From the NCBI GenBank assembly GCA_043803015.1, contig JAZDKK010000009.1, positions 5,592-69,591 of the forward strand: 64,000 nucleotides of DNA, given 5' to 3'. The first letter of the stretch is position 1. Every line of letters starts with the position of its first letter. Source of the stretch: Verrucomicrobiota bacterium (GTDB lineage: Bacteria > Verrucomicrobiota > Kiritimatiellia > CAIQIC01 > JAGNIJ01). The notes beneath the pieces are model-generated. The model ran no database searches and had not been told where the DNA came from. It was given only the letters and a program-made list of their open reading frames with translations. Positions 1 to 64,000 of this stretch are shown in pieces. The translations under genes and the position numbers were made by a program.

Positions 1-233
1 TGTTCACGATGCCGATGTTCCTGGTGGCGCTGTTCTGCGGCGGGATCGCGCTCGACCAGGGCGCGGTGGGCATCGTGCTGGGCGTGCTGAAGTACGTGGG
101 GCTGGTGGTGATCATCGTGCTGGTCCGGAACACGGCGCCGCGGGTCCGCATCGACCACGCGGTGAAGTTCTTCTGGGGCCCCGCGACGGTGGCCGCGCTG
201 GCCGCGGTGGTCTTGGCTACGGCAGGCTGGTGA
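1..233 (+). CDS. NuoH/HycD/MbhM-like membrane subunit of group 4 hydrogenase (C-terminal part, 5' end outside window)
   Basis: Hydrophobic C-terminus with 'RNTAPRVRIDHAVKFFW', the NADHdh family PRxRxD motif; precedes small subunit. Confidence 0.85.
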   Translation, partial: FTMPMFLVALFCGGIALDQGAVGIVLGVLKYVGLVVIIVLVRNTAPRVRIDHAVKFFWGPATVAALAAVVLATAGW

Positions 234-237
234 GAGA

Positions 238-663
238 ATGAGTTTTGCGATACAGGCTTTGACGAGGTCGCTGAATGTTTTCCACATGGGGGGAAGCGCG
301 TGCAACAACTGCGATATTGAGATTCTCGATGCCCTGACGCCGCGGTACGATCTCGAACGGTTCGGCATCACCCTGGTGGGGAGCATCAAGCACGCGGATG
401 TGATTCTGCTCTCGGGGATCTTCAACAAGAAGGCGGCGATCCGTGCGAAGCGCGTCTACGAGCAGGCGCCGAAGCCCGTTGTGGTGATCGCGATCGGCGG
501 CTGCGCCTGCACGGGCCTCATGTTCCGGCCGTCGTACAACTGGGACGAGCCTGTGGGGAAGTACATCCCGATTGATGCGTACCTGCCGGGGTGTCCGCCG
601 AAGCCCGAGGCCATGATCCTGGCCGTGGTGAAGCTGATCGGAAAACTGAGGGGAAAGAAGTGA
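238..663 (+). CDS. [NiFe]-hydrogenase group 4 small subunit (NuoB/EchC/MbhJ-like)
   Basis: CNNCDIE, GGCACTG and LPGCPPKPE Fe-S ligand motifs. Confidence 0.93.
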   Translation: MSFAIQALTRSLNVFHMGGSACNNCDIEILDALTPRYDLERFGITLVGSIKHADVILLSGIFNKKAAIRAKRVYEQAPKPVVVIAIGGCACTGLMFRPSYNWDEPVGKYIPIDAYLPGCPPKPEAMILAVVKLIGKLRGKK

Positions 664-1100
664 CGCGGGAAGAAATCATAACGCGTATCAGGGACCGGCT
701 CGGCGGGAAGATCGTGGACTTCTTCGAGAAGTCGCGCAAGCGGATCTACCTCGAGGTGAAGCCGGAGGACATCCCGGAAACGACCCGCCTGATGTTCAAG
801 GACCTGGGTGCGCGCTTCCAGATCGCCACGGGGCTGGACACGCCGACGGCCATCGAGATCCTGTACCACTGGGCGTTCGACCGCCTGGGGTTCGTGGTGA
901 CCGTCCGGACGAAGCTGGGCCGGCAGAACCCCGAGATCGATTCCGTGGCCTCCATCTGCATCGGGACCGAATGGATCGAGCGCGAGATGTGGGAACTGCT
1001 GGGCATCAAGTTCCGGAACCACCCGGACCTGAGGCACCTCCTGCTGAGCGACGAGTGGCCGGAGGGGAAGTACCCCCTCCGCCGGGACTACGTGAGATGA
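660..1100 (+). CDS. NuoC/MbhK-like hydrogenase subunit
   Basis: 'EREMWELLGIKFRNHPDLRHLLLSDEWPEGKYPLRRD' motif; GTG start overlaps the upstream TGA. Confidence 0.9.
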   Translation: MTREEIITRIRDRLGGKIVDFFEKSRKRIYLEVKPEDIPETTRLMFKDLGARFQIATGLDTPTAIEILYHWAFDRLGFVVTVRTKLGRQNPEIDSVASICIGTEWIEREMWELLGIKFRNHPDLRHLLLSDEWPEGKYPLRRDYVR

Positions 1101-1107
1101 CGGCCCC

Positions 1108-2328
1108 ATGACGAAACGAACCATAGTGCCGATCGGACCGTACCACGCGCTCCAGGAAGAGCCGGAGTTCTTCAAGCTCCACGTCGAGGGCGAGAAGGTG
1201 GTCCACCTGGACATCGAGATCGGCTACAACCACCGGGGCATCGAGAAGCTCTCCGAGTCGAAGACCTACGAGGAGACCGTTTTCCTGGTCGAGCGCATCT
1301 GCGGCATCTGCTCGTCCTCCCACCCGATCGCGTGCGTGCAGGCCGTGGAAGACGCGGGCGATGTCGAGGTCCCGGAGCGCGCGCTCTACATCCGGTCCGT
1401 GATCGGCGAGTTAGAGAGGATCCATTCCCACTTCCTGTGGCTCGGTCTGGCCGGACACTTCCTCGGGTTCAACACCGTCTGGATGTGGGCGTGGCGGTAC
1501 CGCGAGAGCGTCCTCGACGTCTTCGAGCTGATCAGCGGCAACCGGAACCACTATGCGATGATGAAGCCGGGCGGCGTGCGCCGCGACATCAAGGCCGAGG
1601 ACCTCCCGACCATCCGCAAGATGCTCGATGGCCTGAAACGTCCGCTGGACCTCTTCAAAGGCGCCGTCGTGGACGACCCGCTGATCCACGCGCGGACCAA
1701 GGGGGTGGGGGTCCTCACGAAAAAGCAGGTCACCGACTACTGCGCGCTCGGCCCGACCGCGCGGGCCTCCGGGGTGGACATCGACGTGCGCCGCGACCAT
1801 CCGCACGCGGCGTACGGGCTGGTGGACTGGAAGGTCATCGTGACGCAGAACGGCGATGTCTTCGACAAGGCCGTGGTGCGGGTTCTCGAGATGTACGAAT
1901 CCATCCGGATCATCGAGCAGTGCCTCGACAAGCTGCAGACCGTGCCCGGCCCGGTGGACTCGAACCCGAAAGAGATCAAGCCGGGCGAGGGCATCGGCCA
2001 CTACGAGGCGCCGCGGGGCGAGGTCTTTCACTACATCCGCAGCGACGGGACGAACCGGCCGGCCCGGCACAAGGTCCGCGCGCCGAGCTTCATGAACATC
2101 GTGACGGACCGCGAAGCGGTGATCGGGCAGAGCGTGGCGGATGCCACCATCATCCTGGCGGCGGTGGACCCGTGCTATTGCTGCACCGAGCGCATGGCGG
2201 CGCTGGATGTGAGAACCGGGAAGAGAGTCTGGACCTCGGCGGATCTGATCCGCCTGTCGCAGGAGAAGACGGCGAAGCTGAAGAAGGAGCTGGGGTACGA
2301 AGGTCCCCAGCTGAGGCTGGAGACCTAG
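1108..2328 (+). CDS. [NiFe]-hydrogenase group 4 large (catalytic) subunit (EchE/MbhL-like)
   Basis: L1 ERICGICSSSH and L2 DPCYCCTER Ni-binding CxxC motifs, EAPRGE, and a C-terminal extension after the Arg (protease substrate). Confidence 0.95.
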   Translation: MTKRTIVPIGPYHALQEEPEFFKLHVEGEKVVHLDIEIGYNHRGIEKLSESKTYEETVFLVERICGICSSSHPIACVQAVEDAGDVEVPERALYIRSVIGELERIHSHFLWLGLAGHFLGFNTVWMWAWRYRESVLDVFELISGNRNHYAMMKPGGVRRDIKAEDLPTIRKMLDGLKRPLDLFKGAVVDDPLIHARTKGVGVLTKKQVTDYCALGPTARASGVDIDVRRDHPHAAYGLVDWKVIVTQNGDVFDKAVVRVLEMYESIRIIEQCLDKLQTVPGPVDSNPKEIKPGEGIGHYEAPRGEVFHYIRSDGTNRPARHKVRAPSFMNIVTDREAVIGQSVADATIILAAVDPCYCCTERMAALDVRTGKRVWTSADLIRLSQEKTAKLKKELGYEGPQLRLET

Positions 2329-2329
2329 C

Positions 2330-4195
2330 GTGACGGAGCTGCTGCAACATCCGATGGTCATGCCGATCGCGTTCACGTTCCTCGCCGGCCTGGTCTGCCT
2401 GCTGTTGCCGAGGGCGTGGGACGCGGTGCGCGCGGCACTCGCCGTGGCGGCGTCCGCGTTTACCGTCGCTCTCGCCTGGCGCGTCTTCTCCGGTCCCCGC
2501 GGCATCCTCAACTGGGGCGCCTGGCTCAGCCTGCGGGTGGACGGGCTCAGTGCGTTCGTGCTCTTGGCCACGGCGGTGTTCGGCTTCCTGATCGCGCTCT
2601 ACTCCGTCGGCTTCATGAAGGGCCGGGAAAGACAGCGGGAGTACTACGCCTATCTCCTGTGGACCCTGGGCCTGTCCTTCGGGGCCGTCCTCGCGAACGA
2701 CCTGGTTCTGCTGCTGGTATTCTGGGGCTGCCTCGGGTTGGCCATGTACCTGATGATCGGGCTGGCGGGGCCCGAGGCGTCCAAGGCGGCCAAGAAGGCC
2801 CTGGTCATCGTGGGAGGCTCCGACTCCGTGATGATGCTGGGGGTGCTGCTGTTCTGGCGGATGGCCGGGTCCACGAGGATGGACGGGGAGGCGCTGGCGC
2901 TGGGGCGAGTTCTCGCGCACGTCGCTTTCTTCTCGCTGGTCGCGGCCGCGCTGGCCAAGGCGGGTTCGATGCCCTTTCATACCTGGGTTCCCGATTGCGG
3001 CGAGAAGGCGCCGGTCCCCGTGGCGGCGCTGCTGCCCGCCTCGCTGGACAAGCTCCTCGGGATCTACCTCCTGGTTCGCGTGGTGAACGGGCTGTTCGTG
3101 ATGAGCCCCGGGGCGCGTATGCTGCTCATGGCCGTCGGGGCGGCCACCGTGATCCTCGCGGTCATGATGGCGCTGGTGCAGCACGACATGAAGCGTCTGC
3201 TTTCGTACCACGCCGTGAGCCAGGTGGGCTACATGGTGCTCGGCATCTGTTCGGGCAACCCGGTGGGGCTGGCCGGCGGCCTGTTCCACATGCTCAACAA
3301 CGCCCTGTACAAGACGGCGCTGTTCCTGACCGCCGGCGCGGTCGAGCAGAAGACCGGCACGACCGATCTCGACAAGCTGGGGGGGCTGGCGAAGGCCATG
3401 CCGCTGACCTTCGTCGCGTTCGTCGTGACCGCGCTGTCCATCTCCGGCATCCCGCCGCTCAACGGGTTCGCGTCCAAGTGGATGGTCTACCAGGGCATCA
3501 TCAGCTCGGGCGGGCAGGATTCCCTGTGGGTCGTATGGCTGGCGGCCGCGATGCTGGGCTCCGCGCTGACGCTCGCCAGCTTTGTCAAGGTCCTGCACGC
3601 GGTGTTCCTCCGGAAGCCGGCCACGGACGTGCGGGAGCGCAGGCCCCGGGAGGTCGGCCCGACGATGTTCCTGCCTCCGCTGGTTTTGGCCGCGGCGTGC
3701 ATCGTCTTCGGCGTGCTTGCGTACCGCCTGCCTCTCCGCGGGCTGATCTTTCCGGCCGTCCCGGCCGGGATCTATCTCTCGGGCGTGTGGTGGGCCGGTG
3801 CGGCCACGGCGATGCTGGCAGCGGCGTTCGTCCTGGGGCTGCTGTTCTACGCGCTGACGAGCGCGCGGGCGCCGCGCGTGTGCGATACGTACATCGGCGG
3901 GGAGATCATGAGCGAAACCTACGTCCATGGCGAGGCGGCCTCCGGGGTCCGCGACCTGGAAGTGACCGGGGTTGATTTTTACGGGACGGTGGAGGAACTC
4001 TCGCCGCTGAAGACCCTCTACGAGGGAGCCCGGCGGCGGCTGTTCGACATCTACAACGTCGGGGCCAAGACGATCTTCTACTTCGTGGGGGCCTTGCGCG
4101 CTGTCCACACAGGGCTGCTGCCGCTTTACGTGTCGTGGGCTTTTGCGGGACTCGTCCTGATTCTGTATTTCCTGATGCGAGGGCCGAATGGCTGA
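2330..4195 (+). CDS. Antiporter-like proton-translocating subunit (NuoL/MrpA/MrpD family)
   Basis: KAGSMPFHTWVPD, KRLLSYHAVSQVGY, LSISGIPPLNGFASKW; many TM helices. Confidence 0.9.
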   Translation: MTELLQHPMVMPIAFTFLAGLVCLLLPRAWDAVRAALAVAASAFTVALAWRVFSGPRGILNWGAWLSLRVDGLSAFVLLATAVFGFLIALYSVGFMKGRERQREYYAYLLWTLGLSFGAVLANDLVLLLVFWGCLGLAMYLMIGLAGPEASKAAKKALVIVGGSDSVMMLGVLLFWRMAGSTRMDGEALALGRVLAHVAFFSLVAAALAKAGSMPFHTWVPDCGEKAPVPVAALLPASLDKLLGIYLLVRVVNGLFVMSPGARMLLMAVGAATVILAVMMALVQHDMKRLLSYHAVSQVGYMVLGICSGNPVGLAGGLFHMLNNALYKTALFLTAGAVEQKTGTTDLDKLGGLAKAMPLTFVAFVVTALSISGIPPLNGFASKWMVYQGIISSGGQDSLWVVWLAAAMLGSALTLASFVKVLHAVFLRKPATDVRERRPREVGPTMFLPPLVLAAACIVFGVLAYRLPLRGLIFPAVPAGIYLSGVWWAGAATAMLAAAFVLGLLFYALTSARAPRVCDTYIGGEIMSETYVHGEAASGVRDLEVTGVDFYGTVEELSPLKTLYEGARRRLFDIYNVGAKTIFYFVGALRAVHTGLLPLYVSWAFAGLVLILYFLMRGPNG

Positions 4196-4751
4196 GTTCT
4201 TTGGGGTGCTGCTCGTTTTCATGATCATCGGCGCGATCGTGGCGCTGGAGACCAAGGATCTCCTCGCCTCGGTGATCTCGGTGGGCGCGGTGGGCTTCGG
4301 GGTGAGCGTGGCCTTCCTGTTCCTCGGGGCGCCGGACATCGCCATCACGCAGGTGGTGGTGGAGGTGCTCACGCTGGTCATCCTCATCCGGGCGACCATC
4401 AGCCGCGATCTCACGTCCGTCGAGGAAGAGAGGGACTTCTTCAGCATGACGGTCGGCGTCGCCATGCTGATGCTGGTTTTCGTTTTCGGCGTCATGGCCC
4501 TGCAGTCCCTGCCGGCCTTCGGACATCCTGTCATCGACCGACTGGGGGAGGCGGCGCCCGCCACGCACTACCTGCGCGCGGGGCTCAAGGAAACCGGCGC
4601 GGCCAATATGGTCGCCGCCATCATTCTCGACTACCGCGGCTACGACACCCTGGGCGAGGCCACGGTGATCTTCGCCGCTGTTATCGGGGCCTTGGCGATC
4701 CTGCGCAGCAAGGCGCGGAAGAAGAAGGAAGAAGCACCTGTGGAGGAGTAG
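4188..4751 (+). CDS. MbhD/MbhE-like (MrpA C-terminal DUF4040 + MnhB-N) subunit
   Basis: GAPDIAITQVVVE and 'NMVAAIILDYRGYDTLGEATV' motifs. Confidence 0.88.
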   Translation: MAEFFGVLLVFMIIGAIVALETKDLLASVISVGAVGFGVSVAFLFLGAPDIAITQVVVEVLTLVILIRATISRDLTSVEEERDFFSMTVGVAMLMLVFVFGVMALQSLPAFGHPVIDRLGEAAPATHYLRAGLKETGAANMVAAIILDYRGYDTLGEATVIFAAVIGALAILRSKARKKKEEAPVEE

Positions 4752-4761
4752 GAGACCATCG

Positions 4762-5232
4762 ATGACCGGAATGACGGTGATCGTGCAGACGGTGACCCGC
4801 TGGATCAAGGGATTCATCTTCCTTTTCGGCTGGTACATTGTCCTCTTCGGCCACCTCACTCCGGGAGGCGGGTTCGCAGGGGGTGTGATTGTGGCCTGCA
4901 CGTTCGTGCTCATGATGCTGGCGTACGGGAAAGACGTGGCCCTTCGGAGACTGAGCACCACGGCGGTGGCGCATCTGGATTCGGCCGGAGCCCTGATGTT
5001 CCTGGTCATCGCATGGCTGGGCATGGTCCTGGGAGGCCAGTTCTTCCTGAACTACATCCACCGCAACTACCCCGGCCACGATTTCCACATCTTCAGCGCC
5101 GGCATTATCCCCCTGTGCAACCTCGCGATCGGCATCAAGGTGGGCGCTTCGCTGTTCCTGGTCTTCATCGTGCTCTCGGTGACCCACGTGGTCCTGGAGA
5201 AGGACCGGCTCAAGATGAGGAAACGCAAGTAA
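4762..5232 (+). CDS. mnhB: Mrp/Mnh subunit B
   Basis: GHLTPGGGFAGG motif. Confidence 0.9.
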   Translation: MTGMTVIVQTVTRWIKGFIFLFGWYIVLFGHLTPGGGFAGGVIVACTFVLMMLAYGKDVALRRLSTTAVAHLDSAGALMFLVIAWLGMVLGGQFFLNYIHRNYPGHDFHIFSAGIIPLCNLAIGIKVGASLFLVFIVLSVTHVVLEKDRLKMRKRK

Positions 5233-5244
5233 AGGGCGGGGAAC

Positions 5245-5592
5245 ATGGTCTACATACTGTGTCTGCTTCTGTTCATGATCGGCCTCTACGGGGTCGTCGC
5301 GAAGAAGAACATCGTGAAGATTGTCATCGGGCTGGCCATCATGGACTATGCCATCAATCTCTTCTTCATCTTGCTGGGGTACCGGCGCGGAGGGATCGCC
5401 CCGATCCTGGACCCAAAGGCCGATGTGGCGACATTCGCGGTGCGCGCCGTGGACCCGCTGCCGCAGGCGCTGGTCCTCACGTCCATCGTGATCAGCCTCG
5501 GCGTCACGGCGCTCCTGGTGGGCCTGGCCATTCGCCTGTATGAGCGGTACGGCACGTTCGATATCTCGGAGATCAAGAAGTTGAAAGGCTGA
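5245..5592 (+). CDS. mnhC: Mrp/Mnh subunit C
   Basis: DPLPQALVLTSIVI motif, 3 TM. Confidence 0.92.
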   Translation: MVYILCLLLFMIGLYGVVAKKNIVKIVIGLAIMDYAINLFFILLGYRRGGIAPILDPKADVATFAVRAVDPLPQALVLTSIVISLGVTALLVGLAIRLYERYGTFDISEIKKLKG

Positions 5593-5603
5593 CGGCGGGA
5601 AGG

Positions 5604-7097
5604 ATGAAGATGAATCTGCTACCTCTGTTCGTGGCGGTGCCGCTGGCCGGGGCGTTCCTTCTGCCCCTGGTCTCCTGGTCCCACGGCGGAAAGAAGTTCG
5701 CGCGTCTCCCCGACCTGCTCAGCAACCTGATCACGTTCTCGTTGCTGGGCTTGGCGCTTTCCTTCGTCGGCGCGAGCGGGCGGTACATCATGGGCCGGTG
5801 GGAACCCCCCATCGGGATCACGCTGGTCGTGGACGGGCTGACCGTGCTGATGCTGATCACCGTCGCCTTGGTCAGCTTCATGGCGACGCTGTTTTCCGTG
5901 AACTACATGGAGCAGTACACCTCGAAAGCCCGCTACTACAGCCTGTTCATGCTGATGCTGGCGGGGATGAACGGGATGGTCATTACGGGAGACCTGTTCA
6001 ACCTGTTCGTGTTCATGGAGATCGCTTCCATCGCGTGTTATGCGCTCGTCGGGTTCGGCTGCGAGGCCGAGGAACTGGAGGCGTCCTTCAAGTACATGGT
6101 GATTTCCGAGATCGGTTCCGCGCTGGTGCTGCTGGCCATCGCGGTGCTCTACGGGATTCTGGGGACCCTCAACATGGCCCATCTGGCCCGCAGCATGGCG
6201 CAGGCCGGCGCCAGCCCGGGGCTCAACTTCTGTCTCGGCCTTCTGATAGCGGGCTTCGGCATCAAAGCCGCCCTGGTTCCGTTCCACGCCTGGCTGCCGG
6301 ACGCGCACCCGTCGGCCCCCGCGCCGATCTCGGCCATGCTCTCGGGGGTGGTGATCAAGGTGCTGGGCATCTATGCGATGATTCGCGTGGTGTTCAACGT
6401 GTTCGGCTTCCAGCCCGTGGCCTCCGCCCTCTTCATCGTGCTGGGGGCGACCTCCATGGTGCTCGGCATCCTCCTGGCGGCGGGCCAGTGGGACATCAAG
6501 CGGCTGTTCGCTTACTCCAGCATCAGCCAGGTGGGCTACATCCTGGTCGGGGTCGGGCTGGGCACGCCGCTGGGCATACTCGGGGGCCTGTTCCACCTCG
6601 TCAACCACTCGGTCTTCAAGTCGCTGCTCTTCCTGAATTCCGGGGCCCTCGTCTACGAGCTGGAGACCCGCGACCTCAAGGAGATGGGCGGTCTTCGCGA
6701 CAGGATGCCCGTCACCGCCAACACGTCGCTGATCGCTTCCATGTCCATATCGGGCATCCCTCCGTTCAACGGGTTCTGGAGCAAGCTGATCATCATTCTC
6801 GCCTGCGTGCAGGCCCGCCGGTACGCGCTCGCGGCGTGCGCGGTCTTCGCCAGCATCGTCTGCCTCGTTGCCTTTGCCAAGGTCCAGCGGTACGCGTTCC
6901 TGGAGCGGGCGAAGGAGAAAGGGCACAACGTGAAGGAGGTGCCCGCCCTCATGACCGTGCCCATGGTGGTCCTCGCGCTGCTCTGCGTGGGGCTGGGGCT
7001 GCTGCTCGTTCCCGGCGTCCGGGCCTTGGTGCTGCAGCCCGCCGTGGAGGCTCTCCTGCAGGGACCCGCGGGGTACGCGGACAAGGTGCTGCCATGA
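5604..7097 (+). CDS. mnhD: Mrp/Mnh subunit D
   Basis: GDLFNLFVFMEI, KAALVPFHAWLPDAHPSAP, SGIPPFNGFWSK. Confidence 0.92.
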   Translation: MKMNLLPLFVAVPLAGAFLLPLVSWSHGGKKFARLPDLLSNLITFSLLGLALSFVGASGRYIMGRWEPPIGITLVVDGLTVLMLITVALVSFMATLFSVNYMEQYTSKARYYSLFMLMLAGMNGMVITGDLFNLFVFMEIASIACYALVGFGCEAEELEASFKYMVISEIGSALVLLAIAVLYGILGTLNMAHLARSMAQAGASPGLNFCLGLLIAGFGIKAALVPFHAWLPDAHPSAPAPISAMLSGVVIKVLGIYAMIRVVFNVFGFQPVASALFIVLGATSMVLGILLAAGQWDIKRLFAYSSISQVGYILVGVGLGTPLGILGGLFHLVNHSVFKSLLFLNSGALVYELETRDLKEMGGLRDRMPVTANTSLIASMSISGIPPFNGFWSKLIIILACVQARRYALAACAVFASIVCLVAFAKVQRYAFLERAKEKGHNVKEVPALMTVPMVVLALLCVGLGLLLVPGVRALVLQPAVEALLQGPAGYADKVLP

Positions 7098-7603
7098 AAA
7101 AAATCACGCTGTTCATAGTCTCGTACGTGACGTGGTTCCTCCTGGTGTGGCCCTTCGACCCCCTGACGGGGGCCCTGGATGGCCAGAGCCTCGTCGTGGG
7201 GGTGGTGGTCAGCCTGGTTACCGCGCTGCTGTTCGGCGAGATGTTCACCGAACGGCCGCACCTGTTCTACCATCCCCGCCGCTACCTCTGGGCCCTCTAC
7301 TATGTGCCGATGTTCCTTTGGGAGATGATCAGGGCGAACATAGACGTGATGTACCGCGTGATGCACCCCGCCATGCCGATCCACCCCGGCATCGTCAAGG
7401 TAAGGACCCGGTTGAAGAGCAAGTCGGGAAGAACCGCCTTGTGCAACTCGATCACTCTCACGCCGGGCACGATGAGCGTGGACATTACGGACGACGGCTA
7501 CATCTACATCCACTGGATCAACGTGCAGTCGCAGGACGTCGAGGAGGCAACCCGGTTGATCGTGGAGAAGTTCGAACGGGTCCTGGAAAGGATACTCGAG
7601 TGA
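7094..7603 (+). CDS. mnhE: Mrp/Mnh subunit E
   Basis: NSITLTPGT and YIHWI motifs; ATG at 7094 overlaps the mnhD stop. Confidence 0.9.
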   Translation: MKKITLFIVSYVTWFLLVWPFDPLTGALDGQSLVVGVVVSLVTALLFGEMFTERPHLFYHPRRYLWALYYVPMFLWEMIRANIDVMYRVMHPAMPIHPGIVKVRTRLKSKSGRTALCNSITLTPGTMSVDITDDGYIYIHWINVQSQDVEEATRLIVEKFERVLERILE

Positions 7604-7627
7604 AGGGCGAGGAAAGAAGGTGCTGAG

Positions 7628-7900
7628 ATGGGACTGTCCATCCTGATGGGTGTGTTTGTCGCAGGCCTGATGCTCTGCAGCTTCCTGTGCCTGTACCGGA
7701 TCGCCGCGGGGCCCACGCCCGCGGACCGGACGGTCGCCATGGATATCCTCGGCATCGTCATCGTGGGATTCTGCGTCGTCCTGTCGTTGAGCAGCGGGCA
7801 GGACTGGTACATGAACATCGCGATATCCTGGTCGCTCCTGTCTTTCATCGGGACCATCGCGCTGGCCAAGCATTTGGAAGGAAGAGGCTTTGACGAGTAG
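7628..7900 (+). CDS. mnhF: Mrp/Mnh subunit F
   Basis: GPTPADRTVAMD, LSFIGTIALAK. Confidence 0.9.
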   Translation: MGLSILMGVFVAGLMLCSFLCLYRIAAGPTPADRTVAMDILGIVIVGFCVVLSLSSGQDWYMNIAISWSLLSFIGTIALAKHLEGRGFDE

Positions 7901-7912
7901 AGAGGTGCACTC

Positions 7913-8266
7913 ATGAGGGAAACCATCGGGTATGTCTTGATCGCGATCGGCGTCCTGTTCGACTTCTTCGGGTGTGTCGGCCTGGTCCGTCTGCCCGACC
8001 TCTACAATCGCCTGCAGGCGGCGACCAAGTGTGTGACGCTGGGTACCATCTCCATCCTTCTCGGCGCGCTCGTCATGGCTGGCGTCTCGGCGCTGGGTAT
8101 CAAGGCCGTGATCTGCGCCGTGTTCATTGTGATTACGTCACCCACGGCAGCGCACGCGCTGGCCCGCGGTGCCCACGCTTCGGGAGTGAGGCTTTGGGAG
8201 AAAAGCGTGGTGGACAAGTACCTCGAGGACGGTCAGCCGGGGTTGACCAAGCCGGAGTCAAAATGA
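7913..8266 (+). CDS. mnhG: Mrp/Mnh subunit G
   Basis: GLVRLPDLYNRLQAATK, TSPTAAHALAR. Confidence 0.92.
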   Translation: MRETIGYVLIAIGVLFDFFGCVGLVRLPDLYNRLQAATKCVTLGTISILLGALVMAGVSALGIKAVICAVFIVITSPTAAHALARGAHASGVRLWEKSVVDKYLEDGQPGLTKPESK

Positions 8267-8874
8267 AGCTGCCGTGTCTCTTCCAGCCGAGGATTCTGAA
8301 ACAGGCGCTGACGGCGCTGTTCTCGAAGCCGTACACGACGGATTTCCCCAAGGTGCCGTACGAGCCCATCCCGCAGTTCCGCGGGCGCCCGCGGTATCAC
8401 GAGGACAAGTGCCTTGGCTGCGGCGCCTGCGCCGAGGTGTGCCCCTCGAAGTGCATTGACGTGATCGACGAGGTCGACGCCGCCCCGCCGCGCCGGCGCC
8501 TGGTCCAGCACGTGGACGCCTGCATCTGGTGCGGCCAGTGCGAGCGCTACTGCGTGACCAAGGAAGGCATCAGGCTCGGCACCGAGTACGACTGCGTGGG
8601 CTTCGCGCCGGAGGATTTCGAGGAGAAGGTGGAGAAGGAGCTTCTCCTGTGCGAGCTCTGCGGGTGCGTGCTGGCGCCGGTGGACCAGATTCGCTGGCTG
8701 GTCGACCGGCTGGGCCCTCTCGCGTTCACCAATCCCACCGTGATGCTGGTCGCCGGAAAGGACCTGGCCGTCGTGGACGAGGGGGTCAAGGTGGAAGGGG
8801 GTCCGCCCCGCCGCGCCGACCGGATCCTGATCCAGTGCCCGCGATGCCGCAGGGAGACCTCCTACGCCGTGTAG
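8263..8874 (+). CDS. NuoI/MbhN-like 4Fe-4S subunit
   Basis: FRGRP, CLGCGACAEVCP, CIWCGQCERYC plus CELC/CPRC; ATG overlaps the mnhG stop. Confidence 0.9.
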   Translation: MKLPCLFQPRILKQALTALFSKPYTTDFPKVPYEPIPQFRGRPRYHEDKCLGCGACAEVCPSKCIDVIDEVDAAPPRRRLVQHVDACIWCGQCERYCVTKEGIRLGTEYDCVGFAPEDFEEKVEKELLLCELCGCVLAPVDQIRWLVDRLGPLAFTNPTVMLVAGKDLAVVDEGVKVEGGPPRRADRILIQCPRCRRETSYAV

Positions 8875-8908
8875 TTGTTCCTTCCTGGCCGGAGAGGCAG
8901 GCCGCAAC

Positions 8909-9382
8909 GTGGACACTCTCGAACACCAACTCAAGACCGCCCTTCGAGGCAAGGTATGCATCCTCGGCGTCGGGAACCGGATGCGGGGCGACGACGGCGC
9001 AGGGTCCTGGCTGGTGGGGAGGGTCGCGGGTGGGGTGGCCGCGGATCTGTTGGACGGGGGGGTGGCGCCCGAGAACTACCTGGAGAAGGCGGCGCGGAAC
9101 CGCCCCGATACGGTGCTGGTGGTGGATGCCGTCGATTTCGGCGGGGCGGCGGGGGAAATCCGCCTTTTCGACTCAACGGCCATCCACGCAGGCGGCCTGT
9201 CGACGCACGCACTCTCGCTGCGCATGGCATTTGAGTATTTGACCGCGCGCTGCTCTGCCAGCATAGTGTTGGCAGCTATTCAGCCGGTCTCGATCGGGCT
9301 GGCGCAGGACATGAGCGAGCCGGTCCGCGGGTCCATCGAGCGGCTGGCCAGGGCTTTGCGTGACGTACTGCCGCAGGCCTAG
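8909..9382 (+). CDS. hycI: Hydrogenase maturation endopeptidase (HycI family)
   Basis: GVGNRMRGDDGAG, VAPEN, VVDAVD, STH motifs. Confidence 0.9.
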   Translation: MDTLEHQLKTALRGKVCILGVGNRMRGDDGAGSWLVGRVAGGVAADLLDGGVAPENYLEKAARNRPDTVLVVDAVDFGGAAGEIRLFDSTAIHAGGLSTHALSLRMAFEYLTARCSASIVLAAIQPVSIGLAQDMSEPVRGSIERLARALRDVLPQA

Positions 9383-9410
9383 CTGAGGCCGTGGGAAGTC
9401 CGGATGCCGC

Positions 9411-9764
9411 ATGCATGAGTTCTCCATCTGCGAAGGATTGGTCGGCGCCGTCCTGGAAGAAATGTCCCGGCACGGGGCGCCGGCGGGGTCCCTTCGGCGG
9501 GCGCGCGTGGTCGTGGGCGGGATGCACCAGATCCTGCCCGAGAACCTCACGACGGCCTACGAGGTGCTGACGCGGGACACGGTGGCGGCCGGGTCGGAGC
9601 TCGAGCTTCGAGTCCTGCCGATCACCGCGCGGTGCCGCCCGTGCGGGTGGACGGGGGAGATACGCCAGCCCCTCTTCCTGTGCGGCACCTGCAACTCGGG
9701 GGACATCGAGTTGGTGACGGGCAGGGAGCTCTACCTCGAGAACCTGGAGATCGAAACGCCATGA
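9411..9764 (+). CDS. hypA: Hydrogenase nickel metallochaperone HypA
   Basis: MHEFSI N-terminus, two CxxC, GREL. Confidence 0.95.
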   Translation: MHEFSICEGLVGAVLEEMSRHGAPAGSLRRARVVVGGMHQILPENLTTAYEVLTRDTVAAGSELELRVLPITARCRPCGWTGEIRQPLFLCGTCNSGDIELVTGRELYLENLEIETP

Positions 9765-10432
9765 CAGCCAAGAACATACGAGTCTACCGCGACCTGATGG
9801 GCGAGAACGAGAAGTGGGCCCGCGCCAGCCGCGACCTGCTGAGGGAACGCCGGCTGGCCATGCTGAACCTTATCGGCGCGCCAGGTTGCGGGAAAACCTC
9901 CCTGCTCGAGCGGACGACCCGGGACCTCGGCGGCCGGCTGCGCCTCGGCGTCCTGGAAGGGGACGTGGAAACTACGCACGATGCGCAGCGGATCCAGAAG
10001 CTGGGCATCCCGGTCAGCCAGCTCCTGACCGGCGGCGCCTGCCACCTCGAGGCAAAGCTGGTGTACGTCGCCCTCCGCGATCTTCCGCTGGACCAGCTGG
10101 ACCTCGTGGTGGTGGAGAACGTCGGCAATCTCGTCTGTCCGGCGGAGTTCGACATCGGCGAGAACGCGAAGGTCGCGGTCCTGAGCGTGACCGAGGGCGA
10201 GGACAAACCGCTGAAGTACCCCCTGCTGTTCCGCGAGTGCCTGGCGGTCGTGCTGACCAAGACCGACCTGCTGCCGCACCTCACGTTCAACATGAACGCG
10301 TGCCTCAAGTACCTGAGGCAGGTCAACGCCACCGTACCCGTGTTTCCGCTTTCCGCCGTGACGGGGGAGGGGGTGGCGGAATGGATCGAGTGGGTTCTCA
10401 AGGCCCGCGGGGCGAAGCCGGCGGCACCGTGA
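9761..10432 (+). CDS. hypB: Hydrogenase nickel incorporation GTPase HypB
   Basis: GAPGCGKT, GGACHL, ENVGNLVCPAEFDIGE, EGEDKPLKYP. Confidence 0.95.
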   Translation: MTAKNIRVYRDLMGENEKWARASRDLLRERRLAMLNLIGAPGCGKTSLLERTTRDLGGRLRLGVLEGDVETTHDAQRIQKLGIPVSQLLTGGACHLEAKLVYVALRDLPLDQLDLVVVENVGNLVCPAEFDIGENAKVAVLSVTEGEDKPLKYPLLFRECLAVVLTKTDLLPHLTFNMNACLKYLRQVNATVPVFPLSAVTGEGVAEWIEWVLKARGAKPAAP

Positions 10433-12705
10433 AGAAGCGCGTCAGAGTGACGGTCCTCGGCCGGGTCCAGGGCGTCGGCTTCCGGCCGACGGTCTTTCGC
10501 CATGCCTCCGACCTGGGCCTGTCCGGCTTCGTGAAGAACACCCCGGAAGGCGTGGTCGCCGAGGCGGAAGGTGAAGCGGGCGCCGTCGCCGCATTCCTCG
10601 ACCGCGTGGCCCGCAAGCCTCCGAGGCAGGCGCTGATCGAGCACCTGCAGACCGAGGACATCCCCCCCGGCGGGAACGGCGGGTTCCAGATTGTTCCGAG
10701 CCAGCGCTCGGGCGATCTGCGGGTGGGCATACCCCCCGATCTGGCCGCGTGCGAGGCCTGCGTGGGCGAGCTGTTCGACGCCGCGAACCGGCGCCACCGT
10801 TATCCCTTCACCAACTGCACCAACTGCGGCCCCCGGTTCACGATCCTCCACAAGCTCCCTTACGACCGGGACAACACCTCGATGGCCTCCTTCAAGCTGT
10901 GCGCGGCGTGCGGGGCCGAGTACGTCGATCCCGCGGATCGCCGGTTCGATGCCCAGCCCAACGCCTGCGCGGCATGCGGGCCGGCGCTGAGGCTCCTGGC
11001 CTCGGACGGCGCGCCCGTGGCCGCCGCCGACCCGCTTCGCGAAGCCGCAGGCCTGCTGAAGAGGGGCACCATCATTGCCATCAAGAGCCTCGGCGGGTAC
11101 CACCTCTGCTGCAATGCGCAGGACGACCAGGCCGTCGGTTTGCTCCGCCAAAGAAAGTCGCGGCCGGAGAAGCCGCTCGCGGTGATGTTCGCGTCGCTGG
11201 AGCAGGCGGCTCGCCATTGTGAGTTCAGCGACGCCGAGGCGAAGGAGCTGCAGGCCTCTTCCGCACCCGTGGTTGTCCTCAAGAGGCGCGCGGACTCGAC
11301 GCTCTCGGCACTCGTGTCGCCGGACACCAGCGACGTCGGAGCGTTCCTTCCGTACACGCCGCTGCACCATCTCCTGCTCGCCGAGGTCAGCCCGCTCATC
11401 ATGACCAGCGGCAACCATACCGAGGATCCGATCGCCAAGGACGAGGAGGAGCTGGCGCGGATCCTGAGCAGCATCGCCGACTATGCCCTGGCGCATAACC
11501 GGGCCATCGTGCGCCGCTGCGACGACTCCGTGGTCCGGATCGCCGCGGGCGAGCGGACGTTCCTCCGGCGTTCCCGCGGCTGGGTACCGGCCCATATCGA
11601 TCTGCCGGTAGGCGGTGCGCCGGTGCTCGCGTGCGGCGCCGAGCTGAAGAACACCTTCTGCCTCACGCGGGACCGGCAGGCGTTCGTGTCCCAGCACATC
11701 GGCGACCTGACGGAGTACGGCAGCTATCGTTTCCTGCAGGAGGCCGTTGACGATCTCGCGGCGCTCCTGAAGATCAGGCCCGCGGTCGTGGCGCACGACA
11801 TGCATCCGGACTACGGGTCCACCCGGTTCGCCCTGGCCTATCCCGCCGAACGGCGGGTGGCGGTCCAGCACCACCACGCCCACGTGGCCGCATGCATGGT
11901 CGAGCACGGGCTCACGGGACCGGTGATCGGCGTTGCCCTGGACGGCGCCGGATACGGGCCGGACGGGACGGTCTGGGGCGGGGAGTTCCTCGTCGCCGAT
12001 CTCCGGGCCTTCCGGCGGGCCGGTCACTTCAAGCCCTACCGCATGCCCGGCGGGGACGAGGCGATTCGTCACCCCGCGCGCATGGCGCTGAGCTGTCTGC
12101 GCGCGGAGTTCGGCGACGAGGCCGACAGCCTGGGCGCCCGCCTGCTGCCTTCCGTCCCCGACCGGGAGCGCGCGCTCCTGTTCCGCATGATCGACCAAGG
12201 AGCGCACGCGCCGTGGACGTCCAGCGCGGGGCGGTTGTTCGATGCCGCCTCAGCGCTCCTGGGGCTGTGCGACACGATCTCGTACGAGGGGCAGGCGGCG
12301 GTTCGCCTGCAGACGTTGGCCCACGCCGACGTCGCGAGCCACTACTCGTTCGAAGTCGATAGCTGCGCGAAGCCCTTCGTGCTGTCCTTTGCGCAGATGC
12401 TCCGCGAGGTTGTGGTGGACCTGGAATGTGGCGTGGATAAAGCCTTGGTAGCAGGCAAGTTCCATCGCACCTTGGCCGTGGCCGCGGCCGAGATGTGCCA
12501 GGCGATCCGTTCGATGGAGGGGTACGGAGACGTCGTGCTCTCCGGCGGCGTTTTCCAGAACGACCTGCTGCTCGACCTGCTGACGAGAGAGTTGAAGGCG
12601 CGCGGATTCAGAACGTATTCCCATCACCTGGTGCCTGCGAACGACGGCGGGATCGCGCTCGGACAGGCGGCGGTGGCGCTGGCGAGCACTCAGGTGCAGT
12701 TGTAG
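10429..12705 (+). CDS. hypF: Carbamoyltransferase HypF
   Basis: Acylphosphatase GRVQGVGFRP, Zn fingers NCTNCGPR, QHHHAH, NDGGIALGQ. Confidence 0.96.
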   Translation: MKKRVRVTVLGRVQGVGFRPTVFRHASDLGLSGFVKNTPEGVVAEAEGEAGAVAAFLDRVARKPPRQALIEHLQTEDIPPGGNGGFQIVPSQRSGDLRVGIPPDLAACEACVGELFDAANRRHRYPFTNCTNCGPRFTILHKLPYDRDNTSMASFKLCAACGAEYVDPADRRFDAQPNACAACGPALRLLASDGAPVAAADPLREAAGLLKRGTIIAIKSLGGYHLCCNAQDDQAVGLLRQRKSRPEKPLAVMFASLEQAARHCEFSDAEAKELQASSAPVVVLKRRADSTLSALVSPDTSDVGAFLPYTPLHHLLLAEVSPLIMTSGNHTEDPIAKDEEELARILSSIADYALAHNRAIVRRCDDSVVRIAAGERTFLRRSRGWVPAHIDLPVGGAPVLACGAELKNTFCLTRDRQAFVSQHIGDLTEYGSYRFLQEAVDDLAALLKIRPAVVAHDMHPDYGSTRFALAYPAERRVAVQHHHAHVAACMVEHGLTGPVIGVALDGAGYGPDGTVWGGEFLVADLRAFRRAGHFKPYRMPGGDEAIRHPARMALSCLRAEFGDEADSLGARLLPSVPDRERALLFRMIDQGAHAPWTSSAGRLFDAASALLGLCDTISYEGQAAVRLQTLAHADVASHYSFEVDSCAKPFVLSFAQMLREVVVDLECGVDKALVAGKFHRTLAVAAAEMCQAIRSMEGYGDVVLSGGVFQNDLLLDLLTRELKARGFRTYSHHLVPANDGGIALGQAAVALASTQVQL

Positions 12706-12796
12706 CGGCGCTTCTGTGAAGCGCCGGTGAGGGGCGCTTGACCCGCCTGCATCGCCTGCGGCGAAGCCGCTGCGGGCAGGCACAAGCGCCCCTACA
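12701..12796. repeat. REPIN-like element (inverted GTAG-hairpin pair) with nested insert
   Basis: TGTAG-CGGCGCTTC-tgt-GAAGCGCCG ... AGGGGCGCTTG-[~40 nt]-CAAGCGCCCCTACA; its TAG is the hypF stop. Confidence 0.7.
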
Positions 12797-12826
12797 CTTG
12801 GGAATGGAGTGGCGAGGAGACAAGTT

Positions 12827-13066
12827 ATGTGTCTTGCGGTTCCAGTACGAATCATCGAGCTCCGCGGCGACACGGCCGTCGTGGACATCTCCGGCGTGCG
12901 CCGCGAGGCCAATGTTTCATTCATCGACTCCCCCAAGGTCGGCGATCACGTTCTCCTGCACGCGGGTTTCGCCATCGAGAAGTGGTCCGACGAGGACGTG
13001 CGCGAGTACGAACAGATCATCCGGGAGGCGGGCGACGCGTTCTTCGAGCCCGGCAAGACGCCATGA
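12827..13066 (+). CDS. hypC: Hydrogenase assembly chaperone HypC
   Basis: MCLAVP N-terminus, GDHVLLHAGFAI. Confidence 0.95.
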   Translation: MCLAVPVRIIELRGDTAVVDISGVRREANVSFIDSPKVGDHVLLHAGFAIEKWSDEDVREYEQIIREAGDAFFEPGKTP

Positions 13067-14121
13067 CGGTCGCAGCGGACATGGAGGCTGTTCACCGCCT
13101 GGCCAAGCAGATCGGCCGGCCGGTCACGCTCATGGAAGTCTGCGGCACGCACACCATGGCGGCGTTCCGGTCGGGCCTGCGGGCGATTCTTCCGAAGAAC
13201 CTCTCGCTCCTGTCAGGGCCGGGCTGCCCGGTCTGCGTCACGCCGAACGGCTACCTGGACCGTGCCATCGCCATCGCTCAACAGCCCCGGACCATGGTCG
13301 CCACCTTCGGCGACATGATGCGCGTTCCGGGAACGGAGTCGTCGCTCGAACAGGCGCGGGCCCAGGGCGCTCTCGTCCGCGTGGTGTATTCGCCGCTGGA
13401 CGCGTTGCGCGAGGCGGAGAAGAATCCCAAGCTCCGCGTGGTCTTTCTCGGCGTCGGGTTCGAGACCACTGCGCCGGCCACGGCGTGGAGCATCCAGGAG
13501 GCCGCGCGGCAGGTACCGAACTTCTCCGTGCTCTGCGCGCACAAGACGATGCCGCGGGCCATGGCGGCGCTCCTGGCAGGCGGGGACGTGCGCGTGGACG
13601 GGTTCCTGTGTCCCGGGCATGTGAGCGTGGTGATCGGGTCCAGGCCGTACGAGTTCATCGTCCGAGACTTCGGCATCCCGTGCGTGGTCACCGGCTTCGA
13701 GCCGGCGGACCTCGTGGCCGGCATCGTGATGCTCCTCCGGCAGGTCGCCGAGCGGCGGGCCGCCGTGGAGATCCAGTACACGCGAAGCGTCGAGCGGGAG
13801 GGGAACCGGAAGGCGCAATCAGGAATCGACGACGTGTTTGAGGCCGCCGATGCGGAGTGGCGGGGGCTGGGAACCATTCCCGGCAGCGGCCTGGCCATCC
13901 GGAAGAAGTACTCGGCGCGCGACGCGGGCGTGCTGTTCGCGGACCTCCAGGTGCCCGCGGCCTCGGAGCCTGCCGGCTGCAAGTGCGGCGAGGTGCTCCG
14001 GGGCGCCAAGACGCCGGCAGACTGCCCCCTCTTCCGGACGCGATGCACGCCGGACCACCCGGTCGGCGCCTGCATGGTCTCCGGCGAGGGCACTTGCGCG
14101 GCGTGGTTCAAGTACTCATAG
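13063..14121 (+). CDS. hypD: Hydrogenase maturation protein HypD
   Basis: MEVCGTHT, GPGCPVCVTP, GFETTAP, PGHVS, GACMVSGEGTCAA. Confidence 0.96.
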   Translation: MTVAADMEAVHRLAKQIGRPVTLMEVCGTHTMAAFRSGLRAILPKNLSLLSGPGCPVCVTPNGYLDRAIAIAQQPRTMVATFGDMMRVPGTESSLEQARAQGALVRVVYSPLDALREAEKNPKLRVVFLGVGFETTAPATAWSIQEAARQVPNFSVLCAHKTMPRAMAALLAGGDVRVDGFLCPGHVSVVIGSRPYEFIVRDFGIPCVVTGFEPADLVAGIVMLLRQVAERRAAVEIQYTRSVEREGNRKAQSGIDDVFEAADAEWRGLGTIPGSGLAIRKKYSARDAGVLFADLQVPAASEPAGCKCGEVLRGAKTPADCPLFRTRCTPDHPVGACMVSGEGTCAAWFKYS

Positions 14122-14128
14122 TAGGCTT

Positions 14129-15148
14129 GTGAGCACAGACCCCCAGAGGATCGTCCTGCTCTCGCACGGCGGGGGAGGCCGCCGCACGAAGCAGCTGCTC
14201 AAGGAGGTCGTCCTGCCGTCCATCATGAACCCGATTCTGGCACGGCTGGATGACGGGGCCTGCCTGTCCGTCCCGGAGTCGGACCTGGTGCTCACCACGG
14301 ATTCCTATGTCGTGCGTCCGATCTTCTTTCCCGGCGGGGACATCGGGAAGCTGGCCGTGTGCGGCACGATCAACGACCTGGCCATGCAGGGCGGCGAACC
14401 CCGGTACCTGAGCCTCGCGCTCATTCTCGAGGAAGGTCTCCCCCTGGAGGATCTCCAGAAGATCATCGCCTCCGTCGGGAAGACGGCCGGCGAGGCCGGG
14501 GTCAAGATCGTCACGGGCGACACCAAGGTCGTGGAGCGCGGGAGCGGCGGGGGGATTTACATCAACACGGCGGGCCTGGGCGTCCGCAAGCCCGGCGTGG
14601 ATACGCACGTGGCGAACGCGAAGCCCGGCGACGCCGTGATCGTCACCGGGACGATCGGCGATCACGGCATCGCGGTGATGAGCGCCCGCGAGGGGTTGGC
14701 GTTCGAGTCGAAGCTGGTCAGCGATGTCGCGCCGCTGTGGAACATGGTGCAGGCCCTGCTGGGCGCCGTGCCGTCGATCCACTGCCTGAGGGACCCGACG
14801 CGAGGCGGGCTGGCCTCCGCCCTGAACGACATCGCCGAAGCATCTTCCGTGGGCATCCGCCTCAAAGAGTCGGCCCTCCGCGTGAAGAACGAAGTGCGGG
14901 GCGCCTGCGGCCTGCTCGGGCTCGATCCGCTCAACGTCGCGAACGAGGGCAAGGCGGTCGTGGTGTGTGCGCGGCAGGATTCGACGCGGACGCTGGCGGT
15001 CCTGAGATCGCATCCGCTCGGCTTGGAAGCTTCTGTCGTTGGGGAGGTTGTGGAACGTCACGCCGGCCAGGTCGTGCTGGAAACCGCGATCGGCGGCGAA
15101 CGCATCGTGGACGTGCCCAGCGGCGAGGACCTGCCGCGGATCTGCTGA
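14129..15148 (+). CDS. hypE: Hydrogenase maturation protein HypE
   Basis: SHGGGG, GDTKVVE, RDPTRGG, C-terminal LPRIC. Confidence 0.96.
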   Translation: MSTDPQRIVLLSHGGGGRRTKQLLKEVVLPSIMNPILARLDDGACLSVPESDLVLTTDSYVVRPIFFPGGDIGKLAVCGTINDLAMQGGEPRYLSLALILEEGLPLEDLQKIIASVGKTAGEAGVKIVTGDTKVVERGSGGGIYINTAGLGVRKPGVDTHVANAKPGDAVIVTGTIGDHGIAVMSAREGLAFESKLVSDVAPLWNMVQALLGAVPSIHCLRDPTRGGLASALNDIAEASSVGIRLKESALRVKNEVRGACGLLGLDPLNVANEGKAVVVCARQDSTRTLAVLRSHPLGLEASVVGEVVERHAGQVVLETAIGGERIVDVPSGEDLPRIC

Positions 15149-15241
15149 CGCGCCCGGAATCACCCCTTGAGTTGTCCGTTTTTTGTGGTATCTAGGTAAG
15201 CATTCGACCACGGACCGGGGTATCGCCCAACGGAGGAGATC

Positions 15242-15730
15242 ATGGCTCTCACATTCAGCGCGAACGAGGTTTTCGAGATCGCCGAGCAGATCGAGCGCAA
15301 CGGGGCGGCCTTCTACCGCAAGGCCGCGGACCTGCACCCCACCCAGCACAATAAGAACTTCCTACTCAAGCTGGCGGCGATGGAGGATGATCACCTGAAG
15401 ATCTTCCAGGCCATGCGCAAAGCCCTGTCCGCGGCGGAGCGGGAGCCGACCTCGTACGACCCGATGGACGAATCCCTGATGTACCTCCAGACGATGGCCA
15501 ACATGCACGGCGGTGAAGGTTCTCCCGATGTCTCCGCGAAGCTGACCGGCAAGGAGTCGATGAGAGATATTCTCTGGATCGCCATGCGGCTCGAGACCAA
15601 ATCGATCCTCTTCTACCTGGGGATGAAGGACATGGTTCCCGAGAAACTGGGACGGGACAAGCTGGACGTCATCATCAAAGAAGAGAAGAGCCACATCGTC
15701 GTCCTGTCGAAAGAGCTGAAGACCATCTAG
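15242..15730 (+). CDS. Ferritin-like/rubrerythrin family diiron protein
   Basis: E..IE..GAAFY...EDDH and E..SILFY...EEKSH diiron ligand pattern; GGAGGAG RBS. Confidence 0.85.
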   Translation: MALTFSANEVFEIAEQIERNGAAFYRKAADLHPTQHNKNFLLKLAAMEDDHLKIFQAMRKALSAAEREPTSYDPMDESLMYLQTMANMHGGEGSPDVSAKLTGKESMRDILWIAMRLETKSILFYLGMKDMVPEKLGRDKLDVIIKEEKSHIVVLSKELKTI

Positions 15731-15745
15731 GAAAGGAACGGACCC

Positions 15746-16240
15746 ATGGCCACCAAGTTCACGGCGGACGAGATCCTGGAGATGGCGGAACGGATCGAGA
15801 CGAAGGGCGCGAAATTCTACCGCAAGGCGGCCAAACTGCACGTCGGCGCGCGCGACCTGCTCCTGCAGATTGCGGCGCAGGAGGATCTGCACTTCAAGGC
15901 CTTTGAGGACATGAGAAAGGGCCTGTCGCCCAGCGAGAAGGAATCGGCGTACGACCCGTATGGCGAATCCGACCTCTACCTGAAAGCGATGGTGGACGGC
16001 TACGCGTTCGACATCAACCGGGAGCCGGCGGAAGCCATCACGGGCAAAGAGCCGCTGGACGAAGTTTTCAGGATGGCCATCGAGCTTGAGAAGGACTCCA
16101 TCGTTTTCTACCTCGGCCTCCGCGATGTCGTCCCCCCGTCCTTCGGGAAAGAGCGGGTCAACGACATCGTGAAGGAGGAGATGAAGCACATCGCCTGGCT
16201 GAGCAACAAGCGGGCGGAGGCAAAAGCCGGCTCCAGGTAA
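15746..16240 (+). CDS. Ferritin-like/rubrerythrin family diiron protein (paralog)
   Basis: Same pattern (EDLH, EKDSIVFY, EEMKH); clearly similar to the upstream gene. Confidence 0.85.
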   Translation: MATKFTADEILEMAERIETKGAKFYRKAAKLHVGARDLLLQIAAQEDLHFKAFEDMRKGLSPSEKESAYDPYGESDLYLKAMVDGYAFDINREPAEAITGKEPLDEVFRMAIELEKDSIVFYLGLRDVVPPSFGKERVNDIVKEEMKHIAWLSNKRAEAKAGSR

Positions 16241-16264
16241 ACCATCCGGACGCCGTGCCCCGCG

Positions 16265-16456
16265 CTACTCGACGATCTTGATGCACTCGACCGGGCAGCT
16301 CGAAGCGGCTTCTTTGACGGAGTCCACGGCCGAGGCAGGGATATCGCCGCCCTTGACGGTGGCGAGATTGTCGTCGCCCATTTCAAATACGTCCGGGCAG
16401 AGGGTCGTGCACAGCTCGCAGCCGGTGCAGGTATCGCGGTCAATCGTAACCTTCAT
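16265..16456 (-). CDS. Monocluster ferredoxin
   Basis: CTGCELC...CPDVF...CPVECI, 63 aa. Confidence 0.92.
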   Translation of the reverse strand: MKVTIDRDTCTGCELCTTLCPDVFEMGDDNLATVKGGDIPASAVDSVKEAASSCPVECIKIVE

Positions 16457-16549
16457 GTTCAGCCTTTCCTGTTTCGCTTTCCGTTATGTTGGTTCGTGGT
16501 CAGAATCATCGACCCCGGGTAACATCGCATGGCGGAGGGGTTTTGTCCA

Positions 16550-17563
16550 TCAGCCGGGCAGATGGTACTCGCCCTTGTACTTCTCCAGGATCTTGATGTA
16601 GTTGGCCCGCTCAAAGGCCGCCGGATCCGCCACCGATTTCTGGCTCATCGCGCCCTTCATTTGCTTGACGGACGCGTACTCGTGCTCCTCCATCCAGTTA
16701 TCGAGGTTCTCCAGGAGTGTCGTGATGTGACTGACGCCTTTCTTGAGCAGCGCGGAGGTGCTCATCACCACGTCGGCGCCCGCGAGGAGGTACTTCGCGA
16801 CTTCCTGGACGCCGTGGACCCCCGTCGTGGCCGCCAGGGAAACCCGCACCCGTCCGTACAGGATGGCGATCCACCGCAGCGGAAGGCGCATCTCCTCGGG
16901 CGTGCTCAGGTTCAGCGTCGAGGACACCGAGAGGTCGTCCAGGTTGAAGTCGGGCTGGTAGAACCGGTTGAAGAGGACGAGCGCATCGGCACCCGCGCCC
17001 TTCAGCTTCCGCGCCATGTTTGCCATCGAGCTGAAGAACGGGCTGAGCTTGACCGCCAGGGGGATGGTGACGCTGGCTTTCACGGCCTTGATGATCTCAA
17101 CGTACTTCTTCTCGACCTTCGCCCCGCTCAACTTCGGGTCCGTGGGCAGGTAGTAGATGTTCAGCTCGAGGCCCTTCGCGCCGGCATCCTGCATTTTCTT
17201 CGCATAACCGATCCAACCCTCGGACGAAACGCCGTTGAGGCTTCCAAGGATCGGAATATCCACGGCCTGGGAGGCCTGGTGGATGAGATCCAGGTACTGC
17301 TCCGGCCCCACGCGGTAGTCGCTGACCTTCGGAAAGTAGGAGAGGGCCTCGGCGAAGCTCTCCGTGCCCGCCGCCAGCGCGGCCTGCTCGGCCGCCTCCT
17401 CGTGCTTCAGCTGCTCTTCGAACAGCGAGAACAGGACCACCGCCGCCGCGCCGGCGTCCGCCATCCGCTTGATCCCGTCCAGGTTTTCGGACAGCGGGGA
17501 GGCCGAAGGCACGATCGGGTTCCTCAACTGCAGTCCCATGTACTTGGTTCTTAGATCCGCCAT
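16550..17563 (-). CDS. Dihydroorotate dehydrogenase-like FMN protein (PFOR-associated family)
   Basis: LRNPIVPSASP, AVKLSP, LFNRFYQPD, YLLAGADVV; directly downstream of nifJ. Confidence 0.85.
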   Translation of the reverse strand: MADLRTKYMGLQLRNPIVPSASPLSENLDGIKRMADAGAAAVVLFSLFEEQLKHEEAAEQAALAAGTESFAEALSYFPKVSDYRVGPEQYLDLIHQASQAVDIPILGSLNGVSSEGWIGYAKKMQDAGAKGLELNIYYLPTDPKLSGAKVEKKYVEIIKAVKASVTIPLAVKLSPFFSSMANMARKLKGAGADALVLFNRFYQPDFNLDDLSVSSTLNLSTPEEMRLPLRWIAILYGRVRVSLAATTGVHGVQEVAKYLLAGADVVMSTSALLKKGVSHITTLLENLDNWMEEHEYASVKQMKGAMSQKSVADPAAFERANYIKILEKYKGEYHLPG

Positions 17564-17616
17564 GGTTCAGTCCTTTCTTGGTTCAAGGAGTCCAACACAT
17601 CCTGCTCAGGCTCTTG

Positions 17617-17689
17617 TTTCCCTCTCCCTTGGGGAGAGGGTGAGGGCCGGGATTGCCCCTCACCCCGGCCCTCTCCCGGTGGGAGAGGG
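17617..17689. repeat. CCCTCTCCC/GGGAGAGGG palindromic intergenic repeat, copy 1
   Basis: TTTCCCTCTCCCTTGGGGAGAGGGTGAGGG ... TGCCCCTCACCCCGGCCCTCTCCCGGTGGGAGAGGG; related copy at 62625-62727. Confidence 0.8.
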
Positions 17690-17707
17690 TGGGCCTGTGA
17701 TCTCCAT

Positions 17708-20700
17708 CTACATTGTTTCCGCCGCCGGTGCGGGGGCCGCCGCCGTCGCAGCCAGGCGCTCGTACACCTTCCACCGCTCCTCCACGTCCTGCTGGGCGAG
17801 GACCATCAGCCGCTCGGCCTCCTTCGGGTTCATCCGGGTCAGCATCTTGTACCGGATCTCGTTGTAAGCGTAATCCTTGAGCGGGATCGTCGGCTTCTTC
17901 GAGTCCAGGCTGAACGGGTTCTGGCCCTTCGCGGCCAGCTCCGGGTTGTACCGGAAGAGCGGCCAATGGCCGCTGTCCACGGCCAGCTTCTGCTGGCGGA
18001 GCCCGTGGATCAGGTCGAAGCCCTGCGCGATGCAGTGGCAGTAGGCGATGATCAGCGACGGCCCGTTGTAGGCCTCCGCCTCGACGAAGGCCTTCAGCGT
18101 GTGCCGCGGGTTCGCGCCCAGGGCCACGTGGGCCACGTAGACGTTGCCGTAGGCGATGGCCATGAGGCCCAGGTCCTTCTTGCCCGCGGGCTTGCCGCCG
18201 GCCGCGAATTTCGCCACGGCCCCCCTCGGAGTGGCCTTCGAACACTGGCCGCCCGTGTTGGAGTACACCTCGGTGTCGAGCACGAGCGCATTGACGTTCC
18301 GGCCGCTGGCCAGCACGTGGTCCAGACCGCCGTAGCCGATGTCGTACGCCCAGCCGTCGCCGCCGAGCATCCACACGCTCCGCTTCACGAGATGCCCGCA
18401 GACCGTTTCGAGCCGGCGCGCCTCCGGCTTCTGGATCCCGCGCAGCTTCTCCCGGAGGGCCTTCACCCGTTCGCGCTGCCGGTTGATCTCCTGTTCCGTC
18501 GCCTGGGCGTTGGCCGCGCCGACGAGCTCGTTGACCAGGTCGGCGCCGAGATCGCCCTTCAGCTGCTGGAGCAATTCCACGGCGTACTCGCGGTGCTTGT
18601 CCACCGTCAGCCGGAACCCGTAGCCGAATTCGGCGTTGTCCTCGAAGAGCGAATTTGACCACGCAGGGCCCAGGCCGGCCTTGTTCGCGGTCCACGGCGT
18701 CGTCGGCAGGTTGCCGCCGTAGATGGAGGAACAGCCGGTCGCGTTCCCGATGAGCGCGCGGTCGCCGAACAGGCGGCTCAGGATCGTGACGTAGGGCGTC
18801 TCGCCGCAGCCCGTGCAGGCGCCGGAGAACTCGAACAGCGGCTCCGCGAACTGGACGTCCTTGACCATCGTCATGTCCAGCCCGTCGCGGCTCACCTCGG
18901 GCAGGGTGTCGAAGAACTCGAAGTTCTCGCGCTCGGCCTCGAGGATCGGAAGCTTGTCGGCCATGTTGATCGCGCGCTTCGCAGGGCTCTCCTTGCTCTT
19001 GCGCGGGCAGGACTCGACGCAGAGGCCGCAGCCGGTGCAGTCTTCGACGGCGATCTGGATCGTGTACTTCCGGCCCGGCTGGTCCTTGCTCTTCCACTCC
19101 ATGGACTTGAAGGTCCTCGGCGCCTTCGCCAGCAGGGCGGGGTCGTAGGTTTTTGCCCGGACGCAGGCGTGCGGGCACACGAGGCCGCAGTTGCCGCACT
19201 GGATGCAGAGGTCCGGCTCCCAGACCGGGACGGAGAGCGAGATGTTGCGCTTCTCCCATTTCGTCGTGCCGGTCGGGAACGTGCCGTCCACCGGCATCGC
19301 GCTGACCGGCAGTTCGTCGCCCTGGCCCGCCATGATCCGGGCGGTGACCTTCCTGACGAACTCCGGGGCCTTCGGCGAAACCGCGGGGGGCATGTCGTGC
19401 GCGCTCGTGGCCTGGGCGGGGACCTTGATCTCGAACAGGTTGGCGAGCGTCTGGTCCACCGCCTCGAAGTTCTTCTTCACGATGTCTTCGCCCTTGCGGC
19501 CGTAGGTCTTCTTGATCGACTGCTTGATCTTCTCGATGGCCTCTTCCTTCGGGAGGACGCCGGAGATGGCGAAGAAGCAGGTCTGCATGATCGTGTTGAC
19601 GCGGCTGCCCATGCCGGTCTGCTCGGCCACCTTGTAGCCGTCGATCACGTAGAACCTGAGCTGTTTGTCGATGATCTGCTGCTGCACGCTGCGCGGGAGC
19701 TGGCCCCAGACCTCGTCCTTCCCGAGCGGGCTGTTCAGCAGAAACGTGCCGCCCTTCACGGCGTACTTCAGCATGTCGATCTGATCGAGGAACACGAACT
19801 GGTGACAGGCCACGAAATTCGCCGCCTGGATGAGGTACGGCGAGTGGATCGGGTCGGGCCCGAACCGCAGGTGGGAAACGGTTTTCGACCCGGCCTTCTT
19901 CGAGTCGTACACGAAGTAGCCCTGCGCCTGCATGTCCGTCTCTTCGCCGATGATCTTGATGGAGTTCTTGTTCGCGCCGACCGTGCCGTCCGCGCCGAGC
20001 CCGAAGAACATGGCGCGCACGACGCTGGGGGACTCGGTGATGAAATTCCGGTCGCACTCCAGGCTGGTGTGCGCCACGTCGTCGTGGATCCCGACGGTGA
20101 AGTGGTTCTTAGGCTGGTCCTTCTTCAGCTCGTCGAACACCGCCTTGACCATGGCCGGCGTGAATTCCTTGGAGGACAACCCGTAGCGGCCGCCGATGAC
20201 CTTCGGCGTCTTGCCCATCGGCAGCGTGCCGCTGCCCAGGGCTTCGGCCAGCACCGTGACCACGTCCTGGTAGAGCGGCTCGCCCGGCGAGCCCGGCTCC
20301 TTCGTGCGGTCGAGCACGCCGATGGCCTTGACCGTCTTCGGGAGGGCGCCGAGCAAGTGCTGGGCCGAGAACGGGCGGTAGAGGTGGACGCGGATCACGC
20401 CGACCTTCTCCGCGCCGTGCTTCTGGAGATACATCACGGTCTCGAGCGCCGTCTCGGCTCCCGAGCCCATGAGGACGATGACGCGCTCGGCGTCCGGCGC
20501 GCCGAAGTAGTCGAACAGGTGGTACGCCCGCCCGGTCACCTTCGCGAACTGGTCCATGGCTTTCTGGACGATGCCGGGGCAGGCGGCGTAAAAGGGGTTC
20601 ACGGTCTCGCGGCCCTGGAAATAGACGTCCGGGTTCTGCGCCGTGCCACGGAGGAAGGGGCGGTCGGGGGTCATCGCGCGCTCGCGGTGCGCGAAGACCA

Positions 20701-21295
20701 GGTCGTCGGTAACCATCTGCCGGATCTCGTCCTCCGAGAGCATGGTCATCTTGTTGACCTCGTGCGAGGTCCGGAACCCGTCGAAGAAATGCAGGAACGG
20801 CACGCGGGATTCGAGGGTGGCGGCTTGGGCAACCAGGGCCAGGTCCATGACCTCTTGGACGGACGCCGAGGCGATCAGGGCGAAGCCGGTCTGGCGCGTG
20901 GCCATGACGTCGGAATGGTCGCCGAAAATGGACAGGGCCTGGCAGGCCACGGACCGGGCGGAGACGTGAAAGACCGTGGAGGTCAGTTCCCCCGCGATCT
21001 TGTACATGTTGGGGATCATCAGCAGGAGGCCCTGCGAGGCCGTGAAGGTTGTGGTCAGGGCGCCGGTCTGGAGGGCGCCGTGGACGGCCCCGCTGGCGCC
21101 GCCTTCGCTCTGAAGCTCCACGACCGTGGGGACCGTGCCCCAGATGTTCTTCTTGCCCTGGGCCGACCAGTCGTCAGCCCATTCCCCCATGTTCGAGGAC
21201 GGCGTGATCGGGTAAATCGCGCACACTTCGTTCGTTTTGTGGGCTACGTAAGCCGCAGCTTCATTCCCATCAATGATGGTGATTTCCTTGCTCAT
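17708..21295 (-). CDS. nifJ: Pyruvate:ferredoxin (flavodoxin) oxidoreductase, homodimeric
   Basis: IDGNEAAA, YPITPSS, GRYGLSSKEF, two 4Fe-4S motifs, GGDGWAYDIG TPP motif. Confidence 0.97.
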   Translation of the reverse strand: MSKEITIIDGNEAAAYVAHKTNEVCAIYPITPSSNMGEWADDWSAQGKKNIWGTVPTVVELQSEGGASGAVHGALQTGALTTTFTASQGLLLMIPNMYKIAGELTSTVFHVSARSVACQALSIFGDHSDVMATRQTGFALIASASVQEVMDLALVAQAATLESRVPFLHFFDGFRTSHEVNKMTMLSEDEIRQMVTDDLVFAHRERAMTPDRPFLRGTAQNPDVYFQGRETVNPFYAACPGIVQKAMDQFAKVTGRAYHLFDYFGAPDAERVIVLMGSGAETALETVMYLQKHGAEKVGVIRVHLYRPFSAQHLLGALPKTVKAIGVLDRTKEPGSPGEPLYQDVVTVLAEALGSGTLPMGKTPKVIGGRYGLSSKEFTPAMVKAVFDELKKDQPKNHFTVGIHDDVAHTSLECDRNFITESPSVVRAMFFGLGADGTVGANKNSIKIIGEETDMQAQGYFVYDSKKAGSKTVSHLRFGPDPIHSPYLIQAANFVACHQFVFLDQIDMLKYAVKGGTFLLNSPLGKDEVWGQLPRSVQQQIIDKQLRFYVIDGYKVAEQTGMGSRVNTIMQTCFFAISGVLPKEEAIEKIKQSIKKTYGRKGEDIVKKNFEAVDQTLANLFEIKVPAQATSAHDMPPAVSPKAPEFVRKVTARIMAGQGDELPVSAMPVDGTFPTGTTKWEKRNISLSVPVWEPDLCIQCGNCGLVCPHACVRAKTYDPALLAKAPRTFKSMEWKSKDQPGRKYTIQIAVEDCTGCGLCVESCPRKSKESPAKRAINMADKLPILEAERENFEFFDTLPEVSRDGLDMTMVKDVQFAEPLFEFSGACTGCGETPYVTILSRLFGDRALIGNATGCSSIYGGNLPTTPWTANKAGLGPAWSNSLFEDNAEFGYGFRLTVDKHREYAVELLQQLKGDLGADLVNELVGAANAQATEQEINRQRERVKALREKLRGIQKPEARRLETVCGHLVKRSVWMLGGDGWAYDIGYGGLDHVLASGRNVNALVLDTEVYSNTGGQCSKATPRGAVAKFAAGGKPAGKKDLGLMAIAYGNVYVAHVALGANPRHTLKAFVEAEAYNGPSLIIAYCHCIAQGFDLIHGLRQQKLAVDSGHWPLFRYNPELAAKGQNPFSLDSKKPTIPLKDYAYNEIRYKMLTRMNPKEAERLMVLAQQDVEERWKVYERLAATAAAPAPAAETM

Positions 21296-21483
21296 TCCTG
21301 GCGTCTCCGTTTCTGCTCTGGGGCGAGGAATGCCTGTGCCCCCGGATTTTTTGGACAAAGCCCTGTTTGCTTAACACATCCCCGACCGGCAACGCAAGGG
21401 CCTACTTGGGCATCCCATATCCTGTGGTATATATCCGCTTCGGCCACAAGATGTTGCGGGCTGGGCATCGTCAAACTGCCCGT

Positions 21484-22689
21484 CTACGGATGGCTGGAAT
21501 CCAGCCGGCTGGCCGGTTGGGTTTTTCCCTTAAGCCCGTCCCACCGCCGCTTGAGCCAGCGGGCCGCGGCGTACCGCTTCAGCCTCCGCTTGGCCTGGCG
21601 CTTGACGCGGGGGGCGAGCAGCTCGGCGAAGAAGAAACGCAGGTCGCGCGCCGCGGATTCCTCGACCCAGGCGGTGCCGGTGCAGAGGCGGCACATCTCC
21701 GGAAGGTTCCCGCTGAGGAACTGTTGGCGGAGGGCGTTGTAGGCCGGCCCGCGCCAGATGTCCGCGAACGAGGCATCCCGCAGGTTGCCCATCGACATGG
21801 GTGCCGCGCAGCACGGCAGTACGTCGCCGTTGGCGGCGATCAGGGCCCGGTTCCAGAGGTCGTAGCACTGCTTCCGGTACCGGCGCGTGTCCGCCAGGGC
21901 GTTCCGCTCCTGCCGGTCTTCCTGGAACTGGTCCTCCGGAAGGAGCGCCACGCGGACGTCCAGCTCCCGGCCGATCCGCTGGCCCTCCTCGTAGATCCGC
22001 CGCCCGAGCGGTTTGTGGTGGGCCGCGACGGACTCGTTCTCCAGGCCCGGATACTCGCCCATGGCCTGCAAGGTCACCTGCGCCGCGCCCAGCTCGGGGG
22101 CCATCCGCACCACGCCGGGGAACTCCTCGATGTTCGACCGCATGCCCACGAAGGCCAGTTCCACGCGGGGCTGGGTTCGACCCAGTTTCGCCTTCCACGC
22201 CTTCAGCGACTGTAATCCGCCGGTGACGGCGGCGAACTTGCCCGGCGGGCGGATCCAGGCGTAGGTTTCGGGCGTCGCCGCGTCAATGCTCACCATGAGC
22301 TTGTTGAGGTCCAGCTCGACCAGCTGCCTCGCCAGGTCGTCGGTGAGCAGCGTGCCGTTGCTCGTCGTGTAGACGTCCGTGCCCTGCGCCTTGATCGTCT
22401 TCAGCATGTCCACGTAAAGCTCGGGATGCATCAGCGCCTCGCCCCAGACGCCGGTCAGGTCCAGCGACTCGATGTAGGGGAACAGCGGGGTGAGGCGCTC
22501 GAAGACCTCCCACGACATCACCTGGTTCTCCTGCGTGTTGACCGCGTGATGCGTCTTGGGGCACATCCGGCACTTCAAGTTGCAGAACGCCGTGATCTCG
22601 ATGATCAGGTGCCGCGGCCAGGGGACATGCCGCCCCGCCAGGAGCAGGTGGGGGCTCGCCCGGGGTTGCTTGTTCGCTTGTTCGTGCAT
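21484..22689 (-). CDS. Radical SAM protein with SPASM/twitch domain
   Basis: CNLKCRMC motif, GDVLPCC...MGNL...CRLC; start may be 22719. Confidence 0.88.
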   Translation of the reverse strand: MHEQANKQPRASPHLLLAGRHVPWPRHLIIEITAFCNLKCRMCPKTHHAVNTQENQVMSWEVFERLTPLFPYIESLDLTGVWGEALMHPELYVDMLKTIKAQGTDVYTTSNGTLLTDDLARQLVELDLNKLMVSIDAATPETYAWIRPPGKFAAVTGGLQSLKAWKAKLGRTQPRVELAFVGMRSNIEEFPGVVRMAPELGAAQVTLQAMGEYPGLENESVAAHHKPLGRRIYEEGQRIGRELDVRVALLPEDQFQEDRQERNALADTRRYRKQCYDLWNRALIAANGDVLPCCAAPMSMGNLRDASFADIWRGPAYNALRQQFLSGNLPEMCRLCTGTAWVEESAARDLRFFFAELLAPRVKRQAKRRLKRYAAARWLKRRWDGLKGKTQPASRLDSSHP

Positions 22690-22764
22690 AGGCCGAGAGT
22701 CGGAGCGCGTTCTCTGCATTTCATGGTAGACAATCCCATGGGAATTGGGAATCTCCGTTCCGGC

Positions 22765-23754
22765 ATGACGTCTTTGACCCTGGGTAACTTGCCGCTCGCC
22801 AGCCCGGTGCTGCTTGCACCGATGGCGGGGTACACGGACCTGCCGTTCCGACTCGTGGTCCGCTCGTTCGGCGGCCTGGGGCTGGCGTTCACCGAGATGC
22901 TGAACCCGACGAGCCTCCTGCACGGCGGCGGCAAGAAGAAGAAATGGCTGCTGGCGACCCAGCCCGACGACAGCCCCCTGGGCTTCCAGATCTACGGGAA
23001 GGACCCGGCCCTGATGGCCGAGGCCGCGAAATGGCTGGAAGACCGCGGCGCCGTGCTGGTGGACATCAACATGGGCTGTCCCCAACGGAAGATTTCGGCC
23101 CGCGGTGCCGGCGCCGGGCTCCTCAGGACCCCGGCCAAAGCCGTGGAGATCGCCGAGCAGGTTGTCAAGGCCGTGAAGATCCCCGTTGCCGTCAAGCTCC
23201 GCCTCGGCTGGGACAACGCCGCCGTCGCCGCGGAGCTGGCAGCGCACCTCGAGAAGACGGGTGTCGCCGCCATCACGGTGCACGGCCGCACGCGGGCCCA
23301 GGGCTTCGGGGGCAAGTCGGACCTCGAGGCCATACGGCAGGTCCGGGAATCCGTGCGGCGCATACCCGTGATCGCGAACGGCGACGTCGTCTCCGTGGCC
23401 ACGGCGCGGGAGGTGCTCGAGAAGACGGCCTGCGCCGGCCTGATGATCGGCCGGCAGGCGCTCAAGGAGCCGTGGATCATCCGCGACGTGGCGCGCGACA
23501 TGAGGAAAGAGCCGCCCCTTCCGCTGCCCACGCCGCAGGAACGGGTTGGCCTCTTCGAGCGCCACTTCGCGCGCTCCGCCGAGATGTACGGGGAGAGGCT
23601 GACCGTCGTGCTCTTCCGCAAGTGGGTGCCGCAGTACCTCAGGGGATTTGCCGTGGACCGCGCGACACTGGCGTCCCTCCAGCAGATTATCGAGGCCGCC
23701 TCGTTGATCGAGCGCGTGTCGGTCGTGATGCTGTCGTCGGCCGGGCCGGCGTGA
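22765..23754 (+). CDS. dusB: tRNA-dihydrouridine synthase (DusB-like)
   Basis: LAPMAGYTD, DINMGCP, VHGRT, ANGDV, GLMIGR. Confidence 0.9.
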   Translation: MTSLTLGNLPLASPVLLAPMAGYTDLPFRLVVRSFGGLGLAFTEMLNPTSLLHGGGKKKKWLLATQPDDSPLGFQIYGKDPALMAEAAKWLEDRGAVLVDINMGCPQRKISARGAGAGLLRTPAKAVEIAEQVVKAVKIPVAVKLRLGWDNAAVAAELAAHLEKTGVAAITVHGRTRAQGFGGKSDLEAIRQVRESVRRIPVIANGDVVSVATAREVLEKTACAGLMIGRQALKEPWIIRDVARDMRKEPPLPLPTPQERVGLFERHFARSAEMYGERLTVVLFRKWVPQYLRGFAVDRATLASLQQIIEAASLIERVSVVMLSSAGPA

Positions 23755-23756
23755 GA

Positions 23757-24500
23757 TCAACTGCCGGCCGGCGCAGCCATCGCGGACAGCCAGGCCCTGA
23801 TCTTGTCCGAGTTCTTCCGGTCGAAGCTGTAATTGAGTTTTTCCACGGGGTGGCTGAACGACACCTTCAATCCCTTCGCATCGGGCTTGGCGATCGCCTT
23901 CTGCACGTCCTGCTTCGGCGCGACGAACGCCCTCAGCAGGTCGCGCTGGACGAAGAACGCCGTGTCCTCCAGCAACTGGGCCCTGCACTTGCCGTCCGAG
24001 GTCTGGATCACCGCCGGCTCCTCCTTCAGCTTCTTCTTGAGGAGCGTCTTGCAGACGTCCTTCGTGGCCTTCATCTGGGCCGGCTCGACGGACTCGATCT
24101 GCTCCTTGAGGTGCTGCAGCTTGCTGTAGTGCTTGTAGAAATACCACGCGATGAGCAGGGGGACCACGAGCCCCCGCGGATCCACGACGTGGAACGCCAC
24201 GTAGTTCAGGATGCTGATGCCCAGGTTCCAGAGGAACAGCAGGATGGCCACGACCGTCTCTGCCAGGAACGCGTTCAACGACCGCTTGGTCAGCGCGTAG
24301 ATGCCGGCGCCCAGCATGAGCAGGCCCAGCACCAGGATGCCCAGGTTGAGGAGCGTGGCGCCGACGGCAAACAGCCCGACCGCCATGTTGAGCGCGCCCC
24401 AGACGATGCTGCCGATGCCGGTGTTCTTGATGAGCCTCCGCGCGCAGATGGCCAGCAGGGCGCGGTTCTCGCGTGAGTCGAACCAGGGTTCGTAATCCAT
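23757..24500 (-). CDS. Hypothetical membrane protein (4 TM + soluble C-terminal domain)
   Basis: GGAGG RBS, upstream TATACT, hydrophobic N-terminal half, coding-like codon usage. Confidence 0.7.
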   Translation of the reverse strand: MDYEPWFDSRENRALLAICARRLIKNTGIGSIVWGALNMAVGLFAVGATLLNLGILVLGLLMLGAGIYALTKRSLNAFLAETVVAILLFLWNLGISILNYVAFHVVDPRGLVVPLLIAWYFYKHYSKLQHLKEQIESVEPAQMKATKDVCKTLLKKKLKEEPAVIQTSDGKCRAQLLEDTAFFVQRDLLRAFVAPKQDVQKAIAKPDAKGLKVSFSHPVEKLNYSFDRKNSDKIRAWLSAMAAPAGS

Positions 24501-24591
24501 GGGACCAACCTCCGTGTTTGATCCTTGCGGGGGATAGTATACCCGGCAGACCCAAGGGGAGAAAGGCGGAATGGACTACAGGGCGGAGTCG

Positions 24592-24996
24592 TCAGCCGCC
24601 ATCCCTTGGTTCATCCAGGTTGGCCTTCGGCGCGTGCCCCGGCGCCGAGCATTCGGGTGGTTGGCCGACCGGCCGGATCGTGTACGTACCGCGCCCGGGG
24701 CAACGCAGGTTGTTCCAGCCGTCCGGCACGTAGTCCACCAACTGCTCCGCGGCCACGGGCGCTCCGTTGGTCAGGTCGTGCTCCTGCCGGAACTCCGCCT
24801 TCGCCTTCGCGATGAGCTCCAGGTTCCGGACGCAGCGGCTCCTCTGAAGGGCAGGCAAGAAGAAGGCGCGTCGGTTGAGAAGTCCCCAGGCCGTCCCGCC
24901 GGCGGCCACCAGGACGATCGCGGTGATGAAGACGCCCATGGCGACCATGTTCTTTCGGGCCGTCTTGTTCAGGTTCTTGAATCGCCGGGGGCTCAT
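24592..24996 (-). CDS. Pilin-like small membrane-anchored protein
   Basis: N-terminal TM then C..NL..I..AK and CPGRGTY...PECSAPGH, resembling PVC pilin-like domains. Confidence 0.6.
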   Translation of the reverse strand: MSPRRFKNLNKTARKNMVAMGVFITAIVLVAAGGTAWGLLNRRAFFLPALQRSRCVRNLELIAKAKAEFRQEHDLTNGAPVAAEQLVDYVPDGWNNLRCPGRGTYTIRPVGQPPECSAPGHAPKANLDEPRDGG

Positions 24997-25053
24997 GGAT
25001 GCGTGCGAAGAACATAGCGGGGGTCGGGGGTGCGGTCGAACTTTTTCACGCGT

Positions 25054-25082
25054 TTGACAGGGGCGCGGGGGCGGTATAGGTT
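25054..25082 (+). promoter_or_regulatory. Sigma70 promoter of sod
   Basis: TTGACA-17 nt-TAGGTT. Confidence 0.65.
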
Positions 25083-25128
25083 GTGCCCGGTTTCAACCCG
25101 GACACAGGAATCCAGAGGAGGGAAAGCC

Positions 25129-25752
25129 ATGGCCCACACACTCACGCCGCTGCCGTATCCGTACAACGCACTGGAGCCGCACATCGATGCGAAGACCGTC
25201 GAGATCCACCACGACAAGCACCATGCGGCCTACGTCAACAACCTGAACAAGGCGCTGGAGAAGCACCCGGAGCTGGCCTCGAAGACCATCGAGCAGCTCG
25301 TGTCGGACCTCAAGAGCGTACCCGAGGACATCCGCACGGCGGTCCGCAACAACGGCGGCGGGACGCTGAACCACGACCTGTTCTGGGCGGCGATGAAAGC
25401 GGGCGGGGGCGGCAAGCCCTCGGGGGAACTCGCCAAGGCGATCGACAAGGCGTTCGCCAGCTTCGACTCCTTCAAGGAAAAGCTCACCGCCGCCGCGGTG
25501 GGTCAGTTCGGCTCCGGCTGGGCCTGGCTGTGCGTGGACGCGAAGGGGCTCTGCGTGTGCTCGACCCCCGGCCACGACAGCCCGATCATGAAAGGCGTCG
25601 CCGCCTGCCCCGGCAAGCCGATCCTCGTGGTGGACGTGTGGGAGCACGCCTACTACCTCAAGTACCAGAACCGCCGCGCCGACTTCGTCGCCGCCTGGTG
25701 GAACCTGATCAACTGGCCGAAGGTGGAAGAGCTTTACGCGAAGGCCAAGTAG
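25129..25752 (+). CDS. sodA: Fe/Mn superoxide dismutase
   Basis: [33 protein letters not shown]. Confidence 0.95.
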
Positions 25753-25806
25753 GAACGTGCCTCCGGCGCGGGGTGAAAAAAGCCGGAGGTGAGGTATATT
25801 ACCTTT

Positions 25807-25910
25807 GGGACGCAGAGGGGTTGGGAGAGGCGGTCCCGGGAGTACACGAGTTCGGGACCTCAACCAGTGTGGCACCTCCTCCGCAGAGTCGGGAATGCCC
25901 TCTGTGTCCC
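25807..25910 (+). ncRNA. Candidate structured small RNA (family unassigned)
   Basis: 13-bp closing stem GGGACGCAGAGGG/CCCTCTGTGTCCC, inner 9-bp stem GGTCCCGGG/TTCGGGACC, TATATT box 6 nt upstream; G.U pairs work only on the + strand. Confidence 0.55.
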
Positions 25911-25938
25911 GTTCGTTGTTCCCGCCCCCCGCCGTGCC

Positions 25939-26322
25939 TCATAAGTCGCCGGTCGGCCAATCCTCCGAACCGAAGAAGCGTTCGAGGAGGTACAGCAGGC
26001 CTTTGGTCACCGAGACCAGGATGAACGCGAGGAAGGCCACCACCATCCGCTCTTCATCGTGCGGTACCTCAACCCCCACGAAACGGAAGATCACCAGCAG
26101 GGACACGATGTTCACGACGCCGTCGATCGTGATCTGGCGGAGGAACCGCGGGATCTCGACGATGCTTATGCCGATCCACGTGATCAGGTCCGCCAGGATC
26201 GCCCCGCACACGAGCCCCGAGATCATCGGGTTCTTGGACTTCTGCCCGACCACGAGAAGAGCGATGATCGCGGCGTAGAACGCGATCCGCACGATCGTCC
26301 AGATGCCCCTCATGCCCTGCAT
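25939..26322 (-). CDS. Hypothetical 4-TM membrane protein
   Basis: Hydrophobic ORF; TATGGT 6 nt before ATG (probably leaderless). Confidence 0.65.
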   Translation of the reverse strand: MQGMRGIWTIVRIAFYAAIIALLVVGQKSKNPMISGLVCGAILADLITWIGISIVEIPRFLRQITIDGVVNIVSLLVIFRFVGVEVPHDEERMVVAFLAFILVSVTKGLLYLLERFFGSEDWPTGDL

Positions 26323-26372
26323 GGCAACACCATAAGGCCAGCCTGCGGCCGCGCGGTCAAGGCGAATGCCGG

Positions 26373-28043
26373 TTACAGTCGCCTCACCAGGCCGAAGTTG
26401 CACAGGCGCAGGGTCGGCGTGCCGTCGGCGTCGCGGATGAGTTCATTCTGGGGCGTGAGCGAGAGCAGAAAGTGAGAGCCCTCCGGATTGAGGTCCTCGA
26501 AGCCGAGCTCGGCGAGTTGCCGGCGGGCGCGAGCCATCAAGTCGCGGAACTGCTGTTCCGTGATAACGCCTTCCCGCAGGGCCTGGTTGAGACTGAGCGG
26601 CCGGCAGATCGGAACGTCCTGGCGCGCAAGCACTTCGTCCAGCCCGTTCCAGTAGCCCCATACGGTGATGTAGTTGTGGTCCGGGCGGAGGATCGGCGAG
26701 CCGTCGGGCGTCTGCATCGCGGCATGGCTCTCGTAGCGGCGGCTGTCCTGCGTGTAGGCCGGGGCATCGGCTTCCTGGCCCGTCATGTAGACGGCGCGGG
26801 GGTAGGTCGCGGGGAACCCGCGCCGGCTGATCTCGAAAGCAAGCGCGAACTCCTCGAACGGGCTGTTGTAGCCATACCCGGCGATGCTCCGGCCGCGGTC
26901 GTCATCCGGGTTCACGTCGGGCTTCTCGCCCACGCGCGATACTTTCCAGACCAGGTTGATGTTGTCCTTGGTCCGCGTCTGGTAGACCTGGTTGGCCTCG
27001 GACAACCTCAGGCGTTTCGTCCGCCGCCAGCGTTCCGGCAGGAAGTAATCGAAAAGGGCGGGGTCCCTGCCCACCACCCAGAGCCGGCCCTGGGTGCTTT
27101 CGGAGTGCCCGTACACGTAGTCCACGCCCAGCACCTGCGTGGCGCGCAGGTGCTCCGGGAGCCCGGCGGCGGGGGCGGCGGCGAAGCGGTCCTTCTGGTG
27201 CTGCAGGTACGTCGCGCGCCGGCCGGCGACCACCGCCTGCTCGTGCTCGGGCGTGCGCTCGAGCAGTTCGAAGTCCACGAGCGCGTAGGCGATCTCGCCG
27301 TGCGGGTCGCGGAGGATGGCGCCGTCGGGCTGCGGCCGCACGATGAAATGCTCCGGTTTCATGTCCAGGACGCGGAATCCCTTCCTCGCGAGGTCGCCCG
27401 TCACGCGCCCGGTCAGCCGGGCCAGCTCGGCCTTCCGCTTCTCCGTCGGCAGGGCCTGCGGGAAGGCCTCCGTGGCCGAGACGCCCTTGACCCACTCGTA
27501 AATCAGGATGTACTGCCGGTAGATGTCCAGCTCGACGTCGCGGTACTTCGCCTTCTTCAGCTCGATCTTCGTCTGCGATCGCGACGTCTGCCACGCCTTC
27601 ATCCGCTCCGCCGGCACGTAGATCGCCAGGGGTTTGTGCGTCCGGACGATGCCGGGCGAGGGGTCCTGCCGCATCTCCATGACCAGCGCGAACTCCTCGT
27701 AGGGGCTGTTGAACTCGGCTTCGACGAACTTGTTGAGGGTGAAGGTGTCGAACGGGACCTGCTCGCCCACGCGGCACCACTTGACGACGAGGTCCTTGCC
27801 GCGGCCGCCGACGGGCTTGGTCCGGACGCGGTAGACGGTGCTCGTGCCCGACAGCCGCTCGCGGTTCCGCTCGAACCACGCCCGCTCGTACCAGCTCTCG
27901 GGCTTCAGGTGCTCGAGGAAGGGCACGCCGAGGCGCGTCACGTAGAGGTCGCCGCCGTCGCCGGTCTTGAGATGGGCGTAGTCCACGCCGAGCAGGTTGA
28001 GGGGGGTGGACCCTGCGGGGACGCTGTGGAGATGTTCGATCAT
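26373..28043 (-). CDS. Tandem protein-kinase-like fold protein (kinase + pseudokinase repeat)
   Basis: Two internal repeats (LGVDY, RVGE, NSP[YF]EEFAL); repeat 1 has VVK, DMKPEH, VDFE; repeat 2 has VWK, NPEGSH, CNFG. Confidence 0.7.
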   Translation of the reverse strand: MIEHLHSVPAGSTPLNLLGVDYAHLKTGDGGDLYVTRLGVPFLEHLKPESWYERAWFERNRERLSGTSTVYRVRTKPVGGRGKDLVVKWCRVGEQVPFDTFTLNKFVEAEFNSPYEEFALVMEMRQDPSPGIVRTHKPLAIYVPAERMKAWQTSRSQTKIELKKAKYRDVELDIYRQYILIYEWVKGVSATEAFPQALPTEKRKAELARLTGRVTGDLARKGFRVLDMKPEHFIVRPQPDGAILRDPHGEIAYALVDFELLERTPEHEQAVVAGRRATYLQHQKDRFAAAPAAGLPEHLRATQVLGVDYVYGHSESTQGRLWVVGRDPALFDYFLPERWRRTKRLRLSEANQVYQTRTKDNINLVWKVSRVGEKPDVNPDDDRGRSIAGYGYNSPFEEFALAFEISRRGFPATYPRAVYMTGQEADAPAYTQDSRRYESHAAMQTPDGSPILRPDHNYITVWGYWNGLDEVLARQDVPICRPLSLNQALREGVITEQQFRDLMARARRQLAELGFEDLNPEGSHFLLSLTPQNELIRDADGTPTLRLCNFGLVRRL

Positions 28044-28140
28044 GGTTGCCCATTACTCTACCCCACGCCGCGGCAAATGCCGAACTCCTTTGCCGAACTC
28101 GGCATTAGAAATCCTCCCGGAAACCCGCTATGGTGGTGGC

Positions 28141-29739
28141 GTGGAAACCGACCTGTTCGAGCCCATCCAGCCCTCTCACGCGGATTGCCTGCGCGATGAA
28201 TCGCGCCGCGCGGGGAGGGCCGACACCGTTTCGTTCCCGCGAAGCGAGGACGACGTGCGCAGGGCGCTGGCCGAGTGCGCCGCCCGGAACCTCCGGATCA
28301 CGGTGCAGGGGGCGCGTACGGGCATCACCGGCGGCGCCGTCCCGGACGGCGGGCACATCCTGAATCTCAGCCGGATGAAGGCCGTCACGGCCTTTCGACG
28401 CGACCCGGAGGCGGACCGCTTCCTCGTGACCGTCCAGCCCGGCGTGCTGCTCGCCGACCTCAACAGGGGCCTGGAGACCTTTGAATTCGACGCGACCGGC
28501 TGGTCGGAGGCATCCAGGCAAGCGTGGTCCGACTTCCGCTCCGGCAAGCCGTACTTCTTCCCGCCCGATCCCACGGAGACCACGGCCTCGCTCGGCGGCA
28601 TGATCTCGTGCAACGCCTCGGGCGCCTGCTCCCTCCACTACGGCCCGACGCGGAAGTACGTGGCGGGGCTCCGGGTCGTGCTCGCCGACGGTTCGGCCGT
28701 CAGCCTGCGACGCGGGCAGCCGACGGCGCGGGGCCGCGCGTTCTCGCTGGCGGCCGGGGGCGGCCGGCGGATCGAGGGGCGCCTGCCTTCGTACGCCCTG
28801 CCGTCGGTCAAGAATGCCGCCGGCTACTTTGCCGCGGACGACATGGACCTGGTGGACCTCTTCATCGGATCGGAAGGCACGCTCGGCGTCGTGGCCGAGG
28901 CCGAGCTTCTGCTCGTTCCCGCGCCCGCCCTGCGGTGGGGAGTGACGGCGTTCTTCCCGGCCGAGCGGGACGCCGTCTCGTTTGTCCGGCGTATCCGCGG
29001 CGACCAGGGCGTGCCGGGGCCGGCGCCCGAGGCGCGGCCCGCGGCGATCGAGTTCTTCGATTGCCATGTGCTGGACCTGCTGCGGGGAAAGCGCGGCGCG
29101 TACGCCGTGCTGGCGGACACCCCCGAGGTTCCGCCCGGCTCGCACACGGCTGTCTACGCGGAGTATCACGAGGACGAGGAAGACGCCCTGATGGATGCCA
29201 TGGAAGTCCTTTCAGAGATCATCGTGGCCTGCCGCGGCGACGAGGCCGCCACGTGGACGGCGACCGACGCGCGGGAGATGAAACGCCTGCACGATTTCCG
29301 CCACGCCGTGCCGGAGGTCGTGAACTTGGTGATCGACGAGCGGCGGAAGCAGTTTCCGGACCTGACGAAGCTCGGCACGGACATGGCCGTGCCCGACGCC
29401 GAGCTCGAGAACGTCATGGCGCTGTATCACCGAGCGCTGGACGCCTCCGGTCTGGAGTACGTCCTGTTCGGGCACATCGGCGACAACCACGTCCACGTCA
29501 ACATCCTGCCGCGGAGCCACGATGAATACGAACTCGGCCGGAAGCTCTACCTGGATTGGGCGCGCGAAGTGATCCGCATGGGCGGCACGGTTTCCGCCGA
29601 GCACGGGATCGGCAAACTCAAGGTCGCCCTGCTCAAGGAGATGTACGGGGAGAAGGGGATCGTGGAGATGAAGGACGTCAAGCGGCTCTTCGATCCGGAG
29701 TTCAGGCTGAACCGGGGGAATCTGTTCGAGGTGAAGTGA
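28141..29739 (+). CDS. FAD-linked oxidoreductase (GlcD/D-lactate dehydrogenase family)
   Basis: QGARTGITGGAVP, FIGSEGTLG, GHIGDNHVH, AEHGIGK. Confidence 0.9.
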   Translation: METDLFEPIQPSHADCLRDESRRAGRADTVSFPRSEDDVRRALAECAARNLRITVQGARTGITGGAVPDGGHILNLSRMKAVTAFRRDPEADRFLVTVQPGVLLADLNRGLETFEFDATGWSEASRQAWSDFRSGKPYFFPPDPTETTASLGGMISCNASGACSLHYGPTRKYVAGLRVVLADGSAVSLRRGQPTARGRAFSLAAGGGRRIEGRLPSYALPSVKNAAGYFAADDMDLVDLFIGSEGTLGVVAEAELLLVPAPALRWGVTAFFPAERDAVSFVRRIRGDQGVPGPAPEARPAAIEFFDCHVLDLLRGKRGAYAVLADTPEVPPGSHTAVYAEYHEDEEDALMDAMEVLSEIIVACRGDEAATWTATDAREMKRLHDFRHAVPEVVNLVIDERRKQFPDLTKLGTDMAVPDAELENVMALYHRALDASGLEYVLFGHIGDNHVHVNILPRSHDEYELGRKLYLDWAREVIRMGGTVSAEHGIGKLKVALLKEMYGEKGIVEMKDVKRLFDPEFRLNRGNLFEVK

Positions 29740-29749
29740 TCGCTATTCA

Positions 29750-29803
29750 GGTAGGGCCGGCCCGCTGGGCCGGCCGCGGCCGAGGCGGCGCCTCGGCCCT
29801 ACC
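29750..29803. repeat. REPIN (two inverted GTAG-hairpin REPs)
   Basis: GGTAG-GGCCGGCCC-gct-GGGCCGGCC-gc-GGCCGAGGC-ggc-GCCTCGGCC-CTACC between convergent genes. Confidence 0.8.
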
Positions 29804-29812
29804 CGGCACCGC

Positions 29813-29986
29813 CTACTTGTCCTTCGGCGCCTTCTCCCCGAACTCCCCGTGGTGCAGTTCCGCGATGTCTTCGTCCGGGTGCGTCCAGTGGCGCCTGGAG
29901 GTCAGGACGCGGAAGAGGCACCAGGCGGTGCCGACGGCCACCACGCCCCAGCTCACAATCAGGAAAAGCCAGCCTGTCCATTTCAT
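29813..29986 (-). CDS. Small single-TM protein, putative NSS transporter accessory subunit
   Basis: 57 aa MKWTGWLFLIVSWGVV..., ATG overlaps the NSS stop (MetPS-like arrangement). Confidence 0.7.
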   Translation of the reverse strand: MKWTGWLFLIVSWGVVAVGTAWCLFRVLTSRRHWTHPDEDIAELHHGEFGEKAPKDK

Positions 29987-31527
29987 GACTTCACGAGCCC
30001 CCGTTTCTTCCAGCTCCCGCGGACCATCAGAAGGACCAGCGCCGTGGTGACCAGGATGAGGAGCCGGGCTGCCCAGTGCCAGGGCACGTGCTCGGGCTTC
30101 ACTCCCTTCAAGCTCAGGACGTCCCAGCCGCTCTGCCAGGCCCACGCGAGGAACACCACCAGGAGCACGACGGGAGTGACCCACGTCAGGATGTAGAAGA
30201 AGACCTTCGGCAGGCGGATTTCGGCGCCGATGTGGAGTTCCTCCCAAGCCTTCTTCGGCCCGAAGACCCACATGAAGATCACCGTTTCGATAAAGCCCAG
30301 CAGGGCCAGTCCCACCGTGCCGGCCCAGAAGTCCATCTCGTCCAGCGCCCCGGCCGCCAGGCCGAGCACGGGGATGTGGACGGCGACAAAGACGAACAGG
30401 CCGACGGCGGTGACCGCCTTCTTCCGGCTCCAGCCCAGCTCGTCCTGCAGGAAGGACACCGGTCCCTGGAGCAGGGCGACCGACGAGGTGATGCCGGCGA
30501 TGAAGAGGAGGAAGAACCAGATGGTTCCGAGGAGGCGTCCGGCGACGAGCTTCTGGAAGATGACCGGCATGGCCATGAAGCCAAGGTTAAACGCGCCGCC
30601 CTTGGCGATGGCCACCGTGGCGGCCAGCCCGAAGAACGCGTAGGCGATCGGGATGGCAATCGACCCGCCCAGGATGACCTCGGCGAACTCGTTGGTCATG
30701 GCCGTGGAGAGCCCGGTGACGACCACGTCGTCCCGGCGCCGCAGGTAGCTCGCGTAGCACGCCATGATGCCGAAGCCGACGCTCAGCGTGAAGAACACCT
30801 GGCCCGCCGCGGCCAGCCACACCTTCGCGTTGCGGAGCTGGGAGAAGTCGGGGTTCCAGATGAAGCCGAGTCCGCCCACCACGTTGTTCTCGGGGACGGC
30901 CGGGTCGGGGGCGCCCAGGGTGAGCACGCGCGCCAGCAGGACGAACGCGAAGACGAACAGCAGGGGCATGCCGACCACGGCCAGGCGTTCGATGCCCTTG
31001 GCGATGCCGCCGTAGAGCACGCCGAGGTTGACCAGCAGGGTCGCGACCAGGAACGCGTAAGCGGGCCAGGAGAAACTGATGGTGCCGGCGCCGGTGCCCT
31101 GGAAGCCGGACAGGAACTGGCCCATTTTCTCCGTGGTTGTCAGGCCGAAGTACTTGCCCGTCAGGGAGAAGAACGAATACGCGAGCGTCCAGGACTCGAT
31201 GTAGAGGTAGTAGATGCCGACGATGGTCGGCAGGATGATGCCCAGCGCGCCCACGTACTTGGCCAGCGGGTGTTTCCACAGGAGGTCGAACATCCCGGGC
31301 GTGGTGCCGTGGCCATGGCTTCCGCCGTATCGCCCCATGGCCCACTCGATCCACATGAGCGGGATGCCGAGCACGAGCAGGCAGACGAAGTAGGGGATCA
31401 TGAACGCTCCGCCGCCGTTCTGCGCGGCTTGGACGGGGAAGCGCAGGAAATTGCCGAGGCCGATGGCGTTGCCCGCCATGGCCATGATGACGCCCCACCG
31501 GGTCAGCCAGACGTCCCGTTGTTTCAG
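29983..31527 (-). CDS. Sodium-dependent transporter, NSS/SNF (LeuT) family
   Basis: GNAIGLGNFLRFP, GGGAFMIPY, WLAAAGQVFFTLSVGFG; probable CTG start after GGAGGT. Confidence 0.93.
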   Translation of the reverse strand: MKQRDVWLTRWGVIMAMAGNAIGLGNFLRFPVQAAQNGGGAFMIPYFVCLLVLGIPLMWIEWAMGRYGGSHGHGTTPGMFDLLWKHPLAKYVGALGIILPTIVGIYYLYIESWTLAYSFFSLTGKYFGLTTTEKMGQFLSGFQGTGAGTISFSWPAYAFLVATLLVNLGVLYGGIAKGIERLAVVGMPLLFVFAFVLLARVLTLGAPDPAVPENNVVGGLGFIWNPDFSQLRNAKVWLAAAGQVFFTLSVGFGIMACYASYLRRRDDVVVTGLSTAMTNEFAEVILGGSIAIPIAYAFFGLAATVAIAKGGAFNLGFMAMPVIFQKLVAGRLLGTIWFFLLFIAGITSSVALLQGPVSFLQDELGWSRKKAVTAVGLFVFVAVHIPVLGLAAGALDEMDFWAGTVGLALLGFIETVIFMWVFGPKKAWEELHIGAEIRLPKVFFYILTWVTPVVLLVVFLAWAWQSGWDVLSLKGVKPEHVPWHWAARLLILVTTALVLLMVRGSWKKRGLVKS

Positions 31528-31587
31528 AGTGCCACCTCCAAGGTCTCCGTGCCCGACTATAGTAAAACGCTCCCTTGTGTCAAAGTT

Positions 31588-31653
31588 GTAGCGGCCGGGC
31601 TGCGCCCGGCCGTTCTGCGGGCCGCCCACCTTCGCCAAGGCTTCGGCGGGCGA
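31588..31653. repeat. GTAG-hairpin REP followed by a CTTCGC-N-GCTTCG palindrome
   Basis: GTAG-CGGCCGGGC-tgc-GCCCGGCCG then CCCACCTTCGCCAAGGCTTCGGCGGG. Confidence 0.7.
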
Positions 31654-31673
31654 GCAGGCCGCTTGCGCATTTG

Positions 31674-31714
31674 TTGATCCGAATAAAGGAAGACCGCCGG
31701 AGATGAGGTATAGT
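31674..31714 (+). promoter_or_regulatory. CRP/FNR-family (FNR/HcpR-like) box with class II promoter of hcp
   Basis: TTGAT-CCGA-ATAAA (9/10 to TTGAT-N4-ATCAA) centred about 41 nt upstream of the start implied by TATAGT at 31709-31714. Confidence 0.65.
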
Positions 31715-31760
31715 AGCGTGGTAGTTTGGAAGAGGACACGGACATGACCGGAGGTAATGG

Positions 31761-33416
31761 ATGAGCATGTTCTGCTATCAGTGCGAGCAAACGGCCAAGG
31801 GGACGGGGTGCAACTACCTCGGCATTTGCGGGAAGGAGCCGGAAACGGCGGCCCTTCAGGACCTGCTGGTGCACGCGGCCAAAGGCATCGCGATGTACGC
31901 CTACCGTGCGCGGAAGCTGGGTGTCACCGATCGGACAGTCAACACGTTCACCTTGGAAGCGCTGTTCACCACGGTCACCAACGTCAACTTCGACCTCAAG
32001 CGCCTGCACGGCTTGCTGATCAAGGCTTCGGAGGTGCTCCAGCTCGTCAGGAAGCATTACACCGACGCCATCGTTGAGACGGGCGAGGCCCCCGAAAAGC
32101 TGCAGGGGCCGGCACACTGGGTCCCCGCGCCGACCGTCGAAGGGCTGATCAAGCAGGCGGAAGAGGTCTCCATCCCGGCGCGCATGGGGAAGCTTGGGCC
32201 CGACGTCACCGGCCTGCAGGAGCTGCTCCTCTACGGACTCAAGGGCACGGCCGCCTACGCGGACCACGCCATGGTCCTCGGCGTCGAGGACGACAGCGTG
32301 TATGCCTTCTTCCACGAGGCGCTCGATGTCCTCACGCGGCCGAATCCGACGGCGGAGGAACTGCTGGCCCTATCGCTCCGGTGCGGCGAGGTCAACCTGA
32401 AGGTGATGGGCATGCTCGACCGGGCGAACACCGGCGCGTACGGGAACCCCAAGCCGACCAAGGTCCGCATTACGCCGGTGAAGGGCAAGGCCATCCTCGT
32501 GTCGGGTCATGATCTGAGGGATCTTGCGGAACTGCTCCAGCAGACCGAGGGCACGGGCATCAATGTCTACACGCACGGGGAGATGCTGCCGGCCCACGGC
32601 TACCCGAAGCTCAAGAAGCACCAGCACCTCGCCGGCAACTACGGGGGCGCCTGGCAGGACCAGCAGAAGGAATTCGACGCCTTTCCCGGCGCGATCCTGA
32701 TGACCACGAACTGCATCCAGAAACCGCGGGACACGTACCAAGGGCGCATTTTCACCAGCGGGCTGGTGGCCTGGCCGGACGTGGTCCACATCGCGGACCG
32801 CAACTTCAAGCCCGTGATCGATGCGGCGCTCGCGGCCGAGGGCTTCAAGGCCACCGAGCCGAACAAGGAGATCACGGTCGGCTTCGGGCACCACGCGGTC
32901 CTAGGCGTGGCGGACAAGGTGGTCGAGGCCGTGAAGGCGGGGGCCATCCGGCGCTTCTTCCTGATCGGCGGCTGCGACGGCGCCAAGCCCGGCCGGAACT
33001 ACTTCACCGAGTTCGCCGAAGCCGTGCCGAAGGACTGCGTGATCCTGACGCTCGCCTGCGGGAAGTACCGCTTCAACAAACTGGACTTCGGCGAGGTCGC
33101 GGGTATCCCGAGGCTCCTGGACTGCGGCCAGTGCAACGACGCCTACTCTGCGGTCCAGATCGCCAGCGCTCTGGCCAAGGCGTTCAACTGCGGCGTCAAC
33201 GATCTGCCCCTTTCGCTGGTGATTTCGTGGTACGAGCAGAAGGCGGTCTGCGTCCTCCTGTCCCTGCTTCACCTGGGGATCCGCAACATCCGGCTCGGCC
33301 CGAGCCTGCCGGCGTTCGTGACCCCGGCCGTCCTGAAGGTGCTGAAGGAGAAATTCAACCTGATGCCGATCACGTCGGCGAAGAACGACCTGGAGGCGTG
33401 CCTGGCGAAGGCGTGA
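31761..33416 (+). CDS. hcp: Hybrid cluster protein (hydroxylamine reductase)
   Basis: MFCYQCEQT...C...CGK, THGEMLPAH, GGCDG, GQCNDAYS, SWYEQKA. Confidence 0.97.
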   Translation: MSMFCYQCEQTAKGTGCNYLGICGKEPETAALQDLLVHAAKGIAMYAYRARKLGVTDRTVNTFTLEALFTTVTNVNFDLKRLHGLLIKASEVLQLVRKHYTDAIVETGEAPEKLQGPAHWVPAPTVEGLIKQAEEVSIPARMGKLGPDVTGLQELLLYGLKGTAAYADHAMVLGVEDDSVYAFFHEALDVLTRPNPTAEELLALSLRCGEVNLKVMGMLDRANTGAYGNPKPTKVRITPVKGKAILVSGHDLRDLAELLQQTEGTGINVYTHGEMLPAHGYPKLKKHQHLAGNYGGAWQDQQKEFDAFPGAILMTTNCIQKPRDTYQGRIFTSGLVAWPDVVHIADRNFKPVIDAALAAEGFKATEPNKEITVGFGHHAVLGVADKVVEAVKAGAIRRFFLIGGCDGAKPGRNYFTEFAEAVPKDCVILTLACGKYRFNKLDFGEVAGIPRLLDCGQCNDAYSAVQIASALAKAFNCGVNDLPLSLVISWYEQKAVCVLLSLLHLGIRNIRLGPSLPAFVTPAVLKVLKEKFNLMPITSAKNDLEACLAKA

Positions 33417-33417
33417 C

Positions 33418-34275
33418 ATGAGAAGGACGATCATCACCATCGACGAAGAACTGTGCAACGGCTGCGGCGCGTGCATCACGGCCTGCGCCGAAGGCGCCCT
33501 GAAGCTGGTGGACGGCAAGGCCAAGCTCGTCAAGGAGCAGTTCTGCGACGGATTCGGCGACTGCATCGGCGAGTGCCCGACGGGCGCGCTGAAGATCGAG
33601 GAGAAGGACGTGCCGGACTACGACCCCGCCGCCACGCGTCAGCACGTCGCCAAGACAGGAGGAAAGGAAGCCGTGAAGAAGTTTGATGAAGCCGCGGAGC
33701 ACCATGCCGCCTCTGTACCCGGGGGCGCTGACCCCGGCAGGCCGCGCTCAGCGAGCGCGGCTACAGGACTGCATACGCATGGTCCGACGGGTGGGGGCTG
33801 TCCCGGCACGCGCACGCGCATGTCGAACGAGAAGCCGACCGCGGCGGCGACGCCGACAGGCTCCGGCTTTCCGGCGCAGGTGAATGCCTCGGAGCTGAGG
33901 CAATGGCCGATCCAGATCCACCTTGTCCAGCCCGGCGCGCCGTTTTTCCTGTACAAGGAACTCGTGGTCATGAGCACGTGCGGCCCGCTGGCCAGCGCCG
34001 ACGTGCACTGGCGTTTCCTGCGAGGGCGGTCCGTGGTCGTCGGCTGTCCGAAGCTCGACGACACGACCGGCTACGTCGAGAAGCTGGGCGCGATCCTGGC
34101 GGAGCCGTCCATCCCCAAGGTCATCGTGGTGCGGATGGAGGTGCCGTGCTGTGGGGGACTGACGGCGACCGTGGAGGAGGCGGCCCGCGCCAGCGGGCGT
34201 CAGGATCTGGAGATTGAGGAAGTGGTCATCGGCCTCCAAGGCGATATCCTGGAAGCGAAACCCCTTTCAGCCTGA
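33418..34275 (+). CDS. 4Fe-4S ferredoxin-domain protein (hcp-associated)
   Basis: CNGCGACITAC, CDGFGDCIGECP, GGCPG, QWPIQI, GCPKLD, RMEVPCCGG. Confidence 0.88.
   Translation: MRRTIITIDEELCNGCGACITACAEGALKLVDGKAKLVKEQFCDGFGDCIGECPTGALKIEEKDVPDYDPAATRQHVAKTGGKEAVKKFDEAAEHHAASVPGGADPGRPRSASAATGLHTHGPTGGGCPGTRTRMSNEKPTAAATPTGSGFPAQVNASELRQWPIQIHLVQPGAPFFLYKELVVMSTCGPLASADVHWRFLRGRSVVVGCPKLDDTTGYVEKLGAILAEPSIPKVIVVRMEVPCCGGLTATVEEAARASGRQDLEIEEVVIGLQGDILEAKPLSA
33713..33766. repeat. REPIN inserted in frame (54 bp) inside the Fe-S protein gene
   Basis: CTGTAC-CCGGGG-gcgctga-CCCCGG-cag-GCCGCGCTC-agc-GAGCGCGGC-TACAG. Confidence 0.65.
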
Positions 34276-34339
34276 GCTGGGATTCCGCAAGGAAACCGGC
34301 CTCATTGTCACGTTTGTTGGGCAGATCGCCCTTTTCCCC

Positions 34340-34368
34340 TTGCATTTGGCAAACGTTTGCGCGATACT
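34340..34368 (+). promoter_or_regulatory. Sigma70 promoter with LacI-family operator in the spacer
   Basis: TTGCAT-17-GATACT with perfect palindrome GCAAACGTTTGC at 34349-34360. Confidence 0.65.
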
Positions 34369-34443
34369 GCCACCATCCTCCTCCTGCTGGGGGTCCGCGG
34401 GTGCGGGACGAGGACGTTGGTCCGGAGTAGTCCTGTCCGTTCC

Positions 34444-37400
34444 ATGAAGTCCTGCATCGACGGGTCACGGGGGTGGGTGTGCGCCGCGGCGTCTATCGTC
34501 GTGTCATCGGCGCTTGCCGCCGCTGCGCCGGCAGCGGACTTCGCCGTGGCGGCCGTACCCAGCAACGCCGACCTCCGGCTGGAGTATGACGCGGATACGA
34601 ATTCCTACTACCGCATCCAGGCCGCGGACTCCCTGACCGGAACGTGGTCCGTGCTCGATTTCCAGCTCGGGGCGAGCGACTTCATGTCGTGGATGCAGCC
34701 GGGCGTCATCTCGACCACCGAGTGCCGGTTCTACCGCATCGGGAGAGTGCCCCTGACCAACTCCCTCGACTACGACGCCGACCACCTCGGCGACGCCTAC
34801 GAACTCAGCCATCCCTCGTTTGACCTGCGCGACCGCGACATGGACAGCGACGGCCTGCTGGACGGCGACGAGGTCCTGGCCTTCGACACCTCTGCTTTCA
34901 GCCCCTACAGCGGCGCGTCCGTTCAGTACACGTTCGCGACGAACGACCAGGGGTGGGGGGCGGACACAGGCGCGTACGGCACCGCCTTCGTCACGTGGAG
35001 CACGGAGGGAAAGCCCGCCGGCGGCCCCCTGGCAGTCCTGCCGGCCGTCGGCTCCGGGTACGGCGACTACTACATCAAGGACGGCGATCTCCTGAACAAC
35101 CAGGATGTCGTGGCTCGGCCCATCTACCGTGCCTGGTTCTTCATTCCGGCGGACGCCCCCTCCGGGGCGGTCCGGGTCCAGCCGTGGGTCAAATCCACCG
35201 CGGACGGCTGGCTGGCCCACTACGACACCAACTTCCACACGCTCCAGCCGGGCCAGTGGACCCTCGTTTCGTGGGACATGTTGCCGACCGTCAGCACGCA
35301 GGTGCTCGCCGACGTGGACGAGTGGGCCGTCAAGATCGTCTGGGACAACCGGACCACGTGGGACGGCACGGTCCTGCTGGACACGGTCCACACGATGCCC
35401 TACCTGCCTGCCACCAACCTTCCGCCGCTGATCACCTCGGTGTCGCCCTCCTCCGGCACGGTCCCGCGGTACGAGAAGTTCGAGCTCACGGTGGGGCTGA
35501 CCAACGTGTACGGCCTGAACCCGTACGATCCGGCCGACGTCGACGTCGAGGCAACGTTCACGTCGCCGTCGGGCGCGGTACGGCGGGTCTGGGGCTTCTA
35601 CATGGAGGACGAGAGCGAGAGCTACGGGCACGGCGGCTGGCGCGTGCGCTTCGCGCCGAACGAGGTGGGGACCTGGAGCTACCAGGTCCGCGTCAGCAAC
35701 CGCTACGGGACCAACACGGCCTCGTCCTCGACGTTCGAGTGCACGGCGGGGAGCCATCACGGCCCGATCCGGGTGTCCGCGGATGACTCCCACTACCTGG
35801 AGCACCAGGACGGGACGCCGTTCTACGGCATCGGCTACTGCCGGCCCTACGCCGCCGACGACGAGGGGCTGTTCGCCGACGCGCGCGAGCACGGCGTCAA
35901 CCTCCTGCACTGGTGGATGGCCCCGTGGGACACGCTCCTGACCGTGAAGGCCACGGTGCCGGGGCGGGAGAACTCGACGTTCTACTCCTACGAGCAGGGC
36001 AGGGCGCGCGAGATCGACCAGGTCGTCCGGCACGCCGAGACCTACGGCGTGAAACTGGTGTTCACGATCTGGACCCATGACGCGCTGCGGGACTTCAACT
36101 ACCACGCGTGGCGCAAGAACGGCAGCTGGCAGAAGGCGTTCGACTGGAAGAACAACGAGCCGGAGGAGTACATCAACGCCTTCAGCCTCCTGGACGACCC
36201 GTCGATGAACCAGAAGTTCTTCCACGACGCGAAGTACCTGCGGTACCAGGATCAGCTCTACCGGTACATCATCGCGCGCTGGGGCTACAGCGAGGGGATC
36301 GGCCTCTGGAACCTCGCCTCGGAGCTGTACGGGACGTACGCCAACTCCCTCAAGTGTGTCCGCTGGCAGGACCCCCTCTACGTGACCAACAAGAACGCCC
36401 TCACGGGCCTGGACCCGTACCAGAACATGGACACGAACCAGGTGGACGGTTGCGACTACACGCTTTCGTGGATCACCTACATCCACGACTTCTTCAAGAC
36501 GAACGACCCCTACGGCCACCCCACCACGGCGTGCAACGAGACGGACGAGTACTGGGACGACGGCTTCGCGATCGTCGACGTCCCGCAGATCCACGCCTAC
36601 TCGGAAAGCTACAGCTGGGTGACCCCGCCGATCATGATCCACAAGTACCAGCGGCACATGGGCGAAGGCTTCAACAAGCCCGCGTTCCTCGGGGAGACGG
36701 GCTCGTGGAAGTGGCAGACCTACCAGCCCGACTTCCTCCGCGCCTGCATCTGGCCCGCGCTGTGCTCCGGCGCGGCGGTGACGCCCATGATGTGGACGGT
36801 CCCTCCGTTCGGCCGCTACTGCGACCCGGTGATGGGCCCGTGGCTCGACGACATGGCCGACGAGGCGTTCCTGTTCTCGCGGTTCATCCAGGGCATCGAC
36901 TTCCCGCGCCTGCACCTGATGGAGGCGGACGTGCGCGCGGTCGACACCAGCGAGCCGTCGCCGAACCTGCTCGAGAGCTTCGAGAGCGGAGTCAACACCA
37001 ACTGGCACATGTTCGGCACCGGCATCACGTCGATCGCGTGGAGCAGCGCCTACAGCACGCACGGGACCAACAGCCTGCGGATGAACATCGACATGGGCCC
37101 CTGGTCGGTCACGACGAACCCCGCGTCCGGCGTCGAGATCACGACCCTGGACCTGGACTGGGCGGCCTACTGGCCGGACGGGACGCTCCGCGTGGACCTG
37201 TACATCCCGGAGTTCTACCACCCCACCAACAACCCGGACGGGTTCCTCAAGGGCATCAACCGCGACCCCCGGGCGGTCGTCGAGATCGCGGCCGAGCGCG
37301 AGTCCGATCACCAGTGGAACTGGTATTCGACGAGGGCGGAATACGCCGCCGAGCACAACGGATGGAAGAAGCTGACCGTCGGCATGCTGTACAACCTCGA

Positions 37401-38619
37401 GCTGCGCCTCGAGGAGATCAAGACGCTGTACGAAGTGCAGAAGATCCGGGCCATCAAGATCTGGCTCGGCGATGCGGGCATCCTGCGCGGGCCGGTGTAC
37501 CTCGATAACATCAGCGTGGGCCGCTACAACTACAACTCGTGGGGCATGATGAGCAGCAACCGCGAGTTCGCGATCGCGTGGATCCAGGACCGCCAGTGGA
37601 CGAACACGCTGAACCGGAGCGCCACCTTCCGCATGAACAACCTCAAGCCCGGCAAGTACAACGTGGAATGGTGGAACTCCCGGCGCGACGACATCAACTC
37701 GGCGCAGAACTTCGATGCCGCGACCGGCTCGCTCTACGCGGCGGACGTCCCGGACTTCGCCAAGGACATCGCGATCAAGATCCGGCGCATCGGCGCCACC
37801 AACGTCACGGTGCATGACGTGGCCGTGGGGTGCGTGAGCCAGCGCGACTGGATCGTGCGCAGCGCGAACGCGCGGGTCAACGTCACAGTCGTCAACCAGG
37901 GCACCTACAACGAGAATGTGAACCTGTACTTGTATGACGCCACGGCCACCCAGCAGGTCAGCACGGCCGGCGTATCCGTCAACGCCGGCCAGTCCCGGGG
38001 GGCGCAGTTCACCTGGGACTGCAGTAGCGCCTCGCTGGGCTGGCACACCCTCGTGGTGACCGCGGCCAACGTGTCGGGCGAGGCGGACCTGTCGGACAAC
38101 CGGCTGACGACGGAGGTGAAAGTCGTGGCGTACACGCCGCCGTGGGACCCCTGCGAGCGCACGCGTCGATGGGCGCCCCGGAGCGATATCACGGATGCCC
38201 GGTCCCTGGTCGTTTCCACGAACCGGGCGACGGAAGGCGGGACGTCGTTTCTTCTCACGTACGCGGCTCCGACCGGCTACGAGGCCCACGCGGAGATGTG
38301 GTTCGACAACGTGTTCGAGAACTGGGCCGGCAAGACCTCGGTGCGGGCGGACGTCTACCGCGAGAACGGCGGCGCCAGCAACGTCCAGTTCCAGATATGG
38401 ACCGGCACCAACTGGGCCTGGTACTACTCCTGGACGAAGGCGCTGACGCCCGGCTGGAACAGCAACGTGACCTTCACGTTGAACTCCACCGAGTGGGGCA
38501 ATACCAACGGGTGGGGTGTGACGCCCGGGAACCTCGACCGGGTCCAGCAGATTCTCTTCAAGTTCTCGGACTACACCAACGCGGGCTCCGCCTATCTCGA
38601 CAACATCCGCCTGCAATAG
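34444..38619 (+). CDS. Large secreted modular clan-A glycoside hydrolase (DUF5060 + GH5-like TIM barrel, CBM-like and CARDB modules)
   Basis: Signal peptide; DxDxDG repeats; VPRYEKFEL...WRVRFAP; IIARWGYS, WNLASE, FLGETG; three ...LD[NT][IV] beta-sandwich ends. Confidence 0.8.
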   Translation: MKSCIDGSRGWVCAAASIVVSSALAAAAPAADFAVAAVPSNADLRLEYDADTNSYYRIQAADSLTGTWSVLDFQLGASDFMSWMQPGVISTTECRFYRIGRVPLTNSLDYDADHLGDAYELSHPSFDLRDRDMDSDGLLDGDEVLAFDTSAFSPYSGASVQYTFATNDQGWGADTGAYGTAFVTWSTEGKPAGGPLAVLPAVGSGYGDYYIKDGDLLNNQDVVARPIYRAWFFIPADAPSGAVRVQPWVKSTADGWLAHYDTNFHTLQPGQWTLVSWDMLPTVSTQVLADVDEWAVKIVWDNRTTWDGTVLLDTVHTMPYLPATNLPPLITSVSPSSGTVPRYEKFELTVGLTNVYGLNPYDPADVDVEATFTSPSGAVRRVWGFYMEDESESYGHGGWRVRFAPNEVGTWSYQVRVSNRYGTNTASSSTFECTAGSHHGPIRVSADDSHYLEHQDGTPFYGIGYCRPYAADDEGLFADAREHGVNLLHWWMAPWDTLLTVKATVPGRENSTFYSYEQGRAREIDQVVRHAETYGVKLVFTIWTHDALRDFNYHAWRKNGSWQKAFDWKNNEPEEYINAFSLLDDPSMNQKFFHDAKYLRYQDQLYRYIIARWGYSEGIGLWNLASELYGTYANSLKCVRWQDPLYVTNKNALTGLDPYQNMDTNQVDGCDYTLSWITYIHDFFKTNDPYGHPTTACNETDEYWDDGFAIVDVPQIHAYSESYSWVTPPIMIHKYQRHMGEGFNKPAFLGETGSWKWQTYQPDFLRACIWPALCSGAAVTPMMWTVPPFGRYCDPVMGPWLDDMADEAFLFSRFIQGIDFPRLHLMEADVRAVDTSEPSPNLLESFESGVNTNWHMFGTGITSIAWSSAYSTHGTNSLRMNIDMGPWSVTTNPASGVEITTLDLDWAAYWPDGTLRVDLYIPEFYHPTNNPDGFLKGINRDPRAVVEIAAERESDHQWNWYSTRAEYAAEHNGWKKLTVGMLYNLELRLEEIKTLYEVQKIRAIKIWLGDAGILRGPVYLDNISVGRYNYNSWGMMSSNREFAIAWIQDRQWTNTLNRSATFRMNNLKPGKYNVEWWNSRRDDINSAQNFDAATGSLYAADVPDFAKDIAIKIRRIGATNVTVHDVAVGCVSQRDWIVRSANARVNVTVVNQGTYNENVNLYLYDATATQQVSTAGVSVNAGQSRGAQFTWDCSSASLGWHTLVVTAANVSGEADLSDNRLTTEVKVVAYTPPWDPCERTRRWAPRSDITDARSLVVSTNRATEGGTSFLLTYAAPTGYEAHAEMWFDNVFENWAGKTSVRADVYRENGGASNVQFQIWTGTNWAWYYSWTKALTPGWNSNVTFTLNSTEWGNTNGWGVTPGNLDRVQQILFKFSDYTNAGSAYLDNIRLQ

Positions 38620-38690
38620 CCGCGCGACCGGACCAGCGGCATAACGCGCGCCCTAACTGCCTCGCAGGACGGTCATTATGCGTCGCAACG

Positions 38691-38721
38691 GTGCGCGCTC
38701 GCGATGCGCGCACTTTTTTTT
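38691..38721 (+). terminator. Intrinsic terminator
   Basis: GTGCGCGC/GCGCGCAC stem followed by a T run. Confidence 0.7.
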
Positions 38722-38762
38722 CTTGTATCTAGGGCCGTTGACGCTAGAGATATGCAGCTTCG

Positions 38763-39056
38763 ATGAAGCAGTCTGAGCAGATGCCAGACCGCGAGCCATC
38801 CGGCTCGTGCGAAAAGTGCATCGTAGTCAGCAGCGTCGATCGCGCCACGGAACAGGCGGGGATGGCCGGGTGGCGGTTGGTCCTGTCCTCGACGCTGGTG
38901 TTCCTGCTCCCGCTCATGATGGCGATCGCGGGGGCGGCGGTTTCACGAAAGGGGCAGGCGTATCAGCTTGCCGGCGCCTTGGGGGGTTTTTTTGCCGGGG
39001 TGGTCCTGGCCTGGGTCGGGACCAGGCTGATCCGGCCCCGAAAGATGGTCAAGTAG
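38763..39056 (+). CDS. rseC: RseC/MucC-like small membrane protein
   Basis: CEKC, 'VFLLPL' and 2 TM immediately upstream of rnfC. Confidence 0.65.
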   Translation: MKQSEQMPDREPSGSCEKCIVVSSVDRATEQAGMAGWRLVLSSTLVFLLPLMMAIAGAAVSRKGQAYQLAGALGGFFAGVVLAWVGTRLIRPRKMVK

Positions 39057-40415
39057 ATGATCGCGAGTCTAAAAGGTTTTCCCGGGACAGGCAGTTTCTC
39101 GCGCGGGGTACATCCCCCCGGGCGGAAGAAGCTGGCGGAAGATGCGCCCATCGAGGTCCTGCCGACGCCGGCCCAGGTGGCGATTCCGCTCCTGCAGCAC
39201 ACCGGCGCGCCCTGCGAACCGCTGGTCAAGATCAAGCAGGAAGTGGTCCTGGGCGAGAAGATCGGCGACGCCGCGGGATTCATCTCGGCGCCGGTCCATG
39301 CTTCCATCGCCGGTACGGTCCAGATGGCATCCGTGGCCACGCTGCCGAACGGCCGCCATGTGAAGACCCTTCCGATCAAGGCAGGGCCGAACCAGCTTTC
39401 GGGTGACGCGCTGAAGGAGGAGATCTTCGGGGGTGAATGGCCGAAGACCGGCCTCGAGCGGCATGCGCCCGAGCAGATCGTCAAGGCCGTCCGCGAGGCG
39501 GGCCTGGTCGGACTCGGCGGCGCGGCGTTCCCGACACACGTCAAGCTGACGCGCAACGAGAAGAGGCCCGTGGACACCCTGCTGGTCAACGGGTGCGAGT
39601 GCGAACCATACCTGACTTCGGATTACCGCCTGATGCTCGAGTTTCCGGCCCCGATCGTCACCGGCGCGCTCCTGGCGGCGCACGCGGCCGGCGCGAAACA
39701 GATCATCATCGCGATCGAGAGCAACAAGCCGGCCGCGGCGGAGGCCCTGCGCAAGGCCGCCGAGGGCACGGCCGTCAAGGTCGCGGTGGTGAAGACCAAG
39801 TACCCGATGGGCGGCGAGCGCCAGGTCATCCCGGCCGTGCTGAAGCGCGAGGTGCCCACCAGCGGCCTGCCGCTGGACGTCGGGGTCGTCGTGATCAATG
39901 TCGGGACGGCCGCCGCGCTGGCACGGGCGGTCCTGCGCGGCAAGCCGCTGACCCACCGCATCGTCAGCGTGACGGGGGCCGGGGTCTCGAAGCCGAAGAA
40001 CCTGCTCGTGCCGGTCGGGGCGAGCTACGGCGAGCTGATCGATTTCTGCGGCGGGCTGACCGCGGACGCCGCGCGCGTGATCGCCGGCGGGCCCATGATG
40101 GGCTTTGCGCTGGCCGCCTTCCACAACGTGCCGGTGACCAAGGGCACGAGCGGCGTCGTGGTCCTGACGAAAGAGGACGTGCGCCGCAGCGAGGAAACAG
40201 CCTGCGTCCGGTGCGGGCGCTGCGTGGACGTGTGCCCGCTGCACCTGGTCCCGACCAAGATGGCGCTGTCCTCGAGGTACCAGGACTGGGAGCAGGCCAA
40301 GCGGTACCAGCTCATGGCGTGCTGCGAGTGCGGCTGCTGCGCGTACGTCTGCCCGGCCAGCATTCCGCTGGTCCAGCTGATGCGGGTCGGCAAGGCGCTG
40401 ATGCCGAAGGACTAG
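39057..40415 (+). CDS. rnfC: Rnf complex subunit C
   Basis: GLGGAAFPTHVK, NGCECEPYLTSD, GGPMMG, two 4Fe-4S motifs. Confidence 0.96.
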   Translation: MIASLKGFPGTGSFSRGVHPPGRKKLAEDAPIEVLPTPAQVAIPLLQHTGAPCEPLVKIKQEVVLGEKIGDAAGFISAPVHASIAGTVQMASVATLPNGRHVKTLPIKAGPNQLSGDALKEEIFGGEWPKTGLERHAPEQIVKAVREAGLVGLGGAAFPTHVKLTRNEKRPVDTLLVNGCECEPYLTSDYRLMLEFPAPIVTGALLAAHAAGAKQIIIAIESNKPAAAEALRKAAEGTAVKVAVVKTKYPMGGERQVIPAVLKREVPTSGLPLDVGVVVINVGTAAALARAVLRGKPLTHRIVSVTGAGVSKPKNLLVPVGASYGELIDFCGGLTADAARVIAGGPMMGFALAAFHNVPVTKGTSGVVVLTKEDVRRSEETACVRCGRCVDVCPLHLVPTKMALSSRYQDWEQAKRYQLMACCECGCCAYVCPASIPLVQLMRVGKALMPKD

Positions 40416-40422
40416 GACTTCC

Positions 40423-41442
40423 ATGGCCGACGAAACAATCAAGAGCGCGGAGACCCAGGCGGGAGCGAAGCCGGCTCCCTCCGTCATCGTGGCGCCCGCT
40501 CCGCATGTGTTCAGCGGGGCGCTGACGACGCGGAAGATGATGTTCGACGTCCTCCTGGCGCTCGTGCCGGTGTTCATCGCCTCGGTGTGGGTCTTCCGGC
40601 TGTACGCCGTGATCCAGCTCTTTATCTGCGTCACCAGCGCGCTGGTGGCCGAGGCGGTGTTCACGAAGATGCGCGGCAAGCGGCTGAGCCTGGGCGACGG
40701 CTCCGCCGCGGTGACGGGCGCGATCCTCGCCTTCTCCCTGCCGCCGACCGCGCCCTGGTACGTCGGCGCCGTCGGGTCGACCGTCGCCATCGGCATCGGC
40801 AAGATCATCTTCGGCGGGCTGGGCAGCAACATCTTCAACCCGGCCATGCTCGGCCGCGCCTTCGTGATGATCGCATTCCCTGCCTTCATGGGCGCGACGG
40901 CGTACGTAAATCCGGCCGCCGGGATCGACGTGCTGACCCAGGCCACCCCGCTCACGGCGCTCAAACAGCTCGGCCAATCCGTCGGTCTCTTCCCTCTTTT
41001 CCTGGGCACGACCAACGGCTCCGTCGGCGAGACCAGCGCGCTGGCGTGCCTCGTCGGCGGTCTGTACCTCTGCCTGCGCCGGACGGCCTCGTGGCAGATC
41101 CCGCTCGGCGTGATCCTGGCCGCGGCCGCCATCGCCGGGGCCATGGGCCTCAAGGGCCCGCCCTCCAACTGGACGGTCCTGCACGAGCTCATGAGCGGAG
41201 CGCTCCTGTTCGGCGCCTTCTATATCGCGACAGATCCCGTCACGAGCCCGTTGACGCCGAAGGGCAAGTTCATCTTCGGGCTGGGGGTGGGGGCGTTGAT
41301 CATGCTGATTCGCAAGCTCAGCGGCTACCCGGAGGGCGTGATGTTCTCAGTGCTGATCGTGAATTCGGTGGTGCCGCTGATCAACCGCTGGACGGTCCCG
41401 ACGCCGGTGGGCGGACTGGTGCCGGAGAAGAAGGCGGCATGA
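40423..41442 (+). CDS. rnfD: Rnf complex subunit D
   Basis: FGGLGSNIFNPA, TQATPL (FMN-Thr), ATDPVTSP. Confidence 0.95.
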   Translation: MADETIKSAETQAGAKPAPSVIVAPAPHVFSGALTTRKMMFDVLLALVPVFIASVWVFRLYAVIQLFICVTSALVAEAVFTKMRGKRLSLGDGSAAVTGAILAFSLPPTAPWYVGAVGSTVAIGIGKIIFGGLGSNIFNPAMLGRAFVMIAFPAFMGATAYVNPAAGIDVLTQATPLTALKQLGQSVGLFPLFLGTTNGSVGETSALACLVGGLYLCLRRTASWQIPLGVILAAAAIAGAMGLKGPPSNWTVLHELMSGALLFGAFYIATDPVTSPLTPKGKFIFGLGVGALIMLIRKLSGYPEGVMFSVLIVNSVVPLINRWTVPTPVGGLVPEKKAA

Positions 41443-41993
41443 AGAACAGCTACATAGCGCAGGCCTGGCTGGTGATCGTGCTGTCGCTCGGTTTCGGCGC
41501 GGCGCTGGCCGGCGTCCAGGCCACGCTGAAGCCGAAGATCGAACTGAACAAGCTGAACGACACCATCAGCCAGATTCCGAAGCTGGTGCCGGGGGCGACC
41601 GGCGGCCAGGCGGAGAAGATCGGCGACCAAGCCGCCTTCCGGGCCACGGACGCCGAGGGCCGGCATGTCGGCTGGGTCATCCCGGCCCGCGGGCAGGGGT
41701 TCGCCGACGTGCTCGAGCTGTTGATCGGGCTGGACAAGGACGTCCAGCAGATCACCGGGCTCTACGTGCTGGATCAGAAGGAAACGCCGGGCCTGGGCAA
41801 CAAGATCGTCGAGGACGTTTGGCGGGCACAGTTTGCGGGGAAGAAGCTGGCGACGGAGCTCGTGGTGACGAAGGCGAAGCCGAAACAGGACCAGGAGGTC
41901 CAGGCGGTGACCGGGGCGACCATCTCGTCGGACAGCGTGGTGGGTATTGTGAACGGAGCCGTGGCCAAGTTCAGGGCGGCGATGAGCAAGTAA
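41439..41993 (+). CDS. rnfG: Rnf complex subunit G
   Basis: ETPGLG and TGATISS FMN motif. Confidence 0.93.
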   Translation: MKNSYIAQAWLVIVLSLGFGAALAGVQATLKPKIELNKLNDTISQIPKLVPGATGGQAEKIGDQAAFRATDAEGRHVGWVIPARGQGFADVLELLIGLDKDVQQITGLYVLDQKETPGLGNKIVEDVWRAQFAGKKLATELVVTKAKPKQDQEVQAVTGATISSDSVVGIVNGAVAKFRAAMSK

Positions 41994-42017
41994 GCAGTTT
42001 CGAAGGATCGAGTACGC

Positions 42018-42677
42018 ATGAGGAATGACGGGCCAACATCTCTTGAGAGGTTCATCAACGGCATCCTGCCGGAGAACCCGACGTACCGGCAGATCCTGGG
42101 CATCTGTCCGTCGCTGGCGGTGTCGAACACGATGGAGGGCGCCATCACGATGGCCGGCGCCGTGGCCTTCGTGCTGATCGGCTCGAACCTGATGATCAGC
42201 CTGATCCGCAACCTGCTCAAGCCGCACCTGCGGATCCTGGTGTTCACGCTGACCATCGCCGCGTTCGTGACGATTGCCGACCGTTTCCTGGCGGCCTACA
42301 TGTACGACATGAGCAAGCAGCTCGGGCCGTACGTGCCCCTGATCATCGTGAACTGCATCATCATTGCCCGCTGCGAGGTCTGCGCGGCCAAGCAGGGGAT
42401 CCTGCCGTCGCTGGCGGACGCCGTCGGCCAGTCGCTCGGCTTCGCGCTGGGCCTGGCCAGCATCGCGACGATCCGCGAGATCCTCGGCTTCGGCACGTGG
42501 TTCGGGAAGTGGCTGGGCTGGCGGGTCATCCCGGCCGCGCCGCCGCAGGTCTGGTCGGAATGGGTCATCATGATCCTGCCGCCGGGCGCGTTCCTCACGC
42601 TGGGCCTGCTGATGGGCGTCATGAACTGGATCGAGTCGGTTCACAAGCGCAAGGCGAAGAAGGAGGCTGCGGCATGA
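42018..42677 (+). CDS. rnfE: Rnf complex subunit E
   Basis: ENP...[24 protein letters not shown]. Confidence 0.93.
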
Positions 42678-43456
42678 ACTACGCTTCCTCCCTCATCGTC
42701 CTGGCGATCACGACCGCGTTGATCAACAACATGGTGTTCCACTTCTTCGTCGGGAACTGCCCGTTCATCGGGGTCTCCCGACGGCTGGACACCGCGTTCG
42801 GCATGGGCGCCGCGGTCACGTTTGTGACGACCATCGCGGCGGTCCTGAGCTGGGTGATGACGTACTTCGTGATGGCGCCCGGCGCCCCGCTCACGACGTG
42901 GATCTGGCACAAGATCCAGCCGAACTCGCAGATCGTGCCGGACCTCAGCATCCTCAACTACATCGTGTACATCTTCCTGATCGCCTGGGCGGTGCAGCTG
43001 GTGGAGATGTACATCCGCAAGTTCTTCCCGGCGCTGTACAAGGCCTTCGGCGTCTACCTGCCGCTGATCACGACGAACTGCGTGATCCTCTTCGTCTGCC
43101 TCGAGATCATGAAGCACGTGCAGACCCCGGCGGCGGCCGTGCCGGATCCCTGGGACCTGGGCAAGGCCCTGACCTACTCGTTCTTCGCCGGCTTCGGCTT
43201 CCTGATCGCCATCGTGATTATGGCGGGCATCCGCGAGGAGCTCGAGCACTGCGACGTGCCGAAGCCGCTCCGGGGGGCGGGCATCACGCTCATCATCGCC
43301 GGCATCCTGTCGCTGGCCTTCATGGGCCTGACGGGCGTGGACAACAACGTCTCCAAGCTGATGAACCGCGCGTTCCCGGCCAAGGCGGAGGTCGCCGGCA
43401 GTCCGGCCGCCGCCGCGGAACAGCCGGCCGCCGCGCCGAAGGCGGAGCAGAGGTAG
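42674..43456 (+). CDS. rnfA: Rnf complex subunit A
   Basis: [23 protein letters not shown]. Confidence 0.93.
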
Positions 43457-43458
43457 GT

Positions 43459-44370
43459 ATGGATCTCACGGTCATACTGTTGGCGGGCGGGACCATGCTG
43501 GTCCTCGCCGTGATGGCGGGCCAGTCGCTCGGCTGGGCGAACAAGGTGTTCCACGTGGTGATCGATCCGCGCATCGAGGCCGTGCATGCGGCCCTTCCCG
43601 GCACGAACTGCGGGGCCTGCGGCTTCCCCGGCTGCATGGCCTGTGCGGAGGCCATCGCGGCGGGCAAGGCGCCGCCGAACAAATGCCCGGTGGGCGGCGA
43701 GAACACCGGCAAGGCCGTCGCCAAGATCATGGGCGTGGAGCTCAAGCCGACGTGGCCGTACCGGCCCGTCGTGCACTGCCGGGCCACCTCGGCCGACAAG
43801 CTTCAGTTGGGCGAGTACCGCGGCGAGCCGACCTGCACGGCCGCCAACCTGATCAGCGGCGTGCAGGGCTGCAAGTACGGATGTCTCGGCCTGAGCGAGT
43901 GCGTGACCGCGTGCGAGTTCGACGCGATCCACATGGTCGTCGTCCTCGCCGTCGTGGACTACGACGCGTGCGTCGGGTGCGCGGCCTGCGCCAAGGCCTG
44001 CCCGCGGAACATCATCACGATGGTGCCGTTCAAGATGGAGCGCATGCTGGTCGTGGCCTGCTCCAACAAGGACATCGCGCGGGAAGTGAAGGCGGTGTGC
44101 AAGGTGGGATGCATCGGCTGCACGGCGTGCTCGAAGGTCAGCCAGCTGTTCAAGATCTCGGTGAAGATCCCGGTGATCGACTACGACGCGTACGATCCCG
44201 AGAAGATGGACGCCGCGTTGATCGCCGTGAGCAAGTGCCCCGCCAAGAGCCTGACGTTCGTCGGCAAGCCGTCGTCGACCGACATGGCCAAGGTCGCCCA
44301 CGAAAAGGCCCCCGACCTGGTCGAGGTGGACTTCAAGACCACCGTGGACAAGACCGAATGGCACGGCTGA
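43459..44370 (+). CDS. rnfB: Rnf complex subunit B
   Basis: LPGTNCGACGFPGC, multiple Fe-S motifs. Confidence 0.93.
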   Translation: MDLTVILLAGGTMLVLAVMAGQSLGWANKVFHVVIDPRIEAVHAALPGTNCGACGFPGCMACAEAIAAGKAPPNKCPVGGENTGKAVAKIMGVELKPTWPYRPVVHCRATSADKLQLGEYRGEPTCTAANLISGVQGCKYGCLGLSECVTACEFDAIHMVVVLAVVDYDACVGCAACAKACPRNIITMVPFKMERMLVVACSNKDIAREVKAVCKVGCIGCTACSKVSQLFKISVKIPVIDYDAYDPEKMDAALIAVSKCPAKSLTFVGKPSSTDMAKVAHEKAPDLVEVDFKTTVDKTEWHG

Positions 44371-44521
44371 GTCTTCCGCGGCCGGCCAGCCCTCGTTCAG
44401 AGCCCCCTCCCGGAATGCGGCAGCATTGCCGTATCGCCGCCCTTGCATTTTGCGTTGCCGGGGCCGAAGTTAAGGCTAGAGTTCCACGGTTCGAAGGGCT
44501 TGAAAAGGCGGTTCGCCGGCC

Positions 44522-45385
44522 ATGAACGCCATACTCGAAAAGAAGCAGCTTTCAGACGAAGTGTACCTGATGAGGATCCGCGCTCCTCTGATCGCCGAAG
44601 AGCGCCAGCCCGGCCAGTTCGTGATCCTCCAGGTGGACGAGGACTACGGCGAGCGGATCCCGCTGACGATTGCCGACGCGGACCCGAACGAGGGCTGGAT
44701 CATGATCGTCTTCCAGACGGTCGGCAAGACGACCCACGCCCTGGCGGAGCTCGGGGAAGGCGACGCCGTGGCCGCCCTGGTCGGGCCGCTCGGCAAGCCG
44801 ACCCACATCGAGCACTACGGAACGGTGGTCTGCGTCGGCGGCGGCATCGGCGTGGCGCCGCTGCACCCGATCGCGCAGGCCCTCAAGCGCGCGGGCAACC
44901 GGCTGATCGTCATCCTCGGCGCGCGGAGCCGGAACCTGATCGTGCTGGAAGACCGGATGCGCGCGATCGCCGACGAGCTGATCGTCTGCACCGATGACGG
45001 CTCGTACGGGATGAAGGCCCTGGTGACCGGGCCGCTCAAGGAGATCTGCGAACGGGCGCCCAAGCCCGACCTGGCCGTGGCCATTGGCCCGCCGATCATG
45101 ATGAAAGCCTGCGCGGATCTTACCCGGGGCTATCACGTGCCCATCGTCGTTTCGCTGAACAGCATCATGATCGACGGAACGGGCATGTGCGGCGGATGCC
45201 GCGTCAGTGTCGGCGGCAAGACCCGGTTCACCTGCGTGGACGGGCCGGAGTTCGACGGCCACCTGGTGGATTTCGATCTCCTTATGAAGCGCCTGCGGGC
45301 CTACAAGCGGCACGAGGACGAGGCGCACGAGAAGTGCCATCTGGAGATGCAGGTCCGGAACGCAAAACCGAAGGCCCGGACGTAG
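44522..45385 (+). CDS. nfnA: Electron-bifurcating transhydrogenase small subunit
   Basis: ERIPLTIAD, GPLG, GGGIG, MIDGTGMCGGCR...CVDGPEFDGH. Confidence 0.92.
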   Translation: MNAILEKKQLSDEVYLMRIRAPLIAEERQPGQFVILQVDEDYGERIPLTIADADPNEGWIMIVFQTVGKTTHALAELGEGDAVAALVGPLGKPTHIEHYGTVVCVGGGIGVAPLHPIAQALKRAGNRLIVILGARSRNLIVLEDRMRAIADELIVCTDDGSYGMKALVTGPLKEICERAPKPDLAVAIGPPIMMKACADLTRGYHVPIVVSLNSIMIDGTGMCGGCRVSVGGKTRFTCVDGPEFDGHLVDFDLLMKRLRAYKRHEDEAHEKCHLEMQVRNAKPKART

Positions 45386-45431
45386 GGTACGAGCCCGGCC
45401 GGCGAACGCCTCTCCGGATCGAGGCTGACCC

Positions 45432-46928
45432 ATGAGTCACAAACCGAAAGAACACCTGGCGACGGAAGCCCGGGAGCGTCTGGCGCAGATCCTGCCGCGC
45501 AAGGACGCCCTCAAGCCGAAGGACCGGCTGGCGATTCCCCCGCAGGAGATGCCGGCCCAGCATCCCGGGGTGCGCCGGCGGAACGTCTCGGAGGTGGCCC
45601 TGGGGTTCACGCCCGAGCAGGCGCGGCTGGAGGCGCTGCGCTGCCTGGAGTGCAAGAACAAGCCCTGCGTGGAGGGCTGCCCGGTGCGGATCGACATCCC
45701 CGGCTTCATCAAGGCCGTCGCGGACGGGGACTTCAAGACCGGCATCGAGATCATCAAGCGCAACAGCCTCCTGCCCGCCGTCTGCGGCCGCGTCTGTCCC
45801 CAGGAGGTCCAGTGCCAGGAGCCCTGCACCGTGGGGAAGGCGCTGAAGGACATCAACAAGGCGGTGAGCATCGGGCGGATCGAGCGGTTCGTGGCGGACT
45901 GGGAGCGGGAGTCGGGGCATTTCCAGGCGCCCTCGGTGAAGCCGGACACGGGCAGGAAGGTGGGCGTGATCGGGAGCGGGCCGGCCAGCCTCGTGGTGGC
46001 CGCCGACGTCCGGCGCGAGGGCCACGCGGTGACGATCTTCGAGGCGTTCCACAAGCCCGGCGGCGTGATGATCTACGGCATCCCGGAGTTCCGCCTCCCC
46101 AAGAAGATCGTCCAGATGGAGATCGACACGCTGAAGGCCATGGGCGTGGAGATCCGGACGAACTTCGTCATCGGCCGGACGCGCAAGCTGACGGACCTGA
46201 TGACGAAGGACGGGTACCACGCCCTGTTCATCGGCACGGGGGCCGGGCTCCCCAAGTTCATGAACATCGAGGGCGAGAACCTGATCGGCGTCTTCTCGGC
46301 GAACGAATACCTGACCCGCGCCAACCTGATGAAGGCGTACGAGTTCGGCCGCGCCGACACCCCGATCACGCGGTCGCACAAGGTCGTCGTGCTCGGCGGC
46401 GGCAACGTGGCGATGGACGCGGCTCGCATGGCCCTGCGGCTGGGGGCCGAGGAAGTCCACCTCGTGTACCGGAGGACGGAGGTGGAGATGCCGGCGCGGG
46501 TCGAAGAAGTCCAGCACGCCAAGGAAGAAGGCGTCGTCTTCCACCTCCTTCAGAACGCCCAGCGGATCGCGGGCGATGACTACGGGTGCGTGACCGGCAT
46601 CGAATGCCTGAGGTACGAACTCGGCGACCCCGACGAGTCGGGGCGGCGCCGCCCCGTGGAGATAAAGGGCAGCGAATTCATGATGCCCTGCGACACCGTC
46701 ATCGTCGCCATCGGCAACGAGTCCAACCCGCTGCTCACGCAGACCACCCCGCAGCTGGTGACCAACACGTGGGGCAACATCATCGTGGACGAAAACGGAA
46801 AAACCTCGCTCGAAGGAGTTTACGCCGGCGGCGACATCGTCCTCGGCGCCGCCACGGTCATCCTCGCGATGGGGCAGGGCCGGGTGGCCGCCAAGTCCAT
46901 CAACGAATACCTGGCCGCGAAACGCTGA
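45432..46928 (+). CDS. nfnB: Electron-bifurcating transhydrogenase large subunit (GltD-like)
   Basis: RCLEC...GCPV, CGRVCPQE, YGIPEFRLPK, GGGNVAMD, GAATVILAMG; follows nfnA. Confidence 0.92.
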   Translation: MSHKPKEHLATEARERLAQILPRKDALKPKDRLAIPPQEMPAQHPGVRRRNVSEVALGFTPEQARLEALRCLECKNKPCVEGCPVRIDIPGFIKAVADGDFKTGIEIIKRNSLLPAVCGRVCPQEVQCQEPCTVGKALKDINKAVSIGRIERFVADWERESGHFQAPSVKPDTGRKVGVIGSGPASLVVAADVRREGHAVTIFEAFHKPGGVMIYGIPEFRLPKKIVQMEIDTLKAMGVEIRTNFVIGRTRKLTDLMTKDGYHALFIGTGAGLPKFMNIEGENLIGVFSANEYLTRANLMKAYEFGRADTPITRSHKVVVLGGGNVAMDAARMALRLGAEEVHLVYRRTEVEMPARVEEVQHAKEEGVVFHLLQNAQRIAGDDYGCVTGIECLRYELGDPDESGRRRPVEIKGSEFMMPCDTVIVAIGNESNPLLTQTTPQLVTNTWGNIIVDENGKTSLEGVYAGGDIVLGAATVILAMGQGRVAAKSINEYLAAKR

Positions 46929-46939
46929 CCCGGAACACC

Positions 46940-47025
46940 GGCGCGCAGCCCTGCGGACTGCGCGCCCTACAACGCCCGTCATGGTAGGGCGCGAACCCTT
47001 CCGGGGTGGCGCCGGGGTTGCGCCC
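46940..47025. repeat. Back-to-back GTAG REP pair
   Basis: GGCGCGCAG...CTGCGCGCC-CTAC ... GTAG-GGCGCGAACCC...GGGGTTGCGCCC. Confidence 0.7.
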
Positions 47026-47029
47026 GCTC

Positions 47030-47082
47030 TTTTTTCCAATGCTTGGAAAATCCCGACGGATTTTTTCCAACCCTTGGAAAAA
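47030..47082. repeat. Tandem TTTTCCAA-N3-TTGGAAAA palindromes
   Basis: TTTTCCAA-TGC-TTGGAAAA and TTTTTCCAA-CCC-TTGGAAAAA. Confidence 0.8.
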
Positions 47083-47102
47083 CCGGCGCGGCAACGGACG
47101 GG

Positions 47103-48110
47103 TTACGGCCGCCAGAGATACATCAGGCGGGGGGTCTGGGCCTCGGCCCAGCGGGCGCGGCTGAGGGGCCAGCGCGCCTGCTCCAGGAGCTCGAAGAAGC
47201 CCGGCCGGTACTCGTAGCGCACGACCTTGACCGTGGGCTTGCCGAGCAGTTCGGCCGTCTTCGCCACCACTTCGTCCCAGTAGCCGATCTGGTCGATCAG
47301 GTCGAACCCCAGCGACGCATCCGCGGTGAACACGCGGCCGTCGGCTATGGTGTCCAGCCGGTTGGGATCGAGCTTGCGCGCGGCGCCCACGACGAAGCAG
47401 AACCGCTCGTGCATGTGGTCGATGACGTTCTGGAGAATCTCGATCTGCTCCGGGGGGACGTCATGAAACGGGTTCAGCAGGTCCTTGTTCGTGGCCGACT
47501 TGATCGTCGTGTCGGTGACCCCGATTTTCTCGCTGAGCCCCTTCCAGTTCAGCGTCTGCATGATCACGCCGATGGACCCGATGAGGGTCGTGGGCTCGGC
47601 GATGATCCAGTCGGCCGGCATGGAGATATAGTATCCGCCCGAGGCGGCGAGGTCCCTGAAGAACGCGACGACCTTCCGGCCGCCGGCGCTGGCCTTGAAG
47701 TTCCTCAGGGCCTGGTAGATCTCATCGCTCGCCGTCAGGTCGCCGCCCGGCGAATCCACCTCGAGGATGATGGCCTTCACGTCGGTGTCGTTCTGGGCGC
47801 AGCGGATCTGGCGAAGGATGGCCTCGATCTTGTCGAACTTGGTGCCGAAGAAACCCTCCCCGTTCTCGCGGAAGATGACCCCTTCCACCGGGATGCGAAC
47901 CGCCTTCACGTCGCCCGAACCGTAGGACCATTTCTCGGTCAGCTCCGGGAACTCGTCCTGGCCCTTGTCGCCGCCGCGCCCCCCGCCGCCCTTCGCCGCC
48001 AGGGCCGCGAAGAGGCCGAAGCTGACGGCCATGCTGAGCACCAGGAAGATGGCGAGGAGCGTGATGGTCACCCAGAAACCGGCGTGCGAACATTTGCGGT
48101 TCTGCTGCAT
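47103..48110 (-). CDS. sppA: Signal peptide peptidase SppA (short form, S49)
   Basis: VDSPGG, AASGGYY, GSIGV, DGRVF. Confidence 0.93.
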   Translation of the reverse strand: MQQNRKCSHAGFWVTITLLAIFLVLSMAVSFGLFAALAAKGGGGRGGDKGQDEFPELTEKWSYGSGDVKAVRIPVEGVIFRENGEGFFGTKFDKIEAILRQIRCAQNDTDVKAIILEVDSPGGDLTASDEIYQALRNFKASAGGRKVVAFFRDLAASGGYYISMPADWIIAEPTTLIGSIGVIMQTLNWKGLSEKIGVTDTTIKSATNKDLLNPFHDVPPEQIEILQNVIDHMHERFCFVVGAARKLDPNRLDTIADGRVFTADASLGFDLIDQIGYWDEVVAKTAELLGKPTVKVVRYEYRPGFFELLEQARWPLSRARWAEAQTPRLMYLWRP

Positions 48111-48128
48111 GGCGAGATTCCGGCCAAG

Positions 48129-48157
48129 AGAATACCCGGACCGCCCGGGATTTTCAA
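48129..48157 (-). promoter_or_regulatory. Sigma70 promoter of sppA
   Basis: TTGAAA-17-TATTCT on the minus strand. Confidence 0.6.
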
Positions 48158-48173
48158 CGCGAGACGCAACAAG

Positions 48174-49271
48174 TTATGGCGCAGCGCCCCGCCCCGTAAG
48201 AACGGTGCAAAGGAACGACTCCCTGCTGGCCGGGGGCGCTTCGATGTGCAAGACGGCGTGGGTTGCATCCTGGGTGGAGACGGCCACCTGGCTGTTCGTC
48301 AGCCGGACCTCCCAGCCCGGGGCGTCGAACGTGCGCGTCACGCGCACGGATGCCGGGACATCGGCCGCGTTGTCGATCGAAATCAGCCACTGGCGCGCCG
48401 CCTTGCCCGTGTCCTCGAGGGTCTGGAGCGTGTCCTTGTCGAATCCCGCCAGGGCCGGATTCACGGAGACCGTGGTGCCTTCCGGCGCCTCGACACTCCA
48501 CTCCTGTTCCGGCGGCGGCTCCGCCATGGGGGCCTGCTCCTTCAGGAAGTTCTGCACCTCCGGCGAACGCGTGAGCGCGCCGGCCGCCATTCCCCGGCCC
48601 GCCATCTTCGCCCCCAGAACTCCTCCCTCCGTCGCTTCCGGCGCCTCGGCTCGCCGGTCGCGTGCCGCCGCAAGGTCCAGCTTGTCGGCCGCCTGGTTCA
48701 ACGCGTAGGCGGCCACGTGGGGCGTCTCCGGCGGAGGGGCGGAGGCCGCCTGCTTGCTGGGCATCGCTTCGAGCGCCTCGTCGGCGGGCATCTCGGCCTC
48801 CAGCCCGCGGGCGGGTTCGGCTTCCTCCTCGGGTTGGAGCATGGCGACCTCGATCGCCGCTTCCGCCCTCTTCTCCTTCGCGACGTCGGCCGTCTCGGGC
48901 TTGGCTGCCATGAGCACGGCGCCGCGGCCGGCTCGCCGGCCGGCGAGCGGGCCCGAGTAGATGACGGCGACCAGGACGGCCGCGACGGCCGCCGCGCCGG
49001 TGATCCACGCGAACCTCGGTATGAGGGCGGAAGCCCGGGGCTCCGGCCGCGCCCGGCGGATCCGCCGCAGTGTTTCTGCAATCAGCTGTTCCGAGGCCGG
49101 GACCTCGTCCCGTAACTCGTTGAGGGAAGCCAACTTCTGCTGCAGTTCCTCGCCCCGGTCGCGGCAATCCGGGCAGGTCTTGAGGTGCTCCGCGATGCGG
49201 CCGGCGAGGGCTTCCGAGCAGAGCTTGAACTGGCAGTCGATGATCTCGCGGTCTGAAGGGTGACGGCTCAT
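48174..49271 (-). CDS. Zinc-binding anti-sigma factor (ZAS) with TM and extracytoplasmic domain
   Basis: HLKTCPDC (HxxxCxxC), one TM, ATG overlaps the ECF sigma stop. Confidence 0.8.
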   Translation of the reverse strand: MSRHPSDREIIDCQFKLCSEALAGRIAEHLKTCPDCRDRGEELQQKLASLNELRDEVPASEQLIAETLRRIRRARPEPRASALIPRFAWITGAAAVAAVLVAVIYSGPLAGRRAGRGAVLMAAKPETADVAKEKRAEAAIEVAMLQPEEEAEPARGLEAEMPADEALEAMPSKQAASAPPPETPHVAAYALNQAADKLDLAAARDRRAEAPEATEGGVLGAKMAGRGMAAGALTRSPEVQNFLKEQAPMAEPPPEQEWSVEAPEGTTVSVNPALAGFDKDTLQTLEDTGKAARQWLISIDNAADVPASVRVTRTFDAPGWEVRLTNSQVAVSTQDATHAVLHIEAPPASRESFLCTVLTGRGAAP

Positions 49272-49900
49272 CGTGCACCTCCTCCGATCGTCTCGGGGTT
49301 GGCATCGGGCAGCAGGCGCGCCAGGGTGCGCAGGGCGCGCGACATCTGTTTCTTCACGGTGCCCACGGAGCACCCAAGGGCCGCGGCGGCCTCGGGGTAG
49401 CTCAGGCCCTCGAAGTAGGCGAGCGTGACCGTGGCGCGCTGACGCGGGGGCAGGGCCTCCAGCGCGCGCCGGACGCGCGCCCGCTGGTCGGCCCGGGCCG
49501 CGGCCTCCGCCGGGTCGGGCCCGCGGTCCGGCACGCGATCCATCAGCGAGCGATGCTGAGCGTCTTCCGCGTCCAGGGACAGTGGCGGCGGCCGGCGCCG
49601 CTGCCTGCGTAGCGTGTCGAGGGCGAGATTCGTGGCGATCGCGAACAGCCACGGCTTGAACCGGCCTTCCGTCCGGAAGGACCGGGCCTTGGTGTGGACG
49701 CGCAGGAAGGTCTCCTGGAATACGTCCTCCGCCTGCTGCTGCACCAGGTTCATGCGGGTCAGGTATCCCAGCAGGAGGTTCGCGTAGCGCCGCACCAACT
49801 CGGCCAGCGCGCTTTCCTCGCCGTTCTGATAGGCCGCCATAAGGACCTCGTCGCTCCGCTCGCTTCCGTCGAGCGGCTCGCTCTGTGGCGTATTACGCAT
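49268..49900 (-). CDS. ECF RNA polymerase sigma factor
   Basis: AEDVFQETF, FKPWLFAIATN, LSYPEAAAALGCSVGTVK. Confidence 0.93.
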   Translation of the reverse strand: MRNTPQSEPLDGSERSDEVLMAAYQNGEESALAELVRRYANLLLGYLTRMNLVQQQAEDVFQETFLRVHTKARSFRTEGRFKPWLFAIATNLALDTLRRQRRRPPPLSLDAEDAQHRSLMDRVPDRGPDPAEAAARADQRARVRRALEALPPRQRATVTLAYFEGLSYPEAAAALGCSVGTVKKQMSRALRTLARLLPDANPETIGGGAR

Positions 49901-49981
49901 GGCGGCTTCCGGCGGTTGACACCGGAATCAGAAAAAATGCACGTCCCTGCACGATCTGCTATTCTAGCGCCTTCCCGGATT

Positions 49982-51070
49982 ATGGCTGGAAAAAAGCACA
50001 TTGCCTACTACGTAAGCGCGCACGGATACGGGCATGGCGTGCGGTCGAGCGACATCGTCCGGGCGCTCCGCCGCGACCACCCCGGGATCGCGGTCACGCT
50101 CATCAGCGAGTTGCCGCAGCCCTTCCTGCGCAACCGGCTCGGTCCGGCGGCGGTGCGGCTGCGGGCCGGGGCCTTCGATGTGGGCATGGTCCAGCTGGAT
50201 TCCATTCGCGTGGACGTGCCGGCGACCCTGGCCGCGGTGCAGAAGCTCCTCGCCCGGAAGGAGCAGATCATGGAGGGCGAGACCTCTTTTTTCAGGAAGG
50301 AGGGGATCTCGCTGGTCGTGGCGGACATCCCGGCCGTTCCGCTGGAGGCGGCGCGCCGGCACGGCCTACCGGGCCTGGCCGTCGGGAACTTCGCCTGGGA
50401 CTGGATCTACGACGAGTTCGCAGTCGCGGATCCCCGCTGGGCGCCCGTGGTGCGCGAGTTCGAGCACGGCTACCGGCAGGCCGATCTTCTGCTCCGCCTG
50501 CCGTTCCACGAGCCGATGCAAGCGTTCCCGCGCAAGGAAGACATCCCCCTGGTCGCTTCGCCCGGCCGCAACCGCCGGAGTGAGCTGGCACGGCTGACCG
50601 GCGCCGCGCCCGAGCGGAAGTGGGTGCTCCTGTCGTTCACGTCGCTCGATTGGGACCTCCGGGCGGTGGACAACGTGGAGGAGCTGACGGACTACGAATT
50701 CTTCACGGTCAAGCCCCTGGAGTGGAAGCGCCGGAACATCCATCCGGTCAGCCGGGACGACATGCCGTTCTCGGACGTGCTGGCTTCGGCGGACGCGGTC
50801 ATTTCGAAACCGGGGTTCGGCCTCGTCTCGGAGTGCGTGGTCAACCGGAAGCCGCTGGTTCATGCGGATCGCACCGACTTCCGCGAGTACCCGGTGCTGC
50901 TGGAAGCGGTCAGGAAGTATCTGAGGCAGTGCCCGATCCCTGCCGAGGCGCTCTATCGGGGTGAAGTCCGCGGCGCGCTGGATGCGCTGTGGACGCAGCC
51001 GGAGCCGAAGGAAACGGTGCCGTCCGGCGGCGCGGAGATCGCCGCGCGGCGAATCGTATCGTTCCTGTAG
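49982..51070 (+). CDS. GT-B fold glycosyltransferase-like protein (similar to the N-terminal domain of L-arabinokinase)
   Basis: YYVSAHGYGHGVR, NFAWDWIY, ISKPGFGLVSEC. Confidence 0.75.
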   Translation: MAGKKHIAYYVSAHGYGHGVRSSDIVRALRRDHPGIAVTLISELPQPFLRNRLGPAAVRLRAGAFDVGMVQLDSIRVDVPATLAAVQKLLARKEQIMEGETSFFRKEGISLVVADIPAVPLEAARRHGLPGLAVGNFAWDWIYDEFAVADPRWAPVVREFEHGYRQADLLLRLPFHEPMQAFPRKEDIPLVASPGRNRRSELARLTGAAPERKWVLLSFTSLDWDLRAVDNVEELTDYEFFTVKPLEWKRRNIHPVSRDDMPFSDVLASADAVISKPGFGLVSECVVNRKPLVHADRTDFREYPVLLEAVRKYLRQCPIPAEALYRGEVRGALDALWTQPEPKETVPSGGAEIAARRIVSFL

Positions 51071-51081
51071 CGACTGATCTA

Positions 51082-51150
51082 GGTGGCGCGCGTTGCCCGC
51101 AGCGCGCGTGAAACGTGAGCGGCTTGGGGGCAAGCCGCTCCACCCTGCGG
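51082..51150 (+). repeat. REPIN, left copy
   Basis: GGTGG-CGCGCGTTGC-cc-GCAGCGCGCG-tgaaacgt-GAGCGGCTTG-gggg-CAAGCCGCTC-CACCctgcgg. Confidence 0.9.
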
Positions 51151-51166
51151 GGTTGGTGAGGTGCAG

Positions 51167-51634
51167 ATGCCAAGGGTCTATCCGGAGCGCTTGTACCACA
51201 AGACGCCGGCATGGGTCTCGGATGCGGCGATCTTCCATGTCCGTATCCGGTGCCTGTCTGGCAACCGGAGTCCCCTCATTCGGCCGGACAACGGAACATC
51301 CCTCTTGAACTCGGTTCGGGACTACGCCGTGCGCGGGATGTGGTCGTGCTATCTCTTCCTGTTGATGCCGGACCACGTGCATGCTCTGCTGGGTTTCGGC
51401 AGATCCCGCGGGATGAGCGAGGTCATCCGGAACTGGAAGCGTGCACAGGCGCGGTGTCTTGGCATCCAATGGCAGGACAACTACTTCGACCACCGGATTC
51501 GAGATGGGGCGGTGTTCACCGAGAAGTACGCCTACTTGACCCGCAATCCCGTGGTCTTGGGGCTCTGCGCCAGTCCCGAAGACTGGCCGTGGAGAACGGA
51601 GGCATTTGCACCGGAAGCAACGCCCAAGTTCTGA
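51167..51634 (+). CDS. REP-associated tyrosine transposase (RAYT, HUH Y1 family)
   Basis: LMPDHVH (HUH), WQDNYFDHRIR, YLTRNPV catalytic Tyr. Confidence 0.92.
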   Translation: MPRVYPERLYHKTPAWVSDAAIFHVRIRCLSGNRSPLIRPDNGTSLLNSVRDYAVRGMWSCYLFLLMPDHVHALLGFGRSRGMSEVIRNWKRAQARCLGIQWQDNYFDHRIRDGAVFTEKYAYLTRNPVVLGLCASPEDWPWRTEAFAPEATPKF

Positions 51635-51637
51635 AGC

Positions 51638-51706
51638 GGTGGCGCGCGTTGCCCGCAACGCGCGTGAAACGTGAGCGGCTTGGGGGCAAGCCGCTCCACC
51701 CTGCGG
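51638..51706 (+). repeat. REPIN, right copy
   Basis: 68/69 identical to 51082-51150 (A at 51658 vs G at 51102). Confidence 0.9.
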
Positions 51707-51718
51707 CGCAGCGAGGTG

Positions 51719-51946
51719 CTATTCCCCGCCGCCGACCGCGTCCATGTCCTTCTGCCGCTCGGCGTTGACCGCGCGCAGTTTGTCGCCGGCTTTCCGGCCC
51801 GCCTCCAGCGCGTTGCGCTGGGTCATGGTATCGACGATCTCGCCGGCGCTCATCGGCTGTCCCTTCGGCGGCGGCTGTTGCTGCTGCGACTGCGTCATCG
51901 GACCGCAGCCCAGGAGCAACGGAATACCAAGGGCTAGAATCTTCAT
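51719..51946 (-). CDS. Small lipoprotein
   Basis: MKILALGIPLLLG-C lipobox; GGAGGA RBS. Confidence 0.7.
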   Translation of the reverse strand: MKILALGIPLLLGCGPMTQSQQQQPPPKGQPMSAGEIVDTMTQRNALEAGRKAGDKLRAVNAERQKDMDAVGGGE

Positions 51947-51998
51947 TCTTCTTCCTCCCGTGCGCATGGTCGTACGACGCGAAACGGCTTCCATCTCC

Positions 51999-54900
51999 CT
52001 ACGGTTGGACCTTTACCCGGTAGAACCGGCTGGTGAGGCCCGCGGCTTCGCTATCCGTGAAATTCTTGGTGGCGGACAGCGCCGTGCCGAAGTAGAGGCT
52101 TTGCCAGGAACTGAAGGCCGGGGCCAGGTTGTCCGTGCGCTCCAGCCGGTAGTTGATGTTGGTCTCCGTCGGCCAGGACACCTCCGGCGTGCTGCCGTTC
52201 ACCTGGATGAACACCTGGAGCACGTCGTTGCTGTCGTTGGCGCCCGTCGCGGCCTGCAGTTCGTCGTAATTCGGCATGCCGTCCTGGTCCTTGTCCCCCC
52301 ACGTACCGTCATCGCCGGACGCGCTGTTGGGATCGAGCCCGTTCGCGGTTTCCCATGCATCGGGCAGGTTGTCGTTGTCCTTGTCCCAGCTCTTGTACGT
52401 GCTGTAGTCCGGGTACGTCACGCCCACGTCCACAAGCTTCAGGTACTGGGCCTGCCGGCCGTCGAACTGGTTGTCATGAAGCCAGATGGTGAGGCCGTCG
52501 TTGAGCAGGTTCGTGCCGGACTTGTTGCCGTCGGTCCAGACGTAGTTTGTCGGGTTCACCGACATGAGGTCCCAGAGGTTGTACCAGCGGCCGGCCTCGA
52601 TGCCGAACCAGTTCTTGCCGTTGGTGTAGTTGGTGTTGACGATGAACGTGTCGATCCGGTTCGTCGTGCCGCCCTCGGACGACTGGTAGTTGTTGTTGAC
52701 GGCGACGAACACGACGTCCTGCGAAGCGGCGCTGACGCCCGGCTGCTCGAACTTGGCCACGACGAACATGTCAGGGTTCCAGTTCGACGACGAGACGTTG
52801 CCCAGCATGTAGTTGTTCTGGCTCCGCAGGGCAGGGGAGTGCTGCCGCGCCCAGTTGATCCTCCGGTAGGTGTTGTACATCGGCGGCTTCCAAGGCCCGT
52901 TGGTCGCGCCGTCCCAGATGTTGGTCAGGTTGTTGTACCGCTTGAAATTCGGGATCGCCTTCCCGAAATTCGTCTCGTACCGCGCGAAGTTGTTCAGCGG
53001 GTTGATGGCGTGGCTGCCATAGGCCCCCGCGTCGTTCTGGGCGCCGGCCTCCTGGCCGTAGAACAGCATCGGAGCTCCGTCCATCGCGTTGACGGTCGCA
53101 TAGGCGTAGATCACGCGCCACTGGTCGTCGTTCGGGTACAGCTCGTCGTGCGACGTCAGGTTCAGCAGGATGGGGGCCGCGTCGTACGCGTTGCGCCGGT
53201 TGTCCCAAGCCTGCCAGGTCGGGTACGTCTTCGCGTTGTCGTTCGTGAACGTGCTGCCGTTCCAGCTGTAGTAGTTGAAGAAGTTGTCGCGCCAGTAGAA
53301 GACCATGTTCTCGTTCAGGACGTCGAAATGCCGCGCGGAGCGGTAGCTCAGTCCGTGCCGCTTGCTGCCGCCGACCTCGCGGTAGCCGTCCAGCGACTCG
53401 GCCATGAAGATGAAATCCCACTTCACGCTGCGGGTCTTGTTGATCGTGTACTCCCAGAACAGCGACGGCAGGCCCTGGGCGAAGTCGCAGCGCAGGCCGT
53501 CGATGCCCTTGAACGACTCCGCCTTCGGCGTGTCCTGCGGGTGGCCGGTTTTCTCCAGCCAGTAGATCGGGTAGTAGGAGAAGTACTGCCACAGCTCCCG
53601 CGTGGCGTTCGTCGCGAAGCCGTCGAACACGTCCTGCTCGTGGAGATACTGGTCCCGCCAGTCGTCCGCCTGTCCCTGCACGAGGGCGTCGTAGGTGCCG
53701 AAGAAGAAATCGGCCACGTCGCTCCATTTGCCGAAATCGATCCGGTCGGGCGCCACGCCCATGTCGGTATCGCTGGAGGTGCGGTAATACGTCGCGTGGG
53801 TGCCGTAGTTGCCCGCCCTGGAGTACCACTGCGGCCGGACATCCCGGATGAGGTTGCCGGCGTTCGTGGCCCACGGGAACATCTGGACGCCCACCTCGCC
53901 GATCTCGCAGTCCCAGGCGCTGTGGTTGAACGTGCCGTCCAGCATAACGCCCACGCCGGCGCCATCCATGCTCTGCACGAAGTTGGTGAACTCCGCCAGG
54001 GCTTCGCTGCCGTCGGCGGTCCACGGGTCGCCCAGGACGCCGCTGACCGTCCAGTAGTTGCGGACGGCGTAGGGACTGCCGGGGTCGTAGTCCCGCAGCG
54101 TCTCGGGGTCGGTCTGTTTGTTATCACTGCCGATCGGATGGATCGGCTGCAGCCAGACCATGTTGACGCCCAGCTGGCCGTACGAGTTCGTGTTGAACAC
54201 GTCCGGCCGGTTCGTGTTGGCCGTGTAGAGGTCACGGAATGTGCTGCGCCCGTAGAAGTCCACGGACGTGGCCTCGGCCGTCATCGGGTTCATCTCGTAC
54301 AGGACCAGGTCCAGCGCCTTCTTCGGCGACGCGACCACCGCGCAGTCGCGGCGCAGGCCGCCGTCGCTGTAGTAGACGTACGCCCCGTGGTTGACCTTGT
54401 ACCGGGCGTTGATGCGGTACGCGCCGCACTTGTTGGCGTTGATCGTGAAGGTGTAGGGACCGCTGCCGCTGCCGCTCATCGGGTACGCGCGGTAGTAGGT
54501 CGTCTCGCTGGTGGTCGTGACGTCGTCCGGGTTCTGGTCGCCCGGCAGGACCGCGAAGTCGCGCCGGTTGAGGTTGGAGAACAGCTCGACGTCGGACAGG
54601 ACGTTGGTGCCGCCCGGGCCGTTGAGGTTGAGGATCACCGTGATGTCCTGCGAATCGCCGGCCCGCTCGTTCAGGAACATGCGGCGCAGCCCGTAGTTGG
54701 CGTCGTTCGTGTTGCCGTTGACGACGGTCCACATCTGTGGCTTGCCGATGTCGAAGGTGCCGTTGAGGTCCTCGTCGCGGATGCTCGCGACGGGCACCGG
54801 CTGAAACTCGGTCGTCTCCAGGTCGTTGGCGTTGTTGCCGTAGGACGGCGGGCACTGGCTGTCGAGGCCGCCGCCGTCGTTGTCGCCCATGGCCACTGCG

Positions 54901-57900
54901 GCGATGTACAGCACGCTCGGGACCTCGCCGAAGACCTCGGTGAGGTTCAGCTCGCCCTCCAGCGCGTTGCCGGACGTGCCCATGGCGACGCGGCCGCCGG
55001 TGCCGCTGTTGTTGAACGCGCAGAAACCGCCGCTGATCTTCGATTCCGCCACCAGGTGGGGCATCGCGGCCTTGTCGAAGAACACCTGGCCCGACTTGGC
55101 CCACGGCGAGGGCTCGGGCGCGGAGAACGCGCTGCACACGTAGAGGAAGTGATCGTCGGTCGTTTCGCTGCCGTTGGCGGACCACGTGGCCACGTACAGG
55201 GTGCTGCCCTTCACCGCGGCCAGGATCTTCATGCCGGAGTTGGCCACCTCGTAGTTCGCGTTGTCGAAGTTGCCGTCCATGTTGAAGTAGTTCGTGATCA
55301 CCACGCAGGCGCCGACGGTCACGGCCCAATCCGCGCCGCCGTTGTTGTCCCAGATCGTGCCCGCCGTGTTCCGGAACACGAAGTTGACGTTGGTGGCGTC
55401 GGTCGGGATCGCGTAGATGTACTGCCACGACCCGCCGCCGATGTCCGTCATCGCGTTGGTCGTGGCGTTCGACCAGTTGCTGTAGCCGATGTAGATCTGG
55501 ATCGGGGACTCGTTGCTCAGCGGGCCCTGGTTCCGCGCGTACGTGATCGTCAGCGTGTTGCCGGCGCACCGGGTCGGGCTGGTCGGCGTCCAGCTGGCGC
55601 TCGACGGGATGATGGACCCGCCGTTGGTCTCGACGCAGGTGCCGGGTTTGCTGCCGCCGTCGTAGAGGTTGTAGTAGTACGCGTTCGTGAACTGCAGGTA
55701 GCCCTGGCGGACCTCGCAGCTGTTCGGCACGCCGTCGCCGCTGTTGATGTTGTAGTCGCTGTCCTCGTCGCCGTCCCACAGGCCGTCGTAGTCGCTGTCG
55801 GCGTTCATCGGGTTCAGGCGCGTCCACGTCTCGCCGTAGTTCGGGATCATGTCCTGGTTGCCCGATCCCGAGTTGTCGCCCGGCCACGGGACGTTCGGGC
55901 CCGGCGAGGTGCCGTTGCTGAAGTTCGGCATCTCGACGTTGTCCGGCAGGCCGTCGCCGTCGGAGTCGACCTGGTTGCTGCCGTACAGGTTGAACGTGAC
56001 CTGCGTGGAGGCTCGGTTGGTCAGGATGCCGCTGACGGCGACGGCCTCGAAGAAGTGCGCGCCGTTGACGAACGCGCCGTACAGGCGGCCCGTGACGTTG
56101 CCCAGGACGTACCGCCCGTCGAACACGTTGGTCAGGCTGCCCGTGCCGTTCTGGAGCACGAGCGGGAGGCCGTCCCAGAGGAGGGTGACCTGGTTCTGGC
56201 TGAGGCCGGCCGCCGTGACGATGGTGCGGAAAAACGGCAGCTCGATCTGCGCGCCAGCGCCGCGGTTGATGCTCTGGAAGCCGATCGACACCGACGGGCC
56301 CGCCGTGTCCACGGAGAAGGTCCGCGTCAGGTACGACGTGTTGATGATGCTGCGCGAGGCGCCCCAGTCCGCCTCCAGCGCGCGAACAACCATCGTGTGG
56401 TTGCCGCTGCTCAGGGCGGACAGGTTGTAGCGCCAGGATCCCTCCATCATCTTCGTCGCCGACAGGTAGCCGCCGCCGTCGAGCTGGACGTCGATCGAGT
56501 ACGCCGTCCGGTCGCTGTTGCTGATCACGGCCACGAGGTCGCCGTCCACGGTCTGCGCCTCGGCCGGCGTTGTCGCGTTCAGGGCCGGGCCGTGACGGTC
56601 CACGTACACGGCCTCGCTGAAGGTCTGGAAGAGCGCCGGGTACCCGGACCGCGCGTTGAAGCAGCGCCCCTTCACCAGGTGGAGGCCTTCCGCCACGTTG
56701 GTGAGCGTCGCGGTGAGGCGCCAGTACGACGCGTTGGAGACGGCGTTCTGGTAGCCGTAGCTTACGAGCGAGGTGTCGTTCGTGAGGTAGGGCTGGCTGT
56801 CGCTGACGCGAAGGCCGTTGCCCCATTTCACGATGACGCTGTCCACGCCGGCGTCCGCCGGCGGGTTGAAGTACACATCGATATCCACAACGTCGTTCGT
56901 GATGCGGGTGACGGTGCGCGGCTTGTTGGTGGCGAGCGCGCCGCCCGGCACGACCCAGTTCATGGTCGGGCAGGACGCGCCGCTCTGCGAGAAGCGCAGG
57001 GGGTCGCCGTTCGCGCTCGCGTTCCGCGGCGCGAAGCACACCCAGCCCTGGCCGTTCATCCCCGCGGGGATGGGCAGGTTGACCTTCGGCACGCCGCCGC
57101 CGCCGTCGTACACGGTGATGTTGCCGCTGTCCGTGGTGTAGTTGCCGGTGTAGTCGTGGAGGACGGTGCCGATGGCGAACGCCGTCAACACGCCGTTGGC
57201 GGTCCGCGAGCCGCCGGAATCGTTGAGGCCGACCAGCAGGAGGCCCTCGTTGGTGTTGGGGGTCGAGCTAATGTTAAGGTCGTCGTAGCGCTCGTAGATG
57301 TAGATGTCGCCCTCGCTCCAGCGCTCCCACTCGCGCCCGCGCGCGAACTGGTTGTGGATGTAGACGAGGTTGGGGAGGGCGTTGTTGTTGTAGTCGCCCA
57401 GCGCGCCGCCGTGGCCGATCTTCAGCCAGGTCTTCACGTTGACGTCGCTGCCGTTGAGGTTGTTGCCGGTGAAGTAGACGACCGGCAGGCCGATGTGCGT
57501 GAGGATGTAGACGTAGGCCAGCTCGAGCTTGGACGGCGGGCTCTCGTCGTGGCTCTGGCAGAACAGCACACCCTCCTCTTCCGAGAAGCCCGAACCGCTG
57601 AGGGCCGCGAGGTTGCCGCTGTTGAAGGCGGGGAAGATCATCGAGCTCTTGCGCGGGAAGTCGAGATAGCGGAATTTCACGCCGTACGAAGTCCGCCAGT
57701 AGCTCACCTGGTCCACGCCGCCGATGAAGAACTCGGAGAAGATCAGCGCGTTCTTGCGATGGACGTAGTTCTTGTAGAGGTCCGCATACTCATCCGGCGT
57801 CGAGTAGCCGCGGCGGTTCTGAAAGTTCCACTGGATCTGGTGGTTGAAGCCGTTGCCCGGCGTGCCGAAGAAATCCGCGATCACGTGCTTCGGCGCGTCG

Positions 57901-58643
57901 AGCCGCACGCCGTCCCAATCCATCGCGTAGCCGAGCCAGTTGATCCAGCGGTGGATGAAATCGATGGTGTTCTCGCTGGTGTCCACCCCGAACGGATAGC
58001 GTTCGTCCCATCCCGGCTGCCGGTAGTAATTGGGCGGGGAAGAGAAATTCGAGTAGCCCGAGTTGAAGCGGCCATCGGACTCCAGCTGGAGGTCGATCAG
58101 GCTGACCAGCTCCTGCTGGAAGGTGTAGCCATAGCCGTTGTTGATGTCGTCGTAGGCGGTCATGCGCGGCGTACGCTTGAAGCCGCCGGGCTGGCCGCCG
58201 TCCCACCAGCCGTGGAAGTCGTTGGGCTGGGTGCCGGGGTAGGTGCGGTAGTCCGGCCCGTTGCCGAAGTGGTTCATCACGATGTCGGGGTAGATCTTGA
58301 TGTCGCACTGGTGCGCGTTGTCGACCATGTTGCGGAGGGAGCCGCGGGTGCCGTAGCGGGTGCCGAGCGAGCCGCGCTGGGGGACGTCGCCGATGTCGAA
58401 CTTGTCGTAGTGGCTGTACCCGACGTTGCCGCCGCCGGCGAACTGGCCGCCCGCGTTGGGCGACTTGGTGGGCGGTGGGACCCAGAGTCCTTCGTAACCC
58501 TCTTCGGCCATCTCGGGCAGGCGGCGGTAGATCTCGTCCCACTCGGTCTCAAACCACTGGATGAGCACTTCGGATCGCGAGGAGAGGGGCAGGAGGAGCA
58601 GGCACGCCCAGGCGAGGACGAGGGAAAGTTTCAGAAACCTCAT
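51999..58643 (-). CDS. Giant secreted alpha-amylase-family protein with two GH13 catalytic domains and a starch-binding-like module
   Basis: Signal peptide; domain 1 DIVMNH/GVRLDAPKH/SEFF/SHDE; domain 2 DGTFNH/GLRCDFAQG/MAESL/SHDE; WDNNGGADW; DxDxDG repeats; C-terminal RFYRV. Confidence 0.9.
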   Translation of the reverse strand: MRFLKLSLVLAWACLLLLPLSSRSEVLIQWFETEWDEIYRRLPEMAEEGYEGLWVPPPTKSPNAGGQFAGGGNVGYSHYDKFDIGDVPQRGSLGTRYGTRGSLRNMVDNAHQCDIKIYPDIVMNHFGNGPDYRTYPGTQPNDFHGWWDGGQPGGFKRTPRMTAYDDINNGYGYTFQQELVSLIDLQLESDGRFNSGYSNFSSPPNYYRQPGWDERYPFGVDTSENTIDFIHRWINWLGYAMDWDGVRLDAPKHVIADFFGTPGNGFNHQIQWNFQNRRGYSTPDEYADLYKNYVHRKNALIFSEFFIGGVDQVSYWRTSYGVKFRYLDFPRKSSMIFPAFNSGNLAALSGSGFSEEEGVLFCQSHDESPPSKLELAYVYILTHIGLPVVYFTGNNLNGSDVNVKTWLKIGHGGALGDYNNNALPNLVYIHNQFARGREWERWSEGDIYIYERYDDLNISSTPNTNEGLLLVGLNDSGGSRTANGVLTAFAIGTVLHDYTGNYTTDSGNITVYDGGGGVPKVNLPIPAGMNGQGWVCFAPRNASANGDPLRFSQSGASCPTMNWVVPGGALATNKPRTVTRITNDVVDIDVYFNPPADAGVDSVIVKWGNGLRVSDSQPYLTNDTSLVSYGYQNAVSNASYWRLTATLTNVAEGLHLVKGRCFNARSGYPALFQTFSEAVYVDRHGPALNATTPAEAQTVDGDLVAVISNSDRTAYSIDVQLDGGGYLSATKMMEGSWRYNLSALSSGNHTMVVRALEADWGASRSIINTSYLTRTFSVDTAGPSVSIGFQSINRGAGAQIELPFFRTIVTAAGLSQNQVTLLWDGLPLVLQNGTGSLTNVFDGRYVLGNVTGRLYGAFVNGAHFFEAVAVSGILTNRASTQVTFNLYGSNQVDSDGDGLPDNVEMPNFSNGTSPGPNVPWPGDNSGSGNQDMIPNYGETWTRLNPMNADSDYDGLWDGDEDSDYNINSGDGVPNSCEVRQGYLQFTNAYYYNLYDGGSKPGTCVETNGGSIIPSSASWTPTSPTRCAGNTLTITYARNQGPLSNESPIQIYIGYSNWSNATTNAMTDIGGGSWQYIYAIPTDATNVNFVFRNTAGTIWDNNGGADWAVTVGACVVITNYFNMDGNFDNANYEVANSGMKILAAVKGSTLYVATWSANGSETTDDHFLYVCSAFSAPEPSPWAKSGQVFFDKAAMPHLVAESKISGGFCAFNNSGTGGRVAMGTSGNALEGELNLTEVFGEVPSVLYIAAVAMGDNDGGGLDSQCPPSYGNNANDLETTEFQPVPVASIRDEDLNGTFDIGKPQMWTVVNGNTNDANYGLRRMFLNERAGDSQDITVILNLNGPGGTNVLSDVELFSNLNRRDFAVLPGDQNPDDVTTTSETTYYRAYPMSGSGSGPYTFTINANKCGAYRINARYKVNHGAYVYYSDGGLRRDCAVVASPKKALDLVLYEMNPMTAEATSVDFYGRSTFRDLYTANTNRPDVFNTNSYGQLGVNMVWLQPIHPIGSDNKQTDPETLRDYDPGSPYAVRNYWTVSGVLGDPWTADGSEALAEFTNFVQSMDGAGVGVMLDGTFNHSAWDCEIGEVGVQMFPWATNAGNLIRDVRPQWYSRAGNYGTHATYYRTSSDTDMGVAPDRIDFGKWSDVADFFFGTYDALVQGQADDWRDQYLHEQDVFDGFATNATRELWQYFSYYPIYWLEKTGHPQDTPKAESFKGIDGLRCDFAQGLPSLFWEYTINKTRSVKWDFIFMAESLDGYREVGGSKRHGLSYRSARHFDVLNENMVFYWRDNFFNYYSWNGSTFTNDNAKTYPTWQAWDNRRNAYDAAPILLNLTSHDELYPNDDQWRVIYAYATVNAMDGAPMLFYGQEAGAQNDAGAYGSHAINPLNNFARYETNFGKAIPNFKRYNNLTNIWDGATNGPWKPPMYNTYRRINWARQHSPALRSQNNYMLGNVSSSNWNPDMFVVAKFEQPGVSAASQDVVFVAVNNNYQSSEGGTTNRIDTFIVNTNYTNGKNWFGIEAGRWYNLWDLMSVNPTNYVWTDGNKSGTNLLNDGLTIWLHDNQFDGRQAQYLKLVDVGVTYPDYSTYKSWDKDNDNLPDAWETANGLDPNSASGDDGTWGDKDQDGMPNYDELQAATGANDSNDVLQVFIQVNGSTPEVSWPTETNINYRLERTDNLAPAFSSWQSLYFGTALSATKNFTDSEAAGLTSRFYRVKVQP

Positions 58644-58733
58644 GGACCGTTCCTCCGCTGTGTCAGTTTGATCGTCATCCCGCTATGCATTCAAGATACC
58701 CCGCACCCCGCAAAAATGGCACGGAATCTTGTA

Positions 58734-58749
58734 GGTAAAACGTTTTACC
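58734..58749. promoter_or_regulatory. LacI-family operator upstream of the amylase
   Basis: Perfect 16-bp palindrome GGTAAAACGTTTTACC. Confidence 0.7.
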
Positions 58750-58824
58750 AATGTACCCGGTCCCTATGGCATTGTCTAGCCGATTTCACACAGAGCCAAG
58801 CTGTGGCCCGGCCGGACTTGCACG

Positions 58825-59337
58825 TCACCCGCCCAGCCGGGGCCACAGGATCTTCAGATCCTCGTCCTCTTCAGCGGCGTCCCGATACGCGGGATCCAGC
58901 GTGAAGGCGCGCCCCAGGTACTCCAGCGCTTCTTCAGGACGACCCAGCTGGCACTCGTAGCAGGCCAGGTTGAAGGGGATGACGGCGATCTTCGGGAAGC
59001 GTTTCAACCCGTCGAGAAGGATCGAACGGGCGGCCTCGATGCTCTCCGCACGGCGCGTCGAATACGCAAGCTGCACCCAGTACACGGGCTCCTCGGGGGC
59101 CAGGTCGCACAGCCGTCGCGCGAGCGAGGCCGCCGCGGCCCACTCCTGTTCCTCCATGGCCAGCCGGAGCCTTGCCTCCCGGAACAGGATGCTCTCGCGG
59201 TGCGGCTCGGGCACCCGATCGAGCTCCTCGCGCGCCCGGTCCAGCATCTTCAGATCCAGGTAGCCGTCGCACCGCTCGAGGTGCCAGAGCACCTCTTGGG
59301 GGAGGTCGTCCGATACCTTGCCTCGTTGCTTCGCCAT
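58825..59337 (-). CDS. TPR protein
   Basis: GYLDLKM...WVQLAY...FNLACYECQLG...DEDL TPR pattern. Confidence 0.85.
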   Translation of the reverse strand: MAKQRGKVSDDLPQEVLWHLERCDGYLDLKMLDRAREELDRVPEPHRESILFREARLRLAMEEQEWAAAASLARRLCDLAPEEPVYWVQLAYSTRRAESIEAARSILLDGLKRFPKIAVIPFNLACYECQLGRPEEALEYLGRAFTLDPAYRDAAEEDEDLKILWPRLGG

Positions 59338-59387
59338 GGCAGGCGGCATTATGCGCGGGCCGCGCCGCCGCCACAAGAGCGCGCAAG

Positions 59388-59423
59388 CCACATGAACACA
59401 CCTCGCAAGGTGTGTTCATGTGG
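59388..59423. repeat. Perfect 16-bp inverted repeat
   Basis: CCACATGAACACACCT-cgca-AGGTGTGTTCATGTGG, overlapping the udg stop. Confidence 0.85.
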
Positions 59424-60144
59424 GTTTGACCAAGCGATCACGACTTGGCCGGGCCCCCACGCGCCGCAGTCGGCGGGCCCGGGCCAGGACGGCATCCAGC
59501 ATCGCCTCGGTCAGCCTGCCCGTGAATGTATTCTGCTGGCTCGGATGGTACGAGCCAAGGAGAACGTAGGGCCCGATCCGGACCTCGGCGCCGTGGCTGA
59601 ACCGCGGTTTGCGTCCGGCGCGGAGACCGCGGCGTGTGAGCACGCGCAACACGCCGTCCCAGGCGAACCCGCCCAGCGCAAGGATCACCCGGACCCCGGC
59701 CAGGAGGTCGAGCTCGGTTTCAAGATACGGCAGGCAGTTGTCCCTCTCCCGGGGCAGCGGCCGGTTGCCGGGCGGGGCACAGCGAACGACCGCCGTGATG
59801 TAGACGCCCTGGAGGCGCTGGCCGTCGGAGCGCGAGACGGACTCCGCCCGGCCCGCGAACCCGGCCCGGTGCAGGGCGCGGTACAGCCAGTCGCCCGACC
59901 GGTCGCCGGTGAACATCCGGCCGGTCCGGTTGGCGCCGTGCGCGCCGGGCGCCAGGCCGACGACCAGGAGCCGCGCGCCGGGATCTCCGAAGCCCGGGAC
60001 CGGCCGGCCCCAGTAAGGCTCTTGCCGAAACCGCGCGGTCTTCTCCCGCGCCACGCGCTCACACCACCGCCGGAGGCGCGGGCACCGCGCGCACCGGATG
60101 ATCCGGCGGTCCAGACCGCGCAGACGTTGTGCGGGGGAGGACAT
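59416..60144 (-). CDS. udgB: Uracil-DNA glycosylase family 5 (UdgB-like, Fe-S)
   Basis: CARCPRL, GLAPGAHGANRTGRMFTGD, RCAPPGN, YHPSQQN. Confidence 0.92.
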   Translation of the reverse strand: MSSPAQRLRGLDRRIIRCARCPRLRRWCERVAREKTARFRQEPYWGRPVPGFGDPGARLLVVGLAPGAHGANRTGRMFTGDRSGDWLYRALHRAGFAGRAESVSRSDGQRLQGVYITAVVRCAPPGNRPLPRERDNCLPYLETELDLLAGVRVILALGGFAWDGVLRVLTRRGLRAGRKPRFSHGAEVRIGPYVLLGSYHPSQQNTFTGRLTEAMLDAVLARARRLRRVGARPSRDRLVKPT

Positions 60145-60177
60145 GAAGGCCCTGCCGGCCGGGGGCTGATCCAGGGC

Positions 60178-60525
60178 CTAGCGCTTGCTCTCGAGCCGGC
60201 GGATCCGATCGTCGAACCGGTAGTTGTCCCGCTCGATCTTGTCCAGGCGCCGCTCGAGGTCGCTCAGCTTCCGCTCGACGCTGTTGAACGACGTGCTCGG
60301 CCCGAGCGTCCTGCCGAGGCGATCGCTCACGTCCGACAGTTTCCTCTCGAGTTCCTTCAGGCGCCGGTCCAGGTCGTCGATCTCCTTCTGCAGGTCCTTG
60401 GTGACAACGACCACGTTCCCCGTGGAGGCGAAAACGGTATCGGCAGGGGAATTGGTCACCTGGGCCCGGCCTGTCGCGCCGGCGACGAGGCCCGCCGCGA
60501 GGGCAAACAGCAGTGCGTGTCGCAT
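60178..60525 (-). CDS. Secreted coiled-coil protein
   Basis: Signal peptide then heptad-rich charged repeats; AGGAGG RBS. Confidence 0.7.
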   Translation of the reverse strand: MRHALLFALAAGLVAGATGRAQVTNSPADTVFASTGNVVVVTKDLQKEIDDLDRRLKELERKLSDVSDRLGRTLGPSTSFNSVERKLSDLERRLDKIERDNYRFDDRIRRLESKR

Positions 60526-60616
60526 GAGGTCCCTCCTGGGTTTCGCGTCATGGTACAGGCCCTCGAAAGTGTTTGCAACCGGGGTGCAAACGAAGATAGT
60601 AAAGCCGGTGCCGGGG

Positions 60617-60737
60617 CGTAGCTCCTTGTCCTCCGTAGCCCGGAGGGCGAAGGAGGAAGCTTGGCTTGTCCGCCGTAGCGGCGGGCGTCGCGCCCCGCCG
60701 CGAAGGCGGATAGAGCACTTCGCGGCGAAGCCGCGAC
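60617..60737. repeat. Cluster of CG[TA]AGC-N-GCGAAG palindromes upstream of tRNA
   Basis: TCCTCCGTAGC-ccggagg-GCGAAGGAGGA and TCCGCCGTAGC-[hairpin]-GCGAAGGCGGA. Confidence 0.7.
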
Positions 60738-60778
60738 TGGGCGTGGCCAGGCACTCAAACGCGTTTTTTCGTGGTTAT

Positions 60779-60855
60779 CGGGGCGTAGCTCAGCCTGGTA
60801 GAGCACTGGTTTTGGGAGCCAGTTGTCGGTGGTTCAAATCCACTCGCCCCGACCA
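60779..60855 (+). tRNA. tRNA-Pro (anticodon TGG)
   Basis: Cloverleaf CGGGGCG...CGCCCCG-ACCA, anticodon loop TTTGGGA, GGTTCAAATCC T-arm. Confidence 0.97.
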
Positions 60856-60956
60856 CCCTTCGCTCCCCCTGGGAGCTTCGGGTGGCAGGCCCTCGTTCGC
60901 TCGCTTCCTGCTTCGCTGAAGCTTCGCAGGACGAGTCGCGAGCTTCGGAGGGCGAG
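60854..60956. repeat. Nested CTTCGC-N-GCTTCG palindromes downstream of tRNA
   Basis: CACCCTTCGCTCCC..GGGAGCTTCGGGTG and CCCTCGTTCGCTCGC-[TCCTGCTTCGCTGAAGCTTCGCAGGA]-GCGAGCTTCGGAGGG. Confidence 0.65.
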
Positions 60957-61034
60957 CCACGGCTCACGCTCCGCGCTATTCCGAGTCGGTGTCTCTTAAC
61001 TTTTTCCCCTCCACCGCGTTTATTAGTAGATGTG

Positions 61035-61505
61035 ATGAACAAGGCGGCTCAGTCCCCGCAGAAGGTTTCGACCGCACAGCCCATCGAGCGGGTGGCGCGG
61101 TGGCAGTTGCTCGCCTTCCTGGTGCTGGTGGCCCTCGTCTGGCTGCACGAGATTTTCGGGTTCCCGGGGCCGCTCCCGGGTGCGCAGCGCGTCCCGGCGG
61201 ACTGGGTGGGGGCCACGGTTCTCACCGCGGGCGTGATCGTCACCGGCTTGATGGGGGTGGTCCCCCTCTTTCTCCAGAAACGGTCGGCTTTCCCGGGATC
61301 CGTCACGGTCTGCTCGTACTGCCGGAAGGTACGCGTGAACCACCACGACTGGGAGCAGATCGAGAGCTTCTTCGCCGAACGGACGCCGGCGACCTTCACG
61401 CACGGCGTCTGCCCCGACTGCTGCAGTAAGGTCATGCACGCGTACCGGTCCGGCCATAAGAACGCCGGCGCCCGCGAGACGATCCTGACTGAAACCCCCG
61501 TCTGA
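61035..61505 (+). CDS. 2-TM membrane protein with C-terminal CxxC...THGxCPDC domain
   Basis: CSYCRKVR...WEQIESF...FTHGVCPDC. Confidence 0.7.
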   Translation: MNKAAQSPQKVSTAQPIERVARWQLLAFLVLVALVWLHEIFGFPGPLPGAQRVPADWVGATVLTAGVIVTGLMGVVPLFLQKRSAFPGSVTVCSYCRKVRVNHHDWEQIESFFAERTPATFTHGVCPDCCSKVMHAYRSGHKNAGARETILTETPV

Positions 61506-61588
61506 CGGAGGTTCCCCTTCCGAAACTTGCTGTTGTCTCGAAGCCGCTTTTCCCATAAAGTCTGCGCCACCAAAAAGGGACCAACACC

Positions 61589-62614
61589 ATGCCGGAACAA
61601 CCTTTTGGCGCCGTCCTGACGGGCTCCGTCGACGCGGTGCGCCGGGCGTACGAACGCTGGGCGCGCCAGCCCGTGGACTGGGACCTCTCGGACGGGGAAG
61701 CACAGCCTTTCCCGCGGAAGCAGCGCACCCTCGCGCGGCCGGTCACGCTGCAGGGCCCCGGCACGTTCTTCGGCCGAAGCACGCGCACGGTGACGTTTGA
61801 GCCCACCGACATGGAAGGGTGGTGGTTCGAGCGGGTGGATGTCCGCGATGCGCTCCCGTTCGCCGTCTCGGCCCGCCACGTCTGGACGACCGGCGACGTC
61901 GTCAGTAACATCGTCCTCCGCGCCGGCCCGCCGCACAACTACGTCCGCATGGTCGAGCACATCATCGCAGCCAGGGTGGGGCTCGGCCTGGACAACGTCC
62001 TCGTCAAGATCGACTCCGGCGATCCGCCGCTCTTCGACCGGGGCAGCCTGGACCTGGTCGAAGCCCTGGAGTCGGCGGGCGTCCGGGAGGTGGACCAGCC
62101 CGCGAAGCTCGTGACCGTGAAAGAGACCGTGACGGTCGGGAGCACGGGAGGAGGGTTCATGACGCTCGCGCCGTGCGAGCCGGGCAAGCCCGTGCTGGAG
62201 GTCGACTGTGCCATCGATTTCAAGACGGCCATCGGTCAACAGCGCATCCGGTTCCCGGTCAACGCCAGGCATTTCCGCTACGGCGCGGAGGCCCGCACCA
62301 ACACGACGGCGGCGAAGATGGTTTACTGCAAGACCATCGGGAAGATCTTCGCCGACGTGCGCAACCTGGGATACACGATGCAGAACATCTCCGTCGCCGG
62401 GCGCCTGGGCTACTACAACAAGCCGCGCCTGGTTCACGACGGCAAGCCGCTCGAGGCCATCTGGCACCGGGCCGTGCTCGACGTGCTGGCGGCGATCGCG
62501 CTCATCGACGAAGGCCAGTTCGTCGGGAAGGTCATCTCGTACAAAGCGGGCCACACGCTCGACGTGGAGATGATCCGGCAGTTGTACAAGAACCGGCTGT
62601 TGAAGCGGCTGTAG
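61589..62614 (+). CDS. lpxC: Divergent UDP-3-O-acyl-GlcNAc deacetylase (LpxC-like)
   Basis: KQRTL..PV...G.G, MVEHIIAA...GLDN, PPLFD, ARTN, YKAGH; second Zn motif altered. Confidence 0.7.
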   Translation: MPEQPFGAVLTGSVDAVRRAYERWARQPVDWDLSDGEAQPFPRKQRTLARPVTLQGPGTFFGRSTRTVTFEPTDMEGWWFERVDVRDALPFAVSARHVWTTGDVVSNIVLRAGPPHNYVRMVEHIIAARVGLGLDNVLVKIDSGDPPLFDRGSLDLVEALESAGVREVDQPAKLVTVKETVTVGSTGGGFMTLAPCEPGKPVLEVDCAIDFKTAIGQQRIRFPVNARHFRYGAEARTNTTAAKMVYCKTIGKIFADVRNLGYTMQNISVAGRLGYYNKPRLVHDGKPLEAIWHRAVLDVLAAIALIDEGQFVGKVISYKAGHTLDVEMIRQLYKNRLLKRL

Positions 62615-62624
62615 CGCCGGCTAC

Positions 62625-62727
62625 TGCCCCTCACCCCAGCCCTCTCCCCCGAGGGGAGAGGGAGGCAGCCAGCGCGGTCTCGATCATCGTTTCCCTCTCC
62701 CTTGAGGGGAGAGGGCTAGGGTGAGGG
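62625..62727. repeat. CCCTCTCCC/GGGAGAGGG palindromic repeat, copy 2
   Basis: Same two half-units as 17617-17689 in swapped order, between convergent genes. Confidence 0.8.
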
Positions 62728-62746
62728 TGGTCTTCCGTCGGGCCTG

Positions 62747-63877
62747 CTACGGCAGGAACTTCGCCTTCCTGAGTTTCTCGGGCAGATACTTCTCCAAAAC
62801 GAAGTTCAGGCCGTGCTTGGCGAAGGCCTGCTGCTCCACGCGGACGCCGAGTTTCAGCATCAGCTCCAGCGCTTCCTGCCATTCCTTGTGATGCTTGATG
62901 AACGGGTCGTTCTTCAGCGCATCCCGGGCGCGCTTGATATCGGCTTCCTCCAGCGGGTGGGTGGCGTCCTCGAGCTTGTAATCCTTGATGTCCGAGGGCG
63001 TTACGCCCAGGTAGTGTGCCTGCGGCACGCAGAAATAGCGGTTGATGTGGGCGGCCTGGCCCGACCCGACCTTCAGCGTGCGGTAGATGTTGCAGTAGCC
63101 GTACGGGTCACCGTCGGTGAAGACCAGCACCGGGATCCTCTGGTCGTCGGACAGACGCCGGATGAATCGCCGGCAGGCGCGCGTCGGCACGCCGCTCATG
63201 GAGATCAGGACGCAGTTGGCCTTCTCGTAGTAGCGATGGTGGACGAGGCGCTGGAAGAGGGAGGCGGTCTCGATCGCGAGGATCAGCTTCGCCTTGCTCT
63301 GGAAGCGGAGGTGCTCGACCTTGGACGGGATGCTCCACGCGCCGGTGCCGAGCTTGGTGCAGTCGATCTTGATGTCCTTGCCGGAGGCGGGGTCTTTATC
63401 GATGACCACCAATGGGCCGCATACTTCGCCGCCGTGCTCCTCGGGGATGTAGCCGAGCTGCTCGCGGTTGATGTCGAGCATCGCCTCCATGTCGTCGAGC
63501 AGCGTGTCGCTCTCCGGCTGCTCGTCGAAGCGGCACTCGCCCCAGCTCTTGCTGTTGTAGTAGATCTCGCGCTTGCCCGCGATATCGTCCTTGTCCAGCA
63601 GGTCGTTCTTGGTTGTCGCCAGCAGTCGCATGGATTGGGCGAAGGTCTTGACCGTATTGTAGGACAGCGTCCGCGTGGCCACCTTGTTCAGGATCTCAAA
63701 GTGCCCGCGCTTCACGTCATACTTCACGTTCGCGAGCGACCGGACCGGGAACTTCATCGAGGGCTTCCGGTTCTTCTTCACGATGTCTGTGTGGATGCCG
63801 CCGGCGACGTGCACGATCTTCTGCGACGCGGCTTTCTTCGAAACGGCCTCAGGCGCAGACAGGGTTCTCTTGCTCAT
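62747..63877 (-). CDS. top6A: DNA topoisomerase VI subunit A (Spo11-like)
   Basis: KREIYY catalytic Tyr, F..Q.ESD, Toprim AIET..FQRL, FTDGDPYG, EQQAF; AAGGAG RBS. Confidence 0.92.
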   Translation of the reverse strand: MSKRTLSAPEAVSKKAASQKIVHVAGGIHTDIVKKNRKPSMKFPVRSLANVKYDVKRGHFEILNKVATRTLSYNTVKTFAQSMRLLATTKNDLLDKDDIAGKREIYYNSKSWGECRFDEQPESDTLLDDMEAMLDINREQLGYIPEEHGGEVCGPLVVIDKDPASGKDIKIDCTKLGTGAWSIPSKVEHLRFQSKAKLILAIETASLFQRLVHHRYYEKANCVLISMSGVPTRACRRFIRRLSDDQRIPVLVFTDGDPYGYCNIYRTLKVGSGQAAHINRYFCVPQAHYLGVTPSDIKDYKLEDATHPLEEADIKRARDALKNDPFIKHHKEWQEALELMLKLGVRVEQQAFAKHGLNFVLEKYLPEKLRKAKFLP

Positions 63878-63890
63878 ATTCAACTCCTTA

Positions 63891-63926
63891 ACGCAAAGGC
63901 GCCAAGCATGACGGAAAGGCGCAAAG
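63891..63926. repeat. 16-bp imperfect direct repeat (CGCAAAG type)
   Basis: ACGCAAAGGCGCCAAG and ACGGAAAGGCGCAAAG, period 20. Confidence 0.55.
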
Positions 63927-64000
63927 TGAATTCTGTTTGATTCGTCACAGGCCGTTCACCACTCTGTGAATGCCGTTGCTGACACGCTCCTCCCCGAAGT

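Follow-up and report, generated by a model that had tools for sequence, protein, structure and literature searches.

A probable REPtron in a Verrucomicrobiota MAG: a single-copy RAYT gene between two near-identical, GTGG-headed REP doublets

The closest described system is the REPtron, a name used by Ton-Hoang et al. (2012, PMC3333891) for a gene together with its flanking REP structure, which according to the account given there appears not to transpose as a unit. The same account describes E. coli strains from which tnpA_REP has been precisely excised, and others in which both it and its BIMEs have been replaced. Quentin et al. (2018, PMC6006769) give GT[AG]G as the consensus of the REP head and describe a patchy distribution, and one REP group has perfect palindromes according to Corneloup et al. 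(2021, PMC8266576), who state in their text that “there is no evidence of tnpAREP mobility”. RAYTs usually have several REPINs at their flanks according to PMC3337134, and the statements on this point in bioRxiv 10.1101/2021.07.10.451892 and PMC8266576 treat them as non-jumping, single-copy genes. A first, sequence-only reading of the DNA described here had likewise stated that RAYTs are usually regarded as domesticated and rarely mobile, in agreement with these sources.

The window, i.e., the whole stretch of 64,000 nucleotides that was analysed, belongs to a Verrucomicrobiota MAG (G000) of 2.15 Mb in 84 contigs, which is 66% complete. It contains a 625-bp unit (51082-51706; Table 1) in which a short gene lies between two repeats, with 556 nt from the start of one repeat to the start of the other. 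We consider this unit to be a REPtron, with a probability of roughly 0.85: a single-copy RAYT bordered on both sides by cognate REPs, which are arranged as head-outward GTGG doublets. The ORF begins with an ATG at 51167 and ends with the stop codon at 51632-51634, although an in-frame GTG at 51161 would give a protein of 157 aa. A gap of 16 nt separates the left repeat from the ATG, and the right repeat begins 3 nt past the stop codon, so that the coordinates agree with the sequence-only reading, which had described a HUH/Y1 gene of ~155 aa between 69-bp repeats.

Table 1. Positions of the REP doublets, the RAYT gene and neighbouring genes in the window, and of further RAYT-like genes in the MAG (G000)
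Feature	Position	Strand	Basis or remark
Glycosyltransferase gene	49994..51070	+	Pfam Glyco_trans_1_3; single copy, conserved across the order
Left REP doublet, 69 nt	51082..51150	+	Direct repeat, REP scan; DNA fold -24.5 kcal/mol
REP a of left doublet (hairpin 1)	51082..51109	GTGG head on +	Stem carries T.G wobble
REP b of left doublet (hairpin 2)	51117..51144	GTGG head on -	Perfect stem, 9-10 pairs
Ribosome-binding-like stretch GAGGTG	51158..51163	+	Read from sequence; putative role
RAYT / TnpA_REP gene, 155 aa	51167..51634	+	Pfam Y1_Tnp, NCBIfam, invariant HUH + Tyr, best match 4ER8
Right REP doublet, 69 nt	51638..51706	+	68/69 identical to left, same orientation; DNA fold -25.8 kcal/mol
Right doublet, hairpin 1	51638-51665	head on +	
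Right doublet, hairpin 2	51673-51700	head on -	
Small lipoprotein-like gene	51719..51994	-	Convergent with glycosyltransferase gene
Further RAYT-like gene	G000:C55:9875-10231		
Further RAYT-like gene	G000:C12:45779-46189		
Further RAYT-like gene	G000:C6:1731-2084	-	
Further RAYT-like gene	G000:C62:61036-61467	-	

Judged by its sequence and its modelled fold, the gene is a RAYT/TnpA_REP of the HUH/Y1 family and a predicted single-strand DNA nuclease. Pfam Y1_Tnp matches the protein above its cutoff (E 1.3e-5, 25.8 bits vs a cutoff of 23), and the NCBIfam model for the REP-associated tyrosine transposase (REP_Tyr_transpos, NF047646) matches it with E 7.8e-18 and 64.8 bits. The latter score is under the curated cutoff of 80, and we therefore regard the protein as a divergent RAYT. 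Both the HUH motif (MPDHVH) and the catalytic Tyr (YAYLTRNP) are intact, and H70, H72, Y123 (of Y..NP) and the WQ..F.HR.R block do not vary in an alignment of the window RAYT with ten relatives. The top PDB match by sequence is 4ER8, the E. coli TnpA_REP (E 3e-4), which is also the top fold match of the AlphaFold model (pLDDT 87; TM 0.70/0.66), followed by the ISDra2, IS608 and IS200 transposases. Database homologues of the protein bear the JGI name “REP element-mobilizing transposase RayT”. The base composition of the gene (GC 0.609, GC3 0.776) is low for the genome (GC 0.657), but it is no mark of recent import, since all five RAYT paralogs of the MAG are similarly low.

The two flanking repeats are each built in the same order, with GGTGG and hairpin 1 followed by an 8-nt spacer, hairpin 2 with CCACC, and a CTGCGG tail. 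Their only difference is in the 3' arm of hairpin 1, which has a G in the left repeat and an A in the right one, so that a T-A pair becomes T.G on the GGTGG-bearing strand. Both hairpins in a doublet are GTGG-tipped and inverted with respect to each other, but their stems differ (CGCGCGTTGC and GAGCGGCTTG), and for this reason the doublet is predicted to fold as two hairpins rather than one; with DNA parameters, these two hairpins are closed by GGTGG/CCACC pairing, and no single long REPIN hairpin is formed. Neither flank is a strict REPIN, whose REPs are mutual reverse complements that form one long hairpin, and by its predicted fold the flanking doublet is closer to a BIME. Most of the sequence-only description of the repeats is thus retained: the REP scan and the distinct stems confirm two different, inverted, GTGG-tipped hairpins, and the hairpin with the wobble still folds, as had been proposed. 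Its view of a RAYT bracketed by REPINs holds insofar as the RAYT lies between its own REP doublets, but not in the use of the term REPIN for two separate hairpins. Both repeats are followed by a weak similarity (GAGGTGC, shifted by one base), which was rejected as an extension of the repeat because it is too short.

Within the window, the two flanks are the only matches to the 69-mer at up to 3 mismatches (none of 100 shuffles had a match), and even with as many as 6 mismatches allowed, no further copy is present in the 2.15 Mb of the 66%-complete MAG. The REP family to which the hairpins belong is nevertheless spread over the genome. A search for GGTGG followed by a 9-bp stem and a CCCNC-like loop gives 27 REPs in the MAG vs two in the reversed genome that served as control. 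Twenty-four of the 27 are arranged in 12 doublets, 11 of which are head-outward, and the other three are singlets. REP stems vary in sequence, yet they stay paired through compensatory changes (e.g., ATCGCGTTG/CAACGCGAT vs GCGCGCCTTG/CAAGGCGCGC), and the 28-mer of REP b has an identical copy at G000:C24:10303-10330. By a crude check of open frames, 10 of 15 REP units do not overlap gene-like frames and are for the most part 3-90 nt away from the end of a gene, and some singlets are inside long open frames. The doublets next most similar to the flanks are 73-78% like them. Nothing points to a recent spread of REPs in this genome: the stems are diverse, and no near-identical doublets are present besides the flanks.

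The window RAYT has one copy in the 66%-complete MAG, and “single copy”, like “no solo copy” of the doublet, holds for the assembled part. A tblastn search of the MAG yields four further RAYT-like genes (Table 1), which are at most 39% identical to the window RAYT. Three of these paralogs (C12, C55 and C6) have GTAG/CTAC-tipped hairpins of their own on both sides, in direct orientation. These belong to REP families of ~17-69 copies (~53-69 for the C55 type, ~17-20 for the C12 type), and since each of the three has its own flanking family, the MAG carries at least four separate REPtron systems. The GTGG kind of the window RAYT and the GTAG kind of the C12 paralog thus coexist in this one MAG. 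In the assembled part of the MAG there are no several near-identical copies of a RAYT at different sites, as in an IS-like element; instead there is a single gene copy per REP type, and five large genomes have the same pattern, with RAYT paralogs at most 57% identical to each other. Outside the genome, the protein cluster of the window RAYT has one member, the next best among 5.8 billion proteins is 64% identical, and a search of plasmids and phages found no close relative.

The nearest orthologues, which are from other families of the same order, are 55% (G010) and 53% (G011) identical, and each is bracketed by GGTGG doublets. Over 169 nt the two flanks of G010 share 98.8% identity, and their units have at least 58 matches in that genome, with 80-100% identity and most of them at least 95%. 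We attribute the flank identity in G010 to a young, homogeneous REP population, and the size and homogeneity of this population suggest that the enzyme clade is active elsewhere. A survey of species-representative genomes provided 80 loci, mostly from Verrucomicrobiota, which with the window, G010 and G011 make 83; nine loci with flanks shorter than 200 nt were excluded, and the 74 evaluable loci were compared with mismatched locus pairs. A direct repeat between the upstream and downstream flanks (at least 30 bits) is found in 50 of the 74 loci vs 4 of 74 mismatched controls, and an inverted repeat in 35 of 74 vs 2 of 74. At 40 bits or more, 48 of the 74 loci have a direct repeat, and nearly all of these have GGTGG/CCACC or GGTAG/CTACC heads. 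In this genome and clade, a bracket of direct repeats is the normal arrangement. The sequence-only reading had taken it, in its LTR-like form, as a possible mark of a recent jump, a view that does not survive the three paralogs and the 50 of 74 loci with the same layout, for which the name REPtron already exists.

Some loci of the survey go beyond a simple bracket. Among the 57 loci with a direct match, 15 have an upstream repeat that includes at least 15 nt of the RAYT 3' end, although some of the matches are short; in the window, the repeat ends 3 nt short of the ORF and does not contain the gene's 3' end. Locus L058 (419-1773) has a 740-nt tandem duplication of the whole REP-RAYT unit, with copies that are 93% identical, the upstream RAYT being truncated (124 aa) and the downstream one complete (167 aa). 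The repeated gene 3' ends and the L058 tandem indicate that units do duplicate head to tail elsewhere.

The type of REP head follows the relationships of the enzymes. Outside a clade of 52 rows, in the subclade of the window, 31 of 41 loci have GTGG heads (with one GTAG, one tie and eight with none), and inside the clade 23 of 38 have GTAG heads (with one GTGG, one tie and 13 with none). The loci are kin, and the split is therefore a pattern rather than a test. A quick tree (146 columns, many open forks) groups the window RAYT with that of G010, apart from all RAYTs of the same family, and this placement fits the published patchy distribution. RAYTs of the clade are also present in MAGs labelled Acidobacteriota, Binatota and Lentisphaerota (L063, L073, L121, L103), where they could be due to horizontal transfer or to binning error.

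By analogy with E. coli TnpA_REP, the window enzyme would bind folded single-stranded REP hairpins, recognizing the stem-loop and the 5' GT[AG]G tetranucleotide. Its tyrosine would then cut the strand with the assistance of a metal bound by the HUH motif, and the strands would be rejoined. On the same analogy, it would act in trans on the ~27 REPs of its family that are scattered in the genome. The two flanking doublets would be the remains of the ends of an IS200-like element. The doublets probably also shape expression, with read-through from the glycosyltransferase gene passing via the hairpins; a sigma-70 scan of the stretch from the glycosyltransferase stop codon to the start of the RAYT yielded no promoter, a weak result given that this phylum may use other promoter types. 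Given the diverse REP population of the MAG, the 68/69 identity of the flanks calls for a local cause. It may have arisen from local duplication, unequal exchange or gene conversion between the repeats 556 nt apart, rather than from any proven jump.

The unit is located between two convergent genes, the second of which has an LLLGC box that we take to be a lipoprotein mark. Of 41 genomes searched, 32 have a single copy of the glycosyltransferase gene, and in five of the eight genomes of the same family in which this gene is present the lipoprotein gene is convergent next to it, with a gap of 15-145 nt and no RAYT. No RAYT is found within 1.5 kb in any of 15 foreign loci. At the same intergenic spot in another genome of the family (G009, L030:2540-2730) there is a different palindromic block that is strongly structured, with an RNA-parameter fold of -103 kcal/mol over 191 nt, and in several lineages repeats seem to accumulate in the gap between the convergent genes. 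On its other side the lipoprotein gene adjoins a gene (51999-58643, minus strand) for a protein of 2214 aa, which has an alpha-amylase-like domain at its N terminus as well as a short CglD-like segment.

An allele without the unit is known from one contig of one sequencing run, X1, a groundwater metagenome (Logan contigs). This contig of 1786 nt is ~95-96% identical to the window on both sides, with 26 differences over 50400-51070 and 35 differences plus 6 gap letters over 51720-52400. It skips 51071-51719 (649 nt) and has 44 other letters instead, which are too few to hold a solo 69-nt doublet. The sequence-only reading had suggested a search for an empty or solo-REPIN allele, and of these an empty one exists, with no room for a solo doublet; the solo copies of the 69-mer for which it had also suggested a search are absent from the 2.15 Mb of the MAG. 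A unit that is present in the MAG and absent from the same site in such a close relative has been gained or lost as a block, in either direction and, by these sequences, apparently within a divergence of about species level; loss or allelic replacement would account for the empty allele equally well. A second X1 contig has exact copies of both REPs elsewhere, with their heads inward, which indicates that the REP family predates the split. Fifteen of the listed X1 differences are in the last 155 nt of the glycosyltransferase gene vs one in the preceding 440 nt, with up to five more beyond those listed. They cluster at 50916-51039 of the window, next to the indel, as compared with 50475-50915. 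This cluster may fit homologous recombination of the whole region, in which case it would represent a recombination boundary, or a less constrained gene end. In the search of sequencing runs, one run had a 0.17 share of words and two runs of the same study had next to none; the RAYT ORF has no cover in the X1-X3 contigs, which is no evidence that the gene is absent there. When more alleles of the site were sought in metagenomes with the glycosyltransferase protein, the matches listed included one distant locus (54%).

A different reading of the same locus is that the REPtron still moves and has recently arrived here as a self-mobile element of 556 nt, consisting of the RAYT and one doublet. 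The RAYT would cut equivalent sites in the direct doublets, release a single-stranded circle and re-insert it, the X1 site would be the pre-insertion state, and the tandem and partial-tandem units in other Verrucomicrobiota would be traces of the process. We think this rather unlikely. An empty allele in a relative of ~95-96% identity speaks for such movement, but what occupies the site is 44 letters and not a 69-nt solo doublet, and according to PMC3333891 E. coli has the same kind of polymorphism via loss. A difference of 1 in 69 between the flanks, when no other doublet of the genome resembles them by more than 78%, would suit a recent event; insertion at the edge of a resident doublet, however, would make the flanks as unlike as any two doublets of the genome, and the MAG offers no other copy of the 69-mer as target or footprint. 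The circle that the sequence-only reading had envisaged, integrating into a resident REPIN, thus lacks both a near-identical resident doublet (at up to 6 mismatches in 2.15 Mb) and a second RAYT copy. Arrival from elsewhere is favoured by the nearest orthologue (55%), which is at another locus in another family, and by the five of eight same-family genomes that have the site without a RAYT, but a mobile element would hardly be represented by one copy, by no protein above 64% identity in the protein collection, and by diverged paralogs only in the five large genomes. Head-to-tail duplication of units does occur elsewhere (in 15 of 57 loci, and as the 740-nt L058 tandem), and as the bracket is generic, it dates no event. 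Mobility of the unit, if true, would run counter to the position taken in print, according to which evidence for tnpA_REP mobility is lacking.

The unit might alternatively be a relic, with the RAYT and its REPs declining and no longer active, and with the strain that is without it having lost it. This is quite unlikely in our view. The REP population would fit such a reading, as it numbers only 27, its stems are diverse and it has no identical doublets besides the flanks, and so would the exact copies of both REPs that the X1 relative keeps elsewhere, which make the family older than the split; the account in PMC3333891 provides a precedent for loss in E. coli. Set against this, the ORF is intact and keeps every invariant residue of the clade, the stems keep pairing by compensatory changes, and the REPs that go with the sister enzyme in G010 form a population that is large and homogeneous. 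Finally, an assembler sent once round a loop through the RAYT by the 69-nt repeat is conceivable in a MAG fragmented into 84 contigs, but it is highly improbable, as the copies differ at one base and were resolved as distinct, and as 50 of 74 independent assemblies, which include chromosome-scale records, have the same architecture.

The window unit, read as a REPtron, adds little alone, being a clean and compact example from a phylum in which such systems are little studied. Of more use for work on RAYTs is the rule of the direct-repeat bracket in this clade (50 of 74 loci), which at times includes the gene 3' end or a whole second unit. The GTGG and GTAG heads, each of which goes with one of two RAYT subclades (in 31 of 41 and in 23 of 38 loci), make a natural specificity pair, and the presence/absence at ~95-96% identity is a concrete place to ask if a REPtron is gained as well as lost.

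Compared with the IS200/IS605 elements (IS608, ISDra2), the unit shares the Y1 HUH fold and the subterminal hairpins, which at either end are on one and the same strand, and no target duplication is seen. It differs in being without multiple near-identical copies and without tnpB, and in its ends, which are a repeat family of the whole genome and not left and right ends specific to the element. With the REPIN-RAYT system, as presented by Bertels and Rainey (2011, PMC3116915) and in PMC3337134, it shares inverted REP doublets that are mostly extragenic and a cognate RAYT flanked by them. Here, though, the stems are unlike and form no single long hairpin, which is more like a y/z BIME, and the population is small (27 REPs).

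The closest likeness is to the REPtron of the E. coli yafM locus, to the extent that it is described in PMC3333891 and PMC8266576. The window unit differs from it in having a GTGG rather than a GTAG head, in its host (a Verrucomicrobiota MAG), in having one near-identical doublet per flank, and in its score under the NCBIfam cutoff, while its perfect hairpins are of the type of the second REP group of the 2021 paper (PMC8266576). The features in common are a short HUH/Y1 gene between GT[AG]G-headed palindromes of a genome-dispersed family, a single copy per REP type, presence/absence at the strain level, and 4ER8 as the top structural match. Since the REPtron has already been described in print, the window unit would be one more of a known kind.
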